Shown here: piece by piece, positions 1 to 64,000 of the stretch
Layout: every line of letters starts with the position of its first letter
Numbering within the stretch: position 1 is the first letter of the stretch
IMG/VR virus record: IMGVR_UViG_3300030330_006525
Span: 32,001-96,000 of that record
Direction: 5' to 3' (one strand)
DNA: 64,000 bases
Source of the DNA: a virus
Taxonomy: Duplodnaviria > Caudoviricetes
Notes under the pieces: generated by a model
The model's input: only the letters and a program-made list of their open reading frames with translations
Databases searched by the model: none
What the model was told of the DNA's origin: nothing
Program-made: the position numbers and the translations under genes

Positions 1-183
1 TGTAGTAAACAATTTAACTTCACAATTATCGCACAAAACTTCTACAACATGATAGACATCACCATCCATCACACCAATTTGGTGTGCATCACAATCGTCA
101 GAAAGTCTTGGCTCAGTTAAAACCAGGCCGATATTAAAATAAAAACCATCAGCCTCATCTTTTACCAAGTCACCGACTCTCAC
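1..183 (-). CDS. Small KOW/SH3-like protein, 3' end beyond the window edge (MRVGDLVKDEADGFYFNIGLVL...)
   Basis: Not in the ORF track; translated by hand from the GTG at 183 in the conserved junction; frame open to position 1. Confidence 0.8.
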   Translation of the reverse strand, partial: MRVGDLVKDEADGFYFNIGLVLTEPRLSDDCDAHQIGVMDGDVYHVVEVLCDNCEVKLFTT

Positions 184-370
184 TGATTACCTCCAACTCT
201 TCTTTTCTGGCGTGAATAATTTCATCTTTAAAATATACGCGATGACCCTCAAGTCTGCCCGTGTAATTCAGAGAATTGGGCCTTTCGGGCACGTATTCTA
301 CCACTATACCAACACCATAAGACTCTTGGAATTTAGGATGCGTAAACCTCACTAAATCACCGACTTTCAC
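170..370 (-). CDS. Small KOW/SH3-like protein (MKVGDLV...EVISESR family)
   Basis: KVGDLV start, central GxGIVV strand, EVISESR end. Confidence 0.85.
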   Translation of the reverse strand: MKVGDLVRFTHPKFQESYGVGIVVEYVPERPNSLNYTGRLEGHRVYFKDEIIHARKEELEVISESR

Positions 371-569
371 TTAACACCTTCTCTACTGAGAATATTGATA
401 TCTTTCTTCCTTCAGCACTCAACCAAGAATAATGTGGTTTGGCACCATTCATGAATTGGACCACCAAACTACGCACGGTTGACTGAGGGTGCCCAGGGTG
501 GCGCATCTCCCTCTGGAGAATGATAGCTGTATTCCCATCGTGACACTCTATTAGACTACCGACTTTCAC
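357..569 (-). CDS. Small KOW/SH3-like protein
   Basis: MKVGSLI...KVLSESR. Confidence 0.8.
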   Translation of the reverse strand: MKVGSLIECHDGNTAIILQREMRHPGHPQSTVRSLVVQFMNGAKPHYSWLSAEGRKISIFSVEKVLSESR

Positions 570-732
570 TGATAACCTCCATTTGATTTTTGGGGTTTGA
601 GTTTATCATTTCCTTTGGTCTGAACCATTTTATCACTCTTACCTCTTGAGTGCCTGGTATTTCTCTGATAACGATGCCGGCCCAATGTTGCCACTTTTCA
701 TTTTTATACCTTACTAGGTCTCCGACTTTCAC
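556..732 (-). CDS. Small KOW/SH3-like protein, 58 aa (MKVGDLVRYKNEKWQHWAGIVIREIPG...MEVISESR)
   Basis: Below the ORF-track cutoff; hand translation GTG(732) to TAG(556); fills the array exactly. Confidence 0.85.
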   Translation of the reverse strand: MKVGDLVRYKNEKWQHWAGIVIREIPGTQEVRVIKWFRPKEMINSNPKNQMEVISESR

Positions 733-889
733 TTATCACCTCACAACCACTAGTTACAAACCATCTACGCTTGCCATTACAGAGAACTTGAATTGTACCA
801 CCTCTCTTGTTTAAGTGCAAGACAATTCCTATCGCTTCTCTCTCTCTGGATGGCATTGTCGAATAGCTAACGATATCACCGACTTTCAC
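704..889 (-). CDS. Small KOW/SH3-like protein
   Basis: Start reassigned to GTG at 889 (MKVGDIV) behind the GAGG SD; ends EVISESRRPSKV because the junction stop is mutated TGA to AGA. Confidence 0.8.
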   Translation of the reverse strand: MKVGDIVSYSTMPSREREAIGIVLHLNKRGGTIQVLCNGKRRWFVTSGCEVISESRRPSKV

Positions 890-1061
890 TGATAACCTCC
901 AGGTCATAATTCCAAACGTTATGTCCTATTGTACCATCTTGCCACAAAATGTCAAACACTTTATTACTAGATGTAACACCGCAAAGTGGATCAAAAACTT
1001 CCTTGATTGTCACACCTATCTTTTCTGAAAAGCAATGCTGAACAATGTCACCGACTTTCAT
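876..1061 (-). CDS. Small KOW/SH3-like protein, first of the array
   Basis: ATG at 1061 (MKVGDIVQH...LEVISESR), promoter just upstream. Confidence 0.85.
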   Translation of the reverse strand: MKVGDIVQHCFSEKIGVTIKEVFDPLCGVTSSNKVFDILWQDGTIGHNVWNYDLEVISESR

Positions 1062-1093
1062 TGTTTTCTCTCTTGTAATCTTTATATATTTAT

Positions 1094-1122
1094 ATAATAC
1101 CAAAACAAAAAACAAAATGCAA
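1094..1122 (-). promoter_or_regulatory. Sigma70-like promoter TTGCAT-N17-TATTAT heading the KOW array
   Basis: Consensus-like hexamers with 17-bp spacer in an intergenic gap. Confidence 0.7.
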
Positions 1123-1129
1123 GAAAAAT

Positions 1130-2023
1130 CTATTTTGCAAAATTTATGTTTCTTGCTATTAATTCAGACTTAACATGCTCTTTCATCGTCTTTGGGGAAT
1201 TATGATTGTACACTCTGCCATCAACTTCTATTAAAGTTATGCCATGCTGTTTACATATAGATCTCTTATAATCATCTCTCTCCTTTTGTTTAAGAAACCT
1301 ATCTTCTCCGCCAAAAAATTCTATTGGCTTATAATGTTGTGCTCCCTGATATTCAAAAGCTAAAGACAAGTCTTCGCAATAACAGTCTAGTTCTAGTCTA
1401 GCTCCAGTATCAGGGCTCACCAACCATGAAGGGCGAACGTTAGGGAAGTCTCTCTTAAATAAACTTTTTAATATTTTTCTTAACTCTCCCTCACTCTTAA
1501 ACCATTCTTCTACCCGTTGAGCTTCTAGTTCTTCATCTGTGAGAAACCTAGGGTCAGAACATATAGGACAATAAGTTACATGCGATTCAGGATCTAGTAA
1601 ACGATCTCTCTGTTCTTTAGCGTGCTTCCACCTTGTCTCATCTGATAAGTCTTCTTCAGTATATAACCGACCCTGAAAGGCAAAACGAACGCCCAGTTCC
1701 TGCTCAAGAGTGCTTCTCCGCTTGTAACAAGTGCCTTCTACTTGAATTAGTAAGCCATCACATCCATGGTGAGGGTCAGTGCCATCGGGACCGCCATACC
1801 ATATAGAAAACCCTGTTAATATATGTTTATGACGTAAGCTATCAACATGATTTTCTTTTCTTTTAGTTTCCCAGGTCTCCTTACAATAGAATAGTGGGTG
1901 ATCCGCGTCACAATCTCTCTTAAGACTTCCTATATGACGCACAGAAAAATGCTCATAAAATAACCAAGGATTATCTATTTTATATTGAACATGGTCAGGC
2001 TCAAAGGCTTTTGCGGCGGTCAT
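1130..2023 (-). CDS. Protein with C-terminal PD-(D/E)xK (Vsr/DUF559-like) nuclease domain; possible free-standing homing endonuclease
   Basis: SEGELRKIL...RPSWL...LELDCYCEDLSLAFEYQGAQHY...KRSIC...ITLIEV; CPIC motif; start MTAAK coupled by ATGA to the upstream peptide. Confidence 0.7.
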   Translation of the reverse strand: MTAAKAFEPDHVQYKIDNPWLFYEHFSVRHIGSLKRDCDADHPLFYCKETWETKRKENHVDSLRHKHILTGFSIWYGGPDGTDPHHGCDGLLIQVEGTCYKRRSTLEQELGVRFAFQGRLYTEEDLSDETRWKHAKEQRDRLLDPESHVTYCPICSDPRFLTDEELEAQRVEEWFKSEGELRKILKSLFKRDFPNVRPSWLVSPDTGARLELDCYCEDLSLAFEYQGAQHYKPIEFFGGEDRFLKQKERDDYKRSICKQHGITLIEVDGRVYNHNSPKTMKEHVKSELIARNINFAK

Positions 2024-2097
2024 TGCTTTCTCCACCATTCAATAACAAGGTGACCGACAAACATACCGGCTGCGATAATGAAAATACTCTCTAACAT
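2020..2097 (-). CDS. 25-aa single-TM peptide (MLESIFIIAAGMFVGHLVIEWWRKQ)
   Basis: AGGAG SD 5 nt before ATG; ATGA overlap with next gene; hydrophobic. Confidence 0.6.
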   Translation of the reverse strand: MLESIFIIAAGMFVGHLVIEWWRKQ

Positions 2098-2112
2098 ATC
2101 TACTCCTAAAGA

Positions 2113-2189
<77 letters not shown>

Positions 2190-2212
2190 ATTTGTTTCTC
2201 GATTATGTTTTT

Positions 2213-2241
2213 ATAATATCAGAGGTTTTTTGAAATGTCAA
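2213..2241 (-). promoter_or_regulatory. Sigma70-like promoter TTGACA-N17-TATTAT upstream of tRNA-Arg
   Basis: Near-consensus; -35 contains the TGA stop of the upstream gene. Confidence 0.8.
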
Positions 2242-2447
2242 GAACTTTTTTTGCCTTTTTTTAATATTTGCCATCGCTGGAATGGCCACCAGCGAGCGCC
2301 AGATCTAGGACTGTGAACCAACACGTCTTCCAAATGCGGATTAACATCCAACACAATCCCATAATCTAGCAGCGTCTCATCATTAAGAAGACTAGAATCT
2401 AATAGATAGCATGCAACTAAATCACCTTTCTCTGGTGGTTTGCTCAT
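2238..2447 (-). CDS. Small KOW/SH3-like protein
   Basis: EKGDLV...YGIVLDV...W pattern. Confidence 0.7.
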   Translation of the reverse strand: MSKPPEKGDLVACYLLDSSLLNDETLLDYGIVLDVNPHLEDVLVHSPRSGARWWPFQRWQILKKGKKSS

Positions 2448-2454
2448 ACATTAA

Positions 2455-3765
2455 TTAGTCAATAGCAACAATCCTTTCCTTTGTGGTAAAGTATGGACGC
2501 TTGGCATACTCTGGTGTAGTCATCCACATACGCTGACATTTACTGGCCTTTGGCTTTGGCGCATACATATCAGTTAAGATAATGTGGCCGTCAAAGTCGC
2601 GCTCATTAACATAGTCAGTCGGCGGATTGAAGTCAGTACCGCCGCACATAACACGCTCCCACTTGCGGCGCTCTCCCTTCTTCCAAGTATAAACAAGTTT
2701 CTCATCCACTGTAGTATCGAAAGGAATAACTGTGAACTCTGCAATACTAGCCAAAGAGTTTAGCTCTGCAAAGAACTTAGTCAGCATCTCATTGTCTACA
2801 GAGCCAGACTGATCGATAGAGATAGCAACCTTGGCAACACGATTAGTCTTACGGCCAGCATGAACATAAGGGTATCGTCGATTGATACGCTTCATCGAAG
2901 ATGACTTGTTGGCTTTCTGGCTAGTCTTGATAAAGTATCTAAGAACTTTCTTCCAGTCAATCTTAGACTCCAAGACTTTCATAATCTCAGTCTTACAGCT
3001 TGTAGGAACAGAACCCCAGTTATTATTCCTAGAACATTCTTGTGCTGCGTTCTTAACAATCTCCTTCAATCGCTCTTTGGCGATGTTCTGAACTTCCTCA
3101 TTCAGCTTCTGATTTTCTTCACTGCCATCGTTAGACCAACCACTATGGTCATCCATTGAATCAGGAATACCGTTAGAAGCTCCAGAATCGCTGTCTCCGC
3201 CCTGTTCTCCACTAGACCCTTGACCAGACCCTTCTCCATTATCATCGCCGCTCTCGTCGCCATTCTCGCCCTCTCCTGATGGTCCAGACTGATTCTGAAA
3301 GTCAGGCATATTTGCGAGATACCATTCAGCTGATTCACCACGAGGAAGGTCCTCGAAGGGTGTGCCTTCTTTGCCTGGTATCAAACCACCCTCTGGTAGG
3401 TTGTACAAGTGACTATTGATTGCAAGGTCAGTAGCAACATTCCACAACTTAACGTCAACACCTTCAGGCATACGAGAGGTAACGTGAAGGAACAAGATAT
3501 GGTAGAACTCATGCTTTAGGACATCAGTTCTCTCTTCATCAGTCAGGCCAGCAAAGAACTCTGGATTGTACAACATCTCGAACTGTGCTGAATCGCGATT
3601 GATAAGAACACCAGCTGTAGGCAAAGCTGTACTTGCTCGCTTGTCTACACGGCGACTGATAGCTGCAAAGAATGGCTCATCCATAAGAAGACGGGCCGTG
3701 TGCATATTAAGATCGAAAGACATTTTAGGTGCCTCGTTTTTGTTATCGTTCTTAGAATCTACCAT
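2455..3765 (-). CDS. DUF2201-type protein: N-terminal zincin-like metallopeptidase, acidic G/S linker, C-terminal vWA domain
   Basis: HEFYH (HExxH), WNVATDLAIN, IDQSGSV (MIDAS DxSxS), GGTDF, ILTDMY; adjacent to MoxR AAA. Confidence 0.88.
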   Translation of the reverse strand: MVDSKNDNKNEAPKMSFDLNMHTARLLMDEPFFAAISRRVDKRASTALPTAGVLINRDSAQFEMLYNPEFFAGLTDEERTDVLKHEFYHILFLHVTSRMPEGVDVKLWNVATDLAINSHLYNLPEGGLIPGKEGTPFEDLPRGESAEWYLANMPDFQNQSGPSGEGENGDESGDDNGEGSGQGSSGEQGGDSDSGASNGIPDSMDDHSGWSNDGSEENQKLNEEVQNIAKERLKEIVKNAAQECSRNNNWGSVPTSCKTEIMKVLESKIDWKKVLRYFIKTSQKANKSSSMKRINRRYPYVHAGRKTNRVAKVAISIDQSGSVDNEMLTKFFAELNSLASIAEFTVIPFDTTVDEKLVYTWKKGERRKWERVMCGGTDFNPPTDYVNERDFDGHIILTDMYAPKPKASKCQRMWMTTPEYAKRPYFTTKERIVAID

Positions 3766-3793
3766 TGTTTTCTCCTGATGTCAAGAACTTTTT

Positions 3794-4858
3794 TTAGGAT
3801 TCGTCGCCACCAAGAATCTTGACAAGATAATCGGAAACAGAAGAACCATCGACATCAGACTGATGCAAGCGGATAGTGTTGTTCAATTGAGTACCATCAG
3901 CACCCATCACACTCCACAACTTCATTGCAACCTCTGAAGGAAGAGAGATAAAGTAACGTGCCAAGTTATCAATCTTGTCTTGTACAAGTTCCTCCTTGAA
4001 GACACCAGAAGCATCGAACTTCTCAATCATAGCAGTATGGTCATTGATAGTGAATGACTCTACCTTTGAGAAATCGCCCTTGTCCAGAATGTCTTCAACG
4101 GTAACCTGCCGGTCATAGTTTGCAATAAAGTCATTGAATGCAACCGCAGCCTCGAAACCAACAAAGGCAGCTGTCAGATTGAACAGAGCACCAGAAGATT
4201 CTTGCAGCAAGTCTGCATTGCTCAAACAACCGTTCAACCGTTCCCAAGAACGACGACTAGGGTAAACCTTGTTAGGCTCGAAGTCGCCAGTGTGCTCAAT
4301 GTGCTGACGGTTAGTGTTGATAAAATCCCAAACTTCCTTTGAGATATTAGAATCCTTGGCCCATGTAAGCCAGTCCTCGACACTTGGCTCAAGGTCAAAG
4401 ACAGTCCATCGGTCAAGCTCTGCCGGATCCATCTCTCCAACCTGATACTGTTCGCCATGCTCGCCACCATTGACAGCGGCAAAGACAAGTGTCTCAGGAT
4501 GTAGAGTGTGACCATTCAACTTGCGGCTGTCAGTCAACTCAAAGATACCTTGACGAACCTCAAGAGTAGCACGGTCAACCTCATCGAGGAACAAGATAAC
4601 AGGCTCATCACAAGCAGTCTTGAACCAGTCTGGAGGATTGAATCGAGTGCTGTTGCCCTCGACAATTGGAAGACCAACCAAGTCGCCCTCTGTCATTTGG
4701 GAAGCACGGCGCTCTACTACTTGACGCCCAATCTTGTCAGCGAACTGATAGACAACGGTAGACTTACCAATGCCGTGACGCCCACGTAGCAGGACAGGCT
4801 TGCGAACGTTGGTCACATGGTGAACAATAGAATTGAATGCTGCAAAGTCGATAGCCAT
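3794..4858 (-). CDS. MoxR-family AAA+ ATPase
   Basis: Walker A GRHGIGKS, Walker B ILFLDEVDRA, AAVN, MDPAELDRW, PSRRSWE. Confidence 0.9.
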   Translation of the reverse strand: MAIDFAAFNSIVHHVTNVRKPVLLRGRHGIGKSTVVYQFADKIGRQVVERRASQMTEGDLVGLPIVEGNSTRFNPPDWFKTACDEPVILFLDEVDRATLEVRQGIFELTDSRKLNGHTLHPETLVFAAVNGGEHGEQYQVGEMDPAELDRWTVFDLEPSVEDWLTWAKDSNISKEVWDFINTNRQHIEHTGDFEPNKVYPSRRSWERLNGCLSNADLLQESSGALFNLTAAFVGFEAAVAFNDFIANYDRQVTVEDILDKGDFSKVESFTINDHTAMIEKFDASGVFKEELVQDKIDNLARYFISLPSEVAMKLWSVMGADGTQLNNTIRLHQSDVDGSSVSDYLVKILGGDES

Positions 4859-4974
4859 AATGATACTCCTTAATGATGTATGGCGTTAAAGTTTCTTGCT
4901 TCATCTATAAATAGTATCTCAAAATTCTTTCGAGATGTCAATAAAAAAATGTAAAAAATAATTGTATAATAATT

Positions 4975-5526
4975 TCAGGACTTTAGCTCAACTAGCTTTT
5001 GGAAGCCTATCTTTTTAATATCTTCACATTCAGATTGTGACATCTTTATTGCCAAAGTGTAATCAAATGCACTACAGTTCCTCATTGCCAAGGCATAATG
5101 TCTATAACTGTAGTGTCTATGGTTCTTAGACTTAAAGCCTGCAAGCAACCAATCATAGATATGATTTAGTATTTTTGAAGTTGTTTTTACGTGCTGGCAT
5201 TTCCAATTGCTGACAAAGGCCGCGTACCTAAAGTAAGGTTGGCTCAAACATCTATGGTTTAAGTTATCAAAATAAAACTGCTCTACTGTTTCTAACTCAT
5301 CCTTGTAGTGATTAGAGCCAATACTTGCCAGTTTAATCTTAAATGATCTACCTTCCCACAAGATGTCTCGCGCTGTCTTTGATATGTTTTGATTCTCTGC
5401 TAGATACATTCTGGCTGAGTAATTGCCATGGTTAGCAATCCATATTTGTGTAGCTTCTGGCAAAAACCTATTCTTTGCTAGGTTATTTAGCTCGACATTA
5501 TTCATCTTGTGGAGATGTTCTAACAA
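4975..5526 (-). CDS. Hypothetical alpha-helical repeat protein (LRV/HEAT-like)
   Basis: LAKNRFLP / LAENQNIS repeats. Confidence 0.5.
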   Translation of the reverse strand: MLEHLHKMNNVELNNLAKNRFLPEATQIWIANHGNYSARMYLAENQNISKTARDILWEGRSFKIKLASIGSNHYKDELETVEQFYFDNLNHRCLSQPYFRYAAFVSNWKCQHVKTTSKILNHIYDWLLAGFKSKNHRHYSYRHYALAMRNCSAFDYTLAIKMSQSECEDIKKIGFQKLVELKS

Positions 5527-5720
5527 TTTAACTTCCTTATTCTTTCAAGAATATTTTTTAGGTGATTTTTCAATGCTTCAGAATGTTCTGATGCGCTCGC
5601 TTCCTCCATCTCTTCAATAATAATATCAAAGATTTTATTGCGCGTCAAGCGTTTTTTTTGATTATTTTCTCGAATTAATTTTGTGTCTTCGTCATATAAA
5701 CTGTATGGGTCTGTTTTCAT
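5520..5720 (-). CDS. Hypothetical protein
   Basis: Coupled ORF; likely start MKTDPY. Confidence 0.6.
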   Translation of the reverse strand: MKTDPYSLYDEDTKLIRENNQKKRLTRNKIFDIIIEEMEEASASEHSEALKNHLKNILERIRKLNC

Positions 5721-5968
5721 TATTTCCTCGCTGATATTACTTTTAACCATTTAGCTCTACAAGTTGTAGGTGCGCCGTCAATTATTACGACACAACTATA
5801 TTCATCCTTGTGTAAAGGGACACTATAATCGATAGATAAAGCATCATCTTCTTGTTGATATTGATTACTAGGTAAAGCATAAGGTATAATCTGTGAGACT
5901 AGACCAACTCTGTCACAAGTCTTATCACCTAGCATCATATTTTGAACAAGGTCACCCACCTTTATCAT
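5720..5968 (-). CDS. Small KOW/SH3-like protein
   Basis: MIKVGDLV...VGLVSQI...WLKVISARK. Confidence 0.8.
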   Translation of the reverse strand: MIKVGDLVQNMMLGDKTCDRVGLVSQIIPYALPSNQYQQEDDALSIDYSVPLHKDEYSCVVIIDGAPTTCRAKWLKVISARK

Positions 5969-6113
5969 TGTCTCTACCCTCGATAACTTGAATATCACTT
6001 TGCTTGTGATAGACCATTCCGTTAGGATACTTAACTAGTACAGTGAAATGCTTATCTTGCACCGAGACTAGATACCCTTCTCTTAAGGATTTTTTATGTA
6101 TTACTTTTTTCAT
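5952..6113 (-). CDS. 53-aa SH3-like protein (MKKVIHKKSLREGYLVSVQDKHFTVLVKYPNG...DIQVIEG)
   Basis: Hand translated; fills the gap, overlaps both neighbours. Confidence 0.65.
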   Translation of the reverse strand: MKKVIHKKSLREGYLVSVQDKHFTVLVKYPNGMVYHKQSDIQVIEGRDNDKGG

Positions 6114-6306
6114 CTCTTACCTTTGCTCTTCTTAAGTCTTTGCGAGGATGGCTGTATGCTAGATTCATTCTTATCCATTTTACCTTTACCCACTGAAGGT
6201 TACCATCGTTACCGGACAATACAATACCCAAGTCATCTTTAAAAGACGTTACTGTTTTTATTGAACGACCATACGCTGACAATTCAACTAAATCACCTGC
6301 TTTCAC
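6094..6306 (-). CDS. Small KOW/SH3-like protein
   Basis: MKAGDLV...LGIVL...VKVKW. Confidence 0.8.
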   Translation of the reverse strand: MKAGDLVELSAYGRSIKTVTSFKDDLGIVLSGNDGNLQWVKVKWIRMNLAYSHPRKDLRRAKVRDEKSNT

Positions 6307-6496
6307 TGATAACCTCCAGTGTTCTCTGTTCGTGCCATAGAATACTAGAGTGAGTAGTGTTCCATTTCACGCGAACATTTCTGTCATCTTTGTATCTCAG
6401 AGAACTAACCTCTATAATTACACCAAAGAATTTTTTGTGAACACGGTCAGATATAAATTGATTTTCTTTGTATCTGACAATATCACCAACTTTCAT
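6293..6496 (-). CDS. Small KOW/SH3-like protein
   Basis: MKVGDIV...FGVIIEV...VRVKW...LEVISESR. Confidence 0.85.
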   Translation of the reverse strand: MKVGDIVRYKENQFISDRVHKKFFGVIIEVSSLRYKDDRNVRVKWNTTHSSILWHEQRTLEVISESR

Positions 6497-6594
6497 TTCT
6501 TTCTCCCATAATATAAACTACCAAAGAACAAGATATCAGCTACAACACCATAGATAAGTGGTGCATCCAACATATGCTGAGTTATAGTGAACAT
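6493..6594 (-). CDS. 33-aa hydrophobic peptide (MFTITQHMLDAPLIYGVVADILFFGSLYYGRKK)
   Basis: Hand translated; ATGA overlap with downstream KOW gene. Confidence 0.5.
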   Translation of the reverse strand: MFTITQHMLDAPLIYGVVADILFFGSLYYGRKK

Positions 6595-6698
6595 GCGTAT
6601 GCCAATAATCCAATAGCTGTCAATATCGCTGGTGTTGTGAAGAAAAGCACCACTTTCTCTACTCTTTTTAAATCTTCTGCGAACTCTTTATTTTTCAC
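6582..6698 (-). CDS. 38-aa single-TM peptide (MKNKEFAEDLKRVEKVVLFFTTPAILTAIGLLAYACSL)
   Basis: GTG start inside a junction variant GGAGGTTGTTAGTGAAAAATAA. Confidence 0.6.
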   Translation of the reverse strand: MKNKEFAEDLKRVEKVVLFFTTPAILTAIGLLAYACSL

Positions 6699-6885
6699 TA
6701 ACAACCTCCAATCTATCTCTAAGTGACCAGAACGTTCCATACTCACCCCAGTTTACCTTATACGAATCTAAGGTCGAATCACTTACAGGATGGTACGCTA
6801 TGATAATACCAATGATATCATTAAGATATGGAACTTTGTAAGGATTGGTTTTCTTGACTATGCTTCCTAATTTTATTCTCTTCAT
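6688..6885 (-). CDS. Small KOW/SH3-like protein
   Basis: IKLGSIV...IGIIIAY...YKVNW...LEVVSEK. Confidence 0.8.
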   Translation of the reverse strand: MKRIKLGSIVKKTNPYKVPYLNDIIGIIIAYHPVSDSTLDSYKVNWGEYGTFWSLRDRLEVVSEK

Positions 6886-7801
6886 TGATAATCTTTCTGT
6901 ATTTTAATAGGGCCAGTTCTTTTTTCTTACATTCTAGCATCATATCGTAACGATGTCCATAGTTTTTTACAGGATTTTGCAAAAAATCTGAATGTGCTTG
7001 TGGTCTGATTTTCTCATCGTCTTGTTCCTTGGCTCTCGATTCTGACAAGTGTACCACCGGAGTGATACCATCGGGCCACGTAGAAACAGCTAGAGTTAGC
7101 GCTTCCTCTTCGCTTTGGTCACCAGTGCAAAAACGGTGGTGATGATAATCAAATACAATTGGCACACCAACCTCTTTGTAAATATAGTTGTAAAGATGCT
7201 TTGTAGACCACATGCTGGGTTTGTCGTCATTCTCAAGTGTAATTCTTTTCTGACAACCTATGCTTAGTCTCTTAAACGCTTCGCACCATCTCTTGGCTGT
7301 TCCTTCAAAGTCTCCACCATATGTACCGCCAACGTGAATGTTGATTTTGTTGTAGTGACTTGGAACAAAACCCATCATATCAAATATCTGAGAGTGTGAG
7401 TTAAGCTCTTTGATAGCTTTGTCTACTACGCTTTCTTTTGGAGAACCAAGCACATTGAAAGGCCCAGGGTGAAATGTCACCCTGTGACCATTCTTTGTTG
7501 CATAATCACCAGCACGCTTCAGAGCCCTGACTATCTCTTGATAGTCTGGCAAGTCTTCAATATTGTATTCAGACATCCATGGAAAGATATCAGAAGACAT
7601 ACGATAGAACTTAATACCATTCTTTTCATTCCAGACTAGAATCTTGAATAAGTCTCTAGCATTCTGTAATGAAAGCTCTGAAGCATACTTCAAGCCTTTG
7701 GCTTGAAAAGTCTTCTTAATCATAGAGCGATTAGTTGTGACACGCTTTGACTTTGGAACATCAGATAGTGTCATGTTAATACAAGCATAGCCAAGTTTCA
7801 T
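6821..7801 (-). CDS. uvsE: UV damage endonuclease UvsE/UVDE
   Basis: LGYACIN, FYRMSS, TFHPGPF, IHVGG, LENDD, VFDYHHH, HSD, MLECKKKELAL. Confidence 0.95.
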   Translation of the reverse strand: MKLGYACINMTLSDVPKSKRVTTNRSMIKKTFQAKGLKYASELSLQNARDLFKILVWNEKNGIKFYRMSSDIFPWMSEYNIEDLPDYQEIVRALKRAGDYATKNGHRVTFHPGPFNVLGSPKESVVDKAIKELNSHSQIFDMMGFVPSHYNKINIHVGGTYGGDFEGTAKRWCEAFKRLSIGCQKRITLENDDKPSMWSTKHLYNYIYKEVGVPIVFDYHHHRFCTGDQSEEEALTLAVSTWPDGITPVVHLSESRAKEQDDEKIRPQAHSDFLQNPVKNYGHRYDMMLECKKKELALLKYRKIINEENKIRKHSQENQSLQSSIS

Positions 7802-8007
7802 TATTCAGTCTTACCTTCACTAACTACTTCAAATTCTTTAGGTGAATACATCTGAGGACTACGATTAGGATACATAACCTCAATCAGCGGGCCGGCCAGA
7901 AAAAGGCCAGGCGCAATAGCTCTAGGGTTTGTTACAATTGCGATAGTATTCTGTTGGTATGGGTCTATCCTACCCCAGCGCTTTACTACTAAATCTCCAG
8001 CTTTCAT
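7801..8007 (-). CDS. Small KOW/SH3-like protein
   Basis: MKAGDLV...AIV...FEVVSEG. Confidence 0.8.
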   Translation of the reverse strand: MKAGDLVVKRWGRIDPYQQNTIAIVTNPRAIAPGLFLAGPLIEVMYPNRSPQMYSPKEFEVVSEGKTE

Positions 8008-8008
8008 C

Positions 8009-8338
8009 TCAATCCTTATTTGTGTGTGGTTTTAATTTCTTGACGAATTTAAGATCTTCTCTGATAAAGTATCGGTCCCAATACTTTCTACCTGCAGGAC
8101 CTTTACCGCCAAGCCAGCTGACAGTGTATTGGTTGTAATATACTTGCTCTTCTGTTCCGCCGTTTGGTCCAGTCCAAGTATATTTCCACTTGTAGTCTTT
8201 TTTAATCTTAACAATCATTCCTACCAACGGTGGTCTGCCTTTCATAGGACCCCATCGATATAGGTTAGTCATTTTTGTTGCCCTGGATGAAAATGTAACC
8301 AAGTCGCCCTTCTTTAGTTCTCGTTTCTTTCTAGCCAT
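8009..8338 (-). CDS. KOW/SH3-like basic protein
   Basis: LKKGDLV...VGMIVKI...YTVSW...REDLKFV. Confidence 0.75.
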   Translation of the reverse strand: MARKKRELKKGDLVTFSSRATKMTNLYRWGPMKGRPPLVGMIVKIKKDYKWKYTWTGPNGGTEEQVYYNQYTVSWLGGKGPAGRKYWDRYFIREDLKFVKKLKPHTNKD

Positions 8339-8377
8339 TTTGAATGCTCCCTAAGCATCATTAATTATTGTATAGAA

Positions 8378-8406
8378 ATAATAGCACTACTTTTTTTTGA
8401 TGTCAA
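8378..8406 (-). promoter_or_regulatory. Sigma70-like promoter TTGACA-N17-TATTAT
   Basis: Consensus-like; upstream of the UvsE/KOW operon. Confidence 0.8.
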
Positions 8407-8563
8407 CATTTTTTTGAGAATTTTTTGGGTTTTTTCTCTCGATAGAAATTGCGGCCCTCTGTATCTCATCGACTAGTCCATCGGTCAAGCTAGTGTGTGT
8501 ACCGTTTAGATGTTTTGATAGTTTTAAGATTAAGGCTTCAGTCTTAGTTAAATTAACTGTCAT
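8387..8563 (-). CDS. Hypothetical 58-aa protein (MTVNLTKTEALILKLSKHL...)
   Basis: Hand translated; fills gap. Confidence 0.45.
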   Translation of the reverse strand: MTVNLTKTEALILKLSKHLNGTHTSLTDGLVDEIQRAAISIERKNPKNSQKNVDIKKK

Positions 8564-9008
8564 CGCTTAACCACATTGAATCATAATAGTCAAAACCCCA
8601 TGGGTCATCAGGCTCGTCCATAGTATCATAAGCACTGCTTTTATATCCAGGCTTGCTAGAATCAAAAGCCATACTCATTTGTTTTAAGCCTTTTTGAGTT
8701 TTTTTTTCTGGGCGTTTTGTCTTGCCTAGCAGCTTATTCTTTAACTTCAGCTTTCTCTCATGGTTTTCAATTATAGATACAGCAGTGACTACAAACTGGT
8801 TAGGGTCACCGCCTTGATAAACTCTAACCTTCTCTCCATCATCAAGTGTTAACACTGGGTCTCCAACACGGACATCCCTGTGAGTAACTAAGTCCATTGG
8901 AGATATCTGGATTTTGCTATCTTCTACTGTAAATTTGCCATTTGAGCAGCAATGCGCTCTAAGTCTTTCGCCATTGTGTAAAAATGAAATGCTTTTAATC
9001 TTTTTCAT
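8553..9008 (-). CDS. Hypothetical protein
   Basis: Coupled ORF. Confidence 0.65.
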   Translation of the reverse strand: MKKIKSISFLHNGERLRAHCCSNGKFTVEDSKIQISPMDLVTHRDVRVGDPVLTLDDGEKVRVYQGGDPNQFVVTAVSIIENHERKLKLKNKLLGKTKRPEKKTQKGLKQMSMAFDSSKPGYKSSAYDTMDEPDDPWGFDYYDSMWLSDDS

Positions 9009-9237
9009 AGTCTTTTAAATTCCTTAACATATCTTCTGGATAGTTTATTGTTCCTCTTTTCTCGGAAACATACACCGTCCACCAAGCGATATCAAACGAT
9101 TCAGGTGCTATCTTTTTAATTAGAATTCCTTTCTCAGAAAAGGGAAGACATTTTTCATAAAAAAAGCTGCCTTTCCTTAGACAGCTCTCACTTTTATCTG
9201 GTGTAACTACAACGTAGTCTCCAGGTTTAAAGCTCAT
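8995..9237 (-). CDS. Small KOW/SH3-like protein
   Basis: FKPGDYV...GILIKK...WWTVYV. Confidence 0.75.
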   Translation of the reverse strand: MSFKPGDYVVVTPDKSESCLRKGSFFYEKCLPFSEKGILIKKIAPESFDIAWWTVYVSEKRGTINYPEDMLRNLKDYEKD

Positions 9238-9419
9238 GGGTTGACTTTCTTTACACCAGAAAGCGTAGTAACCACTTGTTTACTCTTCCTGCTTGAAAGA
9301 ACAGTGATTAACTTATCGTCTTCAAATATACTTGATTCACTGATATCAATAACAATTCCAACATCAACAGTATCACCTTTGCCAATTGCGTTTTGGACTA
9401 GATCTCCAACCTTAATCAT
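9234..9419 (-). CDS. Small KOW/SH3-like protein
   Basis: MIKVGDLV...VGIVIDI. Confidence 0.8.
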   Translation of the reverse strand: MIKVGDLVQNAIGKGDTVDVGIVIDISESSIFEDDKLITVLSSRKSKQVVTTLSGVKKVNP

Positions 9420-9732
9420 CTTGAATATTCCTGTTCGTGGGTAGAGTATATTCTAACTCTTTGATTCTTGAAATAAATTCCTTGTTTGCTTCCGGTATAA
9501 CATCAGTGAACACTTTAAGGATATCAAGAGATGGTTCACAGTATTCACCAATATCAGAAACATAGACAATACACTTACCAAAACTAGTTTTTTCTTTTAT
9601 AATAATTCCAGACTTTCCTTTAACATTGTGGCCCCAAACTTGATAATCTTGTAGAAAGAGAACTTCATGGCCGCGTTTTAATTCATTTTCTTCAGGCAAA
9701 ATAATTTCCTCAATTTTTAAAGCAGCGCCCAT
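9412..9732 (-). CDS. KOW/SH3-like protein
   Basis: Start MGAALK behind GAGGAG SD; LKRGHEV...KGKSGIII...IVYV. Confidence 0.65.
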   Translation of the reverse strand: MGAALKIEEIILPEENELKRGHEVLFLQDYQVWGHNVKGKSGIIIKEKTSFGKCIVYVSDIGEYCEPSLDILKVFTDVIPEANKEFISRIKELEYTLPTNRNIQDD

Positions 9733-9733
9733 C

Positions 9734-10030
9734 TTAGCTCCTCTCTTCAAGTTTAAGCTCTTTATTTTGAGTGAGCAAACCAGCAAGAACCTGACAAAGA
9801 GTGAGCCTATCAATCTCATTTCCCATCATAAGAGATTGACAATTATCTACAATTTCATCTCTCATTAATATAAATATCTTTTCATAAAGGTTTTCTGCTT
9901 CACTGAATTGTTTTTTATTTAGATTGTCTACTCTATGGCCTCTCATCTCTTCGTCGTCAGATTTCCAACTGTAACCAACTAAAGTTCTATCCCAATTTTC
10001 ACGCTTCAGCCGCATAAGACTGTACTCCAT
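9734..10030 (-). CDS. Hypothetical protein
   Basis: Coupled ORF. Confidence 0.6.
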   Translation of the reverse strand: MEYSLMRLKRENWDRTLVGYSWKSDDEEMRGHRVDNLNKKQFSEAENLYEKIFILMRDEIVDNCQSLMMGNEIDRLTLCQVLAGLLTQNKELKLEERS

Positions 10031-10199
10031 TTGCTACTTCAAGTAAGGCATCTGATAAATCATACGCTGAATTTACTTCTATGTCAAGTCTTTTTCCTCC
10101 AATTGTTAAAATAATTGCGCCGTGATATTCTTCTACTTCAACTAAAAGTATATCACCACCAAGAGTTTCGATGTTAAGTGCTTTTTTGTTGGAAAACAT
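9999..10199 (-). CDS. Hypothetical protein
   Basis: SD and promoter upstream. Confidence 0.65.
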   Translation of the reverse strand: MFSNKKALNIETLGGDILLVEVEEYHGAIILTIGGKRLDIEVNSAYDLSDALLEVANGVQSYAAEA

Positions 10200-10224
10200 T
10201 TCCTTCCTTTCATTTTATATTCTT

Positions 10225-10253
10225 ATAATATCAAAGATTTTTTTGTACGTCAA
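10225..10253 (-). promoter_or_regulatory. Sigma70-like promoter TTGACG-N17-TATTAT
   Basis: Intergenic, consensus-like. Confidence 0.7.
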
Positions 10254-10270
10254 GAAAAAATATGGATTTT

Positions 10271-10465
10271 TTATTTGTTATTTATGTTAGAATTATATTG
10301 GTCTTCATATTCAACCACGTCATCAGCATTGACTGTGACACTACCAATAGGTTTCTGTAAAATAAAAACACCTTGGTCTCCGTTAACTTTTATACATTGA
10401 CCAAGGCATTTATATTTTTCAATCCAGAACATCTTATTGGGCTTTAGCTCAATTGCTCTCTTCAT
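10271..10465 (-). CDS. Small hypothetical protein, possibly SH3-like
   Basis: Short beta-rich ORF after the PPIase. Confidence 0.5.
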   Translation of the reverse strand: MKRAIELKPNKMFWIEKYKCLGQCIKVNGDQGVFILQKPIGSVTVNADDVVEYEDQYNSNINNK

Positions 10466-10889
10466 TAATATCGACAACCTCAATGTTAAAAGTTAAGTCT
10501 TGTCCTGCCATAGGATGGTTGAAATCTAGTTCAACTGTACTTTCTTGCTCACTAATAATTCTTGCCAAGAGAGGTCTACCATCTTGCTCGCCTTGAATCA
10601 TAGCTCCAACCTCAAAAGTAAAACCATCTGGAAACATCTCTTTTGAAACCTCATGAATAGCTTCCTGGGTACGTTCACCATAGGCGTCTTCTGGTGTAAG
10701 AGTAAACTCTTTGGCTTCACCCACGGTCATTCCCACAACGTTTTTCTCAAAACCAGGAATCATTTGTCCGGAACCAACTGTAAACTGAATTGGCTCTCCT
10801 CTATCATATGAACTGTCAAACTGACTACCGTCATTCAAAGTTCCCTTGTAGTGTACACTTACTATGTTTCCGTTCGTTACTTTACTCAT
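10449..10889 (-). CDS. FKBP-type peptidyl-prolyl isomerase (SlyD/FkpB-like)
   Basis: VSVHYKGTL, FDSS, GQMIPGFE, PEDAYG, LDFNHPMAGQDLTF. Confidence 0.95.
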   Translation of the reverse strand: MSKVTNGNIVSVHYKGTLNDGSQFDSSYDRGEPIQFTVGSGQMIPGFEKNVVGMTVGEAKEFTLTPEDAYGERTQEAIHEVSKEMFPDGFTFEVGAMIQGEQDGRPLLARIISEQESTVELDFNHPMAGQDLTFNIEVVDINEESN

Positions 10890-10920
10890 TATTAAATCTC
10901 CTTTGTTTTGAGTATGTAAA

Positions 10921-10949
10921 ATTATACCTCACTTAGAGGCAAATGTAAA
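10921..10949 (-). promoter_or_regulatory. Sigma70-like promoter TTTACA-N17-TATAAT
   Basis: Intergenic upstream of the PPIase. Confidence 0.7.
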
Positions 10950-10967
10950 CCTTTTTATCTGCAATGT

Positions 10968-11522
10968 TTATCTATTTCGCCATATCCCCACAATTTTATT
11001 GTAGTGTTCATAACAAAGAGGCTCATATTCTTCAGCCCCTCCAACTTCTATTTGTCTTTGACTCTCCGACTTTCTTCTTGTATAAAAAGCATCAGCATCA
11101 CACATTGAACAGACTGCTGGACATATCTCAATGTTTGTTGCATAAGGCAGCAAGTCTTTTATTTCAGGTAATGGCTTAGGCTCTGATGACAATTGCAAAC
11201 TTGATACCAGTATTGTTCTGTTATTCGCGAACATACTAAGTAACGCCTTCGCTGAATATTGAATCATGAACACTTCATCAACCGCTATAACTTGAGCATC
11301 TTCAGCATTTTCTAAAATATCAATACCTGAATTAACCAGTATAGCTTCGTGTAATTGTCCTGTATGCGTAACCACATTCTGTTTTGAATATCTATTATCA
11401 ATCCTTGGTTTGAATAGCTTCACTTTCTTGTTCTGGTATTTGTATCTTTCTAGTGCAGCTAACAACTTAGTTGTCTTACCGCCAAACATTGGTCCGGTAA
11501 ATATCTTTAGCTCAGCCTTCAT
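10968..11522 (-). CDS. tdk: Thymidine kinase
   Basis: GPMFGGKTT, KPRIDNRY, IAVDE, CSMC, IEVGGAEEYEPLC. Confidence 0.95.
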   Translation of the reverse strand: MKAELKIFTGPMFGGKTTKLLAALERYKYQNKKVKLFKPRIDNRYSKQNVVTHTGQLHEAILVNSGIDILENAEDAQVIAVDEVFMIQYSAKALLSMFANNRTILVSSLQLSSEPKPLPEIKDLLPYATNIEICPAVCSMCDADAFYTRRKSESQRQIEVGGAEEYEPLCYEHYNKIVGIWRNR

Positions 11523-11650
11523 ACTGAAAAAGTTTCCTTCATTATTTCCTTAACTATGAGGTTCGTCAGTCTGTTTATATCTTCTTCCATCATAAAAGAA
11601 GCATGCTGTCTTAGTATCTTTTCGACGGCCTTGTGTATTTTCTGTCTCAT
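11519..11650 (-). CDS. Hypothetical 43-aa protein (MRQKIHKAVEKILRQHASF...)
   Basis: Hand translated; ATGA overlap with tdk. Confidence 0.5.
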   Translation of the reverse strand: MRQKIHKAVEKILRQHASFMMEEDINRLTNLIVKEIMKETFSV

Positions 11651-11666
11651 TTTTCATCTCCAGAAT

Positions 11667-11743
11667 TGGTCCACCCCCAGGGAATTGAACCCTGCTTTAG
11701 GACGCTTATAAGACGCCCCCTAACCACCAGCCAGCCGAGGTGG
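11667..11743 (-). tRNA. tRNA-Ile(TAT), atypical D-arm, CCA encoded
   Basis: CCACCTC/GGGGTGG acceptor, A discriminator + CCA, anticodon loop CTTATAA, T-arm CAGGG-TTCAATT-CCCTG. Confidence 0.75.
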
Positions 11744-11748
11744 AGAAG

Positions 11749-11821
11749 AGCCCGCGATAGGACTTGAACCTACAACCTATTGATTACAAATCAATTGCTC
11801 TACCAATTGAGCTACACGGGC
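11749..11821 (-). tRNA. tRNA-Thr(TGT), no encoded CCA
   Basis: GCCCGTG/CGCGGGC acceptor, TTTGTAA loop, canonical D and T arms. Confidence 0.93.
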
Positions 11822-11836
11822 GATTTTGTTATATTA

Positions 11837-11865
11837 TTTATAGCATTTATTTTTCAAGAATGCAA
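11837..11865 (-). promoter_or_regulatory. Sigma70-like promoter TTGCAT-N17-TATAAA upstream of the tRNA pair
   Basis: Intergenic, immediately 5' of tRNA-Thr. Confidence 0.6.
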
Positions 11866-11876
11866 GAGAAAAAATA

Positions 11877-12308
11877 CTATTTTTCAAAAATTATTATGCA
11901 TCCAGGGTTTGCCGGATCATCTTCCGGACGATAATCATATTCAATTGAGATTTTTCTAACAATATCTTTCATGCGATTAGAACTACCTGTGATTATTCTT
12001 GTTGGTATCTCAGCCCAATTTAAATACTGTCTTACTTTTTCTGGAGCGTCAACGTGTTTTGTTCCATGCAAGTCTAACCTCCTACCTTTCTTCTTTTTTC
12101 TTCTATGTTTCAATGATGAATACCCTAAGTCTAATCTGCCTTTATCTATACTCTCCCATAACTTACTGGTTCTAATCCTTAGATTCCCCATACTATCTAA
12201 CGTATAATAAGTAAATTGAGATGTCTTTCTTGTTACAATGCCAACTAATCTCATTGGTTTGTTTATTATAATGTCACCAGCTTTTATTTTATATTCATAC
12301 TTCAGCAA
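11877..12308 (-). CDS. KOW/SH3 + Smr domain protein
   Basis: IKAGDII...VGIVTR at the N-terminus; LDLHG...RIITGSS...NPGCII Smr motifs at the C-terminus. Confidence 0.8.
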   Translation of the reverse strand: MLKYEYKIKAGDIIINKPMRLVGIVTRKTSQFTYYTLDSMGNLRIRTSKLWESIDKGRLDLGYSSLKHRRKKKKGRRLDLHGTKHVDAPEKVRQYLNWAEIPTRIITGSSNRMKDIVRKISIEYDYRPEDDPANPGCIIIFEK

Positions 12309-12477
12309 TTATCCAATCTCCATTTTCTTCAACTAGCCTTAAATTATAAAAGTGGTCAATAGTTTCAAAGCCGGATTGCCACCAAATTTTATAAGTATAG
12401 CCCTCTGCCTCTCTGACAAGTATTCCAACTCCCCAATGACTAAAACTTTTATGAAATACTAAATCACCAACTTTCAT
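12295..12477 (-). CDS. Small KOW/SH3-like protein
   Basis: MKVGDLVFHK...WGVGILV...KIWW. Confidence 0.8.
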   Translation of the reverse strand: MKVGDLVFHKSFSHWGVGILVREAEGYTYKIWWQSGFETIDHFYNLRLVEENGDWIIAEV

Positions 12478-12500
12478 TATACAAGAAACCTCTTGTAATG

Positions 12501-12764
12501 TCAAGAGGAATATTTTCTAAGCCAATTAATTCCTATCCAACCTATTCTATCATTCTTGAATCGTTTGTCTTTTCTAAACCTATACTTAAAGAAGTATTTG
12601 TTTTTAACTCCTGGTAGCATACAAACCAATACTTTAGACTTTCTTGTTAAAGGGTCTGGCTCCCCATCTATCTCTAGAACTAAAGCTGCCCATTCGCTAT
12701 CTGGGTATAATATATGCCTGACTAAATCTCCAACAGATAGTTTATCTGGCTTGAATAATTTCAC
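12501..12764 (-). CDS. KOW/SH3-like protein
   Basis: LSVGDLVRH...ALVLEI. Confidence 0.75.
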   Translation of the reverse strand: MKLFKPDKLSVGDLVRHILYPDSEWAALVLEIDGEPDPLTRKSKVLVCMLPGVKNKYFFKYRFRKDKRFKNDRIGWIGINWLRKYSS

Positions 12765-12873
12765 CTTTTTGTTTGTCTATATCTTTTTGAGCTATATGCG
12801 AGACAATACCAAAAGCTATCAATGCTGCAGCCCATAATATACAAACAGTAACTATGAAACGATTATCCTGCAA
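12742..12873 (-). CDS. 43-aa single-TM peptide (MQDNRFIVTVCILWAAALIAFGIVSHIAQ...)
   Basis: Hand translated from TTG; clear hydrophobic helix. Confidence 0.5.
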   Translation of the reverse strand: MQDNRFIVTVCILWAAALIAFGIVSHIAQKDIDKQKGEIIQAR

Positions 12874-12932
12874 TTCCTAACCTGCTCATATAGATTAATA
12901 CTCCTGTTATAATTAATGCTAAAATATGTAAT

Positions 12933-13520
12933 TTAATGTTCTGCATTAAAATTATTAATCTCCACCAATGCTGCTAAGTCGTACTTATACTTTGTAGACA
13001 AGTCACCTCTTCTTCTTTTGTTTGCATCTTCAACACACTTTAGTATATGAAAATAAGACTTTTCTAAGTTTATAAAGAATTCTACACCAGACAACAAAGA
13101 AATAAAAGATGCTCTGATATAAGAACGGTCAATACTTCTTACAGGAATTATTACATTGTTCTTGTTTTTAAATTCCATTAAAACTTCTGCTACAGCATCA
13201 GTACCTTTCTTTGTCTTCTTAAAGTCTGGTAAGACTGAAAACCCTACCAATGCAATATTATTAAGGGAAGAGTAATCTTTTGAATATTTCTCTAGCAAAG
13301 GTTTTGAGAAAGCATGAATAGCACCTTTTTTACTTTCTCCCTCTAAAACAAAACTGTCTGCGTTATCTGTCATATCGACAGCAACGTATGTAATATTTTC
13401 TTTAAAGTTTTCTTTGATGTCTATGCTTTGAATTGAGAATGTAATCTTATCATCCTTCAAATACTTTTTCATCGTATTCTCAACGGATACTCTTTTGTGT
13501 TCACCTGGTGTACGAGACAC
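12933..13520 (-). CDS. Stand-alone LeuA/CimA allosteric (dimerisation) domain-like protein
   Basis: GESKKGAIHAF...YSSLNNIALVGFSV...GTDAVAEV...IRASFISL resembles GxGPVDAL...YPxLxxxxLxDYxV...GTDAxVxV...IxASxxAL. Confidence 0.6.
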   Translation of the reverse strand: MSRTPGEHKRVSVENTMKKYLKDDKITFSIQSIDIKENFKENITYVAVDMTDNADSFVLEGESKKGAIHAFSKPLLEKYSKDYSSLNNIALVGFSVLPDFKKTKKGTDAVAEVLMEFKNKNNVIIPVRSIDRSYIRASFISLLSGVEFFINLEKSYFHILKCVEDANKRRRGDLSTKYKYDLAALVEINNFNAEH

Positions 13521-15880
13521 TATTCAATCCTTTCTAGTTTAGATGATACTTTATACACTCTTTTTACGTTTGGAATCCTCTTTAGCTTTCCTATAATCCT
13601 CGCCTTGATTTCTTCTGGAGAATTAAACTCGCCTCTTATGCTTGGTGTATATTTAATTGCAAGGCCAGCAATGTATTGTCCTTCTGATATCTTTTCATTA
13701 GACACCATCACTGTTACAATAGTTACATGTTCAATTGCGCGAATATCAGTTAGTACATCTTCAAGACCTCTGCGGTTCTCGTTAGTGATACCGTAACCAA
13801 GCATACAATAGAATCTATAGATACCTCGCTGTCTGCTGCGATCTTTCTCTTCTGTAAACTGAGCAAAGTAGTCTTGTATTTCGTTGTCCGCACTTTCACC
13901 TAATCCGCTTTGCTTGTTAAACTCTTCTGCGTTTATCAATTGTGTAGCGGTTTCTTTAACAGCTTTGGCAAACATATCTTCATTGTCTTGAATATACTTT
14001 GCTATGCTAGCTATACCTTTAATGTTCTCAACACTTGGCTTTAAGGTCTGCCCTGAAATTTCTCTTCTAACAGGGTTGAGAATGTTAACATTAACAAAGA
14101 AAGATAGTGCGTGATCTCCAAGAGCAGTTGTTTTTATCTTGATTGCTTTAACAAGCAATTTATATTTAGGAATTGACTTTCTTATAAATCCTACGGATGG
14201 TAATTCAGGAAGATTAGGGATTGGCAAGTCTTGTTGCTTTGCTAACTCGTCAGCTATTTCTGTAGATATATCCTCAAGATAACGAAGAGTTCTTTGAGTA
14301 TAAGAACTATTCATACCAGTAACAGCTGCTTTTATATAATCATCTGATAATTTATCCGGAGCAGTCTCTATCTTATCTGACATGTCTATCAAGACATAAT
14401 CTTTTTTCTTTGGTAAATCATTAGGACTTATTATCTTTCCGTGATAAACAACAAACTTCTTTTTTAAGACTGCGAATATACCTTCGTGATCATTATTAGC
14501 AATGGCATAGCCATCAAGGTCAGATAACAAATGCTCTTCTTTATCTCTAATCCTTTTCTGGGTATCAGAAACAGCAGTGTGCTTCATATACCCCTCTTTC
14601 CTTAAATGGTCTGCTAATACTGACTCAATATCTATAGCTCGCTCTCTGCTAATACCTAGATTGTAGAGCCAATCATCAAAGCCGTTTGGATTAGGTTCAT
14701 AATTTTCTGGACTTATTCTTAATAAGATACCATCTGATTGAACGTCAACTTCTTCGACGCCATAGTAACTGGCTTCTTGGTCTAAGACTTCTCTGATATC
14801 ATCCATAAACTGTTGCGAATCAGAGCCAAAACTATCTGGCATCTCTTCTTCACCTAATTGGTCATCGTCTATTCTAAAGAAATAATCGCCGCCAAACGAA
14901 AGATAGTCACCACCACTGCCGTCTTCCATCACCTCATAGTAAGCGCTAAAACTATCTGGTGGTCTGTTATTTTGTGTCCACTCTTCAAGAATCTTTTCAG
15001 CCTTTTCTTCAAATCCGCTTTCTGGCGGGTTTTCTTCTATTACATCTCTTCCATATTGGATTATATCTGAGTATGCTTCTGCAGCGTCGGGTTGGTCGAT
15101 ACCCGCTTCAATCATTGCCTTGTATAAGATATCTGGATCGTGCCTATCATCTGATGCATCGTATGCTTCTTCTACATCGTATTCAGAATCAATTGCCGAG
15201 GAGTTGCCGCCAGGCGCAAATACAAGTGCTATTTTATGATAAACATGGTCTTCAGGTAGTTTGTCAATCCTAACCATGACAAAAGCTCTGCCCTCTTCAG
15301 TGTATTGTTGGAAGTAGTTTTTTGACTGTGTTGCTGATATGCACCACCTTGTGTTCCTTCCATAATAGCAAGATGCCTGGGTGGTATTCGGTCTAATTGC
15401 AAAGACGCCATGGTCTTCATAAATAAAAGTAGAACCAGCTTTAGCTGCTGCTTTTTCTTTTTCTCTCTTTTGCTTTTGTGTATCTTCCTTCTCTATCTTA
15501 TCAATTGCCTGCTGTAACTGTGAAGCATTATATCTATAGATATCTTTCTCTTCCATCCTTTGAGCGTTTCTTTGGAAACCAAAGACGGCTTGAAGAAGCT
15601 CTTCTGCTACTGTAGTATTAGCCTGGTTTTCGCCTGGAGCTTCTAGGTCTTCGTCAACCTCACCGTCCGTGATAGGATAGTTACTGGCCAGCTCACGCAT
15701 AGTCCACTGCAAATACTTAGCCACACCCTTCTGTCCAAGTGTGCTTTCAATGTTTTGACGAAACCAATCTAGCCAGCCCATCTCTGTGAACTGAGGAAAT
15801 TGTTTCTTTACATCTTTAACTTTTGCTTCCAAAAGTGCATTTTCGTTGAGATAATTTATCCAGGTGCGTTGATTAAACAT
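13520..15880 (-). CDS. Large phage protein with PcfJ-like ASCYYG..TRWC domain; probable head-internal protein
   Basis: RPNTTQASCYYGRNTRWCISA...NYFQQY; YLNE/LLEA N-terminus; CTAATTA motif upstream. Confidence 0.55.
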   Translation of the reverse strand: MFNQRTWINYLNENALLEAKVKDVKKQFPQFTEMGWLDWFRQNIESTLGQKGVAKYLQWTMRELASNYPITDGEVDEDLEAPGENQANTTVAEELLQAVFGFQRNAQRMEEKDIYRYNASQLQQAIDKIEKEDTQKQKREKEKAAAKAGSTFIYEDHGVFAIRPNTTQASCYYGRNTRWCISATQSKNYFQQYTEEGRAFVMVRIDKLPEDHVYHKIALVFAPGGNSSAIDSEYDVEEAYDASDDRHDPDILYKAMIEAGIDQPDAAEAYSDIIQYGRDVIEENPPESGFEEKAEKILEEWTQNNRPPDSFSAYYEVMEDGSGGDYLSFGGDYFFRIDDDQLGEEEMPDSFGSDSQQFMDDIREVLDQEASYYGVEEVDVQSDGILLRISPENYEPNPNGFDDWLYNLGISRERAIDIESVLADHLRKEGYMKHTAVSDTQKRIRDKEEHLLSDLDGYAIANNDHEGIFAVLKKKFVVYHGKIISPNDLPKKKDYVLIDMSDKIETAPDKLSDDYIKAAVTGMNSSYTQRTLRYLEDISTEIADELAKQQDLPIPNLPELPSVGFIRKSIPKYKLLVKAIKIKTTALGDHALSFFVNVNILNPVRREISGQTLKPSVENIKGIASIAKYIQDNEDMFAKAVKETATQLINAEEFNKQSGLGESADNEIQDYFAQFTEEKDRSRQRGIYRFYCMLGYGITNENRRGLEDVLTDIRAIEHVTIVTVMVSNEKISEGQYIAGLAIKYTPSIRGEFNSPEEIKARIIGKLKRIPNVKRVYKVSSKLERIE

Positions 15881-15914
15881 AGTTAGAGTATACCCTTTTT
15901 ACTATAATTAGTAA

Positions 15915-15947
15915 AGGGGATAACAAAGATTCCTTTATTATCCCCTC
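15915..15947 (-). terminator. Hairpin AGGGGATAA...TTATCCCCT after hsp20
   Basis: 9-bp inverted repeat, short U-tract. Confidence 0.55.
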
Positions 15948-15975
15948 TAAGGTTATTGAAGTAGTTGTTATGTTT

Positions 15976-16374
15976 CTACTTTATTGTGATTGTTCTTCGC
16001 GGTGGAGTTGCAGTCTCTTCGCGAGGAATCGAAATGGTAATAATACCATTGTCTGCAGACGCCGTAACCCTTTCGATGTCTGCATTTTCAGGGAGTGCCC
16101 ATGACTTCTTGAAAGACTTTGTAGCAATACTACTGACTGTCTCTTCCTTTTGATCATATGAGACAGTCATAGTATTGTTATTAATATCAATACCAATCTC
16201 ATCCTTTGGGACTCCCGGCACCACAAGACTGATTTGATGTCCAATGTCTGTGGTTTGTACATTACTAGCGGGACCCGCTGGTCTTTGCATTGGAAAAGCA
16301 AAGAGCTTATCTAAGACATCATCAATCTCTACACTAGTGTTAATTGGCCTGTGCCAAGTTGTTAAAAAGCTCAT
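15976..16374 (-). CDS. Small heat-shock protein Hsp20
   Basis: VPGVPKDEI, SFKKSWALPENAD, ADNGIITISIPR. Confidence 0.93.
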   Translation of the reverse strand: MSFLTTWHRPINTSVEIDDVLDKLFAFPMQRPAGPASNVQTTDIGHQISLVVPGVPKDEIGIDINNNTMTVSYDQKEETVSSIATKSFKKSWALPENADIERVTASADNGIITISIPREETATPPRRTITIK

Positions 16375-16418
16375 AACGTTTACCTCCTATAGTTGCTATG
16401 TGTTTTGAGCACATCTAT

Positions 16419-16446
16419 ATTATAAACACAATCAATAATATGTCAA
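16419..16446 (-). promoter_or_regulatory. Sigma70-like promoter TTGACA-N16-TATAAT for hsp20
   Basis: Perfect hexamers. Confidence 0.75.
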
Positions 16447-16456
16447 GTAATTTTAT

Positions 16457-16795
16457 CTAATTATTTTCAAGTTTTACACCAGAAAATTCTAGCTCTGTTA
16501 GAATTTGCATTATGATTCTTACCATCTCTGATAGCCTCAAGGCGTCCTCTTGCTTTATCGACATCGCAGTTAAGTCATCCCAACTTATGGACTCGTCTTT
16601 ACCAAAGCGTTTTAATAAACCCTTCATGAATCTATAGATGACTATTGAATTTGCATACAACTCTAACACTAAAATCTTTTGGTCTTCCCTTAGAGGACAC
16701 AGTGTATTATAATGTGACTCTAAAAGAGAATCTGTTTTTGTCATGTAAGCTCTTAATTGGTCAAAGAAATTTTGTGTGCTTGTTTTGTCAAACAT
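16457..16795 (-). CDS. Hypothetical protein
   Basis: Coupled ORF. Confidence 0.65.
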   Translation of the reverse strand: MFDKTSTQNFFDQLRAYMTKTDSLLESHYNTLCPLREDQKILVLELYANSIVIYRFMKGLLKRFGKDESISWDDLTAMSIKQEDALRLSEMVRIIMQILTELEFSGVKLENN

Positions 16796-17183
16796 TCTTA
16801 CCCTTTCCCCAAAAATGTTTACTCTTTTTCATGTCAGTTATCAACAAAGCAGAAACCAACTTCTCTCCATCTTTCTCAACAATCTTTGCTTTGTATTTCT
16901 GCAGAGTACCATATTTTGGTTTAGGGTCTTTCTTTGCATACTTCTTTCTTTTGGGCGGTAGGTTTAAATAAGAAACACAGCCATCAACAATCTCATCATG
17001 AGTGTATCCTTGTTCTAATAAGTCGTTCAGATTAGCCTTGATATACGCTCCAACCACCCAACGCTTAGAACCATACTCTGGGACATCCCAGAAATCTGAA
17101 CCATGATATCTTCCGTATCTTTTCTTGCCATCATCCTCAAATGAATACTCATTTATAGGTAATAGTACACATTCTATTAACAT
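16788..17183 (-). CDS. Hypothetical protein
   Basis: Coupled ORF. Confidence 0.7.
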   Translation of the reverse strand: MLIECVLLPINEYSFEDDGKKRYGRYHGSDFWDVPEYGSKRWVVGAYIKANLNDLLEQGYTHDEIVDGCVSYLNLPPKRKKYAKKDPKPKYGTLQKYKAKIVEKDGEKLVSALLITDMKKSKHFWGKGKNV

Positions 17184-17424
17184 CTAATACTCCATTTAAT
17201 TCGCTAAAACCACCAATAAAACTTGTCTCTCCTGTCTCAACATCGTTCTCTACGATAATTGGAACAGTATTATGATTATAAAACTCTTTTACTTCTGATA
17301 AAAATTCAGTATCATTATCCAAATTAAACTCATAAAACTCTGTGCCTTGTTCTGTTAATAGTTCCTTTGTCGAACTACAAAAATTACAATCAGACAAGGT
17401 ATAGATTATATATCTCTTAGCCAT
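17149..17424 (-). CDS. Glutaredoxin-like protein
   Basis: CNFC, TVPII, FIGGFSEL. Confidence 0.9.
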   Translation of the reverse strand: MAKRYIIYTLSDCNFCSSTKELLTEQGTEFYEFNLDNDTEFLSEVKEFYNHNTVPIIVENDVETGETSFIGGFSELNGVLDVNRMCTITYK

Positions 17425-17713
17425 TTAAAAGATTCCTTCCTGTTGATATCTTTTCTCTAATTTCAATTGGTGAACCCAACACTGTAAGTTCTGAAGAGTT
17501 GTTCCCCTTTGATACAGTCACCGAAGAAAGAGACTGCGACTCTGTAATCTTGCCTTCTCTTAAAAGGCTTGAGCGAATCGAACGATTAGAAAACTCTTTT
17601 ATCAATACTATATGAGTTGGATTAATAAAAACACTTTTAACAGAATAGTTTGTTCTAGCCTCGATGCTCCTTCCATATGTATTAATTGTAATTACTTCTT
17701 TAAGCTCGATCAT
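17417..17713 (-). CDS. FlbD/SwrD-like small protein
   Basis: MIELKE...VFINPTHIVLIKE...VLGSPIEIREKI. Confidence 0.55.
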   Translation of the reverse strand: MIELKEVITINTYGRSIEARTNYSVKSVFINPTHIVLIKEFSNRSIRSSLLREGKITESQSLSSVTVSKGNNSSELTVLGSPIEIREKISTGRNLLNG

Positions 17714-17939
17714 ATTTTACTCCCCTTTCTATATTATAATATACGTCTGCTTTTCTTACAAACCAAAAATCATTATCAACCATTACTTTGTAATATTTAT
17801 CTTGTTTAGAATCAGCCAACAAATATACTTTTGGTTCTTTGGATACAATGAACTTCTTAACACAATCATCCTCCAACCTTATCTTAAAGAAATAAGTGTT
17901 AGCTGGTATATGTATTAAATCACCCCTCTTCAGTTGCAT
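17700..17939 (-). CDS. KOW/SH3-like protein
   Basis: MQLKRGDLIHIP...YYKVMV...WFVRKADV. Confidence 0.7.
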   Translation of the reverse strand: MQLKRGDLIHIPANTYFFKIRLEDDCVKKFIVSKEPKVYLLADSKQDKYYKVMVDNDFWFVRKADVYYNIERGVKYDRA

Positions 17940-18213
17940 CTTCCGGGGCCTCTGAGTTTGGGAATTTTGTTGAAATGTAATCTGATAATATGGAATAACA
18001 GTCATTAACAACAAGCGAGCACTCATAAATTGTAGCGTTCATCTCTTGCAGGGATTTAGTTGCATTCAACATATCATCTAATGCTATTTGCTTTTTACAA
18101 TTGGCAAGAATTTTAGAAAATTTCTCAACCTTTGGAGATATATTTCCCAGCATCTTAGCAGTCTCAACAGGAATCTCATCCAAGTCAACCGTATACGCTA
18201 TCTTTACTTTCAT
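17920..18213 (-). CDS. Hypothetical protein
   Basis: GAGG SD; promoter at 18235-18263. Confidence 0.7.
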   Translation of the reverse strand: MKVKIAYTVDLDEIPVETAKMLGNISPKVEKFSKILANCKKQIALDDMLNATKSLQEMNATIYECSLVVNDCYSILSDYISTKFPNSEAPEDATEEG

Positions 18214-18234
18214 AAAACCTCTTTCTATTTTTCA

Positions 18235-18263
18235 ATAATAACTTACTTTTTTATCAATGTCAA
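18235..18263 (-). promoter_or_regulatory. Sigma70-like promoter TTGACA-N17-TATTAT
   Basis: -35 overlaps the TGA of the upstream gene. Confidence 0.75.
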
Positions 18264-18520
18264 GGTAAATATTTCAAAACAACTGCTGAAACGAGACCTG
18301 TCATGGCCGTGAAAAGTGTCCATATTAGCTTTGTGGATGTGGCCTTCCATGCCTCAAGTTGTCTAATCCTAGCATATAAACCTTGGTCAGGATTATAAAC
18401 TGCCTCTTTAATCTTCGATACATCACTAGCAACCATCTCTTGACGCTCTTTCATTGCCTCAACACCTTGGCACAAACGATCAATCTTGATTCCCAATTGT
18501 AATAATGGATCTTCTGGCAT
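18260..18520 (-). CDS. Coiled-coil protein with C-terminal TM helix (XhlA/holin-like architecture)
   Basis: Heptad pattern, GLYARIRQLE, hydrophobic C-terminus. Confidence 0.55.
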   Translation of the reverse strand: MPEDPLLQLGIKIDRLCQGVEAMKERQEMVASDVSKIKEAVYNPDQGLYARIRQLEAWKATSTKLIWTLFTAMTGLVSAVVLKYLP

Positions 18521-18573
18521 GCTTATGTCCCTCCGTAGGATTTTTATGGAAAGCCCCTATACATTATATAGTA

Positions 18574-20145
18574 TCAGTTATGGACTATCGCATTGTTTGT
18601 TGTAATTAAAGTACCGGCAACTGACACTGCATTTTGCAATGCCGACTTTGTTACTTTCACAGGGTCAATTACACCAGCGTTCCTAAGATTGCATATATCA
18701 TCTGTCATAAAATTATACCCAATATTCTCTTCTGGAACCAATCTTATTTCTATCTCTTCTGGTACTGATGAGTTGCGACACATTGTTTTGAAAGGAACTG
18801 TTAAAGCCTCTGACAATATCGCTAATCCTACTTCTTGCTCTTCGCTTTCACATGTAACACTGTTAACTAATTCTTCAGAAATGCCTAGTAGAGTGAGACC
18901 GCCGCCAGTTACAGTACCTTCAGCTATAGCTGCTTTAACAGCTTCCAAAGCATCTTCTATCCTGTGTTTCTTCTCTATCATCTCAACTTCTGTGGCTGCA
19001 CCAACCCTGATTATAACGACCCCACTCGAAAGCCTTGTTACTCTTTCTTGCATCCTTTGTGCAACTCTGTCATCTTCGCAAGATTTTATCTCTTCATTGA
19101 GGTCATCAATCCTAAGCTGTACTTCTTCTAAGTTAGCAGAGCCTCCAACAATTGTTGCTAGAAACTTAGATACTTCAACTGTCTTAGCAGAGCCAAAGTC
19201 ATTCAACTTCACATCTGATAGCTTGTCTCCATTAATCTTTTGAAAATACTTGGCCCCAATTGAAAGCGCAAGGTCCTTCATAATCTCTATTCTTTCTTCA
19301 CCGTATCGCGGAGCCTTAACACCGGCAACCTTCATTGTTCCTCTGGCAGTATTCATAATCAAAGCAGCAAGGGCCTGACCTTTGATATCATCTGCAACAA
19401 TAACAAGTGGGCGGTTTTCTCTGGCGGCAACTTCCAAAGCTGGAAGAACCTGGTCAATAGTTTCTAAGATTGTGTCTGTCAATAGAAAGATGGGGTTGTC
19501 ATATCTAACAATCCCTCTCCGTTCATCAGTCACAAAAGAGTTGGAAAGGAAACCAGAATCGAACTTAAACCCTTCTTCGAGGTCTAGGCTAGTTTCTAAA
19601 GACTTGGCTTCTTGAATAGTGATTGAACCCCCTCTACCAACACGGTCAACTGCCAGAGAGATTAACTCCCCAATAGCTTTGTCATTGTTGGCAGAAATGG
19701 TTGCAATGTTTGTAATCTGTTCTTCGCTTGTAATTTGAACTGCCAATTCTTCCAACCTTTGACAGCAGAACTCCAAGCCTTTATTCAACCCTCTTTGGAT
19801 TTCAACTGGGGAAACGCCAGCGTCGATATGCTCTTGTGCAGCGTTAAAGATAGCTTGAGTTAAAACTGTGGAGGTTGTGGTGCCATCGCCAGCATCCGTG
19901 TTAGTCTGCGCTGAAGCCTCTTTGATGATGGTTGCTGCAACATTTGCAACAGGGTCATCATCAACCTTAAAATGCTTTGCAACAGTTACGCCGTCTTTCG
20001 TAATAAATGGCCTGCGCTTTTCTTCTTTGATTAAGACATTTCGACCTTTAGGTCCAAGAGTAGAGGAAACAAAGTCCGCTAACTTATTAACACCGAGACG
20101 CAAAGATTCCTTGAGAGAATCCTCATTCGACAAAATGGTAGACAA
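18574..20145 (-). CDS. groEL: Chaperonin GroEL (no GGM tail)
   Basis: TLGPKGRNV, ITKDGVTVAK, AGDGTTT, VKAPRYGE, RIEDAL, IDPVKV. Confidence 0.97.
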   Translation of the reverse strand: MSTILSNEDSLKESLRLGVNKLADFVSSTLGPKGRNVLIKEEKRRPFITKDGVTVAKHFKVDDDPVANVAATIIKEASAQTNTDAGDGTTTSTVLTQAIFNAAQEHIDAGVSPVEIQRGLNKGLEFCCQRLEELAVQITSEEQITNIATISANNDKAIGELISLAVDRVGRGGSITIQEAKSLETSLDLEEGFKFDSGFLSNSFVTDERRGIVRYDNPIFLLTDTILETIDQVLPALEVAARENRPLVIVADDIKGQALAALIMNTARGTMKVAGVKAPRYGEERIEIMKDLALSIGAKYFQKINGDKLSDVKLNDFGSAKTVEVSKFLATIVGGSANLEEVQLRIDDLNEEIKSCEDDRVAQRMQERVTRLSSGVVIIRVGAATEVEMIEKKHRIEDALEAVKAAIAEGTVTGGGLTLLGISEELVNSVTCESEEQEVGLAILSEALTVPFKTMCRNSSVPEEIEIRLVPEENIGYNFMTDDICNLRNAGVIDPVKVTKSALQNAVSVAGTLITTNNAIVHN

Positions 20146-20173
20146 TTCACACCTTCCTTTATTTTATATTATT

Positions 20174-20202
20174 ATTATAAACACCGATTATATATTTGTC
20201 AA
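20174..20202 (-). promoter_or_regulatory. Sigma70 promoter TTGACA-N17-TATAAT for groEL
   Basis: Perfect consensus. Confidence 0.85.
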
Positions 20203-20207
20203 CTGTT

Positions 20208-21521
20208 TTATTCAGAAAAATCAAAACTTGTTTGACTATCGTCTTTGCTTAATTGGCTAGCCAAGTTTTCTTCTATAGATTTCGCAGCTGCTTTAGCACC
20301 GTCCCCGGCTGCCATTGCTTTTGAGCGGTCCTCTTGTGAAAAGTAAGCACCAATATTATTAGTCAATTCTTGTGTTGATTCTAAAAGCTGTAATATTGAA
20401 TCTCCCAATTTCTTGGCATAGATATCTGCCAACTGATTCATTCGTGCCTCAGTAAAATCGAGACCGTCACCATGCTTTGTTAGGTTAATCTTCTTGCCCA
20501 AAGAATTCATCATAGTTGCACTAACCTCCCATTGAGAATCAGACGCCTCAGTTAACAACATTTTGTTTTCGCGCAAATGAAAATTCTCTTTCACTTCTAT
20601 CTCTCCATCGCCATCGGCTTTAGCAGCAAGGTTAGAAACGCTATCACCTAGAGGCGTCTTCAATAACCCCTTCGAGGTATATCCCTTTGTGGACATAAAC
20701 ATCTTAGCAATTGCTACTTCATCTCCAGATGCGATTACTTTCTTAGCTTTCCTGGGCGAGACGGGATCAAGTAGCCCCTTGGTTGTGCCTGTACCGCCCA
20801 TAACAAAATCTACTAAGTTAGCTTTAGTTATATCAAAATCATAAATTTCCAGTTTACCAACACTACCTTTATCGCCTGTATCTTTGTTGCCACCTTCATA
20901 TGTCTTGTATGCTATAAGATACTTAATAGAATCAGCTCCACGAACAAACAAGAAATCAACTAAATTAGTAAAGCTACCTTTTATTCCTGTTTTGGGACTC
21001 AACAGTTTCAAACTAACTGGAACGCCTTCCCCAAACTGGTCAAAAGCTACAAAGTCTTCGATTGGTAGTGTGCCCTGAACTTTGCTTGTTTGTTGGCTTC
21101 CACCCATAAGTGCGGCCATGAATGCTTCGAAAACAAATCCAGCTGAAGATTCCGTGAAGTGATTCATCGATGCTCGTAGTGCCTCTACAATCATCATAGT
21201 GTTTATGATAACTCGGGGCGATGTTCTTCTCTCTGCGCTTTCGGGGTCCAGAAACTTGTTAATAAAGTCAATACGTTCAGCTATGTTTGCACCACCAGTA
21301 ACAACTCTGAAGATGTCGTTAACCTGTTGTCTTTCTAAGTTGTTAGGATTGCCCCACGCTTCCGATGGAGACATCTTGGGAAGTACCATCAAGAACTTCT
21401 TGCCAGAAGAATCAACCTCTTCTTTTATAAGAAAGTTCTTATCTAAGTTTTCCTCTATCATAGAAAAAATTTGATTGAATGTTTTATTGTTGCGATTCTT
21501 GTATTCTTTTAGCCAATCCAT
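20208..21521 (-). CDS. Phage protein with restriction-endonuclease-like (PD-(D/E)xK) core; possible virion protein
   Basis: GFVFEAFMAAL...IED...VSLKLL; LIKE/LTE motifs; CTAATTA upstream. Confidence 0.45.
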   Translation of the reverse strand: MDWLKEYKNRNNKTFNQIFSMIEENLDKNFLIKEEVDSSGKKFLMVLPKMSPSEAWGNPNNLERQQVNDIFRVVTGGANIAERIDFINKFLDPESAERRTSPRVIINTMMIVEALRASMNHFTESSAGFVFEAFMAALMGGSQQTSKVQGTLPIEDFVAFDQFGEGVPVSLKLLSPKTGIKGSFTNLVDFLFVRGADSIKYLIAYKTYEGGNKDTGDKGSVGKLEIYDFDITKANLVDFVMGGTGTTKGLLDPVSPRKAKKVIASGDEVAIAKMFMSTKGYTSKGLLKTPLGDSVSNLAAKADGDGEIEVKENFHLRENKMLLTEASDSQWEVSATMMNSLGKKINLTKHGDGLDFTEARMNQLADIYAKKLGDSILQLLESTQELTNNIGAYFSQEDRSKAMAAGDGAKAAAKSIEENLASQLSKDDSQTSFDFSE

Positions 21522-21544
21522 TGATTATACCTCTTTATTATTAA

Positions 21545-22219
21545 TTAGATAATGATATCTGCAATCCCACAATTAACTGCCTCTTCTGCTGACAGATAAA
21601 CATCTAGCTGATTCTTTAGCATCTTTTTTATCTTTGATGGTGTTAGTTTTGTATTCTCTGCCAAGCAGCTTATATATCTTTCCTGAAGCCACTTAATCTC
21701 TTCCATTTCATTTTCAAGACTTAAAACATTGCCGTGATAAGCTGCAGTTACGCCATGTATCATAACTCTACAGTTTCTACCTATCTTTCTCATTCCTTTT
21801 GTGCCTGCGGCTAACAAAGGAACGCCAGCAGACATTACTTTGCCAAGAGCTTTGGTTTCGATATCGCACTCTCCTGATACGTCTTTCATACAATCGACCA
21901 TTGCAAACATCTCTGCCAAAGAACCACCGTATGTTGAAATGATAAACTCTATCTTAGGGCGCGTCGGTTCTTCTTCACCCTTTTCATAGGCATCAACAAT
22001 TGATTGATTAATCAACAACTCCCTAACTGCATAAAAAGCTGAAACTATTTCAAATGACTTTTCTTCTGTTACGTCTCCATAAAGAGCAATTGTCTTGAGA
22101 AAGTCTTTTGTAGAGCTGTCAATATTGTTTACGATTAGTATTTGCTTATCGCTAAGTGCTTCTAGCCCAGTTTCTTCTGTTTGTTCCAGAGCCGGTTCTT
22201 CTTCATTTTTTTCTTGCAT
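21545..22219 (-). CDS. clpP: ClpP-family serine protease
   Basis: ISTYGGS, GKVMSAG (Ser), RVMIHG (His), DVYLSAEEAVNCGIAD. Confidence 0.9.
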   Translation of the reverse strand: MQEKNEEEPALEQTEETGLEALSDKQILIVNNIDSSTKDFLKTIALYGDVTEEKSFEIVSAFYAVRELLINQSIVDAYEKGEEEPTRPKIEFIISTYGGSLAEMFAMVDCMKDVSGECDIETKALGKVMSAGVPLLAAGTKGMRKIGRNCRVMIHGVTAAYHGNVLSLENEMEEIKWLQERYISCLAENTKLTPSKIKKMLKNQLDVYLSAEEAVNCGIADIII

Positions 22220-22496
22220 TCAGAATTCGCCTTTTGCCTGTCTTAGTAATTAGTTCAACTCTATAATCTAACTTCTTGATTAATTCTTTAAACTCTTTCT
22301 CTGAAGAAAACTCCCTTTTTATAATAGAGATATTTTCCTTTTTTGTTGGATTCCAACCCGAACCAGACTCGCTGCCTTTAATCTGACTGAGAATCCTATT
22401 CAGCTCCATCTTTTTCTTCCAGTGAATTTGGAAAGTGTAAGTCAAAGTTTCAATCGAATCTGAGACTTTATCATTTTTCCATACCGATATTTCCAT
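22203..22496 (-). CDS. Hypothetical protein
   Basis: Coupled ORF. Confidence 0.65.
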   Translation of the reverse strand: MEISVWKNDKVSDSIETLTYTFQIHWKKKMELNRILSQIKGSESGSGWNPTKKENISIIKREFSSEKEFKELIKKLDYRVELITKTGKRRILNARKK

Positions 22497-22881
22497 TACG
22501 CAACTCCTTTCTGGTTTTTTCTAATTCTCGTTTTAGCCATGGATCTAAATATCTATTGTATCTTGGTGGTACTTTTATCAAGAACTTAAGTAAGACGTTT
22601 CTTCTCCAGTTTATATACTGAAGATTATCGAAACGTTCTATTACCTCTACATCCTTAAAGACATGTGGCTTCTCTTCCATCAATTCTCTTGCGATTCTCT
22701 TTCTTATTCTGACAAATACAGAATAATTATTATCAGTTACCTTTAGTAGGTTTATTAGAGAGCCTTCCACATCTTTGAATATGGATACGAATTTATATAT
22801 TTTTAAGAATGAAGAGGTTATTGAGTAGCAAAGCGCACCCAATAAAAACCAAAACATATTTCCAAGTAACTCAATTTCCAT
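22471..22881 (-). CDS. Hypothetical protein with N-terminal TM helix
   Basis: MFWFLLGALCYSIT; promoter TTGACA-N16-TATAAT at 22888-22915. Confidence 0.65.
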   Translation of the reverse strand: MEIELLGNMFWFLLGALCYSITSSFLKIYKFVSIFKDVEGSLINLLKVTDNNYSVFVRIRKRIARELMEEKPHVFKDVEVIERFDNLQYINWRRNVLLKFLIKVPPRYNRYLDPWLKRELEKTRKELRNGNIGMEK

Positions 22882-22916
22882 ATTTATATTATAACTTATT
22901 ATTTCTCTATGTCAAT

Positions 22917-22947
22917 ATAAAAAAACCCCTCGAATAACCGAGGGGTT
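22917..22947 (-). terminator. Rho-independent terminator AACCCCTCG-loop-CGAGGGGTT-TTTTT
   Basis: 9-bp stem plus U-tract. Confidence 0.85.
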
Positions 22948-22975
22948 AATTATTTTCAATAGGAGTTTCAAGAAC

Positions 22976-23545
22976 TTATTTGTTCTTTAGTTTTTCTGCA
23001 ACGATTCTCTTGGCAACTCTCTTGTAGATTTCGTTAACCAAATCGTCTACATCTTCACCTTCTTCCATTGGAGGCAACTCTGCTGCGTCGTCCCCCTCCT
23101 CGTCATCCATGGGCATCTCCATGTCGTCACCGGCTTCATCCTCGTCTCCCATAGCTGCAGCTAATTTCTGACCTAGAGAAATTAATAGCTGTGCTTCTTC
23201 GTCAGATAATGAAACATCTTCATCTTCCATGTCGCCTTCCATGTCAGCCTCTTCGTCGTCATCACGCTCGCCAGAGTGCATGCCATAACCTTCTTCAACT
23301 TCCTCTTCAGCTTCTTCAAGCTCTTCGGTTTCGTTGTTCTCTTTCTTCACATCCTCTTCATCCTCATCGCGTGTGCCGCAATGGGCTTCATCAAGTTCTT
23401 CCTCGGCGGCCTCATTGACCTCTTCCTCTGCGGCTTCATTAACTTCCTCTTCGTCAGTCTCGTTAATATTGACTGATGGGATTGAAGCTAACTTCTGAAA
23501 ACGTCTAATAGTGGACTCATTTAGTAATTTCTTGTTATCGCTCAT
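22976..23545 (-). CDS. Highly acidic low-complexity protein; probable prohead core/scaffold-type protein
   Basis: LLNESTIRRFQKLA, tandem EEEVNEAA repeats, many (L/I/V)xE sites. Confidence 0.55.
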   Translation of the reverse strand: MSDNKKLLNESTIRRFQKLASIPSVNINETDEEEVNEAAEEEVNEAAEEELDEAHCGTRDEDEEDVKKENNETEELEEAEEEVEEGYGMHSGERDDDEEADMEGDMEDEDVSLSDEEAQLLISLGQKLAAAMGDEDEAGDDMEMPMDDEEGDDAAELPPMEEGEDVDDLVNEIYKRVAKRIVAEKLKNK

Positions 23546-23587
23546 TTAAAATACTCCTATTGTTTATTAAATGTCACTAGTAAATAG

Positions 23588-23851
23588 TTATTTTATTTTT
23601 AAAAAGTTTGCTTTTTTTTGAATCTTTTTCAATGCTTCTGCTTCTATCTGTTTTATTCTAACTAGACTCAAGCCCAGTCTTTCGCCTACATCTTTTAAAG
23701 TCATAGAGCCATTTAGATGTATTGATATTAAACTGCAGTTCTGTTCCTTATCATAATCTATCCAATATTTACATTTTGATTGTGTACAGCCTGCACCATC
23801 CTTCAAGCAAGAACGGGCACATGGTGTAAGTCCATCTTCTTTTTTCTTCAT
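23588..23851 (-). CDS. Stand-alone sigma70 region-4 HTH with Cys-rich N-terminus
   Basis: MTLKDVGERLGLSLVRIKQIEAEALKKI; CARSC...C...KC...NC. Confidence 0.8.
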   Translation of the reverse strand: MKKKEDGLTPCARSCLKDGAGCTQSKCKYWIDYDKEQNCSLISIHLNGSMTLKDVGERLGLSLVRIKQIEAEALKKIQKKANFLKIK

Positions 23852-24183
23852 AAATCTCCAATTTCTGTTTCTAACATATCAAATATTGTATCCTTATCTT
23901 CTTCTGATAGTGTATATGATTTTTCATTATCTATGCCATCTTCTATTAATCTTCTAGTTGTTTTAATTTTCTGCTTTCCTTGTTTTGCTAATTCGTATTT
24001 ATACGAATCAATCATGTCAACCATTCTTATATCTTTATCAATATAACAACTAATCAAATATTGAAAGAATTGTTTTTGAGTTATCCCATCGTGCCTCAAC
24101 CTTACAATTAATTTAGCATGACGCTCATCTGTGTCTGCAAAAACAATCTTCTTTTCATTATCTCCGTAAGTTCTATAAGTCAT
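23848..24183 (-). CDS. Hypothetical protein (possible RHH-like DNA binder)
   Basis: KKIVF...HAKLIVRLRHDGITQKQFF. Confidence 0.55.
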   Translation of the reverse strand: MTYRTYGDNEKKIVFADTDERHAKLIVRLRHDGITQKQFFQYLISCYIDKDIRMVDMIDSYKYELAKQGKQKIKTTRRLIEDGIDNEKSYTLSEEDKDTIFDMLETEIGDL

Positions 24184-25190
24184 TTCTTGTTCAAGATGTG
24201 TGTACGACTCTCGGCCAAGCCTGATATAGATTGACGAATAAATTGGGCTTTAGATTGAAGCTCAGCAATATTCCTGCAACCACTGTAAGAGAGGCCACTT
24301 CTGATATTTTGTCTTAAATTATCTAGGATGTTTATCACGCTACCCTTGTGAGGGATAGTGGTCGAAACACCCTCTAAGGACCTCGCTTCACCTCTCCAAT
24401 CCTTTTGAGCCTCAACACTAGCCATGCCTCTGTATACCTTGTATTGCTTTCCGTCAGCAGACACGAAAGACTCACCAGGAGATTCGTCTGTGCCAGCAAG
24501 TAGCGAACCCAACATAACAAAGTCTGCACCTGCAGCCAAAGACTTAACAATATCACCAGCAGACTTAATGCCACCATCAGCAATAATAGGCACATCACAA
24601 TCAGTTTGGGCGCAATCATATACTGACTGAAAGGTAGGCATACCATGACCTGTTTGAATCCTAGTAGAACATATAGAACCACCACCAATACCAATTCTAA
24701 CTGCGTCAGCACCCCACTCTGCTAAATCTTGATAACCTTCTGGTGTCGCAACGTTTCCAGCTATAATTGATACCTCATCTCCAAAGTTCGACTTTAATAG
24801 TTTGATTGTATTCTTCATAAGAGTATGGTGTCCATGAGCTATATCAACACACATAACTCTTACTCCTGCATCGTATAGCTTCCATGCCCTGTCCTCAAAG
24901 TCACCGGAGGCTCCAACTGCAGCACCGACAACTCTAAGTTCAGAATCCTTAACTATGTCGCATTGTTCTTCAATAGTGTTATACCTGTGTATAATTCCCA
25001 AGCCTCCTCTTTCATACATCACACCAGCCATTTCAGCTTCTGTAACTGTATCCATGGGACTAGAAATAATTGGCAAACTAAAGTTTGTATTGCCTATCTT
25101 TCCAGATAAGTCAACTTCGCTTCTAGACTTAATATCACTAGACTGCGGCACTAATAATACATCATCAAACGCCAAAGCTCTTTTAAACAT
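24180..25190 (-). CDS. IMP dehydrogenase / GMP reductase family, no CBS domains
   Basis: [48 protein letters not shown]. Confidence 0.93.
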
Positions 25191-25413
25191 CTTCCCTCTC
25201 CATACAATCTGGACACAACAAATCTACTCTTTGTTCATCCTGATATACTTTTACAACCCATTTCATAGCCATTTGTTTATCCTTTTTATTATATTCTTTT
25301 CCACAAGCATAACATTGCTCGGGCAATAACTCAAACATATTAATCTGTTCTTGCATCTTTTTCTCAAGATTCTTCTTCTTCTTTCTTCGCAATTTTCTAG
25401 AAGCTGATGTCAC
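25183..25413 (-). CDS. Small protein with two CxxC motifs (Zn finger-like)
   Basis: CYAC...CPDC. Confidence 0.65.
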   Translation of the reverse strand: MTSASRKLRRKKKKNLEKKMQEQINMFELLPEQCYACGKEYNKKDKQMAMKWVVKVYQDEQRVDLLCPDCMEREDV

Positions 25414-25862
25414 TAGAAGATACCTGTAGATCCAAAACCACCGTCACCTCTGTCGGTTTCAGTGCCATAAACATTGTCTTCCCCAATCTCTTCAACTTCT
25501 GGAGTTTCAATAGGGACCATCACTGCTTGTGCTAGCTTTTGGCCAGGTTCTATTACTTTGACGGTGTTGCCGATATTGTGTAAGTTAACGAACACTTCAC
25601 CATCATAACCACTGTCAACAACACAGGCCCCAACAACAAGCTGCTGTTTATACGCAACACCTGATTTATTCTTAATCTCAAGCATATATCCAGGCGGTAC
25701 TCCAATCTTTAGACCAGTGGCAAACAACTCTGTATTACCAGGATATACATTCTTAGGTTCATTGTTTTCTGGACAAAAGAACAAATCCATTCCTGCATCT
25801 GTTGGATGTGCTCGCACTGGTAGTTTTGAATTTTCTCTAACTCTAAACACTTTAAGTCTCAT
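25413..25862 (-). CDS. dut: Trimeric dUTPase
   Basis: AGMDL, KSG, VVDSGYDGE, LAQ, RGDGGFGSTG. Confidence 0.96.
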   Translation of the reverse strand: MRLKVFRVRENSKLPVRAHPTDAGMDLFFCPENNEPKNVYPGNTELFATGLKIGVPPGYMLEIKNKSGVAYKQQLVVGACVVDSGYDGEVFVNLHNIGNTVKVIEPGQKLAQAVMVPIETPEVEEIGEDNVYGTETDRGDGGFGSTGIF

Positions 25863-25900
25863 ATTGTTTCCTTTCTTGTATTATAATATAACTTAATGAT

Positions 25901-28900
25901 TTAAGCAAGTAATTTAAATGTTTTTCTGAACGCTCTTGAGCTGAAACCCCATTGTGCATTCCAATCAAGTTTCGCCATATATGGACGGTTGATAAAGATT
26001 CTATCCTTTTCAGGATTAACTCCCCAACACTTTATTGTTCTAAGCTCAGAATTAGAATCAATCACATGAACAATAAAGAAGTCTTTACCTTTCTTTGTTT
26101 TCTTTTTGATAACTTCTCTTGGAATAAACCAAGCAACCTTCAACATATTATCAAACTCACTGATGGGAGGAATGTGCAGCTCCTCTAATTTTTGCAACAA
26201 CTTATCATTCACAACCTTCTGCAAAGGGAAAAGGCCAGTTAAATCAACTAGATACTGAATCTTCTCTTCTTCTGTGAAGTCTCCTTCATCTTGATAGTCT
26301 TCGATATTTTGAGTTAGATTCTTTTCTTTTCTTGGTCTATCAACAGCAATTGCAGACCAAAAATGTTTGAGGCCTGTGAACCTATCATCAACTAAACAAT
26401 TTAATGCTTGACTTCTGGTCAGTACGTCTAACGCCTTCTTGTTCAGTTTACTGTAAACTATCTCTTCATGAAACAAGAAGTCCTCTATCTTGTGAAAGGG
26501 TCGATAGCTCAGTATTTGTTCAATAGCTTTTTCTCCCAAGCCCTTAATAGAAGTCAATGGCTGTATCAATGTTTTACCATCATCACTAATCTCCCAAGTA
26601 ACTCCAGAAGTATTGATGTTTAATCTAGCAATCTTAAAGTTAAAGCTCTTGGCTAAGTTAATTGCTTTTTCTTTTCTGCTGTCTGGTTCCTTATCTAAGA
26701 ATGCAGCCATCCATTCTGATGGATAGTAGTTAAACAACCAAGCACATTGATAGGATAGAACACAATAAGAAACAGCATGAGACTTGTTAAAACCATAGCC
26801 TGAAAAGTATTCAAACTTATCCCACATCTCTTTTGCTTGCCACTTCTGTAAGCCCTTCTCAACACAGCCATCACAAAACTTTTGCCATATCTTATCTTTC
26901 TGCTCTTGCACTTCACCAGTGCCCTTCTTTGTCAATAACTTTCTTAGCTTGTTCCCTTCATCTAGAGAAAGGTTCTTGCCTAACTTGTGAGCAAGCATAG
27001 CAATCTGCTCTTGAAAAATAAGGAATCCGTATGTCTCTTCTGTTACTTCCCGAACAATTTCGTTGAGATACTCAACATCTTCCGGATTACGTTTGGCATC
27101 AATGTATATCTTATCCACTCCAGCCGAGAGAGGACCAGGACGATAGATACTAGTAATAGCAGCCAAATCAATGATATTGTCTGGCTTAGCTCTTTTGCAG
27201 AAGCTTTGAGCGCCAGCTTCTGTGAACTGAAATATTCCTGCCCATTTTCCTTCATGAAATATATTCTCCCATACTTCTCTATTATTTAAGTCCAGCTTTT
27301 CTGGATCAAGATTCTCATCATAATACTTCTTAATGTCCTCAAACGTTGGATTCTCAACATTGTGATGTCGTCTAAGAATGTGGCTGATACAGTCCTCAAC
27401 CATTCTAAGAGATGCAAGACCCAAAATATCAAACTTAATAAAGCCCATTGGCTCAAGGTGTCGAACGTTTTGGCCCTCTGACCATGGAGTTTGTCTAACG
27501 CCACCACTATTAATTATAGGCATCCATTCATTCAAGTTCTCACCGACTACAACACCACCGGCATGACGACTGGCTGAACGTACTTGCCCATAAAGAGCTT
27601 CAATGTGAGTTTTGATGTGAGGATACTTATCAAGGAACTCAATCAAAGTCTTTGAGTATATCATAAGTTCCTCAAAGGTTGGAGTATAAACCCCAGCTGT
27701 AATACCGTGCGCCTGCTTTGCAAGTGGTGTGGCTTCATAAAACATTCGGTTTGTAACTGAATTAACCTCTGTGAATGGAACACCATAAAACTTTGAGATG
27801 TCCTTAACCAAAGAGCGCAATTGCAAAGTATTCCAGTTGGTTATAGGAACAACTGTATTGTCACCCCACTCTTTAATAAGCTGTTCTTTAAGTGTCATTG
27901 GGTCCGAAACATCGTAATCGATATCAGGATAGCCAGAACCACCTTTTGTTAAAAAACGCTCAAATTGTAGGTCGTAACGGATGGGGTCTATCTGGGTAAT
28001 ACCCAAGGCATAGGACACTAGAGAACCCGCCGCAGAGCCCCGTCCTGGGCCTACCAACTGCCTATCTAGGGCTCTATCTGAGATAGCTTTCATAGTCAGA
28101 AAGTACTTGCTGAAACCTCTTTCTTCAATAACTGCAACCTCATATTTAAGCCTTTCGATATAGTTCTTTTTATTAATAAAACCACGACGTCTGGCACCTT
28201 CAATAGACATTTGAACAAGAGCTGAACCAGCAGTGTGTCCTTCTGGAACTACAAAGTCTGGAAGACGAACTGTATCATCAGGCAGAAAAGTATCTATCAT
28301 ATTATGAGCAATGTCATATGTGTTTGTGATAGACTTCATTACCAGTTCGTCATCGTAATCTGCTTTAACTTCTTTTGAGTATTTCTTGTAAGACTCCCAC
28401 ATCTGGTCGCCATTCTTTGGGTACAATTCATAACCAACTTCATCAACAGAAATAGGAAGCTCGTCTGTCATCCACTCTGGTTTGCTTTTGCCCAAGAAAC
28501 CAAGGCGTTTGTAAAGCTCTCTGTCTTTCCACGCTTCTGGGCTATAGTAGTGACTATCTGCAGTGGAGATTAATCTAATACCAAATTCACGATGCATCTG
28601 GATTATATACCTGTTTAGTTCGTGTTGCTCCGGAGCACTGTTCCACTGCAATTCACCAAACCACCGGTCACCAAAAATGTTGACCATGTTTTGGGTTACT
28701 TCTCTCATTGCTTCAACAATGGCGTCGGGACCTGAGTCTCTGTTTTCCCAATAACATCCGGCATATACACCACCCAAACAAGCACTAGCAGCAATGACAC
28801 CTTCGCTGTGCTTCTTAAGATCTTTATAATCAATTCTAGGAAACCTATAGAAGTTATCATTGCTGTAAGATTTCGAGACTAGCTTAAATATATTCTTTAG

Positions 28901-29302
28901 ACCAGTCTGGTTTTGTGCTAAAAGAATTAGATGGCGACGACGATTAAGAAGACTTTTAATAGCCTTCTTTGATTCACCCTCGTCTTCAACCACAGTACCA
29001 TTTACTTTATCTTTCTTAGAAGATTTATTTTCTTCGTACTGCTCTTTCCATTTGTGCAGAGAAGGAATAAAGTAAGCCTCTAAACCAAAAATAGGCTTGA
29101 ACTTCTTGCCCTCTTTTTGCATCTTCTTTGCATGCAAAACCTGATAGGCTAAACCATTACAGTTACCATGGTCAGTAAGTGCCAAAGCGTCCATTCCATT
29201 TTCATATGCAAAATCCATGTGGTCCTGTGGATAACCCAATGCATCGAACAAAGAACCAGCGACTGAATGGGCATGAAGCCCGACAAAAGGTATACTACTC
29301 AA
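25901..29302 (-). CDS. dnaE: DNA polymerase III alpha-like (family C) with PHP domain
   Basis: LHAHS, ALTDHG, ADSHY, GPGRGSAAGSLV, PDIDYD, HAGGVV, KFDILGL, RPGP, FQEQ, GYGFNKSHA. Confidence 0.97.
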   Translation of the reverse strand: MSSIPFVGLHAHSVAGSLFDALGYPQDHMDFAYENGMDALALTDHGNCNGLAYQVLHAKKMQKEGKKFKPIFGLEAYFIPSLHKWKEQYEENKSSKKDKVNGTVVEDEGESKKAIKSLLNRRRHLILLAQNQTGLKNIFKLVSKSYSNDNFYRFPRIDYKDLKKHSEGVIAASACLGGVYAGCYWENRDSGPDAIVEAMREVTQNMVNIFGDRWFGELQWNSAPEQHELNRYIIQMHREFGIRLISTADSHYYSPEAWKDRELYKRLGFLGKSKPEWMTDELPISVDEVGYELYPKNGDQMWESYKKYSKEVKADYDDELVMKSITNTYDIAHNMIDTFLPDDTVRLPDFVVPEGHTAGSALVQMSIEGARRRGFINKKNYIERLKYEVAVIEERGFSKYFLTMKAISDRALDRQLVGPGRGSAAGSLVSYALGITQIDPIRYDLQFERFLTKGGSGYPDIDYDVSDPMTLKEQLIKEWGDNTVVPITNWNTLQLRSLVKDISKFYGVPFTEVNSVTNRMFYEATPLAKQAHGITAGVYTPTFEELMIYSKTLIEFLDKYPHIKTHIEALYGQVRSASRHAGGVVVGENLNEWMPIINSGGVRQTPWSEGQNVRHLEPMGFIKFDILGLASLRMVEDCISHILRRHHNVENPTFEDIKKYYDENLDPEKLDLNNREVWENIFHEGKWAGIFQFTEAGAQSFCKRAKPDNIIDLAAITSIYRPGPLSAGVDKIYIDAKRNPEDVEYLNEIVREVTEETYGFLIFQEQIAMLAHKLGKNLSLDEGNKLRKLLTKKGTGEVQEQKDKIWQKFCDGCVEKGLQKWQAKEMWDKFEYFSGYGFNKSHAVSYCVLSYQCAWLFNYYPSEWMAAFLDKEPDSRKEKAINLAKSFNFKIARLNINTSGVTWEISDDGKTLIQPLTSIKGLGEKAIEQILSYRPFHKIEDFLFHEEIVYSKLNKKALDVLTRSQALNCLVDDRFTGLKHFWSAIAVDRPRKEKNLTQNIEDYQDEGDFTEEEKIQYLVDLTGLFPLQKVVNDKLLQKLEELHIPPISEFDNMLKVAWFIPREVIKKKTKKGKDFFIVHVIDSNSELRTIKCWGVNPEKDRIFINRPYMAKLDWNAQWGFSSRAFRKTFKLLA

Positions 29303-30107
29303 AACTTATTCTCCCATACTTCTTTCTTTGAAATTGAACTGACGGACGTTTTAAAGGATTGTTGTTGATGCCTTGAACCCAAGATTCCCAAGTTTCGAGA
29401 TTGTAGTACCAATCAACTTCCAAACGTTCATCTTTATTAATATTATCACAAATAAATATTTTGGCAAGTGTTAAATCGCTACTATCCTTAAATTTTTTTT
29501 TCAATTGATAAACATAATTTTTCCATTGTTCAGGGGTTATCGTGAAGCCCAAGTAACAGTCGTCCGAAACTGTTTTGTCTTGATAGGATATAAAGAATCT
29601 TTCTGATGTTCTTATTCTATCGCGGTGCTTTAAAACACATTCTGGATTGTAAATCCCAAACGGAAAAGCAACATAATATTTTGTTGGCATGGTCCATTTT
29701 GAAATGCGACTGCAGCACATGAAGCTTGTTAGCGCACCATGAAGAACACTCCAGCCGTAGCTAGACCTGCGGTCTCTATCGCGAGGATGTATTGGTACAT
29801 AGAATATAGGAACCTTTTTTCTGTTATCATCTGGATATCTAGTAAACTTTGCTTTATCATAATTAACTGGGTCATAAACCCATTCTCCTATTTGCTTTTT
29901 TATAAGTGGCTGAAAGTCGTCTTCGCATACAATCCATATTGTTTTTGCGCCGGCACATGCACACTCCCAAACCGCTCTTTCAACTGCTGTAAAATCTGGG
30001 CCGACAGGCGTTAAGCAGTCATGCCATTGAAAGTTTAGCTTGCACTCATAATTAGATACCGGAACTATTCCTGCAATGTGGAAGTTGTTATTGGACTCTT
30101 CAATCAT
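29295..30107 (-). CDS. Sugar-nucleotidyltransferase-fold protein, apparently degenerate
   Basis: IAGIVPV...CLTPVG...AVERAVWECACAGAKTIWIV; canonical GxGTR absent. Confidence 0.6.
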   Translation of the reverse strand: MIEESNNNFHIAGIVPVSNYECKLNFQWHDCLTPVGPDFTAVERAVWECACAGAKTIWIVCEDDFQPLIKKQIGEWVYDPVNYDKAKFTRYPDDNRKKVPIFYVPIHPRDRDRRSSYGWSVLHGALTSFMCCSRISKWTMPTKYYVAFPFGIYNPECVLKHRDRIRTSERFFISYQDKTVSDDCYLGFTITPEQWKNYVYQLKKKFKDSSDLTLAKIFICDNINKDERLEVDWYYNLETWESWVQGINNNPLKRPSVQFQRKKYGRISFE

Positions 30108-30768
30108 AAAACTTGATTTTTTTACTGTTCTTGTACTTTGGTTTGTTTGATAGCTTCTTTTCTCTTTTGACAGATTCTAATTTAATAATCTCTGCATATT
30201 CATCTGATAAATATTCCTCACAATAAAACTTAACCATCGTTAAGCAATATTCAAAATCATTTATAAATTTTGACGGGACCTTAGATTTAACAACAATGTC
30301 CTTGAAATTAGGATCATAATCTACTCTGTTCGATTTGTAAAATATAATTTCGCCAATAAAAGAATCGGATATCTTTATAGAATCAACGTCTGAAAAGTCT
30401 GTACCCTGCTTAACTTCAAGCCAATCTATGGTTGTAAATACACTGTTATCGTGACTGATTAATTGGTTGTCTTCAACAACTAAGTTATCATAATCAAATA
30501 TATGACATTCACTATACTCATATTTGTAGTTCCCCATTTTAGAATTTACTTTAATAAACTCTTCAGTTATACGAATAGTGTCTATCTCGCCATGATATAT
30601 ATCTCGACCTGAAAGGCCTAAATGAAACAGCTTCTTATGCCATGCTTCTTTGTGTTTCTCATAGATTGATGGACTAACTGCTGTGTTTCTTATAAGAGAT
30701 GCTTGTTCTTTCTCCACAAACTCTAATGATTTTAAGGAGTTACCAATTACAACTTTTTCTAAAAACAT
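30100..30768 (-). CDS. Hypothetical protein with degenerate Rossmann-like N-terminus
   Basis: Start MFLEKVVIGNSLKSLEF; resembles an eroded FAD-binding beta-alpha unit. Confidence 0.45.
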   Translation of the reverse strand: MFLEKVVIGNSLKSLEFVEKEQASLIRNTAVSPSIYEKHKEAWHKKLFHLGLSGRDIYHGEIDTIRITEEFIKVNSKMGNYKYEYSECHIFDYDNLVVEDNQLISHDNSVFTTIDWLEVKQGTDFSDVDSIKISDSFIGEIIFYKSNRVDYDPNFKDIVVKSKVPSKFINDFEYCLTMVKFYCEEYLSDEYAEIIKLESVKREKKLSNKPKYKNSKKIKFYD

Positions 30769-33008
30769 AAAAGTAACTGGTAATTGTAGTGATAACTGGC
30801 TGTATAAAGTGCGGCGTCCTGTGGTTCGTACTGTGCTTGCTCCTCCTCTGCAGGACCCAAACAAGCCTCATCGATAATGGACATCAAGTTTTCATACATT
30901 TGGTTTTGATTCCATGTTAACTCAAACTCGCTACCTCCAGTTTCATTTGCCCATTGTGCCCAGTTACCAGAGTTGTATGAAGTTATAAAGGTATAGAGCT
31001 TAAATCTTGTTATACCTGCCAAAGTATGACTTATTACTTCCGGGCCAATTTCCGGACGCAACCATGATTGGTCTGGTTCGTCAGAAAAGACAATTACAAT
31101 CTTGTCTACATTCTCTCTCCAGTTAATCTTAAACTCATCCTTGCTAGGTGTTGATGCGGTATTACAGCACCAATCAACTACGCCGACATTAAAAATAGCA
31201 TTTGAAGAAATATCTTTCACAGATAAGTATAGAGCATCTCTAAGCATTTCGGTGCTTGTATCCATTCTATCTGAATTTAAAGCAGCAAAAGCTGACAAGA
31301 AATCTTCGAAAGGCGCGATATCTGAAATTAAATATAGCCTTTCCCTTTCCATGTCGTCTGACCTTGGGCCAACAACCAAGCCCCATTGTAGCTTACCTTC
31401 ATCTTGAAACTGGGATGCAAACCTGTTTAGCGCTGAACGGACAGCAGCTATTTCGTCGTCCATAGAGCCAGACCAATCAATGATAAACAAGATATCCGTA
31501 TCTTTAATCTCTTCCCCATAGTCTGTTACACCGTCGCAATCGTTGTCGGCTGCATCACAAACCTCTTGAGATGGAACGATTTCATCTTTACAGAGGTCTC
31601 TCTGAAAGTTGTCCCATCTGTCCATATTGCCCCATTGACCTTGGTTACATATCATGCTCCCAGCCTTACAAACTCCAACATCCAGAGTTTCACTTGGTCC
31701 AGTATAACAAGCAACCAGTAATTCTTCGTCAACAGACTGGTCGCAATCTTCATCAAAATTATTGCAGATTTCATTTTGAACTTCCATACCTGCATATTGG
31801 TCGCACTCTTGGTCTGCCAGTGTAGCTAGCTGAGCACAGAGAGCAAGACACTCGGACATAGTTAAGCTGGTACATTCAGGTGGGTCATTGCACTCGCAGG
31901 TTTTAAATCCCTGGCCACATCTTAGTGGTGGTTCAGAACAAGGTATTAAAACCCCTACGTCCTGTACTGTACACTCGCAATTGAGACCCTCATCAATTAG
32001 CCCATCGCAATCTTGGTCAACACCATCACATGGATCAACTTCTTCTACTGGCTGGGCAACTGTACAAGATATCCAATTGCCAAAGGAACAGGTCTCTAAG
32101 CCGACACCACAAGCTGTTTCGCATTCTCTAACCAGCTCTTCATCAATTTGTCCGTCGCAGTCATCGTCGATACCATTGCATTCATCTGCTGGAACTGCGC
32201 CGCACTTGTCACATTCGTTTCGCTGACCTTCGTCAACTTGGCCATCACAGTCGTTATCTTCATAATCACATACTTCTTCTCCTGGAGATGCAGCATCGCA
32301 ATCAATTATTTGTGCATCAACACAGAATCCCCAACCCATACCACATTCGTTTTCACATAGAAACCTTCCTTCATCGACCCTATTATCACAGTCATTGTCC
32401 TCTCCATCACAAGATTCATCCTGACAAGGCTGGCAAGGACCGTGGATTAAATTACCTTTTCTGCAAAGAACCCTTTGCTTACCAAATCGACCATCAGCTA
32501 ATTCGCAATCAAACCACTCGATTTGACTAGTCTCTGTGTTTGGTGGGCATTCGAAAGCTAGTTCACACTCTTCACGTCGTATGATTTGTGGTGGAGGACA
32601 ACCCTCATCTAGTCCGAAATCACAAGGCTGGCTTGTTTCATCACAAACTGAAACTGTGACCCTAGAACGATGAATCTGATTATCGGGACGAGGAGGGCAA
32701 TACCACTGCTGTTGTTCGCAACACTGTGGGTTACAAGTACAGTAAAGCTCAAAGTCTGCAGGGTCTTCGTCACCCTCACAGTCGCTAGTAAACCCAACCT
32801 CACTAACTGGTGGTAGGTCTGTGCCGCCTGATTCTAAAGGAGTAAAAACATCAATTGGCACAGTACCACCCGAAGACTCTACTTGCGAACCAGCAATAGT
32901 TTGAATTGATAGAGTTGGCGCTGGTTCAGAACTAGTGTCTATATACGCAGACTCTGGTGTCTTATCTTTACATCCAAGCAAAAAGATTACAACTAGTAAA
33001 TATCTCAT
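30759..33008 (-). CDS. Lipoprotein with Cys-rich CDGxDNDCDGxxDEG repeats and C-terminal vWA domain
   Basis: Start MRYLLVVIFLLG-C lipobox; about six CxxxDxDCDxxxDE repeats; DILFIIDWSGSM MIDAS, VFSDE. Confidence 0.88.
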   Translation of the reverse strand: MRYLLVVIFLLGCKDKTPESAYIDTSSEPAPTLSIQTIAGSQVESSGGTVPIDVFTPLESGGTDLPPVSEVGFTSDCEGDEDPADFELYCTCNPQCCEQQQWYCPPRPDNQIHRSRVTVSVCDETSQPCDFGLDEGCPPPQIIRREECELAFECPPNTETSQIEWFDCELADGRFGKQRVLCRKGNLIHGPCQPCQDESCDGEDNDCDNRVDEGRFLCENECGMGWGFCVDAQIIDCDAASPGEEVCDYEDNDCDGQVDEGQRNECDKCGAVPADECNGIDDDCDGQIDEELVRECETACGVGLETCSFGNWISCTVAQPVEEVDPCDGVDQDCDGLIDEGLNCECTVQDVGVLIPCSEPPLRCGQGFKTCECNDPPECTSLTMSECLALCAQLATLADQECDQYAGMEVQNEICNNFDEDCDQSVDEELLVACYTGPSETLDVGVCKAGSMICNQGQWGNMDRWDNFQRDLCKDEIVPSQEVCDAADNDCDGVTDYGEEIKDTDILFIIDWSGSMDDEIAAVRSALNRFASQFQDEGKLQWGLVVGPRSDDMERERLYLISDIAPFEDFLSAFAALNSDRMDTSTEMLRDALYLSVKDISSNAIFNVGVVDWCCNTASTPSKDEFKINWRENVDKIVIVFSDEPDQSWLRPEIGPEVISHTLAGITRFKLYTFITSYNSGNWAQWANETGGSEFELTWNQNQMYENLMSIIDEACLGPAEEEQAQYEPQDAALYTASYHYNYQLLLCF

Positions 33009-33010
33009 CT

Positions 33011-33718
33011 TTACTCCATGTGTACTTTCTTGTATGCCTCCACTGAATGTGGAAAATATTCTTGTGCTATCTTTAAACAAGCGTTTGCCACCTTTTGTAT
33101 TTCCCATTGAGCACCAGCATGTGTTCTTAAAGACACAAACTTTAAAAGGTTGTGCAGATTGACTGTGCCATAATATTCTGTATATAGATTCTGTGGTAAG
33201 ACACCTCTTGCTTGCTCCCTACACACTCCAGCCTTCAACATTGAATTGTAAAGAGACAAAGAGATTGCATGATGATTTTTGACCATGTTAGTTGCTGGAC
33301 CTGTCATTTCAAAGGAATCATCATGACCGCTACAATAAACAATTGGGTTAGTAAGCAGTTCAGTACTAGCTTGCCTATTAGACTCGTGTTGAGATCTAAA
33401 CGAAGTTGGTGTATAGAACTTCATATCGATACTAGTATACCTTCTGCTAATTTCATTGTAAGCCCACGTTCTGTGCCTATGGTGCTGGCTCCTTATGAAA
33501 AGAGGAACAGTGAAGCGGAACGTAATACTACAATGCTCAAAAGGACTAGTATGGTTGTGAGACATAAGGTAGTTAATGAGCTTAATATCTTTATCATTTA
33601 GTTTCTCCTTTTCTTTTCCAAAACTTACACGGGCAGCATTAACCACAGATAGGTCTGAACCCATGTGGTCTATGTATTCAACTGCACCGACTTTATCATC
33701 AAACAATTCAATTTTCAT
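33011..33718 (-). CDS. thyX: Flavin-dependent thymidylate synthase
   Basis: AARVS, HTSPFEH, RHR...NEISRRY, REQARGVLP, AQWEI. Confidence 0.96.
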   Translation of the reverse strand: MKIELFDDKVGAVEYIDHMGSDLSVVNAARVSFGKEKEKLNDKDIKLINYLMSHNHTSPFEHCSITFRFTVPLFIRSQHHRHRTWAYNEISRRYTSIDMKFYTPTSFRSQHESNRQASTELLTNPIVYCSGHDDSFEMTGPATNMVKNHHAISLSLYNSMLKAGVCREQARGVLPQNLYTEYYGTVNLHNLLKFVSLRTHAGAQWEIQKVANACLKIAQEYFPHSVEAYKKVHME

Positions 33719-33719
33719 T

Positions 33720-34040
33720 TTATCCTCTCAATAATCCAACTACATAATTCTCCAGTATTAGATAGAAACTCTTTCCCTTATAAGGTATTTCTTCTATCAT
33801 TGCGGAATCAACTATAATATCTCTTCCGTGCGGCATCATATCTTTTCCATATATCTTGTATGTTTCATTGCAATCAGATGCTACATCGACTACTGTTGCC
33901 ACAACGTGACGCATGCCCTCTTTACGAGTATTATCTTCTGGTAAAAAGATACCTGATTCTGTTTTATCTTCTTTCTTTGCAAAGTGGGGCACAATCAATA
34001 GATGGCGATTGACTGGCTTAAACTCTGTTAATTCAAACAA
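33720..34040 (-). CDS. GroES-like co-chaperonin
   Basis: FKPVNRHLLI...KTESGIFLP...ATVVDV...YLILENYVVG. Confidence 0.8.
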   Translation of the reverse strand: MFELTEFKPVNRHLLIVPHFAKKEDKTESGIFLPEDNTRKEGMRHVVATVVDVASDCNETYKIYGKDMMPHGRDIIVDSAMIEEIPYKGKSFYLILENYVVGLLRG

Positions 34041-34311
34041 TTTCCAAAGTCCCCTTTATAGATTTCTTTAGATTATTGAAATATTCTAGAAGCTCATCCA
34101 AGTCAGTGTCAGACTTCATCAAACGGTAAGCCTTGACTGCCATCCTCATCTCTTCCTTGGAGAGCCAACTATTGTCAGCGTATTCTTCTCTGAGTTCTTT
34201 CTTCTGTTCCTTGAAAGGCTCCATCGCAGTTTCAATTGCGATTAGAGTCTTAATAAAATTAGCTACGTGCTGCTCCTTTGTATAGAGAGCTTCCTTTCTT
34301 GTGAATGTCAT
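34033..34311 (-). CDS. Small dsDNA-binding protein, T4 DsbA/GapR-like
   Basis: FIKTLIAIE...KEQKKELREEY...KEEMRMAVKAYR helical pattern. Confidence 0.55.
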   Translation of the reverse strand: MTFTRKEALYTKEQHVANFIKTLIAIETAMEPFKEQKKELREEYADNSWLSKEEMRMAVKAYRLMKSDTDLDELLEYFNNLKKSIKGTLEIV

Positions 34312-34361
34312 ACAACCTCCTTTATTGTCTTTTAATATATTAATTCACTATTGATAATTTG

Positions 34362-35417
34362 TCAAGCACTTTTTTTGATTTTTGCTTGGCTTGAATGATT
34401 CTCTTTTTTATAGATGACAACTTGATTGACGTTCTTTTTGTTGTAATCAACAACCGTTAAGTCCCACTTTGGAATACCATCTAGAAATTCATATGTCCCT
34501 CTGGCAACCATTTGCCGCCACTTAAGGTCTTTCTCTTTTGGGTAAACGCCTTTCCCTATCTTCCAAGTAGTTTGTTCAGCTTTCTTGAGCATCTTCTCGG
34601 CTTTCTTACTAAGAGGATAAATATATCGAAACATCTTGCCCTTTATCTTTTTCATACCCTTGTGATTCATAAATTCTGGTGTTAGCCAGAAAACTTGTCG
34701 TTTGGGTGCCTTAATTTTTTCAGTAGGCAGCTTGTGCCTTTCTGGAATCCTAAGACTCCCTCCGCTTGAAAACAGCTTTTGATTAAAGTTGTCTTTAAAC
34801 TCTTGTTTAAATCCAATAGAGTTACTGTCATAATGCCATTTCCAATTCTCTTTGCAAAGCTCTCTGGTTGTTCTAGGGTGAACTTTCTCGCCTTTTGCTG
34901 ACATATAACTATCTGTCCAATATTCACCACCATAATGAAAGTTAGCAGCCTGATAAACATATCCGCACTTTCCCATAATCCCATCGGCTAAAGTATAAAG
35001 AAAAGAAACTTCTGATTCCAAAGGCATTTCTTCTTCGTTTCTTTTCTTGGCTTGCATATTCTGATGTCTTACCTTTGAATTGTTTTTCCGAACTCTTTGA
35101 TTCCTCTCTTTCAGCCACCCGACCAATTGAGATATCATTTGTGTTTCAGAGTTTCTTGGTTCAGAATCTAACATACACATCTTGCCAATTTCATAATAAT
35201 CACCAGATGTTAAATCCTTATTAACTATCTTTTGGATCGTATGTTTTGGCTTTGTTCCCCAACCCAGAGTAATAGCTCCGACCATCTCTTCTCCTTTAAA
35301 AACACCAAGCCAGTGCTTTGTAAGTTTTGGCATGACAGGAGAATAATGATTCTTCTGAACCAATTCAATAACTTCTTTCTTTGGAACTTCTCTAATTTGA
35401 TATTTTTTGGTGGACAT
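34362..35417 (-). CDS. Mom-family (GNAT-fold) DNA modification enzyme
   Basis: KNHYS, VGAITLG, EIGKMC, PRNSETQMIS, YTLADG..G..GYVYQAANFHYGG. Confidence 0.8.
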   Translation of the reverse strand: MSTKKYQIREVPKKEVIELVQKNHYSPVMPKLTKHWLGVFKGEEMVGAITLGWGTKPKHTIQKIVNKDLTSGDYYEIGKMCMLDSEPRNSETQMISQLVGWLKERNQRVRKNNSKVRHQNMQAKKRNEEEMPLESEVSFLYTLADGIMGKCGYVYQAANFHYGGEYWTDSYMSAKGEKVHPRTTRELCKENWKWHYDSNSIGFKQEFKDNFNQKLFSSGGSLRIPERHKLPTEKIKAPKRQVFWLTPEFMNHKGMKKIKGKMFRYIYPLSKKAEKMLKKAEQTTWKIGKGVYPKEKDLKWRQMVARGTYEFLDGIPKWDLTVVDYNKKNVNQVVIYKKENHSSQAKIKKSA

Positions 35418-35447
35418 CTACAACCTTTCATATGATATGTGTGTTAT

Positions 35448-35476
35448 ATTATACAAAATTTTACGAGATTTGTAAA
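35448..35476 (-). promoter_or_regulatory. Sigma70-like promoter TTTACA-N17-TATAAT for the Mom-like gene
   Basis: Intergenic. Confidence 0.7.
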
Positions 35477-35490
35477 GAAAAAAAAGGATA

Positions 35491-35562
35491 AGCCCAAGGC
35501 AGGATTCGAACCTGCAATCTCTTCACTGGTCATGAAGCACCCTACCTTTGGGTTACTTGGGC
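35491..35562 (-). ncRNA. tRNA-like cloverleaf with non-canonical anticodon loop TGACCAG (nominal ACC, G at position 33), no CCA
   Basis: GCCCAAG/CTTGGGC, ACCC/GGGT, CTTCA/TGAAG, GCAGG-TTCGAAT-CCTGC all pair perfectly. Confidence 0.8.
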
Positions 35563-35582
35563 TTAATCCCTTTTTGGGATGA

Positions 35583-36818
35583 TTAGACGACTTGAGCAGT
35601 ATTTCGCCAATGGTTTGCATTTTTAACTGATTCCGGAATCTTTAACAAAAGTTCATTTCTCACTTTTACTCTCTTTTCCGAATCTTTAACATCCGTAGAA
35701 TAATAGCAGTAGTAATTGGCCTTGCTCTCCTTTGGATTTTTCTTTAGTTTATTTCCGTAGTCTAAATGACTTTGCCTTGTCAAGTCGCCATGTGCAGTAG
35801 AGACAATATCGTATACTGCTGCATGAAAGTCGCGACTAGACTGACAGAAACTCCTTAAGTTTGGCAGGTTGTTTTCGACCACCATTAATCTATAAACAGA
35901 ACACAAGGCCCAAAAGAAAGGCATTGTCACTTTATTGAAGTTTCCTGTTTCCTCGTCGGTTCCAGCATGCTGAATAACCTTATCGAGCCATTCGAACATC
36001 TTATGTACATCTGCCGAAAATGTAGTTCCATAGTAACCAATGTTAATCAGCCCCTGTCCAATACCATGCTCGTAAAATTGGTCTAAGCCGTTTTCGCTAA
36101 ATGCGAGGTCGCACTGACCAGACTTTAACTCTGCACTCATGACTTTCGAGTGCAGAAAACATGCGGCCTTCAATGCTGTGTCCAAATCCTTCATCCGAGT
36201 TTTCGTAACAGACTCAACCCTCTCTACAAGAAAGGGATACTTGTCTGCAAGACTGCGAACAAACCTTGCAATCGGAGTATTTAAAGCATTACGCAACTCC
36301 ATCCTGTTAAGGGGCATACCTCCGTTTACAGCACGGAAAACCTCTGTCATTTGAGAATACGTTGCTTGGTAAATATCCACAACTAAAATTTCAGTATCTT
36401 CAAACGCCTTCTGCTCCTCCTCAGAAAGCTTTTTAAACAACTTTCGTTTACCGTCTGTAGAAAAACTGCTAGACGTAAACTTATTGTTTTTATACGCTTG
36501 AAGCGTACTTGTTCTATTTTGTCCATCTACTGAAACAAAATCAACATTATGAGACTCAATCGCATGTTGAAAGTCTCTCTGCTCTAGTGGTAAATCATTT
36601 TTTGAACAAAACTCTTCGCACGCATGAAGGTCCGCATTGATAATTGGGTTAACTGCATAACCCCTAACTAAGGAATTAAGAAACTTTTCCTTCTGAACTG
36701 TTTTCCAGCATGCTTTTCTTTGGAACCTTGGGTCCACATATGTTGCCCTGTTGAGCAAATCTTTTACTTTAATTTTCTTTTCTAGACATTTAATTTCTAA
36801 ATATTTTTGATTTTTCAT
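35583..36818 (-). CDS. DUF262 (ParB-like/GmrS N-terminal) domain protein
   Basis: PRFQR...W...FLNSL, VDGQNR, FRAVNGGMPLNRMELRNA. Confidence 0.85.
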   Translation of the reverse strand: MKNQKYLEIKCLEKKIKVKDLLNRATYVDPRFQRKACWKTVQKEKFLNSLVRGYAVNPIINADLHACEEFCSKNDLPLEQRDFQHAIESHNVDFVSVDGQNRTSTLQAYKNNKFTSSSFSTDGKRKLFKKLSEEEQKAFEDTEILVVDIYQATYSQMTEVFRAVNGGMPLNRMELRNALNTPIARFVRSLADKYPFLVERVESVTKTRMKDLDTALKAACFLHSKVMSAELKSGQCDLAFSENGLDQFYEHGIGQGLINIGYYGTTFSADVHKMFEWLDKVIQHAGTDEETGNFNKVTMPFFWALCSVYRLMVVENNLPNLRSFCQSSRDFHAAVYDIVSTAHGDLTRQSHLDYGNKLKKNPKESKANYYCYYSTDVKDSEKRVKVRNELLLKIPESVKNANHWRNTAQVV

Positions 36819-36854
36819 TTTTTTCTCCTATAATAATAATAAAAATATTCTAAC

Positions 36855-37075
36855 TAAATGGGAGCCAATAGCAGCGCAGATACTGGCTCCCTATTTTTTA
36901 TTATGTGGGAAAGCGCTATATTCCCTCTAGAATATTATAGCAGAATGGAAACTCACCATTATTCTCCTTTTCAGCCCTAAAACATGGGCACTTGAGGAAG
37001 TCAACTTGACTGTTGCTATTCGCCATGTCATTTGTTGCTTCCCGTATGAGTGATACTGTTTTGTTCAACTCATAT
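36855..37075 (-). ncRNA. Structured leader with several hairpins; cobalamin-riboswitch-like elements
   Basis: GTGCCC..GGGC-TGAAAAGGAGAA-TAATGGTGAGTTTCCATT...GAGCCAGTATCTGC; hairpin GGGAGCCA/TGGCTCCC. Confidence 0.35.
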
Positions 37076-37116
37076 ATATACTATATCATAATTCTGCAAA
37101 AAGTAAAATACTTTTT

Positions 37117-38979
37117 TCACATAAATTTAACTTCACAAACGCCGCCGGCACATGCCAGTTCGCCTGTTAAATCTGTATTATCAGTCTCTTCAATGACTTT
37201 GGTTAAATCAACTTCAATCAAAGATTGCATCATTGCCTCGTAAGTTTCCTTTGAACAATCCTCAAAAGGAGCTTGCGTGTATGTTCCGCCATCGTAAGGT
37301 AAGACTGAAAGGCCATTGTAAGAATCGCGGTTATCCCACATCCATTCTCCAACATCATTCCACTCTGCATCCTTAATTGAGATAGTTGCTGATACATTGT
37401 GGGTGTTTTGACCTTTTCTGAACCCAGGCTTTACCCATTCATCAGTAATCTTCTTAACTCTCTTGAGGAGCTGTAATGCAGATTCTGTTCTTAAGATCGC
37501 GCCCTCTGGTGCTCTCTGTGGAATAGAAATCACAGCTGTATCATGCGGCCTAAAGTATTCATCTTCAATAAGTTCTGGATGATTGTTAAGTAAGTAGTTG
37601 TAAATAGGTTCGTTCTTTCCAACTCTCACTCTTCTGATGTAGTGCTCTGCATGCCAAGCATGAATACCAGAACTTGTCCCTAAAGTTAAACTAGTTGTAC
37701 CTGCCGGCTTAACGCACGTTGTTCTTGCTGCTGGCTTGATACCAATTAGCTCTGCAACTCTCTTGTTTTCTTTTTTAACTTCATTTGCTGCAGCTTCCAT
37801 ATCTAAGTTTAAGACTTTACCTGAAGCGATGCCTGTCATACTCACGCCAACAAGCGCATCTTTCTCTGTATGTCTACGCCAAATATCTCTAAGATAATGG
37901 AAGTCTGTGTAACTGGCCTGCAGTGTTCCAATAAAGGTTGCAGCTCTAACTCTCTCGTTTAAATCCTCTTGTGTCTCAACATTAGAAACATTGACTTCTG
38001 TTAAGTTACAGAACTGGTAAGGTCTCAATCCGATTTCGCAGCAAGGGTTTGTTCCCCAGTCTTTATCGTTCGAGAAATAGAATCCAGGTTCACCAGCGCC
38101 AGAAGCTTTCACTCTCTCCCACAAGTCCATAAAATATTCTTTATCAATCTTGTGTCTCAACAAAACCACCGAATTGTTTGCGCGGCCTCTTTGTGGATTC
38201 TTTTCCCACCAATTACCAGCCTTTGCAGAAATCATATCTTGGTCATCTGCGGAAAAAAGAGAAATAAGTGCTGCCCTGCGAATACCACCAGCTAATACTG
38301 CATCTGCAATATGGCAAACAATATCATGAACTTCAATGGAGGTTAGTTTATCTCCGTCATTCTTCTCTGAAAGGATACCTTCTAGTTTTACAAGACACTC
38401 TCTAAGAGGTTGTGGACCAGGAGCCTGGCCACCTGACGTCACCAATCTTGCGCCCTTTGGTCTAATATCGGAATAATCGAAACGAAGCCTTGAGCCTCCC
38501 TGGAAATAGGAACGCATCAAAGTTTTAACTGCATTTGCCCAACCCTCAATAGAATCACCAACCAAAAACCTTCTGGTTCTGTCTGGGTTTGGTTTTCTAA
38601 TCTCAGGCAACTTTTCTACGTGATGATGTTGAACACTATATCCAACACCCGTACCACCCAAAAGCAAGAACATAACTTCACTGAAAGAATTCCAGTGGTC
38701 TATTGGCAAAAAAGCACAATTGAAAATTCTATTTGGAGCAACTTCGATTGGCTTACCACCAAACTGCATAGACCTCATTGAAGGCAAGACCTTCTTGTCT
38801 AAAACATATTTGTACGCGCCTCTAATCTGCAGCTCCAAACCTGGAAACTTCTTTAAATGCATGTCCATGTTTCTGGTTACTAGCTCTTCCCATGTCTCTC
38901 TTCTATTTAATTCTGGCAAATATCTGGCATACTTCATATAAACAGTAATGTCAGATAAAATTTCGTTCGATAATTCCAT
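37117..38979 (-). CDS. nrdJ: Class II (adenosylcobalamin-dependent) ribonucleotide reductase
   Basis: RETWEE, PSMR, FNCAF, GGTGVG, GGIRRAALISL, TNPCCEI, CNLTE, VKPAGT, C-terminal CAGGVC. Confidence 0.93.
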   Translation of the reverse strand: MELSNEILSDITVYMKYARYLPELNRRETWEELVTRNMDMHLKKFPGLELQIRGAYKYVLDKKVLPSMRSMQFGGKPIEVAPNRIFNCAFLPIDHWNSFSEVMFLLLGGTGVGYSVQHHHVEKLPEIRKPNPDRTRRFLVGDSIEGWANAVKTLMRSYFQGGSRLRFDYSDIRPKGARLVTSGGQAPGPQPLRECLVKLEGILSEKNDGDKLTSIEVHDIVCHIADAVLAGGIRRAALISLFSADDQDMISAKAGNWWEKNPQRGRANNSVVLLRHKIDKEYFMDLWERVKASGAGEPGFYFSNDKDWGTNPCCEIGLRPYQFCNLTEVNVSNVETQEDLNERVRAATFIGTLQASYTDFHYLRDIWRRHTEKDALVGVSMTGIASGKVLNLDMEAAANEVKKENKRVAELIGIKPAARTTCVKPAGTTSLTLGTSSGIHAWHAEHYIRRVRVGKNEPIYNYLLNNHPELIEDEYFRPHDTAVISIPQRAPEGAILRTESALQLLKRVKKITDEWVKPGFRKGQNTHNVSATISIKDAEWNDVGEWMWDNRDSYNGLSVLPYDGGTYTQAPFEDCSKETYEAMMQSLIEVDLTKVIEETDNTDLTGELACAGGVCEVKFM

Positions 38980-38996
38980 CTCTTATACCTCTCCTT

Positions 38997-40364
38997 TTAT
39001 TTTTTAAATTGTTTATATTTCTCTTGCAATCTCTTTTTCTGTTCAGCTGCAACTTTCTGAACGAGATTCTCAACTGTATTATCGTCTTTCTCTAAAACTT
39101 TAATTTTGACTGTAGACGTATCCATGAATATTGGATACACAAGACCATCGGGTCCATTTCTATTTTTTGCTACGAATATTCTACCAGCATTTGTGTTTTT
39201 ATCTTCAACTGTTCTCGATACAGTAAAAATAAGGTCGGCTACAAAACATTTGTTGAATGCTTCTGATATTGATTCCATAGTAATTACTTCTGCGTTTAAT
39301 CCTGACCTGTTAGTTTGACTTGCTGTCCATATGGGGCATGCACAGATTTGAGCCAAACCACGTAACTCTTCATAAATAGTTTCGAGTTGATGCCTTTTCT
39401 CATCTTTTCCTCCGCCAGCCGGTTTTATTAAGTCTCCATAATCCACAATAATCAAGTCTGGCTTAAATGCTCTATTGCTTAGTTTCTCCAAGTGATTCTT
39501 AATAGTCTGTATAGTAGCAGACCTTGTTGGGTATTCCTTAACTATAAGTCTACCTGGAATGTCTTTGACCTCTTTATAAATCTCATCTTTGAAATGTATG
39601 ATTTGACTTAAAGAGCGCTCCGTCAAACAACTATCATATCTCTGAGCAACAATTGTATCTGCAAGCTCCAATGTATAATGAACTACATTAAGACCCTGCC
39701 TCAAGGCTTGGGCACCCAAATGAACCAACACCATTGATTTACCTGCACCTGTTGGAGCGATAACAACTCCGAGTTCTCCGGTGCCCAAACCACCTTTTGT
39801 AATGTCGTCTATCTTTTTCCAACCAGAAGTCACTGGATTCCTAGCTTTAATCTGGAACCTTTGCTCGAAATCTTTTAGATAATCATATCCAAAATCATTA
39901 TCACTTCCTAGTTTAATCGCGTCATTAATAACGCTAGCAACTTCGTCAAATGATGACTTCTTGATTAAGTCAACAGATTTCATTAATGCTTCTTTTAGCT
40001 TCTGCTTTCTACAGAAATCCAAGGCTGTGTCTTTGACATATAAAGATTCTTCTATCTCTTCTCCATACGCTAAGACTCTTGCATAATATTCTCTAATCCG
40101 CTTCTTAATAGCTTCTGGTTCATGTTCCATGCTAGTTCTGATAATGCTTTGCATTATTTCACTGGTCGGATGGACCTTATACTTTTTACGATATTTCTGA
40201 ATTTCAGATACAAAAACCCTCAAATATTTAAGCTCAAGAAACCCTATATCCAATACTTCAAATATTTGATCGGCAAAAGCTCTGTCGGTCAAAATAAGAT
40301 AGCACAATTTTTCTTGGAAAGAACTTCCATACTTTGAAAGGTTTTCCCTCTCTTCAAACCCCAT
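38997..40364 (-). CDS. Replicative helicase, DnaB/T4 gp41-like
   Basis: APTGAGKS, TLEL, IVDYGDL, WTASQTNR, KNRNG. Confidence 0.93.
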   Translation of the reverse strand: MGFEERENLSKYGSSFQEKLCYLILTDRAFADQIFEVLDIGFLELKYLRVFVSEIQKYRKKYKVHPTSEIMQSIIRTSMEHEPEAIKKRIREYYARVLAYGEEIEESLYVKDTALDFCRKQKLKEALMKSVDLIKKSSFDEVASVINDAIKLGSDNDFGYDYLKDFEQRFQIKARNPVTSGWKKIDDITKGGLGTGELGVVIAPTGAGKSMVLVHLGAQALRQGLNVVHYTLELADTIVAQRYDSCLTERSLSQIIHFKDEIYKEVKDIPGRLIVKEYPTRSATIQTIKNHLEKLSNRAFKPDLIIVDYGDLIKPAGGGKDEKRHQLETIYEELRGLAQICACPIWTASQTNRSGLNAEVITMESISEAFNKCFVADLIFTVSRTVEDKNTNAGRIFVAKNRNGPDGLVYPIFMDTSTVKIKVLEKDDNTVENLVQKVAAEQKKRLQEKYKQFKK

Positions 40365-40377
40365 ATGATACTGCCCC

Positions 40378-41358
40378 TTAAAATATCTCTAAACACTTAT
40401 CTATATTAAAACATATTTTGTTGAAAACTTCAAACAAATTATCCAAATTTATTTCACCAAAACCATCCTTTATAAGCATCGCTCTGAAATTGGTTTTATT
40501 AAACTCTGGCTGCCATTCATCCAATATACTAATTACCCTCTCCTTGGTTTGAGCAGACAAAGATGGTGATGAGAGTTGCATGATGTCATAGTTTAAATCA
40601 ACAGTATCTTTTGATTCTAGAATATTTCGATATACTTTCAGTCTAGAATCTACGTTCTTTTCACAGTGACTATAAATATCCGTAAGGTAATATTCATTTT
40701 CTTCTCGCAAAAATGGAAATCTCTTGCTAGCTGTTTTGATTCCAACACCAGAGACTCCATCCAAATTATCACTCTTATCACCGGCCATGGCTCTTGCTAA
40801 AACAAAATTAGCTGGATGTATGCCGTATTCATCAACAACCCTCTTTGTATTCAAAATCTGAGACTGTGTTGGCCTATAAAGAATAGTCTTATCATCCAAA
40901 ACCTGAATGAAGTCTTTATCACTAGACACAATAACTTTTTGCCAATCTGTATATCTCTGGTGTTTTGCAACATATGCAATAACATCATCGGCTTCTACAT
41001 ATGGCTCTCGAAACTGTACAATAGGAGTATTGTTTAGGTATTCAAATGCCTTTAATTGCTGCCATTGCCTGTTCTCTGCTTCTTCTTGTTGTGTTAAATT
41101 GTTAACACCTCTGTTCAATCTTGGCGGAGTTCGACCAGCTTTATAATTCTTGTTCTTTGCTTTTCTCTTTTTGCTGCCACCTTCACCGTCCCACACTACT
41201 ACAATCTTATCTGGCTTTATCTCTCTGGTTAACTTATTGAGTATCTTCATAAATCCCTTGACTCCACCAATTGGGAAGCCGTTTGATGAAACACTCGGGT
41301 CAACTATGTACGAGCGCAAAAACTGATTATGCGCGTCAACTATCATCATTCTTTTCAT
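40378..41358 (-). CDS. 5'-3' exonuclease/flap endonuclease (Pol I N-terminal / T4 RNase H-like)
   Basis: IVDAHN, VVWDG, YKAGR, EADDVIAY, SSDKDFIQ, GDKSDNLDGVSGVGIKTA. Confidence 0.95.
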   Translation of the reverse strand: MKRMMIVDAHNQFLRSYIVDPSVSSNGFPIGGVKGFMKILNKLTREIKPDKIVVVWDGEGGSKKRKAKNKNYKAGRTPPRLNRGVNNLTQQEEAENRQWQQLKAFEYLNNTPIVQFREPYVEADDVIAYVAKHQRYTDWQKVIVSSDKDFIQVLDDKTILYRPTQSQILNTKRVVDEYGIHPANFVLARAMAGDKSDNLDGVSGVGIKTASKRFPFLREENEYYLTDIYSHCEKNVDSRLKVYRNILESKDTVDLNYDIMQLSSPSLSAQTKERVISILDEWQPEFNKTNFRAMLIKDGFGEINLDNLFEVFNKICFNIDKCLEIF

Positions 41359-41370
41359 ACTATTCCTTTC

Positions 41371-41410
41371 AAAAAAAAACCTCAAGTATAAGGTTATTAT
41401 ACTTGAGGTT
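41371..41410 (-). terminator. Terminator after recA: 14-bp perfect inverted repeat plus U9, overlapping promoter TTGACT-N17-TATAAT (41396-41424)
   Basis: AACCTCAAGTATAA/TTATACTTGAGGTT read directly. Confidence 0.75.
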
Positions 41411-41446
41411 TAGGGGCAAGTCAAGAACTATATTTAGGGAGGGCAG

Positions 41447-42571
41447 TTAGTCCTTGACAGGAGGGTCCTCAGAATCGTAGTAATCTTCAGCCTTCCCAGT
41501 TCTATTATCAAATTTCATTATAATATCTTCTTCCATTATTTTTAAGACCCTATTATAAAACTTTTCATCTTTTAGCTTTTCAATCCAGTTCTTTCTCTGA
41601 AACTTCTCTTCTGTTCCATCTTCATAAACTAGAGCAAACCAAGCACCAGATTGTTTCATATTATCAGAAATTTGAATTGCTTCAAACCAACTTTCGCGGT
41701 CTTGAATTCCAATCTCCTCATCACCCCATAAGATTTTAAATACACAATTTCTACCTTGTGTACCAAATCTTGACTTTTCTAGCTTGGCCTTTACTTCTGA
41801 GCCAATCCTAAAACCGTTATCATCTGTAACAAATGCAGCTTTAGCCTTTCGACCGGTCAACCAGATACGCAAAGAATATGCATAATGCATAGCCTTGCCG
41901 CCAGGTGTTACCCAAGGAGTAACCATAGCTTCTGATGGACTTCTTGTAATGTTAGTCTTCAACTGATTTAAAACTAGAAACGTTGCTTGACTATTAGCAA
42001 TAGGAACAGTTAATTTAGACATACCTTTTGAAAGGATTCTTGGCTTCACAGCCATAGAAGACTGTGGATTGAAGTCACCTTCCAAGTCAGAGATTGATGG
42101 AGTCAGTGCTAACGAATCCCAAATAAAGAGCCACTTATTGTCTGCTGACAACAACTCTTCAATAGTTTCTAGCACAAACTCTACATTCTCTGCTTGGATA
42201 TAGGTAAGTCTTTCTAGATCACACCCAGTTCTTTCTAAGAAAGAAGGGTCAATTGCTGATTCAGAATCAAAGTAAACTACATCAATACCCATCTTTTGAG
42301 CATTAGCTGCCACTTGTGCAGCCATAAATGATTTACCTGTGGCTTCCAAACCAGCAATTTCACTAATCTTTCCAACTGGAATTCCTGCTAACTGACCCTT
42401 ACAAATAATTGAATCAAGCCATCGAGACCCGGTAGGAATCCACTCTTTAACTTCTGTAGGATTATCCTGCTGAAGACTGTGAGCAATTTTCCTACCTGCT
42501 TTCTTATTGAGAGCCTTTTGAATCTCTGCAATATTTAATTTACCAGGCTTTATTTTAGTGACCTTAGACAT
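41447..42571 (-). CDS. recA: RecA/UvsX recombinase
   Basis: PTGSRWLD, GLEATGKS, YFDSE, IWDSL, LNQLK, TPGGKA. Confidence 0.95.
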   Translation of the reverse strand: MSKVTKIKPGKLNIAEIQKALNKKAGRKIAHSLQQDNPTEVKEWIPTGSRWLDSIICKGQLAGIPVGKISEIAGLEATGKSFMAAQVAANAQKMGIDVVYFDSESAIDPSFLERTGCDLERLTYIQAENVEFVLETIEELLSADNKWLFIWDSLALTPSISDLEGDFNPQSSMAVKPRILSKGMSKLTVPIANSQATFLVLNQLKTNITRSPSEAMVTPWVTPGGKAMHYAYSLRIWLTGRKAKAAFVTDDNGFRIGSEVKAKLEKSRFGTQGRNCVFKILWGDEEIGIQDRESWFEAIQISDNMKQSGAWFALVYEDGTEEKFQRKNWIEKLKDEKFYNRVLKIMEEDIIMKFDNRTGKAEDYYDSEDPPVKD

Positions 42572-42577
42572 TTATAA

Positions 42578-43324
42578 TTAACTCCCCAGAAGCTCGTTAA
42601 AGCTCTGTTCAACTGCATCCACAACATTGTTGTTCGAATTATCCCCATACTTCTCAACATCTTCTGATTCCGCAGAAATATGCTGGTCCAAGATAGCCTG
42701 AACTTCCTCTGTTGTCTTTCTTTCAAAGATAGCATCAAAGTTTGGAATAGTCTCCATCAACTCTGCACACTTCTCTTCTCCACCAATTGCATCATCACAA
42801 AGTGGTGTCTTTCGTGGACGAGGACGGATATCTGTCCTTGGGAAAGAAGCACCCGCTGGCTTTCCATAAGTCAACTTAAGGTCGTTGCCTTCTTCCAAGT
42901 CTGTGATATCTCCATAGTCTGGGTCAAGAACAATATTGAGAAGACTTTCATAAGCCATCTTTCCATAACCCCAAACCTTTACACCTTCAGCTTCCTCGCC
43001 TCTCACCAACACTGGAGAGAAGAATCTCTGCTTGGCCATAAAATTCTTGGCCATCTTCTTGCTGTCCTCAGTTCCTTCATTCCACAATTGACTTGCGAAA
43101 TCACAAACTGGACAACTGTCTCCAAAGTTTCTCTTTGGACAAAGGAACCCGGCTTGTCCCACATTATAGTGAAACCACCTATCCTTGAAAGGGTCGCCAT
43201 CAGCTGTAGGAAGAATACGAATATTGCTTTCCCCATCTTGTGGTCTCCAAAAGTTGTTGCGCTTCTTGTCAGCGCCTGTTACACTTGCGAGCTTTGAACG
43301 CATCGCATCTAAATTAAGAGCCAT
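42578..43324 (-). CDS. Single-stranded DNA-binding protein, T4 gp32-like
   Basis: FWRP, IRILP, H..CP...CPVC Zn site, DITDLEEGNDL, acidic C-terminus. Confidence 0.85.
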   Translation of the reverse strand: MALNLDAMRSKLASVTGADKKRNNFWRPQDGESNIRILPTADGDPFKDRWFHYNVGQAGFLCPKRNFGDSCPVCDFASQLWNEGTEDSKKMAKNFMAKQRFFSPVLVRGEEAEGVKVWGYGKMAYESLLNIVLDPDYGDITDLEEGNDLKLTYGKPAGASFPRTDIRPRPRKTPLCDDAIGGEEKCAELMETIPNFDAIFERKTTEEVQAILDQHISAESEDVEKYGDNSNNNVVDAVEQSFNELLGS

Positions 43325-43390
43325 AATAAACCTCCTTTATTGTTTTGTTTTTTTGCTCTATTGGCTATAGCAAGTCGGCAAATGTCCCGA

Positions 43391-44242
43391 CTAACTGATT
43401 TCTATATCCTGTGTTATGTTTGTGCCCTCTAGACATATGCCGTATGACATATCGTGACTAGATTTAAAAACCGCAAAGGTTTTAACTATTTCATCATTTT
43501 CAGATGATATTCTATCCCTAATTTTTTGTACTAAACTTACATCTTCTTCTAATTGCTTATTTGGTATATTCCAATAATACCTCTTTTCCTTTACATTTTT
43601 AAGAGGAAAAAACATATTTTCTTCATCTCTCTCTGTGTCAAAAGCTCCAACACTGAATATCTTTACTATCTCTTCGAACTCATCAAGCGTTGACATTACT
43701 GGTTCTGTGTTCTCAAATACGTTCACCATATGAGTGTAATAAGCAACTGTATAATTTATCTTATCAAAATAATCGCTGAGTGTCAAGTTTTTTATTGTTT
43801 TTTCTATCAAAATATTATCGTAAAGATAAACCCTATTTAAAAGACCAGACCTTGCATAATGTTGGAGAACATTTCTTACTAAGTTTTCTTGTAACTTTTT
43901 CTTTACAGAAAGAATCTCTACATCAGGTTTAATATAAACAATATCTACTTTACACCCCTTATTAGAAACAAGCTCCTCTAAAACTCTTAATGAACCACCC
44001 GTAATAAGAGAAGCACCAGACAAAACTACAATTACTTCTTTGTTGATAGATTTAAAAAAAGAACCCAAAGCTGGAAAGTTCATTTCAAATAACTCAGGCT
44101 CTTTAAAGTTTTTAATAGTCTTGTTTCTTGTGCCCTTTGGAAGCTCGCTTGAATCTATTTTCCAAACCTTATAATTTGACCATTCAGAAAACTTATCTGC
44201 AATCTTGCAGCCGATACCACCAAGCCCCACAACTGAAATCAT
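43391..44242 (-). CDS. Divergent tubulin/FtsZ-like (PhuZ/TubZ-like) protein
   Basis: VVGLGGIGCKIA, KIDS, VYIKP, LYDN; signature loop eroded to SGASLITGGS. Confidence 0.65.
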   Translation of the reverse strand: MISVVGLGGIGCKIADKFSEWSNYKVWKIDSSELPKGTRNKTIKNFKEPELFEMNFPALGSFFKSINKEVIVVLSGASLITGGSLRVLEELVSNKGCKVDIVYIKPDVEILSVKKKLQENLVRNVLQHYARSGLLNRVYLYDNILIEKTIKNLTLSDYFDKINYTVAYYTHMVNVFENTEPVMSTLDEFEEIVKIFSVGAFDTERDEENMFFPLKNVKEKRYYWNIPNKQLEEDVSLVQKIRDRISSENDEIVKTFAVFKSSHDMSYGICLEGTNITQDIEIS

Positions 44243-45399
44243 ATTTTAATTTCCTTCATTGCCCCGAAGTTATTACCAGACCTCATATTTAAATCATATG
44301 AGCCTACCTTTGTATCTTTGAAGATATCAATGATTTCTGGTATTATCTTAACATCTTCGCGGCAAAAGTCAAGAACAATCGAATCGTGCAACAAAAAATA
44401 TACGTTGCTTGTTTTGTCCTTCAAAAGTTCTTTTATCTTTGCCGCACCCTCTAATACTACATCATTTGTAATCGATTGTAAAGAGTAATTTACAACTTTT
44501 TCTCGGGAACATTCAATTTTTCTCCCAAAAGGAGTTTCAATGCTTTCACCATCATAAAACTTTTCAATGATATATTGTCGGTCATATTCTTGATCTAAGA
44601 ATAGATTTGTCTTATTTAAATCATACAGCCAGGAAAAGAACTTGACTTTAGCTTCTTCTCTGGGTATTCCTCTAAATACATGCTTTGCATTATACGTATG
44701 AATGTCACCCTTCATATCAAAATCAATCAGATTAAGAAATGTTCTAGCCTCTGCCGAATTTAAATCAAATTCCAATAACAAGTCGTTGTTGGGCTCAATA
44801 CACTCTCTAAACTTTTTTGGTAAAGTCAAGACAGGAAACGAATTCTTTTTTGTTGTTAGTCTGCCTGTTTTAGTTCCAAAGAGATTATAAAGTATGCTGT
44901 TCTTTCTGGAAACTCTGTTTAACAAGTTTATATCTTGCTTTGAAGATATATGCTTTTTAAAGGAATCTAAATTAATATTGGCAATATTGCAAGAAATTGA
45001 TTCTAAAAGCTCATGACAATCTCTTAAGTGATAATATAAATTGTTTTTTTCAAAATTATCGTCAATTGTTTGACACAAGGTATTTAATTGATTGTAATAT
45101 TTTCTCAATATATTTTCTGGAATTAAGTCAAAGAAGCAATTATCATTTAAATCTACTTTCGCTGTTATAAAACTTTTATGAAATGCTTTTAGTTTTGTGA
45201 AGCCATCTAACTCATAAGATTCTAAGTTTTTGCCTTCTGCCATCAGCCAAGCATAATCTACTTCTTGTTCAGATAATGCTGGTGATTTCTTCCATGTCAA
45301 GAACCTCTTGTTTGAAAACTGTTCTAAGTTTTCTGTGAATTGATTTTCAACATAGAAGTTTTTGCAGCCGGATTTTGTATCAATAGTTTGCAAGATCAT
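44239..45399 (-). CDS. Compact family A DNA polymerase-like protein
   Basis: TKTGRL, motif A FDLNSAEAR, DIH, motif B REEAK...WLY, TPFGRK, NYSLQS, motif C LHDSIV. Confidence 0.85.
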   Translation of the reverse strand: MILQTIDTKSGCKNFYVENQFTENLEQFSNKRFLTWKKSPALSEQEVDYAWLMAEGKNLESYELDGFTKLKAFHKSFITAKVDLNDNCFFDLIPENILRKYYNQLNTLCQTIDDNFEKNNLYYHLRDCHELLESISCNIANINLDSFKKHISSKQDINLLNRVSRKNSILYNLFGTKTGRLTTKKNSFPVLTLPKKFRECIEPNNDLLLEFDLNSAEARTFLNLIDFDMKGDIHTYNAKHVFRGIPREEAKVKFFSWLYDLNKTNLFLDQEYDRQYIIEKFYDGESIETPFGRKIECSREKVVNYSLQSITNDVVLEGAAKIKELLKDKTSNVYFLLHDSIVLDFCREDVKIIPEIIDIFKDTKVGSYDLNMRSGNNFGAMKEIKI

Positions 45400-45405
45400 A
45401 ATAAT

Positions 45406-45434
45406 AAGATATCACGGAAAAACAAGAAAGTCAA
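45406..45434 (-). promoter_or_regulatory. Sigma70-like promoter TTGACT-N17-TATCTT directly before the PolA-like start (possibly leaderless mRNA)
   Basis: -10 ends 6 nt before ATG; no SD. Confidence 0.55.
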
Positions 45435-45437
45435 CAA

Positions 45438-46580
45438 TTATTTGCTGGCTTTTATTAAATCATTTATGAAATCCAGCGCCTGGTCAAGGTCGCCTTCATC
45501 GTAAGAATTCTCTATTTCTTTGTGAATTTGAAATTTTCGTGAAGAACTCTTCTTTTTCATTCCAGATTCAAAACATCTTAAGTCGTATAATTTTGTAAGC
45601 CACCACTTTAAATCATAATCTTTGTTTAATTGTTCACTTCTCATTTTGACTCTAACTTTATTTGTTGTCATACAAGTTCCGTCTGGACAAATCTTATGCT
45701 GTTTGGCGATTGGGTTGTAATGAACAAAAGCGTTGTAAGAAGCTAGCATAACCAATTGGAAATCTCTCATATCTACTCTGTGCGATTTATAGTAAAAGTC
45801 TTCGAAAAAATCAGAAAAACTCTGATATGGCTCAATGACATAATTATTAATATATGATTGCATTCTAGAAGATTCAATATTGGCCACCAATCTCCATGGA
45901 GAATTTTTTGTAATGTAAAAACCATATCTTGCAGCCATATTAGAGTAAATTGCATAATTTGGGTGAGCAACAATCGAACCTCTTAATCTATCGTTATTCT
46001 CACTATAATTACCAAATACAACCGTAAGGCCTGAAATAGCATTAGGTACAGAGTGGCACCTAACAATCCCAGAATTAGTAATAGGGTCTTCATGAGCCCC
46101 CTCTTCTGCCCAGCGAAAAAATATGCTAACAAAATCTTCAAAGTTCATAATCTTGTTGTTATATGTTTTAGCGTAATAAGAAACAATATAATCAATTATC
46201 TCTTTTCTCCTAGCAGTTACCACATCGTTATAAGGGATTGTATCTTTTACTACGAGCAAGGAATCTAAACCAGGAATTGCATCTTCTGGAAAGTTCGAAA
46301 TTCTTTGATTGTACTCAGCCATGAAATCATTGCACGCATCGACTACAAATCCCAAACCAAAAACACTTGAATTAAAAAACTGTTTTCTACGTATGTCCGG
46401 AAGTATAGATATGGCGTCATTATTTGTATCTACTTTTCCGTACATTCTTTTCTCTTTTGATGTTAAGTCTATACTTGGCTGTTCGCCCATAAGCCTGCTA
46501 GGACTTGAAACTGTTCTATAGTTGTTTCTAGACTGCATAACCTCGAAAAGAGGATGTGGTTTATCATCTACTAATGCCAT
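45438..46580 (-). CDS. Hypothetical phage protein at the end of the baseplate operon
   Basis: Long ORF; AARYGF...NSPWRLVANI. Confidence 0.75.
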   Translation of the reverse strand: MALVDDKPHPLFEVMQSRNNYRTVSSPSRLMGEQPSIDLTSKEKRMYGKVDTNNDAISILPDIRRKQFFNSSVFGLGFVVDACNDFMAEYNQRISNFPEDAIPGLDSLLVVKDTIPYNDVVTARRKEIIDYIVSYYAKTYNNKIMNFEDFVSIFFRWAEEGAHEDPITNSGIVRCHSVPNAISGLTVVFGNYSENNDRLRGSIVAHPNYAIYSNMAARYGFYITKNSPWRLVANIESSRMQSYINNYVIEPYQSFSDFFEDFYYKSHRVDMRDFQLVMLASYNAFVHYNPIAKQHKICPDGTCMTTNKVRVKMRSEQLNKDYDLKWWLTKLYDLRCFESGMKKKSSSRKFQIHKEIENSYDEGDLDQALDFINDLIKASK

Positions 46581-46586
46581 AAAATA

Positions 46587-49500
46587 TTACCTCCTTGTAA
46601 GATCTGGTCCAGCGTATGGATATGCTGTAACCAATTGTCTACCTCTTCGTTCTCTGTCAAATTCACTAGTTTGTCGGACCCCTGTTGTCTGTGTGGCTAG
46701 GATTCGCCGGCGAACGAAGAGTTCTTCTTCATCAGTTAACAAAAAATCAAGATTATCATTATATTCTTCTAGAGTGCCAGTTTGTGATGAACTTGCAAAA
46801 TTTTCTAGACTCCTCGCCGTGCGCCTTGCAAGGCGTGCGAGGTCTTGGGCGTCCATTTCTGACTCACTTAATCCATAATTTTCGACTAATGCTTCGAACT
46901 GTCTTTCAGCGGTTCTTGTTTCTCTTCTAAGCTCTGGTGATGACATATCTGTGATATGATATTCATATGTTATACCCCCACCAAATGTGCTTTGTGCGTC
47001 ATCTTTCACTCTTTGTATAGTGCTTTCTTTGTCTGTGTTGAGAACACCTGTAGATTCCCATGTCCTCACTTCAAAAGCATGTTTCTTAGACGCGACAGTT
47101 GATAATTCTGCTGCATTGCCGGCTATCTGTGCAGTCATACGATAATTTCTTGTACCCTCTATCTTGATACTTACTAATAATAAGTTATAGCTTTGGCGCT
47201 CTTCTCTAGTTCTATAGCCGACAATCCTTTCTACCAACTCAACACCGCCGAAATGTTCCGGGTCAACTTGAATATCCGCTCTTAAGAAATGGATTCCGGC
47301 GTCATTGACAAGCCTAGGTTCGCTAATACCTGCGTCCCGATAGGCTAGTATAAGTTTGGGCCTAGATGGAATAAGCGTCTTTCCGTCTGTTGTAGGGTAT
47401 ATTTCGTGCAATGCTTCATAATACAGTATAATTTCTCTGTCAAGCGCTGCATTATTACCAGATTGAATTAATGACGGGATTAATTCTAGTTTGTTAGCAT
47501 ACCGGCCATATTTTTCTCTCTCTTCTAAGTAAGCCTGCTTCTGGGGCTCCCATCTTTCTCTGCGGAATCTTTCAGAACGTTCATTGAATTGCTGCAACAG
47601 GTCTTGCCCAGTTAAAACTCTCTCTGGGGTCCAGTATATCTCCACATCCATCATTGCTAGAACTTCAGGTAAACCCTTTTCTATGTCTGCCTGATTTCCC
47701 TCTGCGCGTAGGCGGTCCGTATGAAATCTTACGCGACGCTCGTAATATTCGTTCTCACGTTCGTCAATTTCTTGTTGTGTTTCTGCACCGTATGTTCCAA
47801 CGTCCTCTCGTCCAAATTCCCAAGACTCTAAAAATCTAACGCTTATAACTTCATCAGTACCAGGCTTTAACCTTACATCTACTTCTTTGTCTGCAACTAG
47901 CCTATAAGCTTCTAGTCTCAATGCCTCGTCTTCTTCTGGTGTTAGCTCACCGGCAACAAGACCGTCGCGCTCCAACAATGCATCAACTACTGCGCGGTTA
48001 ACTGCCATCATAGGAGAATTGAAATCATATTGCCTGACAGCAGTTCCATCTATACTCTCTGCATCATATATCTCTGCATTCTCGGAATACCACATTTCAA
48101 AATCTTGATTGCGTGCGCCGATTGGTGGCTTTTCAATCTTGAGGTTGTCTGTAAAATTGTTATCCTTTTCTTGCAATACAATTGGCGCATCTTTGGGCCA
48201 ACCCTCAAATTGTCCATTTATTTCTGTCACGTAAGAGCCGTCTGCCGATATTGTATTGTCTACAACAGTCGCTATATAATAGCCCCCTAAGCCTAATTTT
48301 CTAGCAACAGAATTGTCATTTTTTGGATTACCCATGCCACTGAAAGTTGGGTCCACATAGAACCTACAACCTGGAGTTATATAAGGATATCCAAACATAG
48401 TCACACTAGTATTGAAAGGCAATCTCATTTTGTCCAAAGGACTTCCGTTGGTTATTAAACTTTCCCTGAGACCTGGAATGTCTACTTTTGAAAAATTGAT
48501 TTCTTTTATCAAACCTCTATCGCGACCAACATGCATATGCATAATACCCTTCTCTTCATCTTCTCTTCGATTTCCAGAGCGACTTAAGGGATATATATCG
48601 CAAGACAGAATTATGTATTCATAGTTTTGTTCATTTGCAGTGCTCTTTTTAGGTCTGTTGCGGTCTTCTAAAATCTCTGTGATTGGAAATCTTCGCAGTT
48701 CCTTAAGTTTTTTGTCTAATTGGCTTGATACCGTCATCGTGTTTATTCTTGTTTTCACCCCACCACTATTCAAACCCAAATCATCGAAACATGCTGCTCC
48801 CAGCGCCTTAAAAACTAAATCAGCCATTAATTTTCTTACAAATTTTACGAACGGCAAACTGTTTCTCAATCTTCTAGTAAAGTTATCTGTATACCAATTT
48901 GTAAATACTGCCATCGAGATTGGTATATCTGCAATATTTACAACCTTTCTTTTGCAATTCAAATCTCTATAAACGAAGGAAGAAGTAATAATTCTATATC
49001 TTGAATTAGTTTGGTCAAACCTCTCGCCCATTATTTTGGCTGCAGCTTCTAATATATCACCAACATATATAAAAGGAAAGATATAGTTATCTGATAGGTC
49101 GATTGAATATAAGGCTATCTGACCATCACTTACGCCTTTTGGTTTGTTTTTACCAACAGCAGTTGCATCTACGGCCTTCTTTGCTCTATTTCTTGCTTTA
49201 TTTCTCATCTCCATAGAAGCAGACTTTGCTTTCTTTACAGACTGTACCTCAACTTCAGTAATGGTGAATGGCTTTGGTGGAGGCTCAGCGTTTGCTAAAA
49301 ATGTGTAATTTGCTCCAACTTTCCCGTCTATACATTTGGCAATTGTATCAATATTGAATTTTGCAAAATAAATCCTATTTAAACTTTCTATATATTCCAA
49401 CAAAGCAGAAAATCTTTCATGTCGCATCTCTCTATATTCGGACTCTAGTTCATATTTGGTAGCTTCTAGTGTTCTAACCGCATCAGAACTTATCTTGTCT

Positions 49501-51113
49501 TTTGCTAATAATCTAGCATTGGCATTCCTTTCCTCATCTTCTTCATATTGCGTATTATCTATTAGTTCTAATTGAGCATTCAATAGGGCTTCTTGTTGTT
49601 TCTTCTCTATTTTAAAGTTGCTTTCAAACTGCTCTCTAACTTGCTTTTCTTCTGCAGATTCTGCAAAAATATCTGCCTTGTTCGTTTCCAAGGCAGCTTC
49701 AATTCTGCCAATATATTCAACTGTCAATTCAACAGTTCCATCTTGATTAAAATTGAAATCATATTCTTTAGTAATTAACTTAACAACGGTAGTAGCCGCT
49801 TCTATTGCCTTTAATTCTTCTGTAGAGAAAAAAGTGTTTTGCTTATCTTTAGGTACATTCCAGCCAACTTCTGCTTCTATTTCAAACTGCTCTATTTCAT
49901 TGGTATGAGTGGTCATCACGTCTTGTTCGAAAGGGTCACACAACTTTGTTTTTCTAGAAGTTGGTTGTGAGGGACTATTTTTTGCAGAAGAAAAACTTAT
50001 AAGATCTGTATAATCTGCTCTGTTTGATTCTTCTGGAAAACCTCTCACAAAGAAGCCCAAGTCTTGTATATAAATCTTTAGAGTAGCCTCAATTAATCTT
50101 TGAGCTGTCGCTGGATTATCTCCTGTGTATTTCCAATTAAAACTTTGAATCCCAACTCCCGTTCCCCTGCCTTGGTTTGATTCTAAGATTTTATCAATTT
50201 CATCTTTTGTTTCAGAAGTCTCAAAAACAAAAGGCTTTGTTTTGACCACTCTAAAATCGCCTTTTGCAGTTTTGTGAACATACACTTTTCTTAACTTAAT
50301 TTTTGGATACATATAAGACAATTTATCAGTTGTTAAATTCTGTAAAGAACGCAAATCAGGAAAATTAGAAAAACTATTGATAATAGGAGTAGCGCTGTCT
50401 GTCTCTGCCATCATAATATGCTTCAAGGGCTCTTCTTCTGTTATTTTTGTACGATACCAAGATGCATAATTATTTAAGTATGCCATCATGAAACACTGTT
50501 CATCAAAGCTCTTGTTTTCTGCCATCTTTTTTAGATGACTATCTCTAACTGCTGTATCAATAGCTGCTTGAGGAACGTCTGCAGGTCTTCTGACAGGAGT
50601 ATAGGTTCTTGGTGGTGTGTCTTCATTTTGAGTTTTTTCACCACCCTCTCCCGGGTCATCAGATATTTCACTCATCAAAACCGGTGATGGGGTTGCCGGA
50701 ATTTGATTCTGTGACATCATAGATATAACATAAAATTCTGCAATATTTTGTACATCAACCGATTCGAGTGCTGTGGAGCCGGGAATTTGCTTTCCTTCCG
50801 CATCTAAATATGGCACTGACATGCCACCCTCCGCGGAGGAAATACGCATTTTATAAATATGAGTAGAATTTATAAACTCTTGCCCATCGTCGCAAGCCTG
50901 CAGTGCAGCTTTTATCAAAACACCCTTGAAAAGCTCTCTCTTATCTGGTGGAGTTTTTGAACCTGCTTCAATGCGAAGCATTACCGCCCTGCCCATGGCA
51001 TCTGTAATCTTTATTATTTCCTCCGGAACAATATTTCTTCGCTCTGAGGATTGAATATCGTTAAAGAACTTTTCGGGGCTTATATATTTATATGCTGCAA
51101 CACCTGACGCCAT
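46587..51113 (-). CDS. Large baseplate hub-like protein (gp27/VgrG-type) with C-terminal extension
   Basis: Position after LysM/tube-like genes; VTMFGYPYITPG...GLGGYYIATVVDNTIS hub-like motif. Confidence 0.6.
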   Translation of the reverse strand: MASGVAAYKYISPEKFFNDIQSSERRNIVPEEIIKITDAMGRAVMLRIEAGSKTPPDKRELFKGVLIKAALQACDDGQEFINSTHIYKMRISSAEGGMSVPYLDAEGKQIPGSTALESVDVQNIAEFYVISMMSQNQIPATPSPVLMSEISDDPGEGGEKTQNEDTPPRTYTPVRRPADVPQAAIDTAVRDSHLKKMAENKSFDEQCFMMAYLNNYASWYRTKITEEEPLKHIMMAETDSATPIINSFSNFPDLRSLQNLTTDKLSYMYPKIKLRKVYVHKTAKGDFRVVKTKPFVFETSETKDEIDKILESNQGRGTGVGIQSFNWKYTGDNPATAQRLIEATLKIYIQDLGFFVRGFPEESNRADYTDLISFSSAKNSPSQPTSRKTKLCDPFEQDVMTTHTNEIEQFEIEAEVGWNVPKDKQNTFFSTEELKAIEAATTVVKLITKEYDFNFNQDGTVELTVEYIGRIEAALETNKADIFAESAEEKQVREQFESNFKIEKKQQEALLNAQLELIDNTQYEEDEERNANARLLAKDKISSDAVRTLEATKYELESEYREMRHERFSALLEYIESLNRIYFAKFNIDTIAKCIDGKVGANYTFLANAEPPPKPFTITEVEVQSVKKAKSASMEMRNKARNRAKKAVDATAVGKNKPKGVSDGQIALYSIDLSDNYIFPFIYVGDILEAAAKIMGERFDQTNSRYRIITSSFVYRDLNCKRKVVNIADIPISMAVFTNWYTDNFTRRLRNSLPFVKFVRKLMADLVFKALGAACFDDLGLNSGGVKTRINTMTVSSQLDKKLKELRRFPITEILEDRNRPKKSTANEQNYEYIILSCDIYPLSRSGNRREDEEKGIMHMHVGRDRGLIKEINFSKVDIPGLRESLITNGSPLDKMRLPFNTSVTMFGYPYITPGCRFYVDPTFSGMGNPKNDNSVARKLGLGGYYIATVVDNTISADGSYVTEINGQFEGWPKDAPIVLQEKDNNFTDNLKIEKPPIGARNQDFEMWYSENAEIYDAESIDGTAVRQYDFNSPMMAVNRAVVDALLERDGLVAGELTPEEDEALRLEAYRLVADKEVDVRLKPGTDEVISVRFLESWEFGREDVGTYGAETQQEIDERENEYYERRVRFHTDRLRAEGNQADIEKGLPEVLAMMDVEIYWTPERVLTGQDLLQQFNERSERFRRERWEPQKQAYLEEREKYGRYANKLELIPSLIQSGNNAALDREIILYYEALHEIYPTTDGKTLIPSRPKLILAYRDAGISEPRLVNDAGIHFLRADIQVDPEHFGGVELVERIVGYRTREERQSYNLLLVSIKIEGTRNYRMTAQIAGNAAELSTVASKKHAFEVRTWESTGVLNTDKESTIQRVKDDAQSTFGGGITYEYHITDMSSPELRRETRTAERQFEALVENYGLSESEMDAQDLARLARRTARSLENFASSSQTGTLEEYNDNLDFLLTDEEELFVRRRILATQTTGVRQTSEFDRERRGRQLVTAYPYAGPDLTRR

Positions 51114-51114
51114 T

Positions 51115-51459
51115 TTATTCTCTCGACCTGTAATAAAGTGTAACTAAATCTTCTAATGGGTGAGGAATTGCTATTTTATCTCCAACTTTGAAATGTGCAT
51201 CTGTTGGCTTTTGATTGAACCATGCTAATACCCACCACATTTCTGAGTCTCCATAAGCTTCATGAGCAAACTTATGTAATCTGTCACCAATTGACCAAAC
51301 TTTATAATTTATAATTAAATCTTCTAAGTCTTCATCTTTCAAATCATAAAAAGTGTGCCTTTTATAATGTTTTAATTGTGTAATGCCTCTATCTTTTAAG
51401 ACATTCCGATAAAGCTTAACATTGTTAATAACAACTCTAGTATTTACATACCTGCTCAC
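51115..51459 (-). CDS. LysM/tail-X (gp53-like) baseplate protein
   Basis: MSRY...GDRLHKFAHEAYGDSEMWWVLAWFN...GDKIAIP. Confidence 0.85.
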   Translation of the reverse strand: MSRYVNTRVVINNVKLYRNVLKDRGITQLKHYKRHTFYDLKDEDLEDLIINYKVWSIGDRLHKFAHEAYGDSEMWWVLAWFNQKPTDAHFKVGDKIAIPHPLEDLVTLYYRSRE

Positions 51460-51461
51460 AA

Positions 51462-52301
51462 TTAGTTGCCTCCTAAAATATTGTTTTTAGCTCTATTTTT
51501 TTGATTGTCAAATCGAGACTCGGTAGTATTAACAAAATTTCCGACATCATCTCTTCTTCTATTGTCACTACCATCCCTTGTCAAACTATGGGTTCCATAA
51601 GGATATGCCATACCCTGAGTAGCACCTGCTTTGTCACCTCTCCAAGCATTGTCATCGTCCCAACCTAACTTATGTGTATGCAAAACAGTCATCTCGCAGT
51701 TCATTTCTACATGCTTTGGATAAGTCTTTCCGTTATTAGTCATGAACATACCTGGCTCAAAATTAGGAGCATAATTGAACGCTTCAATAGCACCCAACAA
51801 ACCTAAATCTCTAGCAGCAACAGAACCAGCGGGACGAATCCTACGCCCTGAGTCATCTAATATCGGGTCACCAACAGGAGGCAAAGCGCCGGCATCGACT
51901 ATCATATTTGCAAACTTAACTTTTATAAGAGGAGTTGCTTGTATTGTTTCTATTTCACCAGAATTATACTTTGGATATAATAGTGTTACTAAATTTTCTA
52001 TTCTCGCTAAATTACTGACTGCTTCAGTTATATTAACAGCAACAATATCGAAAGTAAAACTAATATTTCGAACTGTGCCCTGATAAGTCATTATCGGGTC
52101 CATACGACCATAAACATTTTCTGAATTATAACTTGCCTGATATCTGTCCTCAAACTGAGTCATGAAACCTTTGAAACTTACAGCTCTTCCTGTCGCGACA
52201 GAATAGAAATCTAGCACATAACCACCAGCTTTTGAAGAAAGATACTGGTCAGCTATTGAGCCATGGTCAGCTAGTTTCTTTATAACTCCTTTTTTCGACA
52301 T
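51462..52301 (-). CDS. Baseplate tube-initiator-like protein
   Basis: YGRMDPIMTYQGTVRNISFTF, PLIKVKFAN, PKHVEMNC. Confidence 0.7.
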   Translation of the reverse strand: MSKKGVIKKLADHGSIADQYLSSKAGGYVLDFYSVATGRAVSFKGFMTQFEDRYQASYNSENVYGRMDPIMTYQGTVRNISFTFDIVAVNITEAVSNLARIENLVTLLYPKYNSGEIETIQATPLIKVKFANMIVDAGALPPVGDPILDDSGRRIRPAGSVAARDLGLLGAIEAFNYAPNFEPGMFMTNNGKTYPKHVEMNCEMTVLHTHKLGWDDDNAWRGDKAGATQGMAYPYGTHSLTRDGSDNRRRDDVGNFVNTTESRFDNQKNRAKNNILGGN

Positions 52302-52306
52302 TTTGT

Positions 52307-54235
52307 TTACCTCCTGTACCTATTACCAGTCTCAATAACTCCCTTTTCAAGACCCTTCATTGTTACAACTTTAGGTTTCTCATTCGATTCTATTAGTTTT
52401 TCTATGGCACTTGTGAGCGCGTTGTATGCCTCACCGGGAAGGTGTGAACCATCATAGAGTCCCGGAGGAGTTATCGGTGTTACCATTTCGCCTGGAGCTA
52501 CCGGAGTTGCTCGTTCCGCTGCTCTCATTTTTGCTTGCGCCAATAGGGTGCCGCCATAAGCCACCGCACCTCCGGTGACTGTGCCTACTCCAGGTACAAC
52601 AGAACCAGCGTACAGACCTACTCCAGTGGCGAAAGCTCTTGCGTCTGATTCGTTTTGCGTAGGGTTCATAAAAGCACCATATATATCACCAAGCGTCATC
52701 TCCCCAGAAGTATCTTCTCCCATAAATTCTTTTTTGAAATATTTCATAACCTCACTAGATTGAACAATTAGGTAATCCATGGACTTTAAAACAGACTGAG
52801 TACTGGTTAAAATAGCAGCTCCAAACGTAGTTAATAAAGGCGATAAATTTGTAACCATATTGCTAAGAATGTTTCCAGTCCGTTTTACAAAATTATGGGC
52901 AAAATTGTTTAAATTACTAGAAATATTGCCCATTGCTCCATCCACTTTTTCAGCAACGAGCTTCATTTCAGCTGTCGCCCTTTCTTGAAGGTCCATTGTC
53001 ATTTTAGCTGAAGCTAATAAATCTTGTGTGCTTCTAGCTGTTATTCTTGCTGCATCTTCAACAGTTATTTGTGCAGCTCCAAAGGCGTCGCCGCCCTCAG
53101 AAAGAAGCCTAGCCGCTTCATCAGCACTGACTCCCAAAATAGAAGATATCGCGTGCTTCATGTGGCGACCCGACCTTTGAAAGTCTACACCAGCAGCATC
53201 GAATGCGCCGGCAATCTCTTCAATTATTTCAGCAGGATCATCTTTTTGTAAAAGCTCAATAGAATCTAAAAATGGGCCGCCCAAAATAGCATTCAATTTA
53301 CCGACCATACTTGCAGCATCTTCAAATGTATTAAACTTGTTGACAATACCGAACATTGAATCTAAAGACGCTCCAGTTTTCTTTGCAACTGCTTGAAGCT
53401 TGGGAAAAGATTCTAGAACATTTCTTCCAAATTGTCCTAAAGATTTTGTAGCACTCTGAAAACCAGAGCTTATTTGGTCACCTGTCATTCCTAAAGTATT
53501 ACCCAAATTAACAAACATTCTATTTCTTTGAGCAGCAGCATCAGCAGAATCACCAAAGACTCTCATTGAAGTACCCATGGCTTCTGCTTGTTGTGTTGCT
53601 GAAAAACCAAAACGGTTTAGTGCTTCTATTTGCTTTGCAAACTCGTCTGTTAGTTTTGTGGTCTCACCAGCAAAACCCGGAAGTTTACTCTGAAAACTCA
53701 TCAGCCTTTCTTCGAAACCTGCAAATCCTAATTTTGCTAAATTAAGCTCTCTTCTAAGGCTCAAAAAGCGGCCTCTTAAATCTCTAGTGGCTCCAATGGT
53801 TTTAGATGCCACTTTTTGAAAACTATCAAAACCCCCTATAAACTCTTGAAGGACACCAACTATAGCAGAAATAGCTTTAAAAACTGCTCCGAATAGTCCA
53901 CCGGTAAAAAGACTGAAGAGGCCCTTAACCGCCATGCCTGCAGCTTCTACAGCACTTTCGAAGGTTTTTATTTCGTTTGTCATACGAACAATATTAGTGC
54001 CAACATTAAGAGTGCTTTTTGCTATTAAGTCAAACTCTCTACTACCACCCATTAAAGAATCAGCATAAGTGCCAAATAAGTCACCAATAGCTTTGGCGTC
54101 ACTCTTGATATTCTTCATGGCAGCTTCCATCTTTTCAGTAGAAGTTGCATCTGGACCTGGTGTAATGCCGGCACTTCGGCCAGCCTCAAGCTCAGCAATA
54201 AGTGCTCTCAATGTTTCGTCACTAACTGTTGCCAT
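52307..54235 (-). CDS. Tape measure protein
   Basis: Ala/Gly-rich helical; FNTFEDAA...LNAILGG; position between chaperone and baseplate. Confidence 0.75.
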   Translation of the reverse strand: MATVSDETLRALIAELEAGRSAGITPGPDATSTEKMEAAMKNIKSDAKAIGDLFGTYADSLMGGSREFDLIAKSTLNVGTNIVRMTNEIKTFESAVEAAGMAVKGLFSLFTGGLFGAVFKAISAIVGVLQEFIGGFDSFQKVASKTIGATRDLRGRFLSLRRELNLAKLGFAGFEERLMSFQSKLPGFAGETTKLTDEFAKQIEALNRFGFSATQQAEAMGTSMRVFGDSADAAAQRNRMFVNLGNTLGMTGDQISSGFQSATKSLGQFGRNVLESFPKLQAVAKKTGASLDSMFGIVNKFNTFEDAASMVGKLNAILGGPFLDSIELLQKDDPAEIIEEIAGAFDAAGVDFQRSGRHMKHAISSILGVSADEAARLLSEGGDAFGAAQITVEDAARITARSTQDLLASAKMTMDLQERATAEMKLVAEKVDGAMGNISSNLNNFAHNFVKRTGNILSNMVTNLSPLLTTFGAAILTSTQSVLKSMDYLIVQSSEVMKYFKKEFMGEDTSGEMTLGDIYGAFMNPTQNESDARAFATGVGLYAGSVVPGVGTVTGGAVAYGGTLLAQAKMRAAERATPVAPGEMVTPITPPGLYDGSHLPGEAYNALTSAIEKLIESNEKPKVVTMKGLEKGVIETGNRYRR

Positions 54236-54249
54236 AATTTAGTAGTTCC

Positions 54250-54579
54250 TTACTTAAAGGGCCAGATGATACCCGTCTCTCTTTCAAAATCTGTAACTTT
54301 TTTCATTAAAGCTGTTCTGCTTGGATTTGTTTGTGGGTCGCCCAAACCGTGCTTTCTAACAGCATCAATGAACAGCTTTTCGCCCGCTAGAGCACCAATA
54401 AAAGCCTTAATCTGCAATGGAGTTCCTTTAATTTTTGCTCCTGCAGCAGATGGACCCTCTTCAAGAGGTGTTCCAAACATCTGAAATAAAATCAACTTAA
54501 TCTTTGCACCTAACTTGTAAAGTTCTGCGCCTTCTTTAATATTCCTAAAATCTATAACAATCTCATTTTGTTCTTGCAT
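54250..54579 (-). CDS. Hypothetical late protein
   Basis: GGAGG SD, CTATTTA upstream; FERETGIIWPFK. Confidence 0.75.
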   Translation of the reverse strand: MQEQNEIVIDFRNIKEGAELYKLGAKIKLILFQMFGTPLEEGPSAAGAKIKGTPLQIKAFIGALAGEKLFIDAVRKHGLGDPQTNPSRTALMKKVTDFERETGIIWPFK

Positions 54580-54617
54580 TTTGGATAAACCTCCACATTA
54601 TAAATAGATGAAAATAC

Positions 54618-54648
54618 AAAAAAAAGAAACCGGGAATGACCCGGTTTC
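54618..54648 (-). terminator. Rho-independent terminator GAAACCGGG-loop-CCCGGTTTC-T8
   Basis: 9-bp stem plus U-tract. Confidence 0.85.
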
Positions 54649-54658
54649 AAATTAGACA

Positions 54659-54860
54659 CTATTTCCTTTTACTTTTTCTAGCAGCCTTCTCTTGCGCTTC
54701 TCTTTCCTCTTCAAAATGCTGACTTAATCTTTGAACAAACCATTGTCTTAGTTTTATTGGCAAGTTATAAGCCTCGAAGAAAGACCAGCCACCGTGATGT
54801 TTCAAGTAGAAGAACTGTTCATATACGTGCTTCATATATGAATCAGCTAGGAAAAAAAAA
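54659..54860 (-). CDS. Tail assembly chaperone extension (gpGT-like), probably expressed by frameshift
   Basis: YEQFFYLKHHGGWSFFEAYNLPIKLRQWF; overlaps upstream gene at a T9 run. Confidence 0.65.
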
Positions 54861-55691
54861 GTCGGCCCCGAAGGGCACCTCCATTCTCGATTCCGAGCCA
54901 CAATTCGGACACGATATTTCCTGTGTTAAACTAACATTCGGAATTATCTTCCTATAAGCATCGCGAACCAGCCTGGAATCTTTCGCTGGCATCACTTCAA
55001 TAAATTTCGCTATCAAACCTTGGTCTGTACTGCCTGCAGCTGAAACTACAATCTCTTTTAGCAAATCTGTTAAATGAGATTCTGGTAACTTGAGTTTCAT
55101 CTTTTTGGATGTAGCTGCATCCATTCTTTTTTGGTCTCCTGAGTTTAAGGGTTTTAAGCCAACTCTAACTTTGGAAACAGGCAAATCAACATAGAACAGA
55201 TTGTTTTCAAAAATAACATCTATTCCTTCAACTTCATCACCAGTATGATGGATAGATGGTTCAGATAAACTAAACGAATGTTCAAACCTGTGAGAACAAA
55301 CTGGACATCCAATCTCTGTATCGTATCTGTCACCATAACCAGTAATTCTAGTTGCTAAAAGAATAGCATTTTTATCACCAATTAAGAGGTCATCAACATT
55401 AAAATTAGCGTTAACCAAAACAGACTGAATTAGCCGGTCTATAACAATACCTTTTCTAATAAGAGTCTTTGAAGTAAGGATATCTTCTTCTTTTGCTGTC
55501 ATATACTTAATTTCTAAAGTATCTACATTGTGAAGAGGATGTCCCTCTGGATACAACATTCCCTTACTAGGCAAATCAACAAATTCTGTTGGCCTAGTAA
55601 AGGAAAGTAGTTGTTCATTCTGTGTTACAATCGGAGCAGGGGAATCAGCAGGCTCTGCTGCTGAATTTAAGCGGTCACTATTTCTCGACAT
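54843..55691 (-). CDS. Tail assembly chaperone / T4 gp26-like baseplate assembly protein
   Basis: VDLPSKG, MTAKEEDIL, LLIGDKNAIL..RITGYG, CPVC and CPNC, ends FFFP. Confidence 0.8.
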   Translation of the reverse strand: MSRNSDRLNSAAEPADSPAPIVTQNEQLLSFTRPTEFVDLPSKGMLYPEGHPLHNVDTLEIKYMTAKEEDILTSKTLIRKGIVIDRLIQSVLVNANFNVDDLLIGDKNAILLATRITGYGDRYDTEIGCPVCSHRFEHSFSLSEPSIHHTGDEVEGIDVIFENNLFYVDLPVSKVRVGLKPLNSGDQKRMDAATSKKMKLKLPESHLTDLLKEIVVSAAGSTDQGLIAKFIEVMPAKDSRLVRDAYRKIIPNVSLTQEISCPNCGSESRMEVPFGADFFFPS

Positions 55692-55718
55692 TTATACCTC
55701 TTTTCTTATCTATTTTTG

Positions 55719-56348
55719 TTAACTATCATTTACTCTGCCACCACCAGCAATTGGAGAAGCCATATCTTCAGGTAGTCTATCTGCTGGAGTTGGTGACAAC
55801 AAGTCGGCACCAGTTGTAGGCTTAAGTAAGCAACGTGCATAATCATATCTTAAAGTCATATTAATATTTACTAATTCATCACTTTCATATGAAAGCTCAC
55901 CAAAATCTAAATTAGTGATAAATGGATTTTTCAATACCCATGTTTCGATTTTACCACCACCATCTGGATCAATTTGGTCGATATAAATTTCTCTGCCCAG
56001 TGCTTCAATTGATTTCTTCTTAGAAATTGTAATAACTCCTCCGCCAGTAGTATCAATGTCGCTAGGATAAACATAACCCATATCTCTAACTATCTCCATT
56101 AGTGTAGCAGTAGCATCCGGATCAACCGGGTCGACCAAAGTTATGTCAATTGGTTGCCACTCAACTCGTCCTGGATAATAAAAAGTGTAATTAATAAATT
56201 GATGTTGAGTCTCTGAAATTTGCAGGCTAGGCTTTTTTACAGTTTTGATAATCCACTGCGGAATACCCCTCATATTAGACAGAACATATCTATACTGTCT
56301 TTTAGGTTCTGAAAAAGCGTCTGCCCAAAAACGGCCTTTATTTGACAT
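55719..56348 (-). CDS. Tail tube protein (T4 gp19-like)
   Basis: EPKRQYR, YYPGRVEW..I.ITLVDP, W.L..PF...DFGELSY, LRYD. Confidence 0.88.
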   Translation of the reverse strand: MSNKGRFWADAFSEPKRQYRYVLSNMRGIPQWIIKTVKKPSLQISETQHQFINYTFYYPGRVEWQPIDITLVDPVDPDATATLMEIVRDMGYVYPSDIDTTGGGVITISKKKSIEALGREIYIDQIDPDGGGKIETWVLKNPFITNLDFGELSYESDELVNINMTLRYDYARCLLKPTTGADLLSPTPADRLPEDMASPIAGGGRVNDS

Positions 56349-56398
56349 AACTCATTATCCTCCTGTATTATACATAATAATTAGGCAAATTTAAAATT

Positions 56399-59395
56399 TT
56401 AATCCTCAAAAGCTGCGCCAGTATTAGTAATTACAAAATCAATTGCAATAAACTCAATTGCACGGGCTGGCTTTAAAAAGATTTTAGCATACATAATATT
56501 TCGGTCAACCAAATCTGGAGTAGTTGTGGAGCTGTCCAAAACCACTGCAAAGTCCGAAAGACCAAAACCAAGTTTAACACTCTCTAAGAAAGGCTTAACT
56601 TCTGAAACAAATCTCAACCATGTGGTCTGAACATTCTGGTCGAACAAGAGATTGTTTGCAATTCTTGAAATTCTCTTCTTAACAAAAATCATAAGTCTTC
56701 TTACGTTAATCCTGTCCAAAGCGGAAGGAGTAACTTGTAGAGTCTTTTGACCGAACACTACAATACCCTCTGCAGGAAAAGTTGCAATTGGGTTAATGTT
56801 TGCAGCGTAAAGTTCATCTCTATCAGCAGACGTTAGTTTCTCAGAAACATTGATTACTGGTAAACCGGCAGAGCCTTCTGTTAAACCGCCTCTATTGAAG
56901 CCGGCTGGTGCAAACCAAACTGCTGCTCTTCTTTCTGTGTTGGCAAAAACGCCCAAAGCAATAACACTTGGAGGCACCCATACATTTTTGTCACTAATTT
57001 CATCATAAATCATAACCCATGGGTAATAAGTACATCCATAGCTTGAATTGATTCCTCGTTGCTCAAAAGTGCTTACAACACTACTTAATGTTCCAGTTCT
57101 AGCCTTAAAGGAACCCTTTTTCGCTTCGTGAGGAGGAGTATACACATCTGGCAAGTCGACAACTGCCAACGAATCTCCTCTTGCTTCACAAGTATCAATA
57201 AGCTTCTTTGTGAGAGTAGCGTTTGTAAGACCAGGAATTGTCATGATATTAGATTCGATGACCTCTGGGTCTGTGACTAAATCAATTGCTCTTTCAACAC
57301 TAGCGTATGCATAGCTAGTTTGAGCGCTAGTGCCCAACCTAGTGTTGTTGAATGGGTCTTGCTCTCTAACATTTACACCATCATGGCCACCAAAGAATGG
57401 GGCTGTAAACCGGTCGATGCCTGACGATAAAACTTTTCTCCAACCATCGGCGTGTTTAGAAAGACACAATTCGTGACCAGAGGCCCTGGAACCACTCAAA
57501 TAGTAGAACTTATCTTTTGTTGTGTCGCCACAAACATCATCCAGAGAAAAAGCAAATGATCTAGCGGTCTGTTCTTCTTGGGTTGAATTAGCGGTAGGGT
57601 GTCTTTCGGCATCGAGTGAATGTGGTAGTGCCCGTAGAATATCTAAAACACTGGCATCAAATTCTGTGGAGCTAGCTCCCCGAGTTGTTCTAATACCAAA
57701 ATATGCATCTGTTGGTTCCGATAAAGCGCCATCAGAAGCAGACAAGCGCAAAGCTAATTTTGGAAAATCAAGTGTTAGCTTAGCAACCGCTGGCGAGTGT
57801 GAGGTTATGGTGCCACCGTCACTGCTACCAGATGCAAAGAGCAGCCAATTGCTCTTTGGCCTTGTACCATCGGCGTTATCAATGTGATAAGTAGCTCCAT
57901 GAACTGTGGCGCGTGATGCCGGAACATTGTTCTGGACAACTGTCTTTAGAGCAGGAGGACCGATAAAACCAAACGGTAATAATTCAGCTTCCATAGAACC
58001 ATTGTCTACATCCTGGTGGACCTCAACTCTAATATACCTAGAAATGTTCGGATAACTTCCATAAAATCTATTTCTCTTTTTGGTTTCATCATATTCACTG
58101 TAAGTGTCTCCAATCTTTCTAGCAATATAGTTAGAAGATTGTGGATTCAAATTACAATTTGCAAATCTTTCAACAACAATAGGCACCTCATCTGTATCTC
58201 TAATGTCACGGATAACGACTGTAAACGTACCATATGGATTTGGGCTGTTTTGATTTGCTGCGCGGATATCTTGGATAGAAACCTTAAATCTTTTTTGTAG
58301 TGATTCGCCGTATCCTAAACCATGAAACTTAAACAGTCTCTGCATGTTTACTGGGTCGAATCCGCCTCTAGCTGCTGCAGTTTGTGCAGTTTGCTGTGAA
58401 ATAAACCAGCCTGTTTGACCTTCTTTTGATTCAAAAGTGTAGTCACCCCAAGAATTTGAGCCTTGGCCATAAATTTCAGCAACCGCAACTGCGTAATGCT
58501 CAGATTGGGCAAGCTTCGCTGTGGCAACAGGAGCGGTAATGATAGTATCATTTATATGTTGTTCGAAAGTCTCGCCTAGCCAGTACTTTGTTCTCGGACC
58601 AGTTGTGTCCTGAGAGATAGCAGTCGTTGTTAAAGTTGGGTTGGTGTTCAAAACCTTTCTAATAAATCTATCTGAATTTCTGTTAAAGTTAAAAACTATA
58701 GTTTCAGATTTTGAATTTGTTTCATCAGTAATGTGAAGCTTGAACTCTGGAACCGCAGAGCCTGCGGGGGAGATTGTGTTAACAAAACGTCCACCTGCAG
58801 ATGTCACCGATTTATCGGCGGTGTTGTGACCAGCTGCTGAAGTAGTAGCAGAACCAGAAGCTTTAACTGTGATTGAACTAGTGCCGTCAGTAGTGTAAAT
58901 TATACCCGCAACTGCTGCAGTAAGGGTATGTGTTGACTGCTGGTTGCCGGTGTCGCCATGTTCTGAAGCGGCAGAACCAGATCTAGCAATAAGAATAGCA
59001 TATGCTTTGCCGCCCGCACCAAAACCAGCTTCTCCGTTTTGGCTTGTTCCTGAAGCAGCTGTTGCATTTTTGTGCTCAACACCTAAAAGTCTAACAAAAT
59101 TTACAGGACCACTGTTTCTAAGATATGCTTGCACCGCATATGCTGCATAAGAGGGAGCTAAATTACCGTTACCCTCTCTCCAAACATCTGTGCCCGCGGA
59201 ACCAGCAATAGGATTGCCGAATGTTTCAATAAAATCTGCCATAGATTCAACTCTGACCGGCTGCATAGCAGGTCCCTGACTGGCTCGACCAATGATAATT
59301 GGGCCGACTGCGGGAGATTGTTTCGGTAATTGACTGTTATCAATTTCGTTGAGAAAAACTCCGGGGGATACAAACTTAAACTTCTGTGCTGACAT
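56399..59395 (-). CDS. Tail sheath protein (gp18-like), enlarged
   Basis: FVSPGVFLNEID, WFAPAGFNRG, INPIATFP, GQKTLQ, ALDRINVRRL, KPARAIEFI. Confidence 0.95.
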   Translation of the reverse strand: MSAQKFKFVSPGVFLNEIDNSQLPKQSPAVGPIIIGRASQGPAMQPVRVESMADFIETFGNPIAGSAGTDVWREGNGNLAPSYAAYAVQAYLRNSGPVNFVRLLGVEHKNATAASGTSQNGEAGFGAGGKAYAILIARSGSAASEHGDTGNQQSTHTLTAAVAGIIYTTDGTSSITVKASGSATTSAAGHNTADKSVTSAGGRFVNTISPAGSAVPEFKLHITDETNSKSETIVFNFNRNSDRFIRKVLNTNPTLTTTAISQDTTGPRTKYWLGETFEQHINDTIITAPVATAKLAQSEHYAVAVAEIYGQGSNSWGDYTFESKEGQTGWFISQQTAQTAAARGGFDPVNMQRLFKFHGLGYGESLQKRFKVSIQDIRAANQNSPNPYGTFTVVIRDIRDTDEVPIVVERFANCNLNPQSSNYIARKIGDTYSEYDETKKRNRFYGSYPNISRYIRVEVHQDVDNGSMEAELLPFGFIGPPALKTVVQNNVPASRATVHGATYHIDNADGTRPKSNWLLFASGSSDGGTITSHSPAVAKLTLDFPKLALRLSASDGALSEPTDAYFGIRTTRGASSTEFDASVLDILRALPHSLDAERHPTANSTQEEQTARSFAFSLDDVCGDTTKDKFYYLSGSRASGHELCLSKHADGWRKVLSSGIDRFTAPFFGGHDGVNVREQDPFNNTRLGTSAQTSYAYASVERAIDLVTDPEVIESNIMTIPGLTNATLTKKLIDTCEARGDSLAVVDLPDVYTPPHEAKKGSFKARTGTLSSVVSTFEQRGINSSYGCTYYPWVMIYDEISDKNVWVPPSVIALGVFANTERRAAVWFAPAGFNRGGLTEGSAGLPVINVSEKLTSADRDELYAANINPIATFPAEGIVVFGQKTLQVTPSALDRINVRRLMIFVKKRISRIANNLLFDQNVQTTWLRFVSEVKPFLESVKLGFGLSDFAVVLDSSTTTPDLVDRNIMYAKIFLKPARAIEFIAIDFVITNTGAAFED

Positions 59396-59446
59396 ATCAG
59401 TGATTCTCCTATATCTTTTAGAGATTAAAATGCATTATTTCTTTAG

Positions 59447-59453
59447 TAAATAG
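59447..59453 (-). promoter_or_regulatory. Putative late-promoter motif CTA(A/T)TTA; also at 56378, 54601, 51459, 23581, 21542, 15905, 4908, 2452
   Basis: Recurs in short intergenic gaps ahead of structural/late-type genes. Confidence 0.6.
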
Positions 59454-59492
59454 TAAAAATTTATAGCAAAAACCATATTTAATTTCTTAAAT

Positions 59493-59521
59493 AAAAAAAG
59501 GGAGGGGCCGAAACCCCTCCC
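59493..59521 (-). terminator. Rho-independent terminator GGGAGGGG-loop-CCCCTCCC-T7
   Basis: 8-bp GC stem plus U-tract. Confidence 0.85.
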
Positions 59522-59565
59522 AAATTCACAGATTTAAATTAAATCCATTGAATCAAGACTTAAAA

Positions 59566-62500
59566 TCAAGCCTTAACAAACTGAATGGTCAAAACATCGT
59601 CACTATCAAGAGCATCCTCCAAGTAGACATCATCCTGTGAGTGACCAGCAGGTGCGCTTACACCGTCAACAGAAGAGAAGAATCTGTAATCAAATGTATC
59701 ACCGGCTGAACCAGAAGGTGTCAACAAGATACCATTCAAATATACAGATGTACCATCAGCTGAAAGTGGTGTAGCATTAAGAGAAGCTGTAAGACCATTT
59801 GCAGTAGTCTGATGCTCAGCACCAGAAACCTTCATGAAAACTTCTCTTTCAACATCTACTGAGAATGTTGGATTCGATGCACCATCTGACTGCAAACCGT
59901 TACCAGCTGTGATAGCACCACCACAGTATGCCTTAACATCCGTAGCAGGAATCTTCTTCATTGTACCATTGTCATGGATAATAAAACCGTCAGCATCAGC
60001 AATAGTAATGCTAGAACCAACTGCAGTATCACCATCCATCAAGTTGAACTCAGCAGCAGTTGATGTAACAGCTGTACCACCAATATCCAACTTGCCAGCA
60101 GCAAACTGGAAACGACCATCAGCACCATCGACGTGAGCGATAGTTGTAAATGTACCACCATCATTAACGCGGAAGATAATATCCTTGTCTGAAGTCTTGT
60201 TTTCGATGTATAGGTCATCACTTGCTACATAAAAACCAGCGTCAGCGCCTGTACCAAGCGTAATCGAACCAGCAGCACCAACACCACCACCTGAAGAATT
60301 GATAGTCGCTCCAGAATCAACATCGATACTGAAAAGACCACCGGTTGTGATATTGCTTGTACCATTATCAATTGCACCAAAACCAGAGGTAATACTACCA
60401 GCGTCAAGAGCGCCTGCCTCTACCAAATTTGGCATTGCTGTAATTTCATCGTCAAAGTAAGCAGCAAGAGACTGTACAGTTACCTGCTTCATAGTACCAG
60501 CGTCATTAAAAAGAACACCGTCGCCGTCAGCAACAGTAACAGTAGCCACTGTAGAACCACCATCTAGCAATGCAAACTCTGCAGCAGTAACAGCAGCAGA
60601 AGCAGCTGTTGCTTTGTCCGCCATAACAGGTAAGAAATAATTACCTGAGGAGCTGAGTGCTGGTAAGTAGATTGTGGTATCCGCTGCAGGAGCATCACCA
60701 GTACCATCACCACCTGCATGCAATGTTGTTTCGTGAGCATCAGCTGGACCTTCAAAAGTGAAGGAACTAGAAACATTAATAGTTGTACTATCAACTGTTG
60801 TGGTTGAACCCTGAACAACAAGATTTCTTGTAATTGTAAGGTCACGACCAACTGTTACATCACCAAGAGCATCGACACTGAATTTTTCAGCGCCAGTATC
60901 ATTGAGTACTTTTACTTTGGTGCCAGAAGTATCATCACCAAGTTGCATCGAGATACCGTCACCCGAGGTAGATCCCTGGGCATCAATAACTAAGTTGTTA
61001 GCAACTGTTAAGTTCAAATCGTTAGAAGATGCGACTGTAAGATCAGTTCCGTCACCTTCAATCTTTTCACCGTCATCACCAAATGTCATGCCAACACTAG
61101 CAGGAACGTTGATATCAGCTGTAGCAGTAAGATTCAAGTCATTGCTAGAAGCAATTGTCAAATCAGTACCATTACCCTCAATCTTCTCTCCATCATCACC
61201 AAAAGTAAGACCGATATCAGCAGGAAGGTTAACATCACCCCCAGCACCAACACTAATACTAATGTCAGTACCGTCAGACTCAATCTTCTCAGCGCCAGAA
61301 CCGTCTAGCACAAGACCAACACCAGAAGGAAGAATAACATCACTAGTAGCAGTGAGATTGATTTTACCACCGGATGTCACAGTAAGGTCTGTATTATCAC
61401 CCTCTATTTTTTCACCAGTGCCGAACGTGATGCCTACATCAGCAGGAACCACAATATCTGCAACTGCTGTTAAGTTGATGTTATTACCTGAAATAGTAAG
61501 ATCTGTGCCGTTACCTTCAATTTTCTCACCATCATTACCGAAGGTAAGACCAATGTCAGCAGGAATATTGATATCACCACCAGCACCAACGCTAAAGCTG
61601 ATGTCAGTGCCATCAGACTCAATCTTCTCAGCGCCAGAACCGTCTAGCACAAGACCAACATTTGCTGGGATAACGACATCAGATGTTGCTGTAAGATTCA
61701 ACAAACCACTTGAAGAGATTGTTAAATCAGTTCCATCGCCCTCAATTTTCTCACCGTCGTCACCGAAAGTGAGACCGATATCAGAACCAATATTGATGTC
61801 ACCACCAGCACCAACCGTAATTGTCAAGTCAGTACCGTCAGATTCAATCTTTTCGGCAGATGCAAAAGTCAAACCAACACCAGATGGGAGGTTAACATCT
61901 GCAGTCGCTGTCAAGTTAATATTGTTACCTGAAATAGTGAGGTCTGTACCATCACCTTCAATTTTCTCACCATCGTTACCAAAAGTAAGACCAACACCAG
62001 ATGGGATATTGATATCAGCTGTAGCTGTAAGATTCAAATCTGCACTTGCAGCTATTGTCAAATCAGTGCCATCACCACTAATATACTCTGCAGCATCACC
62101 AAAAGCCAATCTGTGGCCAGAGGAAACCATAGCTGTGTTATTAGCGTTTGAGTGAGTTAAAGTAAAAGGCTGAGCGCTACCAACCTTGAAAATTGCACCG
62201 TTGGACAACAAGTCAAGGTCGTCACCGATAACTGCACTCTTTGCAACACTCAAACCACCGTCTGTCTGTAAAGAACCGTCTGTGGTTGTAGTTGCTTCTG
62301 TATCATCGTCAGTGACAATTTTACCTGCAACAGTAAGAACACCAACCGATGAAAGGCTCATTGTTTCTGCTGCAGCAGCGCTAGAAGCAGTCTTAAAAGA
62401 AAGCTTTGTTGCGTTACTATCAGCTGCGAAGTCACCTTCTGAAACAGCCTCGATACCAGCTGCAACCAAAATTGCATCAGTGCCGGTGCCCTCGTCTGGT

Positions 62501-63999
62501 GCCTGAAAGTTAATGACACCCAACTTATCATTGGCTGCAATGTCTGTATCACCAGCTTGCAATGTCATTGTAAAAAATTTATCGTCTCCGCTAGCGGCGT
62601 GCTTAAAAGTCAAACCACTATCAGCGACGTGAGTGACTGTGATTTCTTGATCACTACCGAAATAGAGTATACCTCCATCGGCAAGATAAACATCTGACCA
62701 CTCCTTTGCTGCACTACCTAATGCTGCACCGTCCGCTGTATCCGGAATAAGTGCTGCTGAAATCGACAACTGAGTCGATGAATTAATTTTCGTTCTTGCC
62801 ATTTCTGAAGACCCTCCTCCTCCGCCGCCGCCATTTCCACCGGCAGAGATTGTAAATGTAAAAATACGAACGTTATTACCTGAATTAACCGAACTAGGAC
62901 CCTGCACTGCAACGTGCATCTTATTATCTGAATCAACCGGACCCGAAGACGCATGCGAATTCGCGCTACGATAGTTGAATCTATGTTGGAACGTACTATC
63001 TTGAGCAATCGTACCTTTCCAACCACTCGAACCTGATTCCCAAACCACCAACTTTGGAGTAGTTGAAGCTGCGTCCGCAGATGGTGTATCTGAAATCGCG
63101 AAGAATCTATTTCCATAGGAATAATAATCAGGAATATACCCTTTTAAGTTCCAAGAAAAAATATCTTCTGCTGCTGTTTCCAAGCTACTAAGTGCTGCTG
63201 GCAAAATACCAGTTGCCGAACCTGAAATAAAAGCGTACAAATCAACACCCGTTGGGTCACCCAACCCACTATTGGGATATGTATCTGTATTACCATCAGC
63301 ACCAACAACAAGGATTTGATTACTTCCAGTATGATAATGTAGACCAGAACCAAAAGACTTGTGAGTGCTAGTATTACCGGTCAAGGTATCCACTTGCTGC
63401 CAGTGATTGGTTGCGCTACCATCAACACCTGATTTCAGTGTAAACGAAATTACGTTACCAGCATCGCTACTAAACTTGCGAGTACTCATAGCGAAAGTAG
63501 TATCGTCTATCCAAGTAGCACCTTGAAATTCCTGATTTGATGATACTGTCGGTATCGCATTTTCTGCCACTTCCCAGCTACTACCATCATAAAAAACGTA
63601 GTGTACCTCATCACTATCATTCTCAACCAAAAGGGCGCGGGTGTTACTAGGATTCCAAACCCAATGAAAATCATTTTTAAAGTGACCAATGGTATCACCA
63701 CTTGCCTGGGTTCTTGACCATTCAGCACTGCCGCCGTCAGTGTAAAGATATACACGACCTTGGCTATCATTAGTATTGAACGACAACACTGATGTCGCTG
63801 AAAGGGCATGCATAAGCTGAATTCTTTCGCCCGAACTACCAATTTCACCGTAGTGACTATCATACGACCAACCACTAGAACTAGAGGCCCAAAGGTCCCA
63901 ACCTCTATCACTAGTAGCACCATTGTTCATCTTTACCGTAGGAATAAATATCTGATTACCATTCACACCCAAGTAACCACCTTGATATTCCTGGCCGCT
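59566..63999 (-). CDS. Long fibre/adhesin-like virion protein, 5' end outside the window
   Basis: Frame stays open upstream of 63972 to the window edge; beta-rich N part, Gly linker, D/G/T-rich repeats, C-terminal VYLNG motif. Confidence 0.8.
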   Translation of the reverse strand, partial: SGQEYQGGYLGVNGNQIFIPTVKMNNGATSDRGWDLWASSSSGWSYDSHYGEIGSSGERIQLMHALSATSVLSFNTNDSQGRVYLYTDGGSAEWSRTQASGDTIGHFKNDFHWVWNPSNTRALLVENDSDEVHYVFYDGSSWEVAENAIPTVSSNQEFQGATWIDDTTFAMSTRKFSSDAGNVISFTLKSGVDGSATNHWQQVDTLTGNTSTHKSFGSGLHYHTGSNQILVVGADGNTDTYPNSGLGDPTGVDLYAFISGSATGILPAALSSLETAAEDIFSWNLKGYIPDYYSYGNRFFAISDTPSADAASTTPKLVVWESGSSGWKGTIAQDSTFQHRFNYRSANSHASSGPVDSDNKMHVAVQGPSSVNSGNNVRIFTFTISAGGNGGGGGGGSSEMARTKINSSTQLSISAALIPDTADGAALGSAAKEWSDVYLADGGILYFGSDQEITVTHVADSGLTFKHAASGDDKFFTMTLQAGDTDIAANDKLGVINFQAPDEGTGTDAILVAAGIEAVSEGDFAADSNATKLSFKTASSAAAAETMSLSSVGVLTVAGKIVTDDDTEATTTTDGSLQTDGGLSVAKSAVIGDDLDLLSNGAIFKVGSAQPFTLTHSNANNTAMVSSGHRLAFGDAAEYISGDGTDLTIAASADLNLTATADINIPSGVGLTFGNDGEKIEGDGTDLTISGNNINLTATADVNLPSGVGLTFASAEKIESDGTDLTITVGAGGDINIGSDIGLTFGDDGEKIEGDGTDLTISSSGLLNLTATSDVVIPANVGLVLDGSGAEKIESDGTDISFSVGAGGDINIPADIGLTFGNDGEKIEGNGTDLTISGNNINLTAVADIVVPADVGITFGTGEKIEGDNTDLTVTSGGKINLTATSDVILPSGVGLVLDGSGAEKIESDGTDISISVGAGGDVNLPADIGLTFGDDGEKIEGNGTDLTIASSNDLNLTATADINVPASVGMTFGDDGEKIEGDGTDLTVASSNDLNLTVANNLVIDAQGSTSGDGISMQLGDDTSGTKVKVLNDTGAEKFSVDALGDVTVGRDLTITRNLVVQGSTTTVDSTTINVSSSFTFEGPADAHETTLHAGGDGTGDAPAADTTIYLPALSSSGNYFLPVMADKATAASAAVTAAEFALLDGGSTVATVTVADGDGVLFNDAGTMKQVTVQSLAAYFDDEITAMPNLVEAGALDAGSITSGFGAIDNGTSNITTGGLFSIDVDSGATINSSGGGVGAAGSITLGTGADAGFYVASDDLYIENKTSDKDIIFRVNDGGTFTTIAHVDGADGRFQFAAGKLDIGGTAVTSTAAEFNLMDGDTAVGSSITIADADGFIIHDNGTMKKIPATDVKAYCGGAITAGNGLQSDGASNPTFSVDVEREVFMKVSGAEHQTTANGLTASLNATPLSADGTSVYLNGILLTPSGSAGDTFDYRFFSSVDGVSAPAGHSQDDVYLEDALDSDDVLTIQFVKA
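60995..62095 (-). repeat. Ten EKIE(G/S)DGTDLTI repeats of ~34-45 aa in the fibre gene, incl. an exact 48-bp duplication (61274-61321, 61613-61660)
   Basis: Counted in the translation and read in DNA. Confidence 0.85.
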
Positions 64000-64000
64000 T

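Follow-up and report, generated by a model that had tools for sequence, protein, structure and literature searches.

What is the role of a viral tRNA gene that folds into a flawless cloverleaf, carries an anticodon loop poorly suited to decoding, and lies directly upstream of the gene for a DNA-modifying enzyme? The question is raised by a tRNA-Gly-like gene in the window, a 64,000-nucleotide stretch (positions 32,001 to 96,000) of the IMG/VR record IMGVR_UViG_3300030330_006525, which is a viral genome of 185,578 bp and 37% G+C from marine metagenomes, rated complete by CheckV. Phage tRNAs otherwise supplement codons or help to evade tRNA-targeting defences, and such ordinary tRNAs have U33 in a 7-nt loop, as do the other four tRNAs of this phage (Lys-ttt, Arg-tct, Ile-tat, and Thr-tgt, all with canonical loops), whereas the tRNA-Gly of the window lacks U33 and is tied to one enzyme gene. 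We considered that this tRNA is probably a glycine carrier supplied by the phage for the adjacent Mom enzyme and not a codon reader. The features of the locus and the loop types of the tRNA family are listed in Table 1.

Table 1. Features of the tRNA-mom locus, with positions in the window, and anticodon-loop types among the 19 distinct family sequences.
Feature	Coordinates	Strand	Basis, location, or occurrence
GmrSD_N/DUF262-domain ORF, 411 aa	35583..36818	(-)	PF03235, E 1.4e-14; upstream of the tRNA
Leader hairpin ATCCC-AAAAA-GGGAT	35566..35580	(-)	Sequence, fold; right after the stop codon of the upstream ORF
tRNA-Gly-like gene, 72 nt	35491..35562	(-)	Rfam, ARAGORN, model R1, covariation; G1 at 35562, U73 at 35491
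Anticodon loop UGACCAG (U32 G33 A34 C35 C36 A37 G38)	35526..35532	(-)	Sequence, ARAGORN
Trailer TATCC and T8 run	35478..35490	(-)	RNAfold; T8 itself at 35485-35478
Sigma-70-like promoter TTTACA-17-TATAAT, 11/12	35448..35476	(-)	Promoter scan; between the tRNA and mom
Mom-family GNAT, 351 aa	34362..35417	(-)	Pfam, PHROG, PDB 8bv8; starts 73 nt downstream of the tRNA, same strand
Loop UGACCAG, G33			Window, L090, L091
Loop UGCCCAG, G33			L006, L094
Loop UGUCCAG, G33			L011 type, L086, L103a
Loop CCCCCAG, C33			L012 type
Loops CAAUCCAG and CAAACCAG, 8 nt			Six sequences
Loops CUCCCAG, UUUCCAG, CUUCCAG, and UUUCCAA, canonical U33			Five sequences

The original prediction had described a minus-strand cloverleaf with mismatch-free stems, a canonical T-loop, an anticodon loop with G33, and no encoded CCA, and this description was borne out by the sequence, ARAGORN, and Rfam. 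The acceptor stem (GCCCAAG/CTTGGGC), the D stem (ACCC/GGGT), the anticodon stem (CTTCA/TGAAG), and the T stem (GCAGG/CCTGC) contained no mismatch in 21 pairs; the D-loop AAAGGTA included the GG dinucleotide, and the T-loop was TTCGAAT. In a comparison with Rfam, the RF00005 model scored 58.5 bits (gathering score 29), with an E value of 4.6e-10 when the whole 64 kb were searched, and the D-loop GG, the T-loop, the complete pairing of the stems, and the covariation described below agreed with membership of this family. The score for the family model R1 was 94.2 bits. ARAGORN labeled the gene tRNA-Gly(acc), which matches the ACC glycine anticodon that had been read from the sequence. With 7 nt and A37, the loop resembles that of a decoding elongator tRNA, but G33 replaces U33. 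The discriminator U73 is followed by TATCC, and no PF01743 CCA-adding enzyme was found in the phage genome, so the CCA end would have to come from a host enzyme. Two other readings of the same stretch were rejected: on the plus strand (loop CTGGTCA, nominal Thr GGU), only a sub-threshold noise match of 21.7 bits was obtained, and a match to the SpF41 sRNA (26.5 bits against a gathering score of 52) was a sub-threshold resemblance to another tRNA-plus-U-run shape. Outside the window, ARAGORN called a tmRNA with the tag ANNDVELDNFAQAA at C1:9641-9927 (-) of the genome.

The adjacent enzyme is encoded by the only Mom gene in the phage genome. Its assignment to PF25680 was based on the profile score (E 1.6e-45, 155.7 bits against a cut-off of 27.1), and it belongs to PHROG 1384, Mom-like. 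Alignment with Mu Mom (PDB 8bv8, E 2.5e-10) revealed that the essential arginine motif PRNSE is conserved, with R111 of Mu Mom aligned to R88 of the window Mom, and that the counterpart of S124 falls inside an unaligned insert. Mu Mom has 231 aa (232 residues in the 8bv8 chain), whereas the window Mom reaches 351 aa with basic inserts; the insert at about residues 99-135 is strongly basic. Mom homologues in the tRNA-linked clade described below (L087/L015, L011-L014, and L103-L107) range from 296 to 428 aa, owing to inserts after PRNSE and in the region of the HTH-like insertion of Mu Mom. Upstream on the same strand lie genes for the DUF262/GmrSD_N protein and for a class II ribonucleotide reductase (RNR), and downstream of mom, again on the same strand, a small ORF and genes for GroES and ThyX. 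A 782-aa protein encoded next to ThyX at 30759-33107 (-) contains a metal-binding motif of the MopE type and matches VWA weakly.

Mu Mom moves glycine from Gly-tRNAGly to N6 of adenine in double-stranded DNA (Silva et al., preprint 2023; Nat Commun 2026, PMC13219725). It accepts all three E. coli tRNAGly isoacceptors, rejects Gly-tRNAAla, and needs the terminal ribose of the tRNA (PMC13219725). Since all isoacceptors are used and Gly-tRNAAla is rejected, Mu Mom reads the tRNA body or the acceptor end and not the anticodon. This dependence was established only in 2023-2026 and was interpreted by Silva et al. as scavenging of host tRNAs, with phage tRNA genes unmentioned (PMC13219725). The present locus is like that of Mu in having a clear Mom-family GNAT and differs in its tRNA: Mu uses those of the host, whereas here a tRNA-Gly of the phage itself, with a loop that is often unfit for decoding, lies directly upstream of the enzyme gene.

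Relatives were collected from both sides of the pair. With the window Mom as the query, 80 loci were obtained from viral contigs, and ARAGORN reported a tRNA-Gly-like gene directly upstream of mom in 9 of the 15 loci nearest to the window; the remaining 65, which are more distant, had none. On the tRNA side, a pattern of the 3' half only, which ignored the anticodon loop, matched four sites in viral contigs, all adjoining mom, and 26 loci in metagenomes, of which 22 were family members; a stricter loop-blind pattern that included the variable region gave no match in viral contigs. A mom homologue was located downstream on the same strand at the four viral sites and in all 21 metagenome members with downstream DNA, at a gap of 48-143 nt (546 nt in L086). 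The linkage with Mom-like genes that had been suggested as a check was thus found in every family member with enough downstream DNA. Nothing among 50,697 phage records matched the window locus in a blastn search, and the Moms of isolated phages are distant only (<40% identity).

The 19 distinct family sequences were aligned (alignment A2), and 99.2% of the cloverleaf cells were paired. Compensatory changes were observed in eight pairs, among them all five pairs of the anticodon stem; none of 500 shuffles reached the observed level, and slid controls collapsed. Six of the seven acceptor-stem pairs were invariant and the seventh covaried, and the anticodon stem covaried freely. The pairs G1:C72 and C2:G71 and the nucleotides U73, C35, C36, and A37 were identical in all 19 sequences. 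A51:U63 was likewise invariant, together with G49:C65 and C or U50:G64, and the D-loop GG and the tertiary partners of the T-loop were conserved. A comparison of homologues had been proposed to see whether the stems are conserved while the loop is free, and this is the pattern observed, with variation at positions 32-34 and in the length of the anticodon loop. Could the gene nevertheless be a decaying tRNA pseudogene or an assembly artefact, as the non-canonical loop and the unencoded CCA would allow? We assign this a negligible probability. The perfect stems, the compensatory pairs, and the extent of pairing oppose it, in line with the argument against decay that the original prediction had drawn from the intact stems. 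Moreover, two diverged relatives (the independent metagenome contigs L090 and L091, with Moms 84% and 81% identical to that of the window) share the UGACCAG loop although other positions of their tRNAs differ, so the loop is neither a recent mutation nor an assembly error. Contigs from two further public runs, which belong to a study that may also be the source of the window DNA, span the loop with zero differences.

The anticodon loops of the family depart from those of other tRNAs. U33 is retained in 5 and lost in 14 of the 19 members, compared with 115 retained and 4 lost among 119 other distinct tRNAs in all the DNA analysed, which served as controls (Fisher p 5.8e-12 for retention). The six members with 8-nt loops have no U 5' of the anticodon; for this reason, and because the linkage to mom is common to them, a frameshift-suppressor reading of these relatives was set aside. 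Relatives with a normal loop had been named in advance as evidence against a genuine anomaly. Such relatives do exist, namely the five canonical members; the closest relatives, however, share the identical odd loop, and others are odd in different ways, so the anomaly is a property of the family. The canonical members fit drift from a decoding ancestor.

These data bear directly on the alternative of an ordinary tRNA-Gly that decodes and adds to the host pool for phage translation, with its adjacency to mom a matter of inherited gene order and its loop oddities tolerated. We consider this alternative unlikely. It would agree with the presence of four other codon-supplementing tRNAs in the phage, with the canonical UCC or CCC loops of the five members, and with a T-loop, a D-loop GG, and a T stem like those of a normal elongator tRNA. 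It does not account for the loss of U33 or for the 8-nt loops, and loop types switch between near-identical Moms while C35, C36, and A37 remain constant. In addition, the other four tRNAs read A-ending codons, whereas the window tRNA combines A34 with G33. Several points weigh on the same side against a glycine carrier: the five fully canonical members could decode, G33 lowers ribosome function but does not provably abolish it, and an ACC anticodon reportedly can read glycine codons in engineered systems.

The invariant positions acquire a meaning when compared with the requirements of glycyl-tRNA synthetase (GlyRS). The determinants of bacterial GlyRS are G1:C72, C2:G71, U73, C35, and C36 (PMC10464925), and all five are present in the window tRNA and invariant in the 19 family sequences. 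The 4:69 pair of the family is pyrimidine:purine, opposite to the R:Y pair preferred by L. plantarum GlyRS (PMC10464925). To judge from these nucleotides, the family tRNA, which has every known bacterial determinant for glycine, looks chargeable by host GlyRS. As to its origin, the exact tRNA 3' half was absent from 185,579 species genomes, so the gene is not a copied host tRNA. A cellular origin was likewise rejected with a looser pattern, which gave mostly tRNA-Thr genes, none of them near Mom; the acceptor 3' strand CTTGGGC with U73 also occurs in cellular genomes mostly in tRNA-Thr genes. The best non-self match to the family model was the phage's own tRNA-Thr(tgt) at 11749-11821 (-) of the window (genome 43749-43821), with 58 bits. 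A tRNA of the Thr type may have been the ancestor of the Gly-like family.

In the Mom tree, all tRNA-linked Moms fall into one clade (support 99/99), inside which one subclade (L001-L004 and L010, with a dUTPase gene upstream) has no tRNA. When model R1 was applied within 3 kb of 66 outgroup or tRNA-less Mom loci, no family tRNA was found except for a deformed look-alike in L079. Most linked loci share the RNR...ThyX synteny, with RNR 82-88% identical in nearly all of them and about 73% identical in L008/L084. Because most loci are syntenic and belong to one marine phage lineage, part or much of the linkage between tRNA and mom is inherited gene order, as the ordinary decoding alternative would have it. 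Against that alternative, the linkage persists outside the synteny in L103/L104, L105, and L107, where the neighbors are either a TSP3-repeat protein together with ClpP or a peptidase M15 together with an SLT domain protein; the pair therefore occurs in at least three genomic contexts, and the independent ones are only these. Among the relatives, the stretch that separates RNR from the tRNA is a site of variable insertions, and its length runs from about 40-100 nt (L006 and L015) up to about 1.6 kb (the window and L009/L083). The DUF262/GmrSD_N ORF is one such variable insert, common only to the window and L085 (71% identity; tblastn of flanking genes).

On the Mom tree the tRNA loop types are dispersed, and different tRNA types accompany Moms that are nearly identical (L007 and L085; L008 and L102). 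Since the tRNA alleles do not track the Mom clades, there is no sign of tight pairwise co-evolution of Mom and tRNA, and strict co-evolution is not proposed. The scatter, as read from these sequences, points to fast turnover or cassette exchange. At two loci, L103:6690-6871 (-) and L104:3143-3328 (-), two tandem family tRNAs precede one Mom, the distal copy with UGUCCAG (G33) and the proximal copy with the canonical UUUCCAG; this arrangement may represent a division of labor or a snapshot of divergence.

The sequences that flank the tRNA may have an accessory role. It had been predicted that the cloverleaf is mounted on a terminator-like stem, and the elements of this mount are real in the window: the leader GGATTAA can pair with the trailer TTATCC with one bulged T, the T8 run follows directly, and the 5' flank can form the ATCCC-AAAAA-GGGAT hairpin, whose 3' arm GGGAT can alternatively pair with the tRNA trailer. 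In the minimum-energy fold of the tRNA with its flanks (RNAfold), a helix between the leader AAAAAGGGAT-TAA and the trailer TTATCC-TTTTTT surrounds the entire tRNA. A scan for classical intrinsic terminators found none at the locus, and the helix abutting the T8 run is a long-range leader/trailer pairing that the acceptor stem closes, unlike the classical terminator, a short GC-rich hairpin with a loop of 3-8 nt right before a U-run. Several relatives are alike in this respect. L085 has a homologous leader hairpin with a different loop (ATCCC-CGAA-GGGAT), and a leader-trailer pairing of A-tract, GC, and T-run, in differing sequences, was observed in L085, L107, L103a, L103b, L008, and L090. 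The mount as a family feature did not hold, since no such pairing was found in L007, L088, and L105, where a separate upstream hairpin is present instead. In most family members a T-run lies 4-7 nt past the discriminator and is followed by the -35 hexamer; L012/L099, L102, L107, and L103a have degraded versions of it, in the form of shorter runs rich in T and C, with the hexamer further downstream. The TTTACA/TTGACA...TATAAT block is kept in relatives between the tRNA and mom. The T-run and stem could end the tRNA transcript before mom transcription starts from its own promoter, direct the processing of the RNA, or serve the mom promoter as an UP-like element.

Punctuation of transcripts by tRNA-like structures is a known principle, and a cis-acting RNA would be an alternative to a carrier: the tRNA fold, the leader/trailer stem, and the T-run would punctuate the upstream transcript by an RNase P/Z cut or a terminator and insulate the mom promoter, with charging unneeded. 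The pairing followed by a T-run in the window and in L085, L107, L103, L008, and L090 is in its favor, as is the strong mom promoter that starts right past the T-run. Punctuation, however, needs only the acceptor and T arms, and it leaves the invariant C35, C36, A37, and U73, the D-loop GG, and the T-loop partners unexplained; the irregular occurrence of the stem and the negative terminator scan also count against it. We judge a purely cis-acting role to be quite unlikely. Such a role could coexist with that of a carrier, and the leader, trailer, and T-run were treated as an accessory feature compatible with the tRNA being a glycine carrier.

The rapid turnover of positions 32-34 among close relatives resembles arms-race variation, and this would suit a decoy or sponge, that is, an imitation of tRNA-Gly, uncleavable or non-decoding, that sequesters a tRNA-targeting host defence (an anticodon nuclease or a GNAT toxin such as TacT) or another factor that binds tRNA-Gly. 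GNAT toxins specific for Gly-tRNAGly do exist, according to work cited in PMC13219725. Nevertheless, a decoy would leave the strict placement before mom unexplained, no defence or toxin partner was seen at the locus, and the invariant features are exactly the GlyRS determinants; the probability that we attach to it is very low. The original prediction had offered a menu of roles for a tRNA mimic. Its option of an amino-acid donor for the neighboring GNAT enzyme is the one favored by the mom linkage, the frozen GlyRS determinants, and the relaxed decoding features, and nothing was found to support those of a nuclease-resistant decoy, a RelA or T-box ligand, or an RNase P switch.

A glycine carrier is the best reading because the stems, the acceptor end, and the GlyRS determinants are kept, the features needed for decoding are relaxed, and the place before mom is fixed. 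In the mechanism that we propose, the tRNA would be transcribed with or after the upstream gene, RNase P and 3' nucleases of the host would excise it, and a host enzyme would add the CCA end. Host GlyRS would then charge it. Mom, expressed from its own promoter with the -35 hexamer 15 nt past the tRNA, would take the glycyl group from the 3' end of the tRNA and place it on N6 of adenine in the double-stranded phage DNA, as Mu Mom does, to yield the restriction-resistant carbamoylmethyl-adenine. Decoding would be dispensable or selected against, so that the anticodon loop could vary in its 5' half (G33, C33, and 8-nt loops) and the ribosome would not drain the charged pool. The loss of decoding may either have been selected, for a ribosome-proof charged pool, or merely have been tolerated. 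Whether the tRNA goes as far as being inert in translation, with the carrying of glycine to a DNA-modifying enzyme as its only job, and forms with Mom a portable cassette and possibly a partly orthogonal pair, is in our estimate evenly balanced. Mu Mom works with ordinary host tRNAGly and one Mom subclade has no tRNA, so a private tRNA is not strictly needed. Defects in the anticodon loop, moreover, would leave binding to EF-Tu possible.

A close known parallel to the proposed carrier is found in staphylococci. The non-proteogenic tRNAGly NP1-NP3 of S. aureus and S. epidermidis are glycine donors for FmhB, FemA, and FemB, and their altered T-loop and first T-stem pairs lead to weak EF-Tu binding (PMC7826273). 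These dedicated tRNA-Gly paralogues are charged normally by GlyRS and feed a GNAT-fold aminoacyl-transferase over the ribosome, and the phage case would be analogous. A51:U63 is common to the phage family and the staphylococcal non-proteogenic tRNAs, whereas the proteogenic ones have G51:C63. The means of setting the tRNA apart differ. The staphylococcal tRNAs have a normal UCC loop, a T-loop with UGC or UGU, an altered D-loop, A49-U65, and U50-A64; the phage family has kept the T-loop TTCGAAT, the D-loop GG, and G49:C65, and its anticodon loop is altered instead. Of the T-stem set associated with weak EF-Tu binding (A49-U65, U50-A64, and A51-U63), the phage family matches the third pair only. 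The acceptor in staphylococci is a peptidoglycan precursor, whereas that of the phage tRNA would be DNA, and the phage gene is viral and adjoins its enzyme. The phage tRNA would thus be analogous to the staphylococcal non-proteogenic tRNAGly group but is not a member of it.

A second parallel concerns the position of the gene. In the ssrA islands of Dehalococcoides, a conserved tRNA-Gly-like "pseudo-tRNA" is embedded in a mom homologue, and no function was proposed for it (McMurdie et al. 2011, PMC3146451). As at the present locus, a tRNA-Gly-like structure is physically tied to a Mom homologue, and this was noted before the tRNA dependence of Mom was known. The Dehalococcoides element belongs to bacterial islands and lies inside the mom ORF, in its first 150 bp, whereas the phage tRNA is free-standing, separated from mom by a promoter, and located in a lytic-type phage genome. 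The acceptor strands GCCCAAG and CTTGGGCT of the phage tRNA resemble the codons of the conserved Mom motifs MPKL and LGWG (35330-35250 (-) of the window and L079:3072-3142), which are separated by about 70 nt close to where mom ORFs begin and recall the embedded Dehalococcoides locus. A second "tRNA" inside the mom ORF at L079:3072-3142 (9.3 bits) was rejected as pairing of the MPKL/LGWG codons only, with no cloverleaf.

What was already known, then, is a link between Mom and host tRNAGly and one embedded tRNA-Gly-like locus with no function proposed; the literature searched contained no proposal that the donor of Mom is a non-decoding tRNA-Gly encoded by a virus. If the proposal is true, some phages provision the Mom reaction themselves, and the phage tRNA would join the staphylococcal cell-wall tRNAs as the second natural case of a tRNA specialized for a non-ribosomal acceptor, and would be the first in which that acceptor is DNA. 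A carrier role would also account for a class of odd phage "tRNA-Gly" and "pseudo-tRNA" annotations. The family would offer natural experiments to distinguish the tRNA features recognized by GlyRS, by EF-Tu, by the ribosome, and by Mom, and the pair suggests a compact combination of donor and enzyme for enzymatic DNA labeling.

Two further RNAs were observed beside more distant Mom homologues. At L079:3791-3857 (+), a deformed tRNA-Gly-like RNA lies 2 nt past the stop codon of a Mom that is 42% identical; it has the acceptor stem GCGAGUA/UACUCGC, U73, the anticodon loop AUUCCAU, a reduced D arm, and the T-loop UGCGAAU (as in the staphylococcal non-proteogenic tRNAs), and it scores 22.6 bits with model R1 and is missed by both ARAGORN and Rfam. 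At L066:2894-2977 and L068:2894-2977 (+), an ordinary-looking tRNA-Leu(taa) with an Rfam score of 55.6 bits ends 12 nt before the start of a Mom homologue of 40% identity, which may be a coincidence or a hint that some Mom-like enzymes use another aminoacyl-tRNA.
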